Below, piece by piece: positions 1 through 37,671 of a DNA stretch of 37,671 bases (position 1 is its first letter; every line of letters starts with the position of its first letter). The stretch lies in assembly GCA_016202485.1 (NCBI GenBank), contig JACQOP010000039.1:1-37671 (forward strand). Reading direction: 5' to 3'. The position numbers and the translations under genes were made by a program. Origin of the DNA: Chloroflexota bacterium. Lineage in GTDB: Bacteria > Chloroflexota > Dehalococcoidia > Lucifugimonadales > JACPCL1. The notes below the pieces were generated by a model, which was given only the letters and a program-made list of their open reading frames with translations, did not search any database and was not told where the DNA came from.

Positions 1-2
1 GC

Positions 3-308
3 CGCACCCTGCGCCAGGCCCTGTACGACCTCACCGACCACTACAAGGAGCACCTGGAACAGCTCCTGTGGACCAAGTGGGACCAGCGCATCGCCCGCAG
101 CGAGGCCAAGCGCGCCCTATCTGACCTGCAAGGGGCTAGGGCGCGGTTTATCGCACTCCTCTCCGACCTCCAGGACAACCAGCTAGACGCACGGGCAACG
201 GCAACCGCCAATAACGCCACAGCCCGGGAAGTGGTCTTGCATGCCCTGGAAGAGGAACGCACGACTATGGAGCTTATCGGCAACGCTCTGAAGAGCGCAG
301 CAAGCTAG
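3..308 (+). CDS. DinB-like four-helix protein, 5'-truncated by the window edge
   Basis: Frame starting at 3 is open to TAG at 306-308: RTLRQALYDLTDHYKEHLEQL...LSDLQDNQLD...TAREVVLHALEEE. It has an HxxxH motif and a later 'vvlH' motif, and resembles the next gene. Not in the ORF track. Confidence 0.7.
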   Translation, partial: RTLRQALYDLTDHYKEHLEQLLWTKWDQRIARSEAKRALSDLQGARARFIALLSDLQDNQLDARATATANNATAREVVLHALEEERTTMELIGNALKSAAS

Positions 309-312
309 ACAC

Positions 313-334
313 TAGGGGCGAGGTCTCCTCGCCC
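313..334. repeat. REP-like palindrome (partial GTAG-family copy)
   Basis: TAGGGGCGAGG-TCT-CCTCGCCC, an intergenic hairpin similar to the copies at 9080, 25758 and 35889. Confidence 0.45.
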
Positions 335-363
335 AGGGCACGCAGAAAAACTTGGAGGGTCCT

Positions 364-840
364 ATGGACACCGAAGTCCGCAAACTCATCGCAAAGCTGG
401 AAGCCCAGAGGCGCGAGGCCATGGACCTGCTCCTGTCCCTCTCCGACGAGCAGCTTGGCCTCTCCTATACCGACCGTCCCGGCGGCGAGGAAGGCGCTTT
501 CACCATCCGCCGGCTCCTCCACCGCATTGAGACCCATCACCGGGACCATATCCAGCACCTGCTCAAGGTGCGCCGCAATATCGGCAAACCCGTGGACGAG
601 ACCACCCGGAGCCTCATAGAGATGCAGGCCGCACGCACCGAGCTCCTATCAAGCCTTATCGGCCTCACCGACGATGACCTGAAGATAGACGTGTCCGAGG
701 GCAACGAGCTGGGCAACTTGCAGCCCCGCGCAGGCCAGGAGCCGGAGTACACCATCAAGCGCATTGTGGAGCACGTAGTGGATATGGAGGAGATGCGCCT
801 GGGCCATATCCGCCAGGCCCTGGAAGGCGGCAGCCGTTAG
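364..840 (+). CDS. DinB/YfiT superfamily protein
   Basis: GGAGG before ATG 364. Motifs LSDEQL, TIRRLLHRIETHHRDH and TIKRIVEH; two internally similar helical halves. Confidence 0.75.
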   Translation: MDTEVRKLIAKLEAQRREAMDLLLSLSDEQLGLSYTDRPGGEEGAFTIRRLLHRIETHHRDHIQHLLKVRRNIGKPVDETTRSLIEMQAARTELLSSLIGLTDDDLKIDVSEGNELGNLQPRAGQEPEYTIKRIVEHVVDMEEMRLGHIRQALEGGSR

Positions 841-852
841 GCCAGGGGCAGC

Positions 853-1266
853 CTAAAGGGCGCTCTCTACCTTCAGAGGCACATGGGCCGCCATCTGGTC
901 AAAATGGCGGTCCCGGTGCAGCAAAACCACATCTTCCGAGAGCGCTAGGGCGGCGATGACGATGTCAGGTGTCGGCACTGTCACGCCCGCTCTCCTTAGT
1001 TGAAAGCCAAGGTCAAAGGCCTCTTCCCACGTCGCATCATGCAGGGGTAATTGCCGGAGAGAAGCTAGAAAGCGTCCGAGGCTTTGCCATTCCTCCCGAG
1101 TGCGCGTTCCTCGGAGGAGTTCCAGCTTGATCAAAGGCATCGTTGCTGCCAGGTCTTCTGCGACGAGGCGGCTGACTCTCCGGCTCAAGGGGGCATCGCC
1201 CTGCCGGGGCAGCAGGACTTCTAGCCACACTGAGCTATCTATCAGGACGCGTTCGGCACGAATCAT
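853..1266 (-). CDS. vapC: PIN-domain toxin (VapC family)
   Basis: VLIDSSVW, ELLRG, DIVIAALAL and HRDRHF acidic PIN motifs; overlaps the upstream antitoxin. Confidence 0.92.
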   Translation of the reverse strand: MIRAERVLIDSSVWLEVLLPRQGDAPLSRRVSRLVAEDLAATMPLIKLELLRGTRTREEWQSLGRFLASLRQLPLHDATWEEAFDLGFQLRRAGVTVPTPDIVIAALALSEDVVLLHRDRHFDQMAAHVPLKVESAL

Positions 1267-1459
1267 CTCGCAATTGCTCCAGCATCTCAGGAGTCAGTTC
1301 CAAGTCCCACGTGCCGAAAGTTAGGCGGAACTCTTCCAGCCTGCGCTTCCGGATCCCCTCCCGCATCGCCGCCTCAATCGTTTCTCTGATCCCCTTGGTG
1401 CCAAACTCTTTCTTGGCATCTTCCAAGAGGTCGTCATCTATGACCACTGTGCGCCGCAT
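1235..1459 (-). CDS. vapB: VapB-family antitoxin (copy 1, coupled to vapC)
   Basis: MRRTVVIDDDLLEDA...TIEAAMRE ribbon-helix-helix-type N-terminus; overlaps the vapC start. Confidence 0.88.
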   Translation of the reverse strand: MRRTVVIDDDLLEDAKKEFGTKGIRETIEAAMREGIRKRRLEEFRLTFGTWDLELTPEMLEQLRDDSCRTRPDR

Positions 1460-1498
1460 GTTCCACCTCTGCTTCCATAGTATAGAAATAGCATACCG

Positions 1499-1711
1499 CT
1501 ATTCGTCCTCTCCATCCTCCCGCATTTTCTCCAGCTCTTCAGCAGTCAAGCCCAGGTCCCATGTACCCAAAGACCGCCGCACTCGCTCCAGTTTCCGCTT
1601 GCGAATGGCTTCCTTCATCGCGGTCTCAATCGTCTCCCGGATGCCTTTGGTGCCGAACTCCTTCCGGGCCTCTTCCAACAGCTTGTCGTCTATCACCACC
1701 GTGCGCCGCAT
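1499..1711 (-). CDS. vapB: VapB-family antitoxin (copy 2)
   Basis: MRRTVVIDDKLLEEARKEFGTKGIRETIE, a close paralog of 1235-1459. GGAGAGG RBS before ATG 1711. Confidence 0.85.
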   Translation of the reverse strand: MRRTVVIDDKLLEEARKEFGTKGIRETIETAMKEAIRKRKLERVRRSLGTWDLGLTAEELEKMREDGEDE

Positions 1712-1786
1712 GGATACGCCTCTCCAATACACATTACTACTATGCATTCAGTATACGCATTCGCCCCTATCCCTTCAAGGAACGCT

Positions 1787-2539
1787 TCAGCCCCCAGTTA
1801 TCACTTCTCGCGCCCGACGCGGATAGTTGGTCATGAAGCCGTCCACCCCCAGTAGCGCCAGGGCGCGGATGTCCTCCACGCTGTCCGCCGTCCAGGGGAT
1901 GACCAGCAGTCCCGCGGCATGGGCTTCCCGCAGCCCGTCGGGGCGCATATCGTGGACCGCCGGATGCAGTACCGTCGCGCCCGCGGCCTTTGCCAGGGCC
2001 ACGTGGTCAATCACGTCCCCCCGGTAACACACGCCCGTCAGCAGCTCCGGCTCCCGGTTCTTGAACCGGCGCATGGCTACGTGGTCAAAGGACAGTATCT
2101 CATGCTCCCCCAGGACGCGCGCCCGCTCCAGCACCCCTGTCACCGACGCCTCTATCCCACGGTACCGGTGCGGGATATTCTTTACCTCAATCAGCAGCGG
2201 CAGCTTTCTCCTGGCCCAGGCTACCACCTCCTCCAGCATAGGAATCCGCTGTCCGGCAAAGCGCCGGTCAAACCAGGCGCCGGCATCCAGCCCCTTCAGC
2301 TCCGTCAGGGGCATACTCCGCACCAGGCCCCGCCCATTGGTGGTGCGGCCCAGCTCGTCATCGTGGAACACCACAGGAAAGCCATCCGAAGTGAGATGCA
2401 CGTCCAGCTCAATAGCGTCGGCCCCTTGCTCCAGGGCCAGCTCAAAAGCGGCCATGGTATTCTCCGGCGCTTCTCCCGATGCTCCCCGGTGGGCAATAAC
2501 CAGGGGCCGCCGGTGGTCCAGCAAGTCTGTGATCGCCAT
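1787..2539 (-). CDS. Glycerophosphodiester phosphodiesterase
   Basis: IAHRGASGEAPENT, ELDVHLTSDG..VVFHD, IEVK and WTAD GDPD motifs; GGAGGA RBS. Confidence 0.95.
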   Translation of the reverse strand: MAITDLLDHRRPLVIAHRGASGEAPENTMAAFELALEQGADAIELDVHLTSDGFPVVFHDDELGRTTNGRGLVRSMPLTELKGLDAGAWFDRRFAGQRIPMLEEVVAWARRKLPLLIEVKNIPHRYRGIEASVTGVLERARVLGEHEILSFDHVAMRRFKNREPELLTGVCYRGDVIDHVALAKAAGATVLHPAVHDMRPDGLREAHAAGLLVIPWTADSVEDIRALALLGVDGFMTNYPRRAREVITGG

Positions 2540-2767
2540 AGCCAGTCCTCCCTCCAGGCGCTGGGCGGATTATACTCTAACCCGCCCTGTACCCTTCTGC
2601 TCCCTTGCCCCTTGCGTGTACCCCCTGTCATCCCGCCCTTGCCCCCCTCACCCCCAACGACGTATCATCAATGCAGACAGCCACCCAGCACTGTCATGCC
2701 CTTGTAACCCACGGAATTGTTTCCACAAAAAATAAAAACAACTCCCGCCCCATCATAAAGGACCCCT

Positions 2768-3574
2768 ATGGAACGGTATGTCCAGGCCAACCTCCAGCAC
2801 TGGAACGAGGTCACCCCCCTCCACGTCGGCTCCCGCTTCTATGACGTGGAGGGCTTCAAAGCAGGCCGCCGCTCCCTCCATGCCATTGAGCTCGTGGAGT
2901 TGGGCAACGTAACCGGCAAGAGCCTCCTTCATCTCCAGTGCCACTTCGGCCTGGACACCCTTTCCTGGGCCCGCCTGGGAGCCAGGGTCACCGGCGTGGA
3001 CTTCTCCGGCGCCGCCGTCACCCAGGCCCAGATGCTCAGCTACGAAGCCAACATCCCCGCCGCCTTCATCTGCTCCAACCTCTACGACCTGCCCAAGGTC
3101 CTAGACACCCAGTTTGACATCGTCTTCACTTCCTACGGCGTCCTCTCCTGGCTCCCCGATATCCGGCGCTGGGGCGAAATCGTCGCCCGCTATACCAAAC
3201 CCGGCGGCACCTTCTACATCGCCGAGATTCACCCCATCTCCTATATCTTTGACGACGACGCCGCTGCCGGCCCGCCCGCTGTGAAGAACCCGTACTTTTA
3301 CTCCCCAGAACCTGAGAAGTGGCAACCCGCCGGCTCCTACGCCGACCGCGCCGCCAAAGTCCTCAACCCTACCTACAACTGGAGCCACAGCCTCAGCGAC
3401 ATCGTCAACGCCGTTATTAACGCCGGGCTGCGTCTGGAATTCCTCCACGAGTTCCCCTACACCGTCTACCAGCAGTTCCCCTTCATGGAGCAGGGGGCCG
3501 ATGGCTTCTGGCGGCTGAAAGGCTACGAGACTTCCATCCCCCTCCTGTTCTCTCTGAAGGCCACCAAGCCCTGA
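2768..3574 (+). CDS. Class I SAM-dependent methyltransferase
   Basis: LLHLQCHFGLDT, VTGVDFS, FDIVFTSYGVL and KPGG motifs. Confidence 0.9.
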   Translation: MERYVQANLQHWNEVTPLHVGSRFYDVEGFKAGRRSLHAIELVELGNVTGKSLLHLQCHFGLDTLSWARLGARVTGVDFSGAAVTQAQMLSYEANIPAAFICSNLYDLPKVLDTQFDIVFTSYGVLSWLPDIRRWGEIVARYTKPGGTFYIAEIHPISYIFDDDAAAGPPAVKNPYFYSPEPEKWQPAGSYADRAAKVLNPTYNWSHSLSDIVNAVINAGLRLEFLHEFPYTVYQQFPFMEQGADGFWRLKGYETSIPLLFSLKATKP

Positions 3575-4275
3575 TGCACCCGGTCAGACCCACAGCCCAG
3601 GCCATCCTCCAGCGCCTCCATTCCCTGGCCAACCCCGCCAGCGTGGAGGGCATGGCCCGCTTCGGCCTCAGCAGCCGCAACACCTTGGGCGTCTCTGTCA
3701 ACACCCTCCGCCGGCTTGCCAGGGAGATAGGCCGGAACCATCCCCTGGCCCTGGAGCTATGGGACTCCGCCATCCACGAGGCCCGCATCCTCGCTGCTAT
3801 CATTGACGACCCCAGGCAGGTCACCGAGGCCCAGATGGACCGGTGGGCCTCCCAGTTTGACTCCTGGGACATATGTGACGGCGCCTGCTATGGCCTCTTT
3901 GACAAAACCCCCTACGCCCACAAGAAGGCTGCCGAGTGGAGCAGCCGGCAGGAAGAGTTCGTGCGCCGGGGCGCCTTTGCCCTTATGGCCGGCCTGGCAG
4001 TCCACGACAAGAAGGCCGCCGATGCCCCCTTCCTGGCTTTCCTACCCCTTATCCAGCAGGCCGCCAGCGACGACCGCAACTTCGTCCGCAAGGCCGTCAA
4101 CTGGGCATTGCGCCAGATTGGCAAGCGTAACCTGGCCCTGAACGCCGCCGCCATGCACCTCGCCCAGGAACTGAAGGCCTCGCCTTCCAGGGCCGCCCGC
4201 TGGGTCGGCTCCGACGCCCTCCGGGAGCTGGCCGGCGCCGCAGTACAGTCCAGGTTGGCCTCCAGAGACCCGTAG
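3574..4275 (+). CDS. DNA alkylation repair protein (AlkD-like HEAT repeat)
   Basis: LWDSAIHEAR, FDSWDICD and DDRNFVRKAVNWALRQIGKR motifs; TGATG overlap with the upstream gene. Confidence 0.9.
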   Translation: MHPVRPTAQAILQRLHSLANPASVEGMARFGLSSRNTLGVSVNTLRRLAREIGRNHPLALELWDSAIHEARILAAIIDDPRQVTEAQMDRWASQFDSWDICDGACYGLFDKTPYAHKKAAEWSSRQEEFVRRGAFALMAGLAVHDKKAADAPFLAFLPLIQQAASDDRNFVRKAVNWALRQIGKRNLALNAAAMHLAQELKASPSRAARWVGSDALRELAGAAVQSRLASRDP

Positions 4276-4488
4276 GAACGCCCATAGGAACGGATAGAGG
4301 GGCGGACCTGCGTAGAGGCCCCCCTGCCTTAGACACAGCCTTGCCCGATAATTGCTTTCATATATCAGGGGAGAAGAGGCAAACTCCCCCCGATGAGGAG
4401 AAGAGTCGGGGTCGGGCAAAGCCCTCAGACACAAAGAACAGAGACGCCCACCAGCGTCTCTGTTACGCACCTGCAAGGCCCTCAAAGG

Positions 4489-4749
4489 CTACGTGTCCTG
4501 GACCCCTTTGCCTTTGAGATAGTCCACAGCGGACTGGACCTTCGTAATCTTCTCGGCATCCTCATCGGGGATTTCAACGGGGTCGCCGTCCTGCGAGAAC
4601 TCCTCTTCAAAGGCCATGATCAACTCCACCAGGTCCAGGGAGTCGGCGTTCAGATCATCAATAAAGGATGCCTCAGGGACAACGCTGCTCTCGTCTACGC
4701 CCAGGCGGTCGGCGACTATTTTCTGCACGCGTTCAAGGACCGTTGGCAC
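4489..4749 (-). CDS. acpP: Acyl carrier protein
   Basis: [21 protein letters not shown] phosphopantetheine site; AAGGAGG RBS. Confidence 0.97.
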
Positions 4750-4788
4750 GGCATTACCTCCTTATGTAGGTCACTAGAAGCTGGTTGG

Positions 4789-5223
4789 TTATTCAGAGTC
4801 AGCGGCTTCCGTTTTGGCAATTGCTCCCAAGACACCGTTGATGAACCGCTGCGAGCCGTCGCTGCCAAAGGTGCGGGCCAGCTCCACAGCCTCGTTGATT
4901 ATAACCCTTATCGGGGCATCCTTGCCCATCCTGATTTCGTATATTGCCATGCGGAGGATGTTTCTGTCCACTACCGAGAGCTGGTCCACGGGCCATGTAG
5001 GCGCGTGAGCCGCAATGAGGGCGTCCAGTTCTGGCAAGTGCTCCCGCACCTTTCGTGCCAGGTCACGGGCAAAAGCCTGGCTGGGCGCATCCAGATCCGC
5101 TTCAGCAAGGACCCAGGTAAGGCTCTGCCCAAGGGGATGGCCTGTGGCGTCCACTTCGTACAAGGCCTGCAGGGCAATCCGGCGCGCCCGGCGACGGGGA
5201 CTGACGGCCTTTGGCTCTCCCAT
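4789..5223 (-). CDS. nusB: Transcription antitermination factor NusB
   Basis: RRRARRIALQALY, VDRNILR, INEAVELA and FINGVLG motifs. Confidence 0.97.
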   Translation of the reverse strand: MGEPKAVSPRRRARRIALQALYEVDATGHPLGQSLTWVLAEADLDAPSQAFARDLARKVREHLPELDALIAAHAPTWPVDQLSVVDRNILRMAIYEIRMGKDAPIRVIINEAVELARTFGSDGSQRFINGVLGAIAKTEAADSE

Positions 5224-5249
5224 AGTAGCGCCCCTGGCAACCTTGTGCC

Positions 5250-6263
5250 TTAGGTGGCCCCAGAAGAGGCTTCATTGTGCTGGAACGTGGCCAGGCTCCT
5301 GGCAGAGACAAGGTCATTTACATTTGCTACTTGGACACTGCTGGCAATGCGCTTGACCATGCCCGTCAGCACCTTCCCAGGCCCAAACTCTATGAAGTTG
5401 CCCACGCCGGCGCCCACCATGTAGCTAACGGACTCCTGCCAGCGCACACATCCGCAGAGTTGCTGGGCCAGCTCGTCTTTGATCTCCAACGCCGCCGTGA
5501 CAGGCTTGGAGGTGCAGTTGGCAACTATTGGGACGAGGGTGTTGTGGAAGGTGACCTTGCCAATAGCTTTCAGCATCCCCTCCAGGGCCGGCCCCATCAG
5601 ATAGGAGTGGAAGGCCCCGCTGACCTTGAGGGGAATCGCCCGGCGGGCTCCCCGCTCCGAGGCCAGTTGTACGGCCCGGGCAATGTCCTCCTGGGAGCCG
5701 CTGATGACCACCTGTCCGGGAGAGTTAATGTTGGCTATTTGAGTATTGGTCTCCTGGCACACTTCTTCCAGGGGAGGTAGCTCCATGCCTATAATGGCCG
5801 CCATGGCCCCCGGCTGCAAGTCGCACGCCTCCTGCATCAGGCGGCCCCGCTCCCGCACCAGCCATACGGCGTCAGCCGTTTCCAGCACCCCTGCGGCAGC
5901 CAGCGCCGTGTACTCGCCCAAACTATGGCCGGCCATGAAGGAGGCAAGGGTCTCCAAAGGGCGTTCTACCTGCTCCCTGGCGGCGGCAAGACAGGCAAGG
6001 CTGACGGTGAGGATAGCCGGCTGCGTGTTGATGGTGCGTTCCAGCTCATCAGCCGGGCCGTTGAACATGAGACTGGAGAGGGAAAAGCCGAGGGCTTTAT
6101 CGGCGTCGTCAATGATACGTCGGGCCGCTGGAGAGTCGGTGTACAGGTCCCTCCCCATGCCGACCTCTTGGGCCCCTTGACCAGGGAACAGATATGCTGT
6201 GGGTGTGGAGAAAAGGTCATCGGCCCCGTTTCGTGACGAGTTCGCAGGTGTTGCCACTGCCAT
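5250..6263 (-). CDS. fabD: Malonyl-CoA:ACP transacylase
   Basis: FPGQGAQ, TQPAI, AGHSLGEY, VSGAFHS and EFGPGKVL motifs. Confidence 0.97.
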   Translation of the reverse strand: MAVATPANSSRNGADDLFSTPTAYLFPGQGAQEVGMGRDLYTDSPAARRIIDDADKALGFSLSSLMFNGPADELERTINTQPAILTVSLACLAAAREQVERPLETLASFMAGHSLGEYTALAAAGVLETADAVWLVRERGRLMQEACDLQPGAMAAIIGMELPPLEEVCQETNTQIANINSPGQVVISGSQEDIARAVQLASERGARRAIPLKVSGAFHSYLMGPALEGMLKAIGKVTFHNTLVPIVANCTSKPVTAALEIKDELAQQLCGCVRWQESVSYMVGAGVGNFIEFGPGKVLTGMVKRIASSVQVANVNDLVSARSLATFQHNEASSGAT

Positions 6264-6330
6264 CTCCTTTCCTGCGGTAAACCGAGGGGGTGGACACGTT
6301 TATCCAGATGAAGGCCTGACACAGCCGAGA

Positions 6331-6531
6331 CTACGTCTGGTCCGACTCCTCAGGGTTCATGGAGATGACCTCCCGGCCGCCGTAGTAGCCACAGGTAGGA
6401 CACACGGTATGAGGAGGCTTCGGGCTCCGGCACTGGGCACAGGTGGTAATGGCCATCGGTGGTTTCTGAAAATGACTCCAGCGCCAGCCTTTCCTGGAGC
6501 TGGAGCGCTTCTTCTTTGGATGTGGGGGCAT
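6331..6531 (-). CDS. rpmF: 50S ribosomal protein L32 (Zn-ribbon form)
   Basis: MPPHPKKKRSSSRK...CAQC...HTVCPTCGYY; lies downstream of yceD. Confidence 0.95.
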   Translation of the reverse strand: MPPHPKKKRSSSRKGWRWSHFQKPPMAITTCAQCRSPKPPHTVCPTCGYYGGREVISMNPEESDQT

Positions 6532-6545
6532 GGAATGACTCCGTC

Positions 6546-7076
6546 TTACTTTTTGGTGGTGGATAGCAGGCCCAAGAGCGTTGCCCATCGGGGATCAACC
6601 ATCTCTTGGGGACAGTCACAGGAGGTTTCATTCAGGTCCTTGCCGCAGTGAGGACAGATCCCGGCGCAGTTAGACTGGCACAGGGGCTTCATTGGAATGG
6701 CAAGGATGATGTCCTGGCGGACCACTTCCTCAATGTCCAAGATGTGGTGAGTGTCAATAGTGGTGTCAGCCTCTGCTCCATCGGGAAGGGCCACCGGGAC
6801 ACCGGTGGTGACATCTACAGTTGGGTGATAGGTCTCGTTGAAGAGGAACGGCAGGGTGGTATCGTAGGGCCTGAGGCACCGGCTGCACGTACACACCACC
6901 CGGGCCTGCAGGTTGCCCTTGACCCAGACGCCTTCGTTTATCCGCACAAGAGTAATAGACCCCCAAAGACGCTTGACTTGGGCGTCCTCCAAAGCAAGGG
7001 ACGTCTCGTCCACCTGGTGGCGTTGAGAACCCCCCACCGGACCTTTAAGCAGGCCAGCAACGTTAAACTGCATCAT
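6546..7076 (-). CDS. yceD: YceD/DUF177 family protein
   Basis: CSRCL, PMKPLCQSNCAGICPHCGKDLN and DPRW motifs; typical position before rpmF. Confidence 0.93.
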   Translation of the reverse strand: MMQFNVAGLLKGPVGGSQRHQVDETSLALEDAQVKRLWGSITLVRINEGVWVKGNLQARVVCTCSRCLRPYDTTLPFLFNETYHPTVDVTTGVPVALPDGAEADTTIDTHHILDIEEVVRQDIILAIPMKPLCQSNCAGICPHCGKDLNETSCDCPQEMVDPRWATLLGLLSTTKK

Positions 7077-7367
7077 GCACCGGTACGACCGCTAGGCTCC
7101 TATAAGGACGCGCACAAGAAGCGGCCTCTTGGAGTTTCAAGGGACCGATACGCTTCGGAAAGGAAACACAGAAACAGATGGAACACAGCAAATACGCACA
7201 GATACAATAATAAGTACTCTATTTAGTAAGTATACTTGAGAGAGCGGAGGGTTGTCTACGTTGCTTGCGTTACGGCCCTCCCCTCCTTCTGGATCAAGCG
7301 ATTAACTCCGGCGCTCAGGCGCAAGGGAATGCTCTACAATAGATCTAGCTAACCCATAGGAGTCCCC

Positions 7368-8396
7368 ATGCTCATCCTTGGCATTGAAACCTCATGTGAT
7401 GAGACTGCCGCCGCACTGGTGCAGGACGGCCTCCGCCTGCGCTCAAACATCATCGCCTCCCAGGTGGAGCTACACGCCCATTATGGCGGTGTGGTGCCGG
7501 AAGTGGCGTCGCGCCAGCACATGCTCCAGATGGTGCCCGTGGTGGAGCGCGCCTTGCACCAGGCCGGCGCTTCCTGGGACAACGTAGACGCCATAGCCGT
7601 TACCTACGGCCCCGGCCTGGCAGGCTCCCTGATGGTAGGCGTGAATATGGCCAAGGCCATCGCCTACGCCCGGCGGCTGCCCCTCTACGGCATCAACCAC
7701 CTGGAAGGCCACGTGTATGCCGCCTGGCTGGAGGGCCACCGGCCCGACCTCTCCCCTGGGTTTCCCCTTGTATGCCTTGTGGCCTCAGGCGGCCACACGG
7801 ACCTGTTGCTCATGGAGGACCACGGCCACTACCAGCTTCTGGGCATGACAAGGGACGACGCCGCCGGCGAGTCCTTTGACAAGGCGGCCCGCCTCCTGGG
7901 CCTCGGCTTCCCCGGGGGCCCCGCCATCCAGCGCGCCTCCCAGTCCATCCCACTCCACACCGTGCGCCAGCAACTGCCCCGGGCCTGGATGCGGGGCACC
8001 CTGGACTTCAGCTTCAGCGGCCTCAAAACGGCGGTGCTCCACAAGGCGCAAGAGCAGGGGCTTGAAGGCGGCGCCAGCGCCGGACGCCAGCAGGAAGTAG
8101 CAGAGCTGGCTTCCGCCTTCCAGGAGTCGGTGGTAGAGGTGCTGACCGTCAAGACCCTGGAGGCGGCGGCCCAGACTGGAGCCAAAGGCATTATCCTGGG
8201 CGGTGGCGTCACCGCCAATGCCCGCCTCCGGGAGCGCCTGCACGCCCAGGCCGGCGGCTTGCCGGTGTTCATCCCTTCGCCCGGCCTGTGCGTGGACAAC
8301 GCCGCCATGATCGCCGCCTGCGCCTACTACCACGCCGGCCGCCGCCAGCCCGATGGCTACGACCTGGATGTAGTACCCTCCCTGAAGCTGGGGTAA
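7368..8396 (+). CDS. tsaD: tRNA N6-threonylcarbamoyladenosine transferase TsaD
   Basis: ILGIETSCDETAAA, GGVVPEVASRQH, NHLEGH, SGGHT, DDAAGESFDK and DNAAMIA motifs. Confidence 0.98.
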   Translation: MLILGIETSCDETAAALVQDGLRLRSNIIASQVELHAHYGGVVPEVASRQHMLQMVPVVERALHQAGASWDNVDAIAVTYGPGLAGSLMVGVNMAKAIAYARRLPLYGINHLEGHVYAAWLEGHRPDLSPGFPLVCLVASGGHTDLLLMEDHGHYQLLGMTRDDAAGESFDKAARLLGLGFPGGPAIQRASQSIPLHTVRQQLPRAWMRGTLDFSFSGLKTAVLHKAQEQGLEGGASAGRQQEVAELASAFQESVVEVLTVKTLEAAAQTGAKGIILGGGVTANARLRERLHAQAGGLPVFIPSPGLCVDNAAMIAACAYYHAGRRQPDGYDLDVVPSLKLG

Positions 8397-9050
8397 TTAC
8401 GGCCACGCCTCCCCTTTGTAGGCCATCTCCCAGAACAGATACTCGTACCGAAGGGCGGCGCGGAAGACCTGGCGGGCGCTGGCCTGACCCACTGGCGGAA
8501 TGCCGTCAACAATGGCCTTCATCGCCGCCACAAAGTCCCCCAGGGCCTGGTCGGCGTGGATGTCTATCCACTCCTGGTACATGCGGCGCCGTGGCCGTGC
8601 CCCTGTCTTGGTCAGGCGCGTCGCCCAGTCGTAGTACGTCCACTCCGTCACCAGCAGCCCCGTAGCGATGTCCTGGAAGCTCCCGTCGTAAGCGGTGGCC
8701 ACCAGGAAGTTAGCCATGTTTTGCCCCGTGGGCAGCGGCTCGGCGGAGTGGTAGGTCTCCGGCGGGACCCCTAGCTCCTGGAAGGCCCGGAAGAACAACT
8801 CCTTCTCAGCATTGAGGATGGTGTGCAGGAATGGCGAAAAGGGTTGGGCCGCTTCCAATGTGGGAGCCTTGCTCACCGCTTGGCCCAGCACCTTGGCCAG
8901 CGCCCCCAGGAACAGGTAGTCCTGGAGGAAGTATCGCTGGAACTTCTCCAGGGGCAAAGAGCCGTCGCCCATCTCCCGCACGAACGGGTGGGTTACCATG
9001 CGTTCCCACAGGTCGTGGTTAGCCTGCCGGAGGTCGTCTGAAAAGGGCAT
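8397..9050 (-). CDS. tenA: TenA-family thiamine-salvage protein (Cys-less TenA_E type)
   Basis: HPFV..MGDGSL, YFLQDYLFL, YQEWI and EYLFWEMAY motifs; last gene of the TPP operon; contains no cysteine. Confidence 0.9.
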   Translation of the reverse strand: MPFSDDLRQANHDLWERMVTHPFVREMGDGSLPLEKFQRYFLQDYLFLGALAKVLGQAVSKAPTLEAAQPFSPFLHTILNAEKELFFRAFQELGVPPETYHSAEPLPTGQNMANFLVATAYDGSFQDIATGLLVTEWTYYDWATRLTKTGARPRRRMYQEWIDIHADQALGDFVAAMKAIVDGIPPVGQASARQVFRAALRYEYLFWEMAYKGEAWP

Positions 9051-9079
9051 CAGGTGCTCCAGATACTCAGCATTGGCGG

Positions 9080-9107
9080 GTAGGGGCGCAGCATCCCGCG
9101 CCCCTAC
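9080..9107. repeat. REP-like palindrome (GTAG family)
   Basis: GTAGGGGCGC-AGCATCCC-GCGCCCCTAC, a perfect 10-bp inverted repeat between thiY and tenA. Confidence 0.65.
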
Positions 9108-9119
9108 GTCTGAGGGGTG

Positions 9120-10133
9120 CTACATCGCCTCTTCTATAAAGCGATTGGTGAAGGCCGCTTTGCCGTCCACGGCCCGATCCACCAGGCCGTGCTCCAGCAT
9201 CCACTCGGCGAAGGCTACCCATTTCCCTTCCGTCTGCCAGCCGAAGGGGCTGTTCCCTTCAATCCACAAGGGGGCCAGCAGTTCCACACCGGGCCGCTCA
9301 ATGGCCTCGTCAATCTCTGGGGCCGCCTGTTTCAGCAAATCAATGGCCTTCTGGGGGTCCGCCACCGCCTCCTGATAGCCCTTCATGACGGCGCGGACAA
9401 ACCGCTGGACCAAATCGGATTGCTGCTCAGTCTTTGCCCTGCTGGTGACTACCACAATCTCGTAAAAGTCAGGGATACCCCAGTCCTCAAAGCGCAGGAC
9501 ATTCACCGGGAAGCCCTGGTTTTGAGCGGAGATAGACTCGTGTACCCAGTATGCCCCCGCAATGGCGTCTACCTGGCCGCTGATGAGGGCGGGCACCAGG
9601 TCAAAGCCTACGTTTACAAGGGTCACATCACTGAGGGACAGGCCCTCCTGCTTGAGCATAGTGTCCAGGAACGCCTCGTCTGTCGGCACCCCTGGAACGC
9701 CAATCTTCTTACCTTTCAGGTGGCTTGGCCGCTCTATGCCCGAGGACTCCAGGGCCATCACGGAGTTCAACGGGTGTTGCACCAGGGCAGCCACGGACAC
9801 CACGGGCACCCCTTGGGCCGCGGCAAACAGCACCTCGTTCTGGTAGCTTAGCCCAAAATCGTCCTGTCCTGCCCCCACCGTGGCAAGCACCGTGGAGGGG
9901 TCGTCAGGGGTGTAAATGGTGACGTCCAGCCCTTCCGCAGCAAAGTACCCCTTCTCTTTGGCAATGAAAAGGCCGCTGTGGTTGGACCAGGGGAACCAGT
10001 CCAGAGCGATGCGCACCTTTACCGTAGTGGCTGCCGTGGTGGAAGTTGGCGTAGCCGTGGTTTGAGCGCCGCCGCAGGCGGCTGCCAGCAGCGCCAGCAC
10101 TAGGGGAAATACCATGAACACCCTGGGGTTCAT
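9120..10133 (-). CDS. thiY: ThiY/NMT1-THI5-like ABC substrate-binding lipoprotein (HMP/FAMP)
   Basis: Lipobox LAAAC; ALDWFPWSNH, LKGKKIG and LISGQVDA motifs. AAGGAGG precedes ATG 10133; an alternative ATG at 10184 overlaps the permease stop. Confidence 0.88.
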   Translation of the reverse strand: MNPRVFMVFPLVLALLAAACGGAQTTATPTSTTAATTVKVRIALDWFPWSNHSGLFIAKEKGYFAAEGLDVTIYTPDDPSTVLATVGAGQDDFGLSYQNEVLFAAAQGVPVVSVAALVQHPLNSVMALESSGIERPSHLKGKKIGVPGVPTDEAFLDTMLKQEGLSLSDVTLVNVGFDLVPALISGQVDAIAGAYWVHESISAQNQGFPVNVLRFEDWGIPDFYEIVVVTSRAKTEQQSDLVQRFVRAVMKGYQEAVADPQKAIDLLKQAAPEIDEAIERPGVELLAPLWIEGNSPFGWQTEGKWVAFAEWMLEHGLVDRAVDGKAAFTNRFIEEAM

Positions 10134-10180
10134 ACAAGCCTCCTTACGTTTCTTCCTCAATAGGTTGTTCCACTGCAACT

Positions 10181-11047
10181 TCATAGTCCTGCCTCCTCCT
10201 CTCTGGACTGGCGCGCCCGGTAGTGCCAGGGCAGGGCTACGCGCTCTAGCAATACCACTGTGAGGAACAGCAGGATGCCCATGAGGGCCAGCAGAAACAC
10301 CGCCCCAAAGGAGCGCACCGTCAGGAACAGGGGTACCGACACCCGCGTCAGGTAGCCCAGGCCGGCGCTGGAGCCCACCCACTCCCCTACCACCGCACCG
10401 ATGACGCTGAAAGTCACTGCGACCTTTGTCCCAGAGAAGAGGAAGGGCATGGCGCTGGGGACCTGGACCTTGCGGAAAATCTGCCAGCGACTTGCCCCCA
10501 GGGTGCGCATCATGTTCACCATATCCAAGTCTACGGAGCGCAGCCCGTCCATGACATTGACCACGATGGGAAAAAAGGTAATGAGGACCACCACGACAAC
10601 CTTTGGGGCCAGCCCGTAGCCAATCCATACCAAAAGGAGGGGCGAGATCACGATGACTGGGATGGTCTGGGAGGCGATCACCAGAGGATAGACCGTGCGT
10701 TGGAAGCCCCGGAAGAAGGCCATGAGCGTAGCAAGAAATACCCCCAACAGAAAAGCCACCCCAAAGCCGATCAGGGCCTCTCCCAGGGTAACCCAGGCAT
10801 GACGCAGGAACAGAGCACGGCTGGCCACCAGTTCCTTGGCCACAGCATAGGGGGCAGGCAGCTTCCACGCAGGTATCTCAAAGAGGAGGACCGCTCCCTG
10901 CCAGAGGCCGAGGAGGAGGGCCAGGGCTGCCACCGGCCTGGCCCACGCCAGCACAAGGCGCTGCACCCTCGTCGCGTCAGAACGGTCTTTGCGGGCGGCT
11001 CGGCCTTTCTCCATAGGTGGCGTCACGGCTTCCGGCGCTACCTCCAT
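10181..11047 (-). CDS. thiX: ABC transporter permease (ThiX/SsuC type)
   Basis: SQTIPVIVISPLL, FFPIVVN, LGASRWQIF and GAVVGEW..SSAGLG motifs. Confidence 0.9.
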   Translation of the reverse strand: MEVAPEAVTPPMEKGRAARKDRSDATRVQRLVLAWARPVAALALLLGLWQGAVLLFEIPAWKLPAPYAVAKELVASRALFLRHAWVTLGEALIGFGVAFLLGVFLATLMAFFRGFQRTVYPLVIASQTIPVIVISPLLLVWIGYGLAPKVVVVVLITFFPIVVNVMDGLRSVDLDMVNMMRTLGASRWQIFRKVQVPSAMPFLFSGTKVAVTFSVIGAVVGEWVGSSAGLGYLTRVSVPLFLTVRSFGAVFLLALMGILLFLTVVLLERVALPWHYRARQSREEEAGL

Positions 11048-11853
11048 GGCTCCTCCTGAACCCCGGTGCTCTCCTTCCCCAGGGCTGCAAGGAGCTGGGC
11101 CTTGTAGGTGATGAAGGGTTCCTGCGTCACCACCAGATGGGTACGGGGGCGTGGTAAGTCCACAGCCAGCATCAGCCTCACCCGCCCAGGTCGGGCGCTG
11201 AACAGGTATACCCTATCCGAGAGGAACAGGGCCTCCTCCACGTCGTGGGTTACCAGCACAATCGTCTTGCGGAAAGCTGACCACAGCTCCAGAAGCCACT
11301 CCTGCATCTGGGCCCGGGTCAGCGCATCCAGGGCGCCGAAGGGTTCGTCCAAAAGCAGCACATCCTTTCCGGTGAGCACAGCCCGCAGGAATGCAGCACG
11401 CTGCCGCATACCGCCGGAAAGGGCGTAGGGGTACTCTCGCTCAAACCCCTTCAGGCCAAAACGCTCCATCAACTCCAGTGCCCGGGAACGGGCTTTGACC
11501 TTGGCTATCCCCTGCACCTCCAGGCCCAGCAGCGTGTTATCCAGGACGGTGCGCCAGGGCAGGAGCAGGTCCTTCTGGTGCATATAGCCTACCTGGCCCA
11601 GGGGCCTGCGGGCCTCCACACCGTTGAGCCAGAGAGTACCCCCACTCGGCTCTTCCAGACCCGCAATGATGTTGAGCAGTGTACTTTTACCACAGCCGCT
11701 GGGGCCAATGACGCTGACAACCTCCCCTTCCTGGGCATAGAAGTCCACGCTCTCCAGCACGGGAAGGGTGCGTCCCTTGTAGACAAACTCCTTGCTGATA
11801 CCATGCAAGGCTATCTTGGCCGAGGCTATTCTATCGTCCGTTGCGGTAGTCAT
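11038..11853 (-). CDS. thiZ: ABC transporter ATP-binding protein (ThiZ/SsuB type)
   Basis: GPSGCGKST, LSGGMRQR, LLLDEPFGALD and VTHD motifs. Confidence 0.92.
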   Translation of the reverse strand: MTTATDDRIASAKIALHGISKEFVYKGRTLPVLESVDFYAQEGEVVSVIGPSGCGKSTLLNIIAGLEEPSGGTLWLNGVEARRPLGQVGYMHQKDLLLPWRTVLDNTLLGLEVQGIAKVKARSRALELMERFGLKGFEREYPYALSGGMRQRAAFLRAVLTGKDVLLLDEPFGALDALTRAQMQEWLLELWSAFRKTIVLVTHDVEEALFLSDRVYLFSARPGRVRLMLAVDLPRPRTHLVVTQEPFITYKAQLLAALGKESTGVQEEPWR

Positions 11854-11861
11854 AGGACAGG

Positions 11862-11900
11862 ACAACAAATTGGGCCGCCAAGCGGGGACTGGCGGCCCAA
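11862..11900 (-). terminator. Intrinsic terminator of the TPP riboswitch expression platform
   Basis: Minus strand: TTGGGCCGCCA-9 nt loop-TGGCGGCCCAA followed by TTTGTTGT, between the aptamer and the thiZ start. Confidence 0.7.
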
Positions 11901-11920
11901 AAATATCATCGCCAAGACCA

Positions 11921-12020
11921 TATCCCTACGCTGGCATTACCCAGATCAGGTTCTAAGAAGGGTCGCCCCGATAGGTCGGGGCCTCTCAGCCTGGCTCTTA
12001 CCAAGCTCCCCTCCGGTCAC
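11921..12020 (-). ncRNA. TPP riboswitch
   Basis: Minus strand: GGGGAGC...GGCTGAGAGG...GACCC...GAACCTGATCTGGGTAATGCCAGCGTAGGGA, the THI-box consensus, upstream of thiZXY-tenA. Confidence 0.97.
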
Positions 12021-12110
12021 ATATTCAACTCTAAGAGCGTATTCTAGAGACACAGGAGGCAGACGTCAATGGCTCCCTTGCCACTCCCCTTGCTTCCTCA
12101 TGACGGAGCG

Positions 12111-13820
12111 CTACTTGCCATCCAAGTTGTAGGCATTGGCCATGTACTGGCGCACCATCCGGTGGGTATTGAAGAAAGAGCCGTTGAGGGCAATGGCCGA
12201 ACGCATCACCCCGGCGTAGCCCATAGGACGGGTGTAGTACAGGGGCAAGACCACGTACTCCAGCTTGTCATACAGTGAACGGGCCTCGGCCTCGGCTGGA
12301 GCAGGAATGCTGCTCTCATCGCCTATGGCCCAACCCGTGACGCCTTCCACCCAGCCTTCCACCCACCAGCCATCCAGAATGCTGAGGCTGGGGACGCCAT
12401 TCAGGGCGGCTTTCATCCCACTGGTGCCAGAGGCCTCCAGCGGTCTCTGGGGGTTATTCAGCCACAGGTCCACCCCGCTGGTCAGGAACTGGCCCAGGCC
12501 TACATCGTACTCCTCCAGGAAAACTACCTTCACAGCGTCCCCAAGGCTGCGGGAGGCGTCTATGATGCGCTTGATCATGGCCTTCCCACCTTCATCCCTG
12601 GGATGGGCCTTGCCGCCGTATACCAGTTGCACCGGCCCCACGCGGTCAACGATGCGTCGCAGCCGGTCCTCATCGCTGAAGAAGAGATCATGACGTTTGT
12701 AAGGCGTGGCCCGCCGGGCAAAGCCAATAGTAAAGGCGTTGGGGTCCAGCCGCACCTCGGTGCGGCGCTCCACTTCAGCCAAGAGCGCCTTCTTGGTCTT
12801 CCCATGGGTACTCCATATCTCGTCCAGGGAAATACCCGCCGCGTAGCGTAGGTAGTGGTTATCGTATCTCCACTCTGGGATGTGACGGTCGTACAACTCC
12901 TGGTAGGGGCGAGAGGTCCAGGTGGAGGCGTGGACCCCGTTGGTAATAGCGCTGACGGTAGAGCCAGGGTACATGGCCTGGGCCGTCTCCCGGTGGCGCA
13001 TGGCCACGCCGTTCACAAAGCGAGAGAAGAACAGGGCCAGGTAGGTCATATCCAGGGAGTTCTGGGACAAGGCGTCTACGCGGGCCAGGGGTTCCACCGC
13101 CTCCGGGCCCAGGACCTCGGTCACCAGGCCCAGGGGAAATCGGTCATGGCCGGCTGCCACAGGGGTGTGGGTAGTAAAGACACACCGCTTCCGTACCGCC
13201 CCTATCTCCGCTTCACTGATGTCTGCCAGTCCCTGCCCTTCCAATTCTTCCCCCAGCAAGGCCAGGGTGAGCAAGGCAGAGTGCCCCTCATTCATATGAT
13301 AGGTCTGGATGTTATGGTATCCCAGGGCACGGAGGATGGCCACGCCCCCCATTCCCAGAACCACTTCCTGGCATAGACGGTACCGGCTGTCTCCTCCATA
13401 CAGGTAGTCGGTCAACCCCTGGTCCCAGGTCGTGTTCTCAGCAAGAGCAGTATCCAGGTAATAGACCTCCACCTCCTTACCAGTGACGCCCCGGACGGTC
13501 CGATGCCAGGGGCGTATCAACACATGGCGGCCTTCAATGGCAACGGAGACGCGTGGGGGCAGCGGCTCCAAGAATTCCTCCGGCGACCAGATTGCCGGGC
13601 TATCCGACTGGTGGCCGTCGGCGTCTATATGCTGTCGGAAATACCCTTTGCGGTGGAGGAGTGTGACGGCTGCCATAGGGACGCCCATGTCGGCGGCAGC
13701 CCTCAACGTATCGCCGGCAAGGATACCCAGGCCTCCACTATAGGTGGGCATGGCCGGGAGCAGGCCAATCTCCATGGAGAAATAGGCAATGGTAGTATTG
13801 TTAAGAGCAGGTTGGGTCAC
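12111..13820 (-). CDS. glgP: Alpha-glucan (glycogen/maltodextrin) phosphorylase
   Basis: AYFSMEIG, YSGGLGILAGD, HMNEGH, FTTHTP, GFARRATPYKR and EASGTSGMKA (PLP lysine). Confidence 0.96.
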   Translation of the reverse strand: MTQPALNNTTIAYFSMEIGLLPAMPTYSGGLGILAGDTLRAAADMGVPMAAVTLLHRKGYFRQHIDADGHQSDSPAIWSPEEFLEPLPPRVSVAIEGRHVLIRPWHRTVRGVTGKEVEVYYLDTALAENTTWDQGLTDYLYGGDSRYRLCQEVVLGMGGVAILRALGYHNIQTYHMNEGHSALLTLALLGEELEGQGLADISEAEIGAVRKRCVFTTHTPVAAGHDRFPLGLVTEVLGPEAVEPLARVDALSQNSLDMTYLALFFSRFVNGVAMRHRETAQAMYPGSTVSAITNGVHASTWTSRPYQELYDRHIPEWRYDNHYLRYAAGISLDEIWSTHGKTKKALLAEVERRTEVRLDPNAFTIGFARRATPYKRHDLFFSDEDRLRRIVDRVGPVQLVYGGKAHPRDEGGKAMIKRIIDASRSLGDAVKVVFLEEYDVGLGQFLTSGVDLWLNNPQRPLEASGTSGMKAALNGVPSLSILDGWWVEGWVEGVTGWAIGDESSIPAPAEAEARSLYDKLEYVVLPLYYTRPMGYAGVMRSAIALNGSFFNTHRMVRQYMANAYNLDGK

Positions 13821-13937
13821 AGATCACCAGAGACGCAGCAATTGAAGCAAGTCCTTTCCCAGCACATGGGACATTCATAAGCCCCTTTCAAGACTGCCCA
13901 TTATAATAGCATAGGGAATACTGCAAGGCCTTTGTCT

Positions 13938-15239
13938 ATGAGCGAATCTCGCCGTCCTACCGTTTATATCCAGACCCACGGCTGCAAACTAAACCAGGCG
14001 GACACCCAGGCCCTGGCAAGCCAGTTCCTGGAGGCAGGGTACACCCTCGCCAGCAAGCCAGAGGGGGCCGACGTCTCGGTGGTGAATACCTGCACCGTCA
14101 CCCACGTGGCCGATTCCAAGGCGCGCCAGGCGTTGCGGGCCGCCCGCCGGGCCAGTCCCGGCGCCCTGGTCGTAGCCACGGGCTGCTATGCCCAGCGCGC
14201 GCCTGACCAGCTTGCCCGCCTGCAAGCAGTAGACCTGGTGGTAGGCAATGCGGGGAAGGAAGAGCTTGTAGCTCAGGTGGGCAGGGCCCTAGGTGTTGAG
14301 GCTCCTGCTGCTGCCGTCATAGAAACTGGAACGGAAAAAGCGGCAGGCTTGCGTACGCGAACCATGGTAAAGATCCAGGAAGGATGCAACCAGGTATGCG
14401 CCTACTGCATTGTGCCAAAGGTCCGTGGAAGGGAGCGCAGCATCCCCCCCGACCTGCTGGTGGAGCAAGTACAGCGCCGAGTATCCGAGGGATACCGTGA
14501 AGTGGTGCTCACTGGCTCCCAGTTAGGTACCTACGGTTTTGAGCTAAATAAGGCATCGCTGGGGCAGCTCATCACCTGCATCCTCCTAGAGACGGAAGTG
14601 GTACGCCTGCGGGTCTCCTCCCTGCAGGCCCATGAAGTCACCCCCGATCTGCTAGAGCTGTGGACTGACCCAAGGCTATGCCCCCATTTCCACCTGCCGT
14701 TGCAGAGCGGCTCGGCAGCAGTGCTGGCGCGGATGCGCCGCCGCTACACGCCACCCCAGTATGAAGCGGCAGTTGCCCTGGTCCGGAACAAGGCGCCTGC
14801 CGCCGCAGTGACGACGGACGTGATTGTGGGTTTCCCAGGGGAAACAGAAGAGCAGTTTGAGGAGACGTACCAGATCTGCCGACGGCTAGCCTTTGCAGGG
14901 CTGCATGTGTTCCCCTATTCCCCCCGCCCGGGGACCAGCGCCGCCCACTTCCCACAACAGGTGCCGGATGAGGAAAAGGGTGAACAGATGAGCCGGCTGC
15001 TGGCCCTGGGGAAGGAACTTGCAGCCCGCTTCCGGGATGGGGTGCTGGGGACCATTCGGCCCGTGCTATGGGAGAGCAGCCGCCACGCAGGGGAAACCCC
15101 AATGTGGTCCGGCCTCACAGACAACTATGTCAGGGTCGCCGCTTTCTCCCACCGAAGGCTGCACAACCAACTCACACCCTTCCGCTTGGAACGCCGGGTG
15201 GGGGAAATGGTCTGGGGTAAGGTGATACAGGAAGCCTAG
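13938..15239 (+). CDS. mtaB: tRNA t6A37 methylthiotransferase MtaB (radical SAM)
   Basis: THGCKLNQAD, NTCTVT, KIQEGCNQVCAYC (CxxxCxxC), HVFPYSPRPGT and GLTDNY motifs. Confidence 0.92.
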   Translation: MSESRRPTVYIQTHGCKLNQADTQALASQFLEAGYTLASKPEGADVSVVNTCTVTHVADSKARQALRAARRASPGALVVATGCYAQRAPDQLARLQAVDLVVGNAGKEELVAQVGRALGVEAPAAAVIETGTEKAAGLRTRTMVKIQEGCNQVCAYCIVPKVRGRERSIPPDLLVEQVQRRVSEGYREVVLTGSQLGTYGFELNKASLGQLITCILLETEVVRLRVSSLQAHEVTPDLLELWTDPRLCPHFHLPLQSGSAAVLARMRRRYTPPQYEAAVALVRNKAPAAAVTTDVIVGFPGETEEQFEETYQICRRLAFAGLHVFPYSPRPGTSAAHFPQQVPDEEKGEQMSRLLALGKELAARFRDGVLGTIRPVLWESSRHAGETPMWSGLTDNYVRVAAFSHRRLHNQLTPFRLERRVGEMVWGKVIQEA

Positions 15240-15550
15240 ACCTTCGGCAGGTTCTGCGGCGTACCTTCAATAAGCAGCACACGTTCAATATGTTCGCCCT
15301 GGATGAGGTTATTGAGGGTGGCGCGCAAGGCCTGGACATGAGTGTTTTGGGCGGCGTGATCAGCGTCCTCTTGGGAGCGCCAAACCGCAATACGCCCCAA
15401 TTCCCCTGGGACCGACTCTGGTTTGTACTGAAAGCCCAGGATGTAGCCGGGCAACCGGGCGTAGGTGGCTTCTAGGTCGTCCAAGGCCTTCTCAACTCGC
15501 TGGGTCATGCCGGCTTGGGGATGCACAATAGTCTGCCGCGCAATGGGCAT
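15236..15550 (-). CDS. ABM-like dimeric alpha/beta barrel protein
   Basis: About 104 aa with the LPGY..G...RIAVWRSQEDADHA ABM pattern. Confidence 0.7.
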   Translation of the reverse strand: MPIARQTIVHPQAGMTQRVEKALDDLEATYARLPGYILGFQYKPESVPGELGRIAVWRSQEDADHAAQNTHVQALRATLNNLIQGEHIERVLLIEGTPQNLPKV

Positions 15551-15571
15551 GGTCTTTCCCCTTTTCAAATG

Positions 15572-16408
15572 CTAGAAATCCACCGGCTTAAATTTGATGG
15601 TACCCCTGCGTTTCTCAAGATACCCAGCCCTGGTATCTAAGCCGTGGCAAAAGACCATAAGCCACCCACACTGTTCTGCCTCGGCAACCAGTTCCTTTTT
15701 GATACTAAGGGAGTCCTCAGGATAGGTATCAGTGGCAGGAATACACGAGGCTTCTAAGTGATGCACGGTGGGGACCAGGTCCCCTAAATAGGCCACACGC
15801 TCGCCGCCATGATTGACAATAACAATCTGGTGGCCATGGCAGTGGCCGCCGGTGAGGCGTACACGAACACCGAGTCCCACTTCAGCATCGCCGTCCAGGA
15901 GCGTAAGCTGCCCACGGCTCTGTAAGGGCGCGAAATCCTCCTGGTGGTAGTGATTGCAGGCGCGCTCATTAGGATTAACGGCATCCTCCCAGGCCCGGCG
16001 CTGGACAAAATAGGTGGCGTTGGGAAACGTGGGAACAGCCTCGCCGGAACGGTCCAGACGCGTGCAACCCCCGGAGTGCTCCTGGTGGAGGTGCGTAAGG
16101 ACCACTGCCGTAATATCCCGTGTCGTTAAGCCCATACCCCGTAAGCTCTTCAGCAAGTTACTGCGGGTCAGGCCGTAATGCTCTTTTGTCGCGTCAGGAT
16201 CTTTCCCACCCAGACCCGTGTCCACCAAAACGCAGCTATCGCCGTTACGGATGATAAGGCAATTGAGACCTAGACTGATACGATTGCGCCGGTCTGGGGG
16301 AGACAGTTGCTCCCACGTGGCTCTGGGAAGCTGTCCAAAGATGGTGCCGCCGTCGGCCTTAATGGTGCCATCGCTAATGAGGGTGAGGGAGGAGGAAACT
16401 GGTTTCAT
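15572..16408 (-). CDS. MBL-fold metallohydrolase (YtnP-like)
   Basis: DGGTIFGQLP..W, LVDTGLG, THLHQEHSGG, TGGH..GHQ and LGDL motifs. Confidence 0.9.
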   Translation of the reverse strand: MKPVSSSLTLISDGTIKADGGTIFGQLPRATWEQLSPPDRRNRISLGLNCLIIRNGDSCVLVDTGLGGKDPDATKEHYGLTRSNLLKSLRGMGLTTRDITAVVLTHLHQEHSGGCTRLDRSGEAVPTFPNATYFVQRRAWEDAVNPNERACNHYHQEDFAPLQSRGQLTLLDGDAEVGLGVRVRLTGGHCHGHQIVIVNHGGERVAYLGDLVPTVHHLEASCIPATDTYPEDSLSIKKELVAEAEQCGWLMVFCHGLDTRAGYLEKRRGTIKFKPVDF

Positions 16409-16866
16409 GCTGCTGTACCCTTCGTCTACATTGGAACAGGGCGTAAAGAAGGTATGACATAACGACCGCACAAACGCGGTAGCGGACCTGGGACACAAGC
16501 CAGCATGCGCCAAAACGGGACGAGACTACCCCGCTGCGCAGGGACGTAACCAACCGGTGGTTTGGCATTTGGCAGCTTGACATTTCGGCTGATCCCCTGG
16601 GGTTTCTGGGGGCGTCGTGGCCTGTCATTGGAACTGCCGGAGTATTTGCGACGGGTTTCACAATAGCATGAGGCTTTGGGAGCATGTCAAGTAACAGATG
16701 TGCTATTCCCGTGTAACAAATACATTTCAATAAGGTATAGTAACAGTATATATGAGCGAAAAGCAAGGCCCCCCCAATATTTTGTGTTTTAATGAGGAGA
16801 CCGTACAATGGCATGTGGAACAGGCTAGTCCGTCAGGATTATGCCTGTAAGATGAAGGAGGGCAGC

Positions 16867-17697
16867 ATGACTATAGCCACACCAACAGACCGTAATTTCA
16901 CTGCAGGAGACCTGCGACTGCACTTCCTGGACTGGGGCAACAACGGAGCGATACCCTTGGTCCTGCTGCACCACGTCAGCAGCAATGCCCACACCTGGGA
17001 CTTCTTTGCCCGCCAGATTTCCGACCGGTACCGCATCCTGGCCCTGGACCTGCGCGGCCACGGAGACAGCGCCTGGGCCGGCGAAGGGAACTACACCACT
17101 GAACACTATGCCTCCGATGTAGCCGCCCTGGTAGAACACCTGAAGCTCCCTCAGGTGATCGTACTTGGCGGATCCCTGGGCGGCCGCGTTGCCTTGGTTT
17201 ATGCAGCGCAGCACCTCGAAAATACGGCAGCATTGATTATGGAGGATGTAGGCGCGGTACGACCGCCCTCCCTCTCTCAGGGCTTTGCAGATCGGGTGGC
17301 CGTCGGAGACCCACAGTTTGCGACCGTGGAAGAATGGGCAAGACAGATGCAAGGCGCCAACCAGCGGACCCCTCCTCACGTCTTCCAGCACCTGGCCTTA
17401 CACAGTACCAAACGCCTGCCCAATGGACTGCTCGGGCTGAAGCGCGACACGGCCATCCAGAGAGACTTCGTACCCCTGGAACTGTGGCATTACGTAGAAC
17501 AGGTTACCTCACCTTTCTTGCTGATGCTCGGCTCTGAAAGCGCCATCGTGGGGGAAGACCAGCAAGCCCGCTTCCAGCAGCTCCAGCCGGCGATGGAGAC
17601 CGTTACGGTGCAAGGAGCGGGACATCACATCGTGCACGACAAACCCGAGGAGTTTGAGGCAATCGTGCTCAGCTTCCTAAAGTGCCACGGGTTGTAA
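16867..17697 (+). CDS. Alpha/beta-fold hydrolase
   Basis: DLRGHGDS, nucleophile elbow GGSLGG, GAGHHIVHD; AAGGAGG RBS before ATG 16867. Confidence 0.93.
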   Translation: MTIATPTDRNFTAGDLRLHFLDWGNNGAIPLVLLHHVSSNAHTWDFFARQISDRYRILALDLRGHGDSAWAGEGNYTTEHYASDVAALVEHLKLPQVIVLGGSLGGRVALVYAAQHLENTAALIMEDVGAVRPPSLSQGFADRVAVGDPQFATVEEWARQMQGANQRTPPHVFQHLALHSTKRLPNGLLGLKRDTAIQRDFVPLELWHYVEQVTSPFLLMLGSESAIVGEDQQARFQQLQPAMETVTVQGAGHHIVHDKPEEFEAIVLSFLKCHGL

Positions 17698-17718
17698 TAG
17701 GTCTGTGAGAGACCAGGC

Positions 17719-18396
17719 CTAGGAAGCAAGCTTCTGCAAGACCTGATTCCAGAAGTCAGCGCTCTTGACTCCGTAGCCTTCTCTGAAGGTGATGACTCCA
17801 GACTCGTCCACGCCAATCTTTGTGGACTGAGTGGTGATGCTGTAAGCAGGCAGCATCCCAGATGGGGCCTCTGCCACAGGCCAGGGGTAACCCTGGGCTT
17901 GCTTGTAGGCAACGAGGTCTGACAGCTTTTCTGTGGGGTCAATGCCGATGGCAATGAAGTCCACCTTGTCCTGGTACCCGGGATAAATGTCTTTTAGCGA
18001 CCGTAACTCGGCGCGGCAGACCGGTCACCACGTGGTGAAGAAGTAGAGGACAACAGGCCTCCCATCCTCTCGTAGGGATGCGAGGCTGGCGCTCTGCCCG
18101 CTGTCCAGCGTCAGGATGAAGTCCGGCGCCCTTTCGCCCACCTTGGAGCCGGTGGGGGGCAAAGGAGAAGGGGTTGGCGCCGCCTCTGCCTCAGAAGGGG
18201 TGGGCTGTGCAGCGTCTTCTCCTGCTGGCGCTGCTGGGGATGGAGTCTCTGCCTGGCCAGCCGCCAGGGAAGGGGTGGAATCGCTGGGGGTACTGGCCGG
18301 CGCGCCGCAGGCCACAGTCGCCAGCACCCCCACCGTCAGCAGGAGGGCACGGGCGTGGCTGGACATAATAGAAAACAGTCGCCTGCGTATGCTCAT
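17719..18396 (-). CDS. Selenocysteine-containing TlpA/AhpC-TSA redoxin lipoprotein (UxxC; in-frame TGA at 18025-18027)
   Basis: Lipobox TVAC; VGERAPDF...PVVLYFFTTW-[TGA]-PVCRAELRSLKDIYPGYQDKVDFIAIGID. The frame continues without a shift into ORF 17719-17964. Confidence 0.88.
17989..18021 (-). promoter_or_regulatory. Putative bacterial SECIS element
   Basis: 3' of the UGA: GUCU-gcc-GCGCCG-aguua-CGGuCGC-uaaa-AGAC, a hairpin with a bulged U and GU in the apical loop. Confidence 0.65.
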
Positions 18397-18531
18397 ATCC
18401 CTTTTACGTTGGGCCGACAGGGGTAGTTCCATTCCTCTGGTCGCGCTCAAGGGGGACCTGGGACCCAACCTCTTTCATTGCCTAACACCACACCTGAAGC
18501 TCTACCCTCCGCTTCCCAAGAAAGCTGCTGG

Positions 18532-19773
18532 CTATTCCAGCCCCGGTACAGGAAAGCTGGAGGTCAGGTCCACCACCCGGCGGCGGATGGTGTCCTCCAC
18601 GTTCCCATCGCTGGGATGAGTCAGCGTTTCCACAATGAGGTTGCCCACCTCTATCATCTCTTCGGGTCCAAAGCCGCGGCTGGTAAGGGCCGGCGTGCCC
18701 AGTCTCAGGCCGCTGGTCACCCGTGGCGGCTTGGTGTCAAAGGGGATGGCGTTCTTGTTGGCGGTGATGTAGACGCGGCCCAGAGCGTCCTCGGCCTGCT
18801 GGCCGGAAAGGCCAAGGGGCGTCACGTCCACCAGCATCAGGTGGTTGTCGGTGCCGCCAGAGACGATGCGCAGGCCGCCCTCCTCCAGGGCCTTGGCCAG
18901 AGTTCTGGCGTTCTCCACGATGTTCTTGCCGTACCGGGCAAACTCTGGGGTAAGGGCCTCCTTGAAGCAGACCGCCTTGGCTGCAATCGTATGCATCATA
19001 GGCCCGCCCTGGGAGAAGGGGAAGACGGCGCGGTCCACCTGGCGAGCAAGGGCCTGGGTAGACAAGATCATAGCCCCGCGAGGGCCGCGGAGGGTCTTGT
19101 GGGTGGTGGTCGTAACCACCTGTGCATGGGGGATACAGGAGGGGTGGACGCCGGCGGCGATGAGGCCGGCGATGTGTGCAATATCCACCATCAGGATTGC
19201 TCCAACCTCATCGGCAACGCGGCGGAAGCGTGGAAAGTCTATGAAACGGGGGTAGGCCGTTGCGCCGGTAACAATGAGCTTGGGGTGGTGCTCGTTGGCC
19301 AGGCGCTCCACCCCGTCGTAATCAATGAGCTCGGTTTCCCGGTCCACGCCGTAGGAGACAAACTTGTACAGGTTGCCGGAAAAGTTCACCTCGCTGCCGT
19401 GGGTCAAGTGGCCCCCCTGGTCCAGCCTCATGCCCAGCACCGTGTCTCCTGGCTTCAGAAGGGCAAAGTAAGCCGCCATGTTGGCCTGGGAGCCGCTGTG
19501 GGGCTGGACGTTGGCGTGCTCTGCGTGAAAGAGCTCCGTGGCCCGCTCAATGGCCAGGCTTTCCGCTACGTCCACGTACTCGCAGCCTCCATAGTAGCGC
19601 CGGCCCGGATAGCCCTCTGCGTACTTGTTGGTCATGACGGAACCCTGGGCCTCGCGCACCGCCTTGCTGACGTAGTTCTCCGAGGCTATAAGCACCAGGT
19701 TGCGGCGCTGGCGCATCTCCTCGTTTTTGATGGCCTGGGCAAGCTCTGGGTCAAGGGAAGCAAGGTCTGGCAT
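18532..19773 (-). CDS. glyA: Serine hydroxymethyltransferase
   Basis: [41 protein letters not shown] and [12 protein letters not shown] motifs. Confidence 0.99.
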
Positions 19774-19890
19774 GTGGGGTGGCTCCTGTTAGAAGGCCAG
19801 GGGAGAGCATATGGCTCTCCCCTGGGTGTATGGGGGGAGGAGGACAACGGTTTTGCTCACCGTCAGTGTACGGAGCGGGCACAAGGGATG

Positions 19891-20577
19891 TCAAACGCCT
19901 GGCAGCACAATGACGGCGGCTACCAGTTTATAGCGTCTTCCATTCTCTAATGGGCGTTCAGCGAGACTGATCGTGAATAACAACTTGTCTGCGGAAGTCA
20001 AGCCACCTACATGGCGAGGGTATTCTCCAGATTTCAGGTGCGCCAAACGCTGCTGCCAAAATGGATCTGTAACTACAGACTCGTTCCAGTAAGGATAACG
20101 AATCTGAAATTTCACACGTACCTGTCTCTCGCCCCTAAAACCGCGAATGATGACCCATCTTATGTCAAGGGGTTCAACAAGGGCTAGTGAATTTTTCAGG
20201 GCATTACCCTGAATGTAATTATAGTCAATGAAATCAGTCCCAGTGCCGAAAATAGTAAAGCTACTGGCCATAAATGGTTGAAAGAACCTATACGCTTCAT
20301 TTGGGGAGTACCTGCCGACTTTGTTCCATTTTCTGGACCCTATCAACCAATTCTCAGGCTGGTGGGGTTGCGGCTGAGCAGTGGTTATATCTGCCCTGAC
20401 TATGTCAAGGAGTATCGGCTCTTCATTGTTGGGGTATAGGTAGTGGAGCGGATGAAGTTCCCCGTACTGCAGATCACTCACCGGCCTAATCCATCCCGAG
20501 CCATCCGTCCGTATGCCAGCGATGCAACGACCTCCGTATTTGATTGAGTTAGCCAGGCATACGAACTCAACTTCCAT
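19891..20577 (-). CDS. Dual OB-fold domain protein (DUF488-associated)
   Basis: CLANS.KYGGRCIAG, WIRPV, HQPENW, SLALV, VTDP, TISL and YKLVAAVI motifs; visibly more AT-rich than its flanks. Confidence 0.8.
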   Translation of the reverse strand: MEVEFVCLANSIKYGGRCIAGIRTDGSGWIRPVSDLQYGELHPLHYLYPNNEEPILLDIVRADITTAQPQPHQPENWLIGSRKWNKVGRYSPNEAYRFFQPFMASSFTIFGTGTDFIDYNYIQGNALKNSLALVEPLDIRWVIIRGFRGERQVRVKFQIRYPYWNESVVTDPFWQQRLAHLKSGEYPRHVGGLTSADKLLFTISLAERPLENGRRYKLVAAVIVLPGV

Positions 20578-20604
20578 CCTACTCTCCTACCTGGTTCACC
20601 GTCA

Positions 20605-21051
20605 TTAGAGATGGACGATCTCCAGTGGTCCCCATTTCCCTTGCAGGTACTCCAGCACCAACCGCCGGTGGCACTTCTCCGCTGTCCGCTCGCTGCAAAG
20701 GAGAACCGCTGGGACGCCAAAGATGTCCGGAGAGAGGCGTTCCTCAATGCGCCGCTCCTCCATGAGCGCAAAAAAGGCCTCTTCATAGGCTTGCCAGGAG
20801 CCTTTGCGCTTCTTGTACGCGTCCAAAATATCCTGTGTGGGCGCAAGCAAAGGCTCGTGCATGTATTCTATGTTGCAGAGCCGTTTGAGAAAGTAGGGGA
20901 GGTCCTCTCGCTTGGTGAAGCTGGCAAGCTGGGACTTATTGTTGAGGCGGATATCAATAAGACGGCGGATACCCGAAGCCTTCAGGAGTTCAAAGAAGTC
21001 TTCGGCCCGCCTTTTGGTGAATCCTATGGTATAGGTTTTGCAGACCGCCAT
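20605..21051 (-). CDS. DUF488 family protein
   Basis: YTIGFT, LIDIRL, LAPT and LLCSE...CHRRL motifs. Confidence 0.9.
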   Translation of the reverse strand: MAVCKTYTIGFTKRRAEDFFELLKASGIRRLIDIRLNNKSQLASFTKREDLPYFLKRLCNIEYMHEPLLAPTQDILDAYKKRKGSWQAYEEAFFALMEERRIEERLSPDIFGVPAVLLCSERTAEKCHRRLVLEYLQGKWGPLEIVHL

Positions 21052-21584
21052 GCTTTGTACTCGCCTGGTGACTCAAACAGCGTAAGCTGGGGCTCCCGCT
21101 GGTCCACTTGCTGTTCAAAATGAGAGAGGGTGGCTTCTGTCTGGAGGGAGCCGTCGCCGCGGATGTGGACTACCTCTATACCAGCCCCGATCAGGACATG
21201 GCCAATAAGCAACCGGCGATGGCAGTTGATGGGGGCTTCTTCGCTGCACATGATGGCAATGCGATAGCTCTTCAGACCCAGCTTCAGCCGCTCAATACCA
21301 TGGGAGAAATTGGGAGATTGAGCAACCTGATCGTACAGCACGCGGCGTTTCGCATCGTAAAAGCCGGCGCCGGAAGGCCTGCCGCCCAGCTCTTTTCCCA
21401 TGTAAAGGTATTTCACACCCATCGGGGGAAGAGCAGCCTTAAGTTCCTTTTCGTTGAACTGTGCAGCGTACGTGGAAACTGGGCTGGAGCGCACGTCTAC
21501 CAGCGCTTCAATCCCATGCTTACGAAGCAGTTGGACAAACGTGTCCAACTGCTGATTAGAATGGCCTATGGTATAAACAATCAC
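21024..21584 (-). CDS. DUF488 family protein with C-terminal QLTLF motif
   Basis: YTIGHSN, LVDVRSSP, ELGGR, MCSE...CHRRLL and VVHI motifs. Confidence 0.9.
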   Translation of the reverse strand: MIVYTIGHSNQQLDTFVQLLRKHGIEALVDVRSSPVSTYAAQFNEKELKAALPPMGVKYLYMGKELGGRPSGAGFYDAKRRVLYDQVAQSPNFSHGIERLKLGLKSYRIAIMCSEEAPINCHRRLLIGHVLIGAGIEVVHIRGDGSLQTEATLSHFEQQVDQREPQLTLFESPGEYKAWRSAKPIP

Positions 21585-21623
21585 GTCCTGCCTACTTGCC
21601 CGCTAAAGTATAGCACATACATC

Positions 21624-22217
21624 CTACATCTGCACCGGTTCAATAAGGGTATAATCGCCGTCTTTGCGCCGGTAGATGACATTGTGCTGGCCTGTCTCGC
21701 TGTTCATAAAGAGGAAGAACTCGTGTCCCAACAACTCCATCTGCACGGCAGCCTCTTCAACAGTGATTGGCTTCATAGGGAAGCGTTTGACGCGGACCAC
21801 GTGGCCCGAAGGGGTAGCTACCGCTTCATCCTCTCCATCCTCAGCAACTAGCGCAGGAGCGTCTGAGGTGCGGATGGACTCCGTGGCGCTGCCTCCTTGG
21901 GCGCGCAGGTTCGTGAAGCGGCGGCCCTTGAAACGCCGGATCTGGTGCTCCATTACCTCCGTCGCAGCATCGGCAGCAGCATTGACCGTGGGGGCGCGTT
22001 CCTCCGCACGTAGGAGGGTGCCGCCAAGGTTCAGCGTAATCTGCACAACAACCTGGTGCTGGGCCGAGCGGGTCTGCTCCCTGCGGGCCTCCAGTTTTGC
22101 CTCGGCAGGGCCGTTATACTCCCTGAGCTGGCGCTGGATCGGTTGAAACTTCCGCTGGAGGTAATCCCGGGTGGTACTGGAAAGCTGCAGGTTTCGCGTA
22201 GTGATGGCTAGTTCCAT
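21624..22217 (-). CDS. hpf: Ribosome hibernation promoting factor (long HPF/RaiA)
   Basis: N-terminal S30AE domain (LRAEE...AAAD) plus C-terminal VRVKRFPMKPITVEEAAVQMELLGHEFFLF..NVIYRRKDG. Confidence 0.95.
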   Translation of the reverse strand: MELAITTRNLQLSSTTRDYLQRKFQPIQRQLREYNGPAEAKLEARREQTRSAQHQVVVQITLNLGGTLLRAEERAPTVNAAADAATEVMEHQIRRFKGRRFTNLRAQGGSATESIRTSDAPALVAEDGEDEAVATPSGHVVRVKRFPMKPITVEEAAVQMELLGHEFFLFMNSETGQHNVIYRRKDGDYTLIEPVQM

Positions 22218-22419
22218 AGTGACCTTCTTTGGGCTAACGGAGTCCTTTCATTGTAGGGAGAGGCAGGAGAAAGACGCAAGGTGGGAAGGATCGGCCCCAT
22301 GAAGCGGGGGCAGCCAGTATAATAGGTGTGCTGCCTTTCCTCAAGAGGAGGGGTGAAGTTCTGACAGGGGTCGTTTCTCATCATATTGAAAGCACAGAGA
22401 CCCAGAGGTTAGGACCAGG

Positions 22420-23121
22420 ATGCTGGATATACCAATAGCTTACGCCTTCAGCGCCGGAATGGTGGCGACCGTGAACCCCTGCGGGTTCGTGATGCTCCCG
22501 GCCTATGTTGCTTACCAGCTTGGCCTGGGCGACGAGACCGTACACCCAGTGAAGCGCATTGCAAAAGGGCTGGCCATGGGCCTTGTGGCAACCCTGGGCT
22601 TTGTGGTGCTGTTCGGTGCGGTAGGAGTGGTGATTGCGGCAGGAGGACGGGTGCTGATCCGGCTCTTCCCCTATGGGGGACTTGCCATCGGCATAGGTCT
22701 GATTGCCCTGGGACTCTACCTCTTGCTATCAGGCAAGCATCTGGGGCTAATGGTCGCCAGCCGTATCCAGGGGCCAAAGACCTTGCACGGGGCAGGACAG
22801 TTCTTCCTCTTCGGGATCGCCTACGCCCTGGCGTCCTTGAGCTGCACCCTGCCCATTTTTCTTGTTGTCGTTGGCAGCGCCCTTGCAGCAGGCGGCTTTA
22901 TGCCCGGGTTCGTCCAGTTCATCAGCTACGCTCTGGGCATGGGCCTGGTGCTGGTGGGTGTGACACTGGCGGTGGTGTTCTTTAAGACCGCAGTAAACCA
23001 GGGGGTACGTCTACTTCTGCCTTACGTGGAGCGGATTGGAAACGTAGCCCTCATAGCAGCAGGCGCCTACCTGGTGTATTACTGGACGGTCGGCAAGGGC
23101 AGCCCGCTGTTGTTCTCCTAA
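22420..23121 (+). CDS. ccdA: CcdA/DsbD-beta family transmembrane thiol-disulfide reductase
   Basis: About six TM segments, with NPCGF and SLSCTLP catalytic cysteines. Confidence 0.88.
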   Translation: MLDIPIAYAFSAGMVATVNPCGFVMLPAYVAYQLGLGDETVHPVKRIAKGLAMGLVATLGFVVLFGAVGVVIAAGGRVLIRLFPYGGLAIGIGLIALGLYLLLSGKHLGLMVASRIQGPKTLHGAGQFFLFGIAYALASLSCTLPIFLVVVGSALAAGGFMPGFVQFISYALGMGLVLVGVTLAVVFFKTAVNQGVRLLLPYVERIGNVALIAAGAYLVYYWTVGKGSPLLFS

Positions 23122-23296
23122 TCGTTGTGGTGTCAGGCTCTGGCTTACGCCACTTCTCAGCAACTCGTTCTGCTGTGTGAGGTCTATCGGACCGCCTGGT
23201 GTCACCTCCCGGGTGGCCCCTGGCAGAAAACCCACGTCCTATGTCAGATAGCCTGTGCCAGGGAATGCCCGGGCACAGTCCCCCAGTGCTGCTCTG

Positions 23297-24715
23297 CTAA
23301 TCGGCGGGGGAAGCGGGCACGGGCGCCGCAACCAGGGAGCGTTTCATAACGCGCAAGGCAGTGCGGGGATGCACCGTAGCAAGAAGGCCGCAGGCGTACA
23401 TGATGTAGTTACTGTCCACGTACAGCTCGGGATGCAGCGGGCGCAAAGAGCTAGCATTCGCCATATCATAGAGGCAGGCATGGAGGGGAAGGCTGGGAGA
23501 AGAACCATGGGCAAATATCCCTCCCGTACCAATCAATGCCTTCACTGGCGTCAGGTCTTTGCCAATCTGTACGGCGCCACGGGTTGCATCATCGTAGGCG
23601 ATGATGCCGGCGTGACGGTCCATGGCCATCCAGGCGGCGGCGCTGGCCATGGCATGGTCCATGTCTTGTTCCGCAACAGTGTTGGGGAGGGCATTTGCGT
23701 GCGTTGAAAGATACTCCCCCCGTAACCGGGCTTCATTGCCGGTTAAAGGGCCGACGATGGCATTGGGCATCATCACCCGGTAGCGGCCCACCGCCTCTAT
23801 CAGGGAAAGGGCACTAACTCGTAAGCCCAGGTCGCCCTCCACGGTGCGCTTGGCAAAGGGCTCAGGCAACCCGCTCAGAGGGATGCTCGTGTCCGTAGGG
23901 TCGCCCTCGCAGGCGGAGTGGACATCAGTAGTGGCCCCCCCAATGTCTATGACAACCGTATCCCCCAGGCCAGGTTCATCATCCACCCCCTTGGCCAGCA
24001 ACTCGCCAATAGTGAGCACCGCCATAGGCGTCGGCATGACAACGTTACCCACATACCTTGCCGCCTGGTCCAGCCCCTTGGCCCTGACAATGTGGCGGAT
24101 GAAGACATCCTGAATGACCTTGCGGGCCGGCTCAACGTTGAGGATATTCAGGGCTGGCATGACGTTGTCGCAAGGGTAACTGGGCTGGCCCGCCTGCTGG
24201 AAAATCTGGCACACCTCTGTCGTGACATCTGCATTGCCGGCCACTACAACCGGAGCATTGGTCTTGGATGCAGCGATAGCACGGGCATTATGAAGAATGT
24301 TGTCGTAGTTTCCGTGGTCCACGCCGCCAGCCAGGAGAATAATGTCTGGGTTGGCCTGCTCCAGCTCGCGGATACCGCGGAAGTTCAGCAAACGGTCCGT
24401 GACTGCAACGACCTTTGCACCGGCGCCCAGGGCCGCACGGTTGGCTGCCTCTGCCGTAAGCCGGCCTATGAAGCCAACAGCCACCATGCGCAGTCCGCCG
24501 GCGGCGCTGGAGGACGCAAGGCGCAGCACAATCTCCTGCTCTTGGATACCGGTCTGGTCCTTCAGGAGCTGGGTGGCGCGCAAGAGGCCCTGGGTCACAT
24601 CGGTGTCCACGGTGCTGGGCGACTGGGCGCGGCCGACAAAACGCTCCTCTTCCAGGTCAATGGCGGTAGCTTTCGTATACGTGCTGCCAAAGTCAATAAG
24701 AAGGGCTATGGCCAT
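23297..24715 (-). CDS. glmL: Glutamate mutase reactivating/accessory factor GlmL (MutL-type, ASKHA fold)
   Basis: IDFGSTYTK, SSSAAGGLRM, ALGAGAKV, MPTP, DIGGATTDVHS and RTVEGDLG motifs. Confidence 0.9.
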   Translation of the reverse strand: MAIALLIDFGSTYTKATAIDLEEERFVGRAQSPSTVDTDVTQGLLRATQLLKDQTGIQEQEIVLRLASSSAAGGLRMVAVGFIGRLTAEAANRAALGAGAKVVAVTDRLLNFRGIRELEQANPDIILLAGGVDHGNYDNILHNARAIAASKTNAPVVVAGNADVTTEVCQIFQQAGQPSYPCDNVMPALNILNVEPARKVIQDVFIRHIVRAKGLDQAARYVGNVVMPTPMAVLTIGELLAKGVDDEPGLGDTVVIDIGGATTDVHSACEGDPTDTSIPLSGLPEPFAKRTVEGDLGLRVSALSLIEAVGRYRVMMPNAIVGPLTGNEARLRGEYLSTHANALPNTVAEQDMDHAMASAAAWMAMDRHAGIIAYDDATRGAVQIGKDLTPVKALIGTGGIFAHGSSPSLPLHACLYDMANASSLRPLHPELYVDSNYIMYACGLLATVHPRTALRVMKRSLVAAPVPASPAD

Positions 24716-25220
24716 TGGCGTCTCGTGTGACAGTGCGGCGCAGTGCTTTTAGAGTAGCAGGTGCAAGGCATTGAGGAAAGATGATGGACAGTTTTGTTAC
24801 TTGAATGAAACGTGTGTGCCCTCCCGGGCCAGTTGGGGCTTACGACGCTGGGGCCAGGATAACAGAAGAGCAAGGGACAGGAAAGGTGCAAATGGCAGGT
24901 ATAACAGATTCATGGAGGGCCATTCCCCTTGCCTACTCCTTTGGCTTAGGCGTTACGCCGTCACAGCGGGTGGGCAATGCTCTTTCTGAGAGCGTGTGTT
25001 GTGACAGGACAGGCAATTGTACGCTCCCTCCATCTAGGTAATTTGGACGCCAGTTTCTGCCCTTTTGAGGGGGATGCACTGCCTATCTTATTCAGGCAAC
25101 CTAGAAGTGCATACCCGTCGCCTCCAGGAGGCCCCCCTATGCCGGTCATAGGCTTTGATAGGGGTATGCACAGTCCTTTGGTGCTGAGTAAGTACCTACA
25201 ATCTATTTGAGGAGGTTTCC

Positions 25221-25700
25221 ATGACAAAGCTGAGACGCTACATACTCTCAGGAGGCTTGGTTTTGGTCCTGGTCTTTACCGCCGCCGCCTGTGCAGAACC
25301 TCCGGAGGGTGAACCTGGGCCCACTGACGGCACTACGGACGGTTTCTTTGACACCACGCCGTCTCCATCGGATGGGTTCACTGATACGACGACGCCTCCA
25401 GGCGCCGACACGACACCCGAGGTTTCACCCGGTCCTACTGACGGTGGCGAGGTAAGCGGCCCGATTTTGGACGTGGATGCAACCTTGAACACCATCACTA
25501 TGTTTGACGAGAATGCCGTGCAACTGGACCTGACCGTTGATCCAACGACGGTCATTACCGTGGACGGCCAACCGGCAACGCTGGCAGACCTGGAGATTGG
25601 CATGAACGCAATGGTCACCTATGACCCAGAAAGCAAGGTTGTCATGACCATAGAGGTGAAAGGTGCAGAGGGGGAAACGCCGACGCCAGGCGCTAGCTAG
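25221..25700 (+). CDS. Lipoprotein with Pro/Thr-rich linker and small beta-barrel (DUF5666-like) domain
   Basis: GGAGG RBS; lipobox AAAC; VDPTTVITVDGQPATLADLEIGMNAMVTY. Confidence 0.75.
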   Translation: MTKLRRYILSGGLVLVLVFTAAACAEPPEGEPGPTDGTTDGFFDTTPSPSDGFTDTTTPPGADTTPEVSPGPTDGGEVSGPILDVDATLNTITMFDENAVQLDLTVDPTTVITVDGQPATLADLEIGMNAMVTYDPESKVVMTIEVKGAEGETPTPGAS

Positions 25701-25757
25701 ATAACGGGCAGGACCATTCCAGTCTTCTAACTGCCGCCAAGTGCAAAGGTGCACTGA

Positions 25758-25786
25758 TAGGAGCGACCCTGAAGGGTCGCTCCTAC
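25758..25786. repeat. REP-like palindrome (GTAG family), possibly also a terminator
   Basis: TAGGAGCGACCCT-GA-AGGGTCGCTCCTAC. Confidence 0.6.
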
Positions 25787-25992
25787 TGCATTTTCGGGTC
25801 CCCTAGAAATGCGGCAAGAGACGCCTCTCTGTCGCAACAGTAGTGAAATGATTGTCAGGAGAGCTGATTTTTTCATGCAATGGGGGGCGTGTGTCCTATT
25901 GAAAAGACTCATTTGTCAGGGATTCTGCATGTAGGGAATTGAAGAGATTGTCCTCCTGTGTTAGACTCCCCTTTCGGACTGGAGAATATCCA

Positions 25993-27231
25993 ATGAGCCC
26001 AAGGTCTATGACCTCACAGGTCTACGATTTCTTTGAGCATCCCCATACCTTGGCAGCCAAGCTGGTACGGGGAGCTATTTTTTCCCTCATTCTAGGCTCC
26101 GTAGCCTTCCTTACCATTGAGTTCAGCTTTCCCGAGGTATTTCATAGGTACTCAGAATTCTTCAGGTGGGCCGAATATGGCATCCTGGGGACCTTCACTC
26201 TGGAATACCTCCTGCGGTTCACCACTGCCCCAAGAAAGTGGAATTTCGTCCGCCAGCCCTACAACATCATTGACCTCGTGGCCATCGTACCCGGACTTTT
26301 GGCCCTGGCTCTTCCTCTTTTCCTGAACACCAGCGAAGTCAGGATATTGCGCCTCCTGCGGCTGGTGCGGTTCAGCCGTATCATGCGCTCCCTGCGCCTC
26401 CTGCGCTTTGAATTCTTTGGCAAGGTCTTCCAGCTCAATAACACCATCTTGCAGGCCATTGCCCCTATTATTCTCTTTTTTCTTGTGCTGAAGGGTGTAA
26501 TTTGGATGGTGGAATACTTCGGGTTCTGGTTCTCTGAAGCCAGCCTGGGAGAGTTGTTTGCCGTCATCGGCTTTGCTCTTGGTATCGTCCTTTCCCAGAA
26601 AGTGGCCGCTTCCTATGAGAAGTTCCTCCAAATGCACGAATCCCAGGTCCAGATCGCCGGCATCCTGTCCTCCCTGGCAGTCTTCCTGAATCAGTTTGAA
26701 CCTGGCCAGGGCACACGGCTGACACGCACCTGGGCACAGGCGTTCCTGGAGGCGCTTCAGCAGGGCCATACCCAGTCCTCTACCCTGGCGGTCGCCAGCC
26801 AGGAACTCTATAACACCATCGCCGCCCAGCAGCCACACCCAGCATACCTGGGAAGCGCCTACCTTGACCTGATGAAGACCTCCCGGTATACCATGTTCAA
26901 GCGAAACTACCTGACCCCCCGCCCCTATGATTCCCTCCTGCAGCAGTCCACAGTCCTTTACATATTCATGCTGGCCCTATTTGTCCCAGGGTGGGTTGGG
27001 CTGGTCTCCGTAGCCGTTGCTACCTATGTGCTCTATGGGATGTACCACCTCACTCAGGACCTGGACAGCCTCATGGGGGGAGAGTTCCGGCTTATCACCG
27101 TCAGCTTTACGGACTTGCAAGCCATTGCTGCCGGCACGGACGTCCAGTCCGCAGTCCGAGGACCAGAAGATGATTACCCCGTCCCGGCAGAGCGCCACCG
27201 AGAGCCCGAAGGCATGGCAAGGACAGGCTGA
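25993..27231 (+). CDS. Voltage-sensor domain (S1-S4) fused to a bestrophin-like membrane domain
   Basis: S2 FTLEYLLR, S3 NIIDLVAIVP, S4 RILRLLRLVRFSRIMRSLRLLR. No GYG filter. C-terminal half is 2TM + helical domain + 2TM. Confidence 0.75.
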   Translation: MSPRSMTSQVYDFFEHPHTLAAKLVRGAIFSLILGSVAFLTIEFSFPEVFHRYSEFFRWAEYGILGTFTLEYLLRFTTAPRKWNFVRQPYNIIDLVAIVPGLLALALPLFLNTSEVRILRLLRLVRFSRIMRSLRLLRFEFFGKVFQLNNTILQAIAPIILFFLVLKGVIWMVEYFGFWFSEASLGELFAVIGFALGIVLSQKVAASYEKFLQMHESQVQIAGILSSLAVFLNQFEPGQGTRLTRTWAQAFLEALQQGHTQSSTLAVASQELYNTIAAQQPHPAYLGSAYLDLMKTSRYTMFKRNYLTPRPYDSLLQQSTVLYIFMLALFVPGWVGLVSVAVATYVLYGMYHLTQDLDSLMGGEFRLITVSFTDLQAIAAGTDVQSAVRGPEDDYPVPAERHREPEGMARTG

Positions 27232-27366
27232 GGCCGGCATACCGCACACATGAGGAAAACCAGACGCTGCGCCCTTTGGATAGGCTCTGGCATCTAACCT
27301 ACCCTAGCCAGTTGGATGTCAGGCGATTATACTTTCCCCTATCCCACCGTCCACCTGAGGGTCCAT

Positions 27367-28665
27367 ATGAAAGAACTTCCCAAGCTGCCGTTTCAGGGCG
27401 TCCCCACAGACCCCGCCACCCTCTTTGCTGATTACCAGCAGGCCCGCAAGGTCACCGAGGCCATCTGCGCCCCTCTGGAGATTGAAGACTACATGGTCCA
27501 GGCCATGACCGATGCCAGCCCCGCCCGCTGGCACCTGGGCCACGTCACCTGGTTCTTTGAGACCTTCATCCTGAAGGAGTACACGCCCGGCTACAAGCCC
27601 GTCAACGACGTGTACGCATATCTCTTCAACTCCTATTACAACAGCGCCGGCCCCCAGTTCTACCGGCCCCATCGCGGCCTCATCTCCCGGCCCACCGTTA
27701 AACAGGTCTATGACTACCGTAAGCAGATTGATGAGCACATGGCGGACCTCATTGAAACTGCTCCACCCCACCTAATGGAAGGCCTTGTGGGGTCCCTCAT
27801 CATCCTGGGCGTCAATCACGAGCAGCAACACCAGGAACTCCTCGTGACTGACATCAAGTACAACCTCTCGGTGAACCCCTTGCACCCGGTCTATCAGAAG
27901 GTGAACATACCCAGCCTACCCCCAGCAGCCCCCCTGCGCTGGGTGCATTTTGAAGGCGGCCTCCACACCATCGGCCATGACGCCCAGGGGTTTGCCTTTG
28001 ACAACGAATGGCCCCGCCATCAGGCCTACGTTGCCCCCTTCCTCCTCGCCTCCCGCCCCGTGACCAACGCCGAGTTCATGGAGTTCATTGAGGCCGGCGG
28101 CTATGAGCGGGTGGACCTGTGGCTCTCCGCAGGGTGGCGCACCATGAAGGAGCAGGGCTGGCAAGCCCCCCTGTACTGGGAGAAGCATGACGGCCTGTGG
28201 TGGCACCACACCATGTCAGGCTTTCTGCCCGTGGACCAGAACGCCCTCCTCTGCCACGTCAGTTACTACGAAGCCGACGCCTACGCCCGCTGGCGGGACA
28301 AACGCCTGCCCACAGAAGAAGAATGGGAATTTGCTGCCCTGCGCCAACCCCTTCAGGGCAACCTCCTGGAGTCCGGCCTGTACCACCCCCTCGGTGGGAC
28401 GTCACCCAGGGCCGGCCAGGAGCTGGAGCATATGTTTGGCGACGTGTGGGAGTGGACCAAGAGCGCCTACCTCCCCTACCCCGGGTTCCAGCCCCTCCAG
28501 GGAAGCGTGGGCGAGTACAACGGCAAGTTCATGGTCAACCAGATGGTCCTCCGTGGCGGCTCCTGTGCAACGCCCCTGTCCCACATCCGGCCAACCTATC
28601 GCAATTTCTTCCCGCCCGACGCCCGCTGGCAGTTCTCTGGAGTCCGCCTGGCGGACGATGCGTAA
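27367..28665 (+). CDS. egtB: Ergothioneine biosynthesis sulfoxide synthase EgtB (type II-like)
   Basis: SPARWHLGHVTWFFE, FNSYY, HEQQHQELL, FGE-like domain, GEYNGKFM and YRNFF motifs. Confidence 0.95.
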   Translation: MKELPKLPFQGVPTDPATLFADYQQARKVTEAICAPLEIEDYMVQAMTDASPARWHLGHVTWFFETFILKEYTPGYKPVNDVYAYLFNSYYNSAGPQFYRPHRGLISRPTVKQVYDYRKQIDEHMADLIETAPPHLMEGLVGSLIILGVNHEQQHQELLVTDIKYNLSVNPLHPVYQKVNIPSLPPAAPLRWVHFEGGLHTIGHDAQGFAFDNEWPRHQAYVAPFLLASRPVTNAEFMEFIEAGGYERVDLWLSAGWRTMKEQGWQAPLYWEKHDGLWWHHTMSGFLPVDQNALLCHVSYYEADAYARWRDKRLPTEEEWEFAALRQPLQGNLLESGLYHPLGGTSPRAGQELEHMFGDVWEWTKSAYLPYPGFQPLQGSVGEYNGKFMVNQMVLRGGSCATPLSHIRPTYRNFFPPDARWQFSGVRLADDA

Positions 28666-29644
28666 GGGAATTTCTGTGTCCTACTCTCTAGACGTGTTCC
28701 TGGAACCCTATGCCTTCAAGCAGAACCTGGCAGCCGATGTGCGCCGGGGCCTCACAGCACCACAGAAATACCTCCTGCCTAAGTATTTCTATGACGACGC
28801 CGGCTCAAAGCTCTTTGACCGCATCACGGAGCTGCCAGAGTATTACCTTACCAGGACAGAGCAACACCTCTTCTCGTCAGTGAAGCCCCACATCCTCAAG
28901 GCAACGCGCCCCCAAGAGGTCGTGGAGCTGGGCTGCGGCAACGGCGATAAGTTCCGCTGGCTCTTGCACGCTGCCAGGGACAGGGAAATCTCCGCCTACA
29001 TTCCAATGGACATGAATGCCGGCCTGGTGGAGTCCGTGGCCAGGGACCTCGTACGGGACTACCCATTCCTAGCGGTCCACGGAATCGTTGGAGACTTTGA
29101 AACGCACCTGGCCCACATCCCACCGCCAAAAGGCCGCCGCCTGGTCACCTTTATGGGCAGCACCATCGGCAACCTGGGCCCGGAGCAACGCAAGGGCTTC
29201 ATTGCTCAGCTACGGTGCCTCCTGGACGAAGGAAGCCATGCCCTGATAGGTCTTGACCTGGTGAAAGACGCAGGAATGCTGGAGGCAGCCTACAACGATC
29301 AGGCGGGGGTGACTGCTGATTTCAACCGGAACATCCTGCTTGTCCTGAATAGGGAGCTTGCCGGCGACTTCCGGCCTGAAACCTTTACCCATCACGCCTT
29401 CTTCAATAGAGAAGCCAGCCGCATAGAAATGCACCTGGTCTCCCGGAAAGAGCAGCAGGTGCGCCTCGCCGCTCTGGAAATGCAGGCAGCATTTCAGAGT
29501 GACGAGACCATCTGGACGGAAAGCTCCTACAAGTTCACCGTTGGTATGGTGGAAGAGATGCTGGCGGCAGGCGGTCTGCGATTGGAGCAGTGGTATACCG
29601 ATGAGGCAGGCTGGTATGCGTTGGCCCTCATTGGGACAGCCTAG
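28658..29644 (+). CDS. egtD: L-histidine N-alpha-trimethyltransferase EgtD
   Basis: PKYFYDDAGS.LFD.ITELPEYY, ELGCG, GSTIGN, AYND..GVT.DFN and TESSYKF motifs; overlaps the egtB stop (alternative GTG at 28676). Confidence 0.95.
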   Translation: MRKGISVSYSLDVFLEPYAFKQNLAADVRRGLTAPQKYLLPKYFYDDAGSKLFDRITELPEYYLTRTEQHLFSSVKPHILKATRPQEVVELGCGNGDKFRWLLHAARDREISAYIPMDMNAGLVESVARDLVRDYPFLAVHGIVGDFETHLAHIPPPKGRRLVTFMGSTIGNLGPEQRKGFIAQLRCLLDEGSHALIGLDLVKDAGMLEAAYNDQAGVTADFNRNILLVLNRELAGDFRPETFTHHAFFNREASRIEMHLVSRKEQQVRLAALEMQAAFQSDETIWTESSYKFTVGMVEEMLAAGGLRLEQWYTDEAGWYALALIGTA

Positions 29645-29690
29645 CTGCTGCCCATAGCTGCCATGACAGCCCAGATGTACAAGGAGAGTC

Positions 29691-29939
29691 ATGCAGGAGC
29701 CAATAAGAGTGTACGGTGCAGAGACCTGTGCGGATACACAACGCTCTCGCCGGCTTCTAGAAGCCCATCACGTACCATACACATGGATAGACGTGGACAC
29801 AGACCAGGCCTCAGAACAGCTCATCAGAGGCTTGAACAAAGGGGCCCGCGCCACACCCACCATCGTCTTTGCCGACGGCACAGGAATGATTGAGCCGTCA
29901 GACGAAGCCCTGGCAAGGAAGCTGGGCCTTCTTTCCTAG
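29691..29939 (+). CDS. Glutaredoxin/mycoredoxin-like monothiol redoxin (CxxT)
   Basis: YGAETCADT, YTWIDVD and cis-Pro TPTIVFADG motifs; AAGGAG RBS. Confidence 0.85.
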   Translation: MQEPIRVYGAETCADTQRSRRLLEAHHVPYTWIDVDTDQASEQLIRGLNKGARATPTIVFADGTGMIEPSDEALARKLGLLS

Positions 29940-29949
29940 CAGGCGAAGA

Positions 29950-31380
29950 TTATTTGGAGCCGAAGTCTAGGGGCAGGACCACCTTGAAAGTCGTTCTCCC
30001 TGGAACAGAGTCCACTTTGATCTCGCCCTTGTGCTTGAACGTCACGATGTTATAGCTGATGTCCAGTCCCAGGCCCGTCCCCTTTCCCAGCGGCTTTGTG
30101 GTGAAAAAGGCGTCAAATATCCTGGGAAGAACGTGGGGCGGAATGCCTGGGCCGTTGTCTTCCACCTCTACCACCACACTCCCCTCCGCCGTATACGTGC
30201 GCAGCCGGATCTCCCCCTGTCCATCAAGAGCATCCGTCGCATTGTCTATGAGGTTCGTCCATACCTGGTTCAGCTCGCTGCCATACCCCTGGATTTTTGG
30301 CAGGTCAGGGCTGTATTCCCGTTTGACCTGGATGCCCCCCTTCAGCTTGTGGCGCAAAATCAGAAGGGTGTTGTCCAGCCCTTCATGGATGTCCACCTCC
30401 TGCACAGGAGCCTGGTCCAGATAGGAATAGGACTTCAGTGCGCGAACAATGTCGGAGATTCGCGTTGCCCCCTGGCCTATCTCGGTCATCAGGTTGTGGA
30501 CGTTGTAGACGCTGATAAGCCGGCGCAGGACAGCCTCTAGATGGCCCTCCTGAAAGGTCTCGCCCAGCTCTGCCAGCTCCTCCTGGCCAAGAGCAAGGTT
30601 CACAAGGTCAGGGGCAAGCTCCCATCCATCGGGCACCCCTTGGTCTTCCAGCCACTGCTCCAGCTCGTATGCCTTGTCGCTGCGGCTAAGCGCATCCATC
30701 TCAACATAGGCAGTCGCCCTCGTCCGGGCTAACTGGGTGAACGGCTGTAGCACATGGCGCTGAGCTTCTGTAAGGCTCATCATATCCAGACGCCCTTGCG
30801 CCTCTCCGTAGTGGGCCACCGCCTCCCGGAGCTGCTCCGCGCCCCGTTTCACCGCCGCCGCGGGATTGTTTAGCTCGTGGGCCACCCCGGCAGTCAGCGT
30901 CCCAAGCTGGGCCATCTTCTCGCTCTGGCGGAGCACGTTCTCCGTGGACCGCCACCGTTGCAGCACGGTGTGCATCACCGCTTTCGCTGCGGCGGTGCTT
31001 ATGTCCAGCAAGTGGTCAAACTGCTCCTTGTGTATGGCGTAGAGCACCGACTCACGACTGGCGCGCACGGTGGCGGTCCGGGGCATCTGTTCCAGGAGGG
31101 CCATTTCGCCAAGGATGTCGCCCGGCTCGTTGCGCAAGGACAAAAGCACCTGCCGCCCCCCCGTCTCTTTCAGTACCTCCAGCTCCCCGCTCTTCAAAAT
31201 ATAGGCCTTGTCCCCAGGTTCCCCTTCCTTGCACAACACTTCCCCAGGGGACAGGCACACTTCCTCCGCAGACTCACACAAGCGCTCCAAGTCCTCCTCA
31301 GGCAGGCTGCTAAACAGAGGCACCTTCCTTAGGAATTCGTGCGCCAAAGTATGCTGGCAGTTGTCGGTCAAGCTATTCAT
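29950..31380 (-). CDS. Cytoplasmic histidine kinase with N-terminal cNMP-binding domain
   Basis: GEMALL..PRTATVRA (cNMP), AHELNNP (H-box), LNQVWTNLIDNA, DNGPGI and FFTTK..GKGTGLGL. Confidence 0.95.
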   Translation of the reverse strand: MNSLTDNCQHTLAHEFLRKVPLFSSLPEEDLERLCESAEEVCLSPGEVLCKEGEPGDKAYILKSGELEVLKETGGRQVLLSLRNEPGDILGEMALLEQMPRTATVRASRESVLYAIHKEQFDHLLDISTAAAKAVMHTVLQRWRSTENVLRQSEKMAQLGTLTAGVAHELNNPAAAVKRGAEQLREAVAHYGEAQGRLDMMSLTEAQRHVLQPFTQLARTRATAYVEMDALSRSDKAYELEQWLEDQGVPDGWELAPDLVNLALGQEELAELGETFQEGHLEAVLRRLISVYNVHNLMTEIGQGATRISDIVRALKSYSYLDQAPVQEVDIHEGLDNTLLILRHKLKGGIQVKREYSPDLPKIQGYGSELNQVWTNLIDNATDALDGQGEIRLRTYTAEGSVVVEVEDNGPGIPPHVLPRIFDAFFTTKPLGKGTGLGLDISYNIVTFKHKGEIKVDSVPGRTTFKVVLPLDFGSK

Positions 31381-31409
31381 GGCGGCCCTTTATGTATGGT
31401 TCCCTTCAA

Positions 31410-33071
31410 TCATACCGTTGCCAGGTACTGGTGAACAAGGCTCACGGCTATAGCGCCCTCTCCGACAGCAGAGGCAACCCTGCGGACCACACCATTACGC
31501 ACGTCTCCGGCGGCAAAGATGCCGGGGACGCTGGTCTCCAGCAAATAAGGGTCGCGGTTGGGCTTCCACCCCTTGGGACGCTGCCCGTTCTTCACAAGGT
31601 CAGGGCCGGTAAGGATCAGCCCCGCAGGGTTTCGCTCCACAACCCCGGCCACCAGGTCCGTGTGAGGGCTGGCGCCAATGAACACAAACACCGCTGAGGC
31701 GGGCGCCGTGCTCTCAGCCCCGTCAAGCCTGTTCTTGAGGGTAATAGTCTCCAACTTGCGCTGTCCGCCCACCGCGCTGACTTCTATATTGGTCCGGACC
31801 TCTATGTTCGGGGTCTTGTGTATCTGGTCTACCAGATAGTGGGACATGCTTTCGGCTATGGAGCCGCCGCGCACCAGCATGGTGACCCTGCTTGCATACT
31901 GGGCAAGAAAGATAGCCCCCTGCCCTGCCGAGTTGGCGCCCCCCACCACAAAGACGTGTCCCCCTTTGTAATAGGCCGCCTCCGTCATGGCAGCGCCGTA
32001 GTAGACACCGGCCCCCGTAATGGCCTCGGCTCCTGGCACCATCAGCTTGCTCACCGTAACCCCCGTGGCAATAATCAAGGCACGGGACACCACCTCGGAG
32101 CCGTCATTGAGCGTCACAATGCGATTGGGGTCTTCCACACGTACCTTCACCGCTTCCAGCCCCGTCAGGATCTCAGCGCCGAACCGGCGGGCTTGAATGG
32201 TCGCCCGCTGGGCCAGGTCGCTGCCGCTTAGCCCGTTGGGGAACCCAAGGTAGTTCTCAATGCGGGAAGAGGTGCCAGCCTGCCCACCCGTGGCCTGGCT
32301 CTCTATCATGGCAGTGCGCAGGCCCTCGGAGGCCCCATACACGGCAGCCCCCAGTCCTGCAGGGCCTGCGCCGACAATGACAATATCGTACAGGGGCTGG
32401 TTCGCGTGGGTCTGCAAGCCCACTTTTTCTGCAAGGCTTCTGGTGTCCGGCTCAATGAGCACGTCCCCATCGGGCAAAAAAATCACCGGAAGGCGGTGCT
32501 GGCCTTGGTTGACCTCCTCCACCAGCAGCCTCGCCTGCTCATCCTTCTCCACGTCCAGCCACTGGTAGGGAATGCGGTTGCGGGCCAAGAAGTCCTTGAC
32601 GTTGTGGGAGGCGCTGGACCACTGGGTTCCTGCCACCCTGATGCCCTCGTAGGGTAAGGGAGTGGCTGCAGCCCAGACGGACAGCAGGTCGTCAAGGACG
32701 GGATAGAGGTTCTGCTCTGGCGGGTCCCAGGGCTTCATCAGGTAGTAATCAAGCCCAACGTCGTTGATGCTCCGGATTGCCGCCTCTGTATCGGCGTAGG
32801 CGGTCAGCAGGACTTTTTTTGCCTCTGGGTAAAGGCGCTTGGCCTCCGCCAGGAACTCAACCCCCGTCATCGCCGGCATGCGCTGGTCCACCAGGAACAG
32901 GGCAATGGGGTCATTGCGGCGCTTGAACTCCTTCACCGCCGCCAGCGCCTCCTTACCAGAAAATGCCTTGACAATCCGGTACTCGCGGCGAAAGTGGGAC
33001 CGCAAGTCCCGCTCTACGGCGTTCACCACCTGGGGCTCATCGTCAACTGTCAGGATAATGGGCGTAACCAT
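31410..33071 (-). CDS. Response-regulator receiver / Grx-like / thioredoxin-reductase-like FAD oxidoreductase fusion
   Basis: VDDE, VDQRMP, LLTAY, KPW (receiver); GAGPAG, ENYLGFP, GGANSA, FAAGDVR (TrxR fold). Confidence 0.93.
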   Translation of the reverse strand: MVTPIILTVDDEPQVVNAVERDLRSHFRREYRIVKAFSGKEALAAVKEFKRRNDPIALFLVDQRMPAMTGVEFLAEAKRLYPEAKKVLLTAYADTEAAIRSINDVGLDYYLMKPWDPPEQNLYPVLDDLLSVWAAATPLPYEGIRVAGTQWSSASHNVKDFLARNRIPYQWLDVEKDEQARLLVEEVNQGQHRLPVIFLPDGDVLIEPDTRSLAEKVGLQTHANQPLYDIVIVGAGPAGLGAAVYGASEGLRTAMIESQATGGQAGTSSRIENYLGFPNGLSGSDLAQRATIQARRFGAEILTGLEAVKVRVEDPNRIVTLNDGSEVVSRALIIATGVTVSKLMVPGAEAITGAGVYYGAAMTEAAYYKGGHVFVVGGANSAGQGAIFLAQYASRVTMLVRGGSIAESMSHYLVDQIHKTPNIEVRTNIEVSAVGGQRKLETITLKNRLDGAESTAPASAVFVFIGASPHTDLVAGVVERNPAGLILTGPDLVKNGQRPKGWKPNRDPYLLETSVPGIFAAGDVRNGVVRRVASAVGEGAIAVSLVHQYLATV

Positions 33072-33128
33072 ACACGAACTCGTAACCCCTCACACTCAGA
33101 TTACCTGGCCCCTGCAGCAGGTCGGCGG

Positions 33129-33455
33129 TCAGGACCGTTCCCCTCTGCGGCTCCGCCCCCTTCTACGTGCCGTCCTGAGCGTCGGCGCTTCACCCACAAC
33201 AGCATCATCCACGTAGCACCATATCCACTCCTCATCGGGTTCAAAAGACTGCACCAGGGGATGCCCCACGGTCCGGAAGTGGCCGCTGGCATGCTTGTTC
33301 TTGGAATCGTCGCAGCAACCCACGTTGCCGCACGTGAGACACATGCGCAGGTGCACCCACCTGTCCCCAATGGCCAGGCACTGTGCACACCCCTGGGCGT
33401 TCGGAGTCACATCCTGCACCGCATCCCCATGCTCGCAGTCTATTTCAATGGCCAT
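33129..33455 (-). CDS. UBP-type zinc finger protein
   Basis: CEH..CAQC...WVHLRMCLTCGNVGCCDDS..KHA..H...EEWIWCYVD; GGAGGA RBS before ATG 33455. Confidence 0.92.
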   Translation of the reverse strand: MAIEIDCEHGDAVQDVTPNAQGCAQCLAIGDRWVHLRMCLTCGNVGCCDDSKNKHASGHFRTVGHPLVQSFEPDEEWIWCYVDDAVVGEAPTLRTARRRGRSRRGERS

Positions 33456-33526
33456 TATTCCTCCTTGGATAGTCCAATGCCCCCCTAAGAGGGCCGTGCG
33501 CTGCCTTCTCCCAGCAACCCTTAGCC

Positions 33527-34300
33527 TCACGAGTCCAAACGCATCACCCGGATCACGACCGGCTGCTCCCGGCCACGGACGCTGACAGTCCGCTGCTCCA
33601 GGCTCGGATACCGGTCCGCCACGTACTGGTAAATGGTGTCGCTCAACACTACCTCTCCCCCCTGGGCCTCCGCCTGCAGCCGGGCAGCCGTGTTGACGGT
33701 GTCTCCCAGGACCGTGAAGTCGTGGACACCGCCACTGCCGATCTTGCCCACAAAGGCGGTGCCTGTGTGGACAGCAACACCCAGAGGCAGCCAAGGGGCC
33801 TGCGTGCTGCCATAGCCCACGGCCCTGAGTAACCCTTCCGCAGCCAGGACTGCGTCCTTCTGGAAGGTCGGGGCCCGGGCAGGAAGAAAGAAGGCCATCA
33901 CCTCATCCCCCAGCATCTTGTCAATGATGGCCCTGTGGTCCACCAGCACGCTCGTCGCTGCAGCGTAGAAGCGGTTCAGCAGCCCGGCGAAGGCCCCTGC
34001 CCCCATATGCTCCCCCAGCGCAGTGGAGCCACGCACGTCTGCAAACAGCACAGCAATGTCCACCTCTGCGCCCCCTACGGGCAGGATGTCATCACACAGG
34101 TTGCACATGTTAGGGTTCTTGCGGGAAGGCCCCCGTTTCCCTAGCCGGGCAACCACACCACCTACTCCTCCAAAGGGAGTGCTGCACACCAGGCAGCGAG
34201 GGTTGCTGGGCAACACCGCAAGGCGGGAACGGTGTCCCTTGGTCAGGACATCCCGCCACACGGCTTCAATCTCCGGCGATACGTTTTGCTGGTTTGCCAT
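33527..34300 (-). CDS. Class III adenylate/guanylate cyclase with N-terminal CxxC...CxxC region
   Basis: FADVRGST, DKMLGDEV and FTVLGDTVNTAARL motifs; CLVC and CNLC upstream. Confidence 0.93.
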   Translation of the reverse strand: MANQQNVSPEIEAVWRDVLTKGHRSRLAVLPSNPRCLVCSTPFGGVGGVVARLGKRGPSRKNPNMCNLCDDILPVGGAEVDIAVLFADVRGSTALGEHMGAGAFAGLLNRFYAAATSVLVDHRAIIDKMLGDEVMAFFLPARAPTFQKDAVLAAEGLLRAVGYGSTQAPWLPLGVAVHTGTAFVGKIGSGGVHDFTVLGDTVNTAARLQAEAQGGEVVLSDTIYQYVADRYPSLEQRTVSVRGREQPVVIRVMRLDS

Positions 34301-34414
34301 GCTGCACCCCCCACAAGGCCTTGATGTATGCGCATCAAGAGGCCAAAAGCTGACTTAGCATAATCCTTGTGGGAATGCGTGACAAGCACCCGCCCCGTTC
34401 CTATCCCGGCGGCC

Positions 34415-35425
34415 TTATCCCCTCGGCAGCGCAAGCATCAGCGCATCCAACGCCAGGCGGGTGTTGACATTGGCCTCCAGCCTCTCCATTGTAGCCAGGA
34501 GCTCCTGCGCCACTGTACAGGCCTGCTGCGGTGTGTAGCGCCCTGCCCGCTCCTCCAGGGATGCCAGCCAGTCGGTGTTGGCGGCAAGCTGCGGCGCCCC
34601 CTGGCGCACGACGAGCACGTCCCGCCACCAGCCAAGCCACAGGGCCAGGGTCTCCAGCACAATTGCCCTGTCCCGGGCGAAGCGCCCTGCCAGTTCCTGG
34701 GCCACCTGGAACCGGCGCTCCAACCCCTGGTCCAGGAGCTCCAGCAGCTCCTCCAACCCCCCTTGCCTCGCCTCCAGCACCTTGGGGTCCCGGGCCGCCG
34801 CCAGCGCCCAGCCCAAGCGCCCGCCGGAGAGCCTTGCCAGCAACGTTGCATCCTCCGGCGCAACGCTATGCTCTTCCCTGAGCTGCCGGGCAATGGCCTC
34901 CTGGGATAGTGGCCGCAGCTCCAGCCGCTGGCAGCGAGAGCGCACCGTGGGCAGCAAGTCCTGGTCAGACCCCGTCAGCAGCAGCAAAGTAACCCGAGGA
35001 GGCGGCTCTTCCAGGGTCTTCAGCAGCGCATTGGCCGCCTCGTCGTGCAGCTTCTCGGCAGGGTCCAGGATAAATACCAGCATTCTGCCTTCGTATGGCC
35101 CCAGGGCGGCCCGCTGCTCCAGCGCCCGTACCTGGTCAATAGCAATGACCGTCCGCATCCGCCCCGTCTCCGGGTGGGGCGTCATCGTCGCCACCTCCAC
35201 GTCCGTATGCAGCCCGCGGGCAATGCGCTGGCAGGACCGGCACTGCCCGCAGGGGGGGTCCTCCCCTGTGCAGTTCAGCGCCCGCGCAATGTCCAAGGCG
35301 AGGGTGGACTTGCCCGACTGGGGCGGGCCGGCAATGATGAAGGCATGGGCCATCTCCCCCCGGGCCATACTCCTGCCCAGGGCGGAGGTGATATGCTCCT
35401 GGCCGATGATGCTCCAGTTAGGCAT
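34415..35425 (-). CDS. holB: DNA polymerase III delta' subunit
   Basis: IIGQEH, HAFIIAGP..SGK, C....PCGQCRSC, ANALLKTLEEPP and TVRSRC motifs. Confidence 0.93.
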   Translation of the reverse strand: MPNWSIIGQEHITSALGRSMARGEMAHAFIIAGPPQSGKSTLALDIARALNCTGEDPPCGQCRSCQRIARGLHTDVEVATMTPHPETGRMRTVIAIDQVRALEQRAALGPYEGRMLVFILDPAEKLHDEAANALLKTLEEPPPRVTLLLLTGSDQDLLPTVRSRCQRLELRPLSQEAIARQLREEHSVAPEDATLLARLSGGRLGWALAAARDPKVLEARQGGLEELLELLDQGLERRFQVAQELAGRFARDRAIVLETLALWLGWWRDVLVVRQGAPQLAANTDWLASLEERAGRYTPQQACTVAQELLATMERLEANVNTRLALDALMLALPRG

Positions 35426-35888
35426 GTTGCTTGTCAGTGCGCGGTGAGGGCGCAACTTCCCCCGCGCAGTTGTCATTGCTACGAAAATACGAGTGCACTC
35501 CAGGAAGAGCGGTAGCCATGCTGTCATGTCCCGATAGAACCGGGACGAGGTGGTCAAACCACCCTTGCTGTCTGCAGCCTTTGCCTCGCGAAGTCCCGAT
35601 CCTGTTGAGGGTCCCGAAATAGTCGGGACACCTCTCAGTGGTCAGCCGTTGGGCAAAGGGCTACGGTAGCAGCCCGCCCTCCTGCTATTGCGAACAGCTT
35701 CTCATCCTTGAGGGTGTCAGTGACTAGTGGCATGAAAGATTCTGAGCGAGGTCGTCGGACGATGCACGCCATCCCCTGCGCCAGCCGAGCGAAGCACCCC
35801 TCATCGGCCAGTCCTCCGGCCACGGCCACGGCAGTGGCCCCCCCTTCCTACTATGCTCCGGCAATGCCGAAGTTCTATCATGCACGAA

Positions 35889-35918
35889 AGGGGCGTCCCT
35901 GTTCCAAGACGCCCCTAC
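35889..35918. repeat. REP-like palindrome (GTAG family)
   Basis: AGGGGCGTC-11 nt loop-GACGCCCCTAC. Confidence 0.55.
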
Positions 35919-35953
35919 AATAATCCAATCCGCCTGCTGGAACAAGCGCCTCA

Positions 35954-36466
35954 CTACACAGCCGCCCGCTCCGCCTGGGCCGCCAGCTTTTTGACCGCCG
36001 CCGCCAGTTCCCCCATGTCCCCAATAGCCACGTCGGCATGGCGGGCATCCCGGCTGGAATGGGCGGTGAACCAGATAGTCTTCAGACCAACAGCCTTGGC
36101 CCCAGCAATATCAGTGACATAGTTGTCCCCCACCATGATGCACTCCTGGGGCTGGAGGCGCAGCTTCCAGAGGATACCTTCAAAGAACCGGGGGTCGGGT
36201 TTCTCCACCTCCAGTTCTCTCACCGTAAACACGTGGCGGATGTAGGGGTCCAGGCCAACCTTCTCCAGGACCAGGCTCAGCGCCGTGGACTCCGGCCCCC
36301 GGGCATTGGAGGCGATGCAGCACAGGTACTGCTGGTGCAGGTCTTTCAGCGCCTGCGTGACCCCAGGGACCACTTCCATTGTAGGAGAAGTGGCCGAGGG
36401 CCTGCGAGTCAGGGGGATCTCCCGCATAAGGGTGTTCCCCCAGTCAAAAGCAATGGCTTTGATCAT
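35954..36466 (-). CDS. HAD-family hydrolase
   Basis: FDWGNTL, IASN, EKPDPRFF and MVGDNYVTDIAGA motifs. Confidence 0.92.
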   Translation of the reverse strand: MIKAIAFDWGNTLMREIPLTRRPSATSPTMEVVPGVTQALKDLHQQYLCCIASNARGPESTALSLVLEKVGLDPYIRHVFTVRELEVEKPDPRFFEGILWKLRLQPQECIMVGDNYVTDIAGAKAVGLKTIWFTAHSSRDARHADVAIGDMGELAAAVKKLAAQAERAAV

Positions 36467-36569
36467 CCCCCCACCTCTCGGCTGTATATAGTAGGGCTAT
36501 TGTACCTGATTTTTGCGCTGAAGGGAGAGGGGGAAGGAGAGATTTTCCTAAGAGACCAGAGATTTTGCT

Positions 36570-37671
36570 CTATCCCACATCCGCCGCCATCAGGTCCTGG
36601 TACGTCTCCCGACGGCGGATAAGCCGCGCCTTGCCCCCGCTGACCATCACTACCGCCGGCCTCGGCGCCATGTTGTAGTTGCTGGACATGGGGATGCAGT
36701 ACGCCCCCGCCGCGGGCATCGCTATCAGGTCCCCCGCCTGCGAGGGAGCCAGGGCAACGTCCTTCACCAGGATGTCCCCCGACTCGCAGAACTTGCCCGC
36801 GATGGTCACCACGTCCGTGGCAAGCTGGCCCATGCGGTTCGCCACAAAGGCCTCGTACTGCGCCTCGTACAGCGCAGGCCGGATGTTGTCCCCCATGCCG
36901 CCGTCCACGCTTACGTACGTGCGGACCCCCGGGATCTCCTTGCGCGCCCCAACGGTGTACAGGGCCACGCCGGCTGGCCCCACAATAGAGCGCCCGGGCT
37001 CTATGACGAAGACCGGTTCCTCTGCAAACCCCAGCTCCCGCAGGCCGCCTTTGAATGCCCCCAGCAGCGCCTCCGCATACTGGGCGATGGTCGGCGGGCG
37101 CTGGTCCCGCAAGTAGGCGATGCCAAAGCCGCCCCCTGCGCCAAACTCTGCCAGCTTCAGCCCGTACTCCCGCATCTGCGCCGCAAAGCCCAGGGTAATA
37201 CCGATGGCCTCCTGGTACGGCTCCACCTCATAGAGCTGCGACCCGATGTGGCAGTGCAGCCCCTGCAGCCGCAGTTGCCGCGACCCCAGGGCCTGGCGCA
37301 CCGCCCGCTCGGCGTCCCCCGTAGCGATGGAGAACCCGAACTTGCTGTCCAGGATGCCCGTGGTAATCTTGGCGTGGGTATGGGGGTCCACCCCTGGCGA
37401 TACCCGTATTAGAATGTCCTGGGTCTTCCCCCTCTGAGCTGCCAGCTCCTCCAGCAACCCCAGCTCGTGGAAGCTGTCCACCACAATGCGGCCCATGCCC
37501 CAGTCCAGGGCCTCCTGCAGCTCCTGGGCGCTCTTGTTGTTGCCGTGGAAGTACACCCGCTCCTTGGGCATCCCCCCGGCCCGGGCCAGCGCAAGCTCCC
37601 CACCGGAGACCACGTCCATGCCCAGGCCCTCTTCCGCCAGCAGCTTCGTCAGCGCCAGGTTGGAGAAGGCC
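36570..37671 (-). CDS. lysA: Diaminopimelate decarboxylase, 5' end beyond the window
   Basis: Frame open to the window edge (AFSNL...DVVSGGEL); SKFG, HCHIGSQ, EPGRS, CESGD, GAY and SNYN motifs. Confidence 0.97.
   Translation of the reverse strand, partial: AFSNLALTKLLAEEGLGMDVVSGGELALARAGGMPKERVYFHGNNKSAQELQEALDWGMGRIVVDSFHELGLLEELAAQRGKTQDILIRVSPGVDPHTHAKITTGILDSKFGFSIATGDAERAVRQALGSRQLRLQGLHCHIGSQLYEVEPYQEAIGITLGFAAQMREYGLKLAEFGAGGGFGIAYLRDQRPPTIAQYAEALLGAFKGGLRELGFAEEPVFVIEPGRSIVGPAGVALYTVGARKEIPGVRTYVSVDGGMGDNIRPALYEAQYEAFVANRMGQLATDVVTIAGKFCESGDILVKDVALAPSQAGDLIAMPAAGAYCIPMSSNYNMAPRPAVVMVSGGKARLIRRRETYQDLMAADVG

Follow-up and report, generated by a model that had tools for sequence, protein, structure and literature searches.

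A gene split by an in-frame TGA in a Chloroflexota bacterium probably encodes an exported redoxin with selenocysteine in its active site

Under translation table 11, one region on the minus strand of the window (the whole 37,671-nucleotide stretch of Chloroflexota DNA analyzed here) is divided into two ORFs, one at 18025..18468 (147 aa, ending in ...VVLYFFTTW) and one at 17719..17964 (81 aa). Are these two separate genes, the remains of a broken one, or the halves of an intact gene whose internal TGA is decoded as an amino acid? When the codon is read through, the two halves join into a single 225-codon frame that starts with ATG at 18396 and ends in TAG, with the TGA at 18027..18025 as its sole interruption. 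A second candidate start is the in-frame ATG at 18366, where the database model P0006 begins. The read-through sequence around the codon is FFTTW-U-PVC-R (residues 119-128). The original prediction held that the ORF track splits a gene here, that the frame stays open to 17719, and that the TGA sits at the first Cys of a W-C-x-x-C motif; the frame itself and the Cys-containing homologs described below both agree with this. With a probability of about 0.87, we consider that 18396..17719 is one intact selenoprotein gene of about 225 residues, encoding a Sec-dependent lipoprotein redoxin. Its parts are listed in Table 1.

Table 1. Coordinates of the putative selenoprotein gene and its parts in the window
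Feature	Position	Strand	Details
Whole selenoprotein gene (predicted)	17719..18396	-	225 codons, one UGA, TAG 17721..17719
Signal peptide and lipobox A-T-V-A-C	18307..18396	-	Cys30 codon 18309..18307, predicted lipidated first mature residue
Pro/Ala/Ser/Thr-rich linker, residues 31-84	18145..18306	-	89% P/A/S/T/E/G
Thioredoxin-fold redoxin domain (predicted), residues 85-225	17722..18144	-	[TQ][TS][TS]K motif (Q190-S-T-K193) at the cis-Pro place of ResA
U-P-V-C redox motif	18016..18027	-	Putative Sec124 = UGA 18027..18025; resolving Cys127 = 18018..18016
SECIS-like hairpin	17997..18014	-	6-bp stem, bulged U 18000, apical loop AGUUA 18008..18004; within codons R128-A-E-L-R-S133
Possible lower stem	17989..18021	-	18021..18018 with 17992..17989; predicted for the window sequence only

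An earlier word-index search for homologs had returned only four matches. A HMMER search against 1.84 billion representatives recovered 946 relatives at E <= 1e-10, of which the best 150 were inspected. Among these best 150 of 946, three stop at ...TW (P0006, which is the window's own fragment, P0120, which is 53% identical, and P0007), and 14 start at query residues 126-135, just past the motif. Such models, ending at TW or starting after the motif, indicate that in many species automated gene calling breaks the gene at one and the same codon. Full-length relatives have a Cys aligned to the UGA, for example in TTWCPTC and ATWCPVC.

The codon itself was sampled in one genome per species by scanning with the peptide that just precedes the TGA, taken from the 6-row alignment A3, which yielded 80 loci. 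Among the 84 homologous sites in these loci the codon is TGA at 57, TGC at 17, TGT at 9 and AGT at 1; as the peptide pattern that drew the loci came from the same family, this Sec:Cys ratio does not estimate population frequencies. Every one of the 57 TGA sites lies in a Chloroflexi/Chloroflexota, Dehalococcoidia or SAR202 record. The 26 Cys forms are from Chloroflexota (12), archaea (7) and other bacteria (7), and TGC or TGT occurs at the position of the UGA only in other lineages or clades. Homologs with Cys at this position, which the original prediction had proposed to look for, are thus present beside the TGA forms. Four further TGA redoxin paralogs came from a scan of the loci with the hairpin rule given below. 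L001, the closest relative, has 62% identity over residues 30-225 and shares the window's convergent alpha/beta-hydrolase neighbor.

Homologs do not end at the UGA, an outcome that would have spoken against the original prediction: past the TGA, 58 of 58 TGA forms, the window included, have another 83-113 open codons (median 102), and tblastn alignments extend to residue 223-225. The coding frame is continuous across the UGA, and UGA and Cys codons alternate among the homologs. The locus thus has both the Sec/Cys pair and the conserved downstream frame by which a bacterial selenoprotein gene is recognized.

A bulged hairpin with an aGUua apical loop just 3′ of the UGA was also part of the original prediction, and it is there. 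The 5′ arm is GCGCCG, the loop AGUUA, and the 3′ arm CGG-u-CGC with one bulged U; the stem begins 10 nt past the UGA. A published bSECIS model gives an apical loop of 3-9 nt, an upper stem of 4-16 bp and a G in the first two loop positions, with a UGA-to-loop distance of 16-37 nt and a minimum free energy <= -7.5 kcal/mol (PMC13188914). The window hairpin falls within these limits, with a 5-nt loop (G second, U third), six base pairs, a loop that begins 16 nt past the UGA and a free energy of -7.9 kcal/mol. Taken alone, the fold of the window sequence is unexceptional, with z = -1.35 for 27 nt, -1.12 for 43 nt, -0.04 for 53 nt and +0.17 for 76 nt.

Across the homologs, every one of the 58 TGA forms, the window included, has an xGUUx loop at the fixed distance and forms at least five of the six pairs in one or other of two registers. 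In contrast, only 2 of the 26 Cys forms reach this pair count and only 1 of 26 has the loop, and the mean free energy is -8.5 kcal/mol for the TGA forms versus -4.3 kcal/mol for the Cys forms. The TGA forms comprise an unbulged class (34 sequences, 32 distinct) and a bulged class that includes the window (24 sequences, 20 distinct). In the unbulged class 95.8% of the cells are paired, compared with 25-57% for slid partners, and five of the six pairs show double-sided changes (such as G-C to U-A and C-G to U-A). This class has a covariation score of 0.453, against a shuffled mean of 0.149, a value reached in none of 500 shuffles. In the bulged class 99.2% of the cells are paired, and pair 16-29 occurs as A-U (13 sequences), G-C (5) and G-U (1). 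RNAalifold recovered the same hairpin unprompted in both sets. Loci L004, L021 and L031 are among those with natural compensatory changes in the stem. The hairpin is therefore conserved, it covaries through compensatory changes, and it accompanies UGA rather than Cys codons. Because the stem lies within the codons R128-x-E-L-R-x133, residues 129 and 133 change together, and the combinations A/S, T/L, S/S and A/R were seen.

As a measure of background, every TGA triplet was screened with one rule: at least five of six pairs and, at the fixed distance, a GUU loop. Only 2 of the 1009 TGA triplets in the window pass, namely this site and one false match at 1803 on the minus strand. Among the loci, the rule picks out 74 of 18222 triplets, and 64 of these are in-frame Sec-candidate sites. 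The 74 consist of the 57 sites already known, four additional redoxin paralogs, three sites in an AhpD-like gene and ten further ones.

A possible lower stem (7-10/36-39) was considered as part of the SECIS and rejected: 63.8% of its cells are paired, no better than in the shuffled or slid controls, and given this lack of conservation it is probably no part of the SECIS-like element. The Rfam search of the window at gathering thresholds found only a TPP riboswitch elsewhere, and a permissive search of 17900-18100 gave nothing but a chance match to a CRISPR repeat on the opposite strand (E = 0.87). The element resembles the E. coli fdhF-type SECIS and the consensus bSECIS in being a hairpin directly 3′ of the UGA, in the coding region, with a small loop that carries G and then U. 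It differs from them in its shortness, with a conserved stem of only 6 bp, and, in Rfam terms, in matching no family.

The stops of the 32 Pfam-supported ORFs in the window are TAG (15), TAA (9) and TGA (8). TGA thus ends 8 of 32 window genes, so the standard code is used and genome-wide reassignment is excluded; in the loci, too, ORF calls that treat TGA as a stop give full-length Pfam matches. Of 63 read-through candidates listed in the window, only the present site looked real by motif and context. A HAD-like ORF at 35954-36466 appears N-terminally short in Pfam but is intact.

No selA, selB, selD or tRNA-Sec was found in the 37.7-kb window, which contains no tRNA at all, and we count this against the selenocysteine reading. 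No tRNA-Sec was found in loci L001-L060 either. Indirect support for Sec machinery comes from relatives. Locus L004, taken from a complete Dehalococcoidia chromosome, has a full-length selA (Pfam SelA, 2e-137) some 2 kb upstream of its Sec-redoxin ortholog. The gene selA is also located beside the orthologous gene in L006 (94% identity) and in L007 (cut by the locus edge). Loci L023, L024 and L049 include a CMD/AhpD-like candidate that combines C-x-x-U with a GUU-loop hairpin. In the BSepDB ranking as reported, two Dehalococcoidia are among the ten bacteria with the most selenoprotein genes, with 49 and 46 (PMC13326102).

What kind of protein does the joined frame encode? The N-terminus reads as positive charge, then a hydrophobic stretch, then the lipobox ATVAC, whose Cys30 is invariant in the six rows of A3. 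A lipobox-like signal occurs in 52 of the 58 TGA forms, as scored by pattern match only, and one of the six forms without it is truncated where the locus ends. This match points to an export signal and membrane anchor of the TlpA/ResA/CcmG type. The lipobox is followed by a linker of 54 residues whose length and sequence vary among homologs; its composition, and the position of ATVAC after the hydrophobic stretch, agree with the lipobox and Pro/Ala/Ser linker of the original prediction.

Beyond the linker, residues 85-176 match Pfam AhpC-TSA (1.4e-15; 57.8 bits, cut-off 26) and Redoxin (2.5e-12), and the matched region spans U124. Only profile positions 1-88 of 124 are spanned by the AhpC-TSA match. 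Comparison with the curated NCBIfam cut-offs for ResA, StoA, DsbE, TlpA and MauD showed that none is reached (ResA 50.6 versus 170 bits, StoA 39.4 versus 210, DsbE 28.5 versus 359, TlpA 21.3 versus 230), and the ResA subfamily is the best NCBIfam relative, far under its cut-off. The best relatives with solved structures are 2ls5, ResA 4nmu, StoA 3erw, CcmG/DsbE and TlpA; the profile E-value to ResA 4nmu is 1.3e-28, with the alignment extending over about 120-140 residues. These matches predict a thioredoxin fold in which W-U-P-V-C takes the place of W-C-x-x-C. The PxxxTxxC peroxidatic motif is absent, as residues 113-127 read R-P-V-V-L-Y-F-F-T-T-W-U-P-V-C, a motif of the Trx-type WCxxC.

The canonical cis-Pro is absent from the alignment: the L-P-T of ResA aligns with T-T-K, or [TQ][TS][TS]K, of this family. 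In a 51-sequence alignment no member has Pro at positions 189-192, and 49 of the 51 have Lys193. In a fold like that of ResA/TlpA, Ser191-Thr192-Lys193 is predicted to face Sec124 at the place of the cis-Pro loop. The cis-Pro defines the substrate-binding loop of TlpA/ResA redoxins, so the chemistry may differ from the TlpA/ResA model.

Bacillus ResA and StoA, Bradyrhizobium TlpA and E. coli CcmG/DsbE are Cys-containing, membrane-anchored extracytoplasmic reductases with solved structures. The window protein resembles them in its predicted thioredoxin fold, its W-C-x-x-C-type motif and its probable extracytoplasmic anchoring. It differs in having a putative Sec for the nucleophilic Cys, in having Ser/Thr and an almost invariant Lys for the cis-Pro, and in the gene being without a cytochrome-c-maturation context. 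No ccdA/dsbD, resBC, ccm or sco was found near the gene, either in the window (40 ORFs) or in 13 loci (103 ORFs), so the electron donor and the substrate are guesses. Locus L031 has a DUF255/Thioredox_DsbH protein nearby. As far as its sequence tells, the protein is a lipobox-anchored TlpA/ResA-like redoxin, from a subfamily without the canonical cis-Pro.

Other explanations of the TGA have to be weighed against the selenoprotein reading. The gene could be dead, with TGC/TGT or TGG mutated to TGA or misread as such in the assembly. A lone in-frame stop in one sequence does resemble a nonsense mutation, and the homolog P0002 has W at this position, from which TGA is one transition away (TGG to TGA). 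We nevertheless hold a pseudogene or assembly error to be highly improbable, as the same codon is TGA in 57 (+4) independent loci that share 35-62% protein identity, the part after the UGA is conserved and stays open in all 58 forms, and the hairpin covaries; the W of P0002 may more simply be a gene caller's reading of TGA as Trp. If the UGA were instead a true stop, the product would be a 123-residue lipoprotein stub, and the 81-codon ORF at 17964..17719 would be separate or untranslated, which is what the table-11 gene calls and the database model P0006 imply. Such a stub would contain only about 39 of the approximately 140 residues of the fold, and the Pfam domain spans the UGA. The downstream ORFs in the database begin at varying internal codons (query residues 126-135), and a true stop leaves a covarying hairpin at a fixed distance without a reason. 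Termination at this codon is therefore very unlikely.

A genome-wide use of TGA as a sense codon (table 4 or 25) would also close the gap in the gene, but we give it practically no credence: the 8 of 32 window ORFs that end at TGA do so with full-length domain matches, the window holds no other convincing gene with an in-frame TGA, and the ORFs of the loci are full-length with TGA as a stop. The UGA may also be recoded without selenocysteine, either through near-cognate read-through (Trp, Cys or Arg) or through a SelB-delivered Cys-tRNA(Sec). In favor of such recoding, the identity of the inserted residue is deduced from sequence, and the window contains no Sec machinery. Against it, the site is that of the nucleophilic Cys of CxxC, a classic Sec/Cys pair, the bSECIS G-U dinucleotide is in the loop of 58 of 58 forms, selA is adjacent in three relatives, and Trp or Arg would destroy the redox motif; we regard it as unlikely. 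In combination, sequence comparison indicates that the split halves belong to a single genuine gene, whose product is an exported thioredoxin-like redox protein. UGA124 is almost certainly read as selenocysteine, and we infer that selenium is inserted there. The membrane-anchored Sec redoxin that was originally proposed is thus supported by the Sec/Cys pair, by the covariation of the hairpin and by the lipobox-like signals of the TGA forms.

Several genomes have two or three copies of the gene, often in tandem (L005, L008, L011, L014, L022, L051 and L060). In a quick maximum-likelihood tree of 83 rows (midpoint-rooted, with many forks unresolved, and with the short rows L057 and L069 dropped), the window adjoins L001. 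The Sec label changes 3 times on this tree, versus about 22 times for shuffled labels. A 9-member Dehalococcoidia Cys clade is nested in a well-supported clade that otherwise consists of 25 Sec forms; on the midpoint-rooted tree, this fits at least one replacement of Sec by Cys.

More speculatively, the genes may make up a distinct, Chloroflexota-centered subfamily of lipoprotein Sec-redoxins. Its marks would be the presence of two to three copies, the change of the cis-Pro to [TS][TS]K, and a SECIS stem placed in the R-x-E-L-R-x codons after the active site, so that residues 129 and 133 would co-vary for RNA rather than protein reasons. We consider this possible but doubtful. If it is true, chemistry other than disulfide reduction of the ResA/TlpA type may follow, for example a peroxidase-like role, or a selenenylsulfide relay at the surface of aerobic SAR202/Dehalococcoidia cells.

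Selenoproteins of this kind, the UxxC redoxins, have been described since 2004-2005, and the window gene adds a member. A Sargasso Sea survey described a "Prx-like protein" and a "thiol-disulfide isomerase-like protein" as selenoproteins, the latter first reported there, in 2005, with only 4 sequences and no taxonomic assignment in the tables (PMC1088965). The GOS survey includes "Prx-like 1" (pfam00578, UxxC, 225 sequences; PMC2398784). A 2026 review has a Prx-like thiol:disulfide oxidoreductase (PF00578, UxxC) as "predicted with high confidence" and again includes the thiol-disulfide isomerase-like selenoprotein (cd02966, TlpA-like, UxxC; PMC13188914). AhpC/TlpA-like selenoproteins, on whose existence the original prediction drew, are thus described in print.

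The window protein resembles the Prx-like UxxC selenoproteins in belonging to the AhpC-TSA family, in having the putative Sec first in UxxC with a SECIS-like element directly after the UGA, and in having widespread Cys homologs. When the two are compared by description, the window clade differs in being lipobox-anchored, multi-copy and without the cis-Pro, and in being confined to Chloroflexota in the sample drawn. The likeness to the thiol-disulfide isomerase-like selenoprotein (cd02966), also by description, lies in the TlpA-like redoxin domain with UxxC. Our search of the literature for selenoproteins in SAR202 found no paper on both, and those for selenocysteine in Dehalococcoidia and for the selenoproteome of Chloroflexi found nothing on this subfamily, with the BSepDB family table outside the comparison.

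How might the protein be made and how might it act? During translation, SelB-GTP-Sec-tRNA(Sec) would bind the hairpin 16 nt downstream of UGA124, and selenocysteine would be inserted at this codon in place of termination. The N-terminal signal peptide would direct export, with lipidation on Cys30, and the flexible Pro/Ala/Ser-rich linker would tether the domain to the outer face of the cytoplasmic membrane. There, Sec124 may serve as the attacking nucleophile and Cys127 of U-P-V-C as the resolving residue, via a selenenylsulfide. By analogy with the Cys of TlpA, ResA and CcmG, disulfides (or sulfenates) of exported proteins could be reduced or exchanged. The electron donor would presumably be a CcdA/DsbD-type membrane protein encoded elsewhere.

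These results do not overturn current knowledge, as the literature already describes both UxxC redoxin selenoproteins and Dehalococcoidia rich in selenoproteins. The short-SECIS covariation series, the multi-copy expansion in Dehalococcoidia and the missing cis-Pro are modest but real side points. With its 61 natural variants, this short hairpin offers a ready mutational series for SelB recognition in Chloroflexota. Public databases contain truncated halves of this gene and of dozens of orthologs from Dehalococcoidia genomes (the stored protein of the window gene stops at W123), and as a result protein catalogues under-count an exported redox enzyme family. The finding also marks the organism as a likely selenium user, which affects the reading of every other in-frame TGA in its genome.

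In three related Dehalococcoidia genomes, selA, the gene for selenocysteine synthase, is located ~2 kb upstream of the ortholog of the Sec-redoxin gene. Sec-redoxin paralogs in the related loci (L numbers) occur in tandem arrays of two or three, every copy with its own TGA and hairpin, and several assemblies have a total of three copies. In one clade (L036, L041, L042, L045, L047 and L059), a tmRNA gene and smpB are immediately upstream of the Sec-redoxin gene, about 150-700 nt from the redoxin match, and the tmRNA tag is GENKVALAA or GEKQVALAA.

A metagenome protein with 46% identity (P0002) has W at the Sec position (FATW-W-PVC), probably because the gene caller translated TGA as Trp. Three database proteins (P0007, P0092 and P0107) start right after one UxxC motif, or include a copy with Cys, and stop at the ...ATW, ...ATY or ...ASF that comes next, which points to single frames with two redoxin units, as well as to variants in which Y or F precedes the TGA. 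ResA-type redoxins have a cis-Pro, whereas the whole subfamily, both Sec and Cys forms, has [TQ][TS][TS]K in its place. In the subfamily alignment (A6), Pro was found at this position in 0 of 51 members and Lys193 in 49 of 51.

A candidate second selenoprotein, encoded in three related loci, is CMD/AhpD-like and carries the motif C-R-Y-U. Its TGA is followed by a GGAGG-GUU-CCUCC hairpin at the same spacing as in the Sec-redoxin genes, and the L024 copy has a Pfam CMD match (3.7e-07).

Besides the Sec-redoxin site, the hairpin rule (at least five of six stem pairs and a GUU loop at a fixed distance) picks out just one TGA triplet in the window, at 1803 (-). We rejected this as a coding site, as it has stops on both sides and is outside any coding frame, and we take the match as chance background. 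The 32 Pfam-supported ORFs of the window end in TAG (15), TAA (9) or TGA (8), an odd usage for 60.3% G+C, with TAG unusually common and TGA unusually rare.

Coordinates of features in the window and in related loci
Feature	Location	Strand	Detail
selA	L004:811-2169	+	full-length
selA	L006:781-2136		
selA	L007:1-531		cut by locus edge
Tandem Sec-redoxin paralogs	L005: 4130, 5077		
Tandem Sec-redoxin paralogs	L008: 3612, 4199, 5083		
Tandem Sec-redoxin paralogs	L011: 4130, 4966		
Tandem Sec-redoxin paralogs	L014: 3167, 4142		
Tandem Sec-redoxin paralogs	L022: 4130, 5011		
Tandem Sec-redoxin paralogs	L051: 4130, 4978		
Tandem Sec-redoxin paralogs	L060: 4164, 5093		
[TQ][TS][TS]K motif	window 17815-17826	-	residues 190-193, alignment A6
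CMD/AhpD-like	L023:1554-2108	+	TGA at 1740
CMD/AhpD-like	L024:377-931	+	TGA at 563
CMD/AhpD-like	L049:3095-3649	+	TGA at 3281
TPP riboswitch	window 11905-12022	-	62.4 bits
ABC ATPase	window 11038-11868		downstream of riboswitch
Permease	window 10181-11047		downstream of riboswitch
NMT1/THI5-like binding protein	window, within 9120-10868		downstream of riboswitch
TenA	window 8397-9050		downstream of riboswitch
Histidine kinase	window 29950-31380	-	cNMP-binding
Response-regulator receiver/pyridine-nucleotide-disulfide oxidoreductase fusion	window 31410-33071	-	
zf-UBP protein	window 33129-33794	-	
Adenylate/guanylate cyclase	window 33527-34300	-	
Adjoining EgtB-like and EgtD-like	window 27316-29644	+	DinB_2 + FGE-sulfatase; Methyltransf_33 (1e-102)

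Elsewhere in the window, a cluster of signalling genes occupies 29950-34300 (-), and the TPP riboswitch with the four genes downstream of it is likely a thiamine-precursor salvage operon. The EgtB-like and EgtD-like pair probably encodes ergothioneine synthesis, which constitutes a second low-molecular-weight thiol theme of the window.
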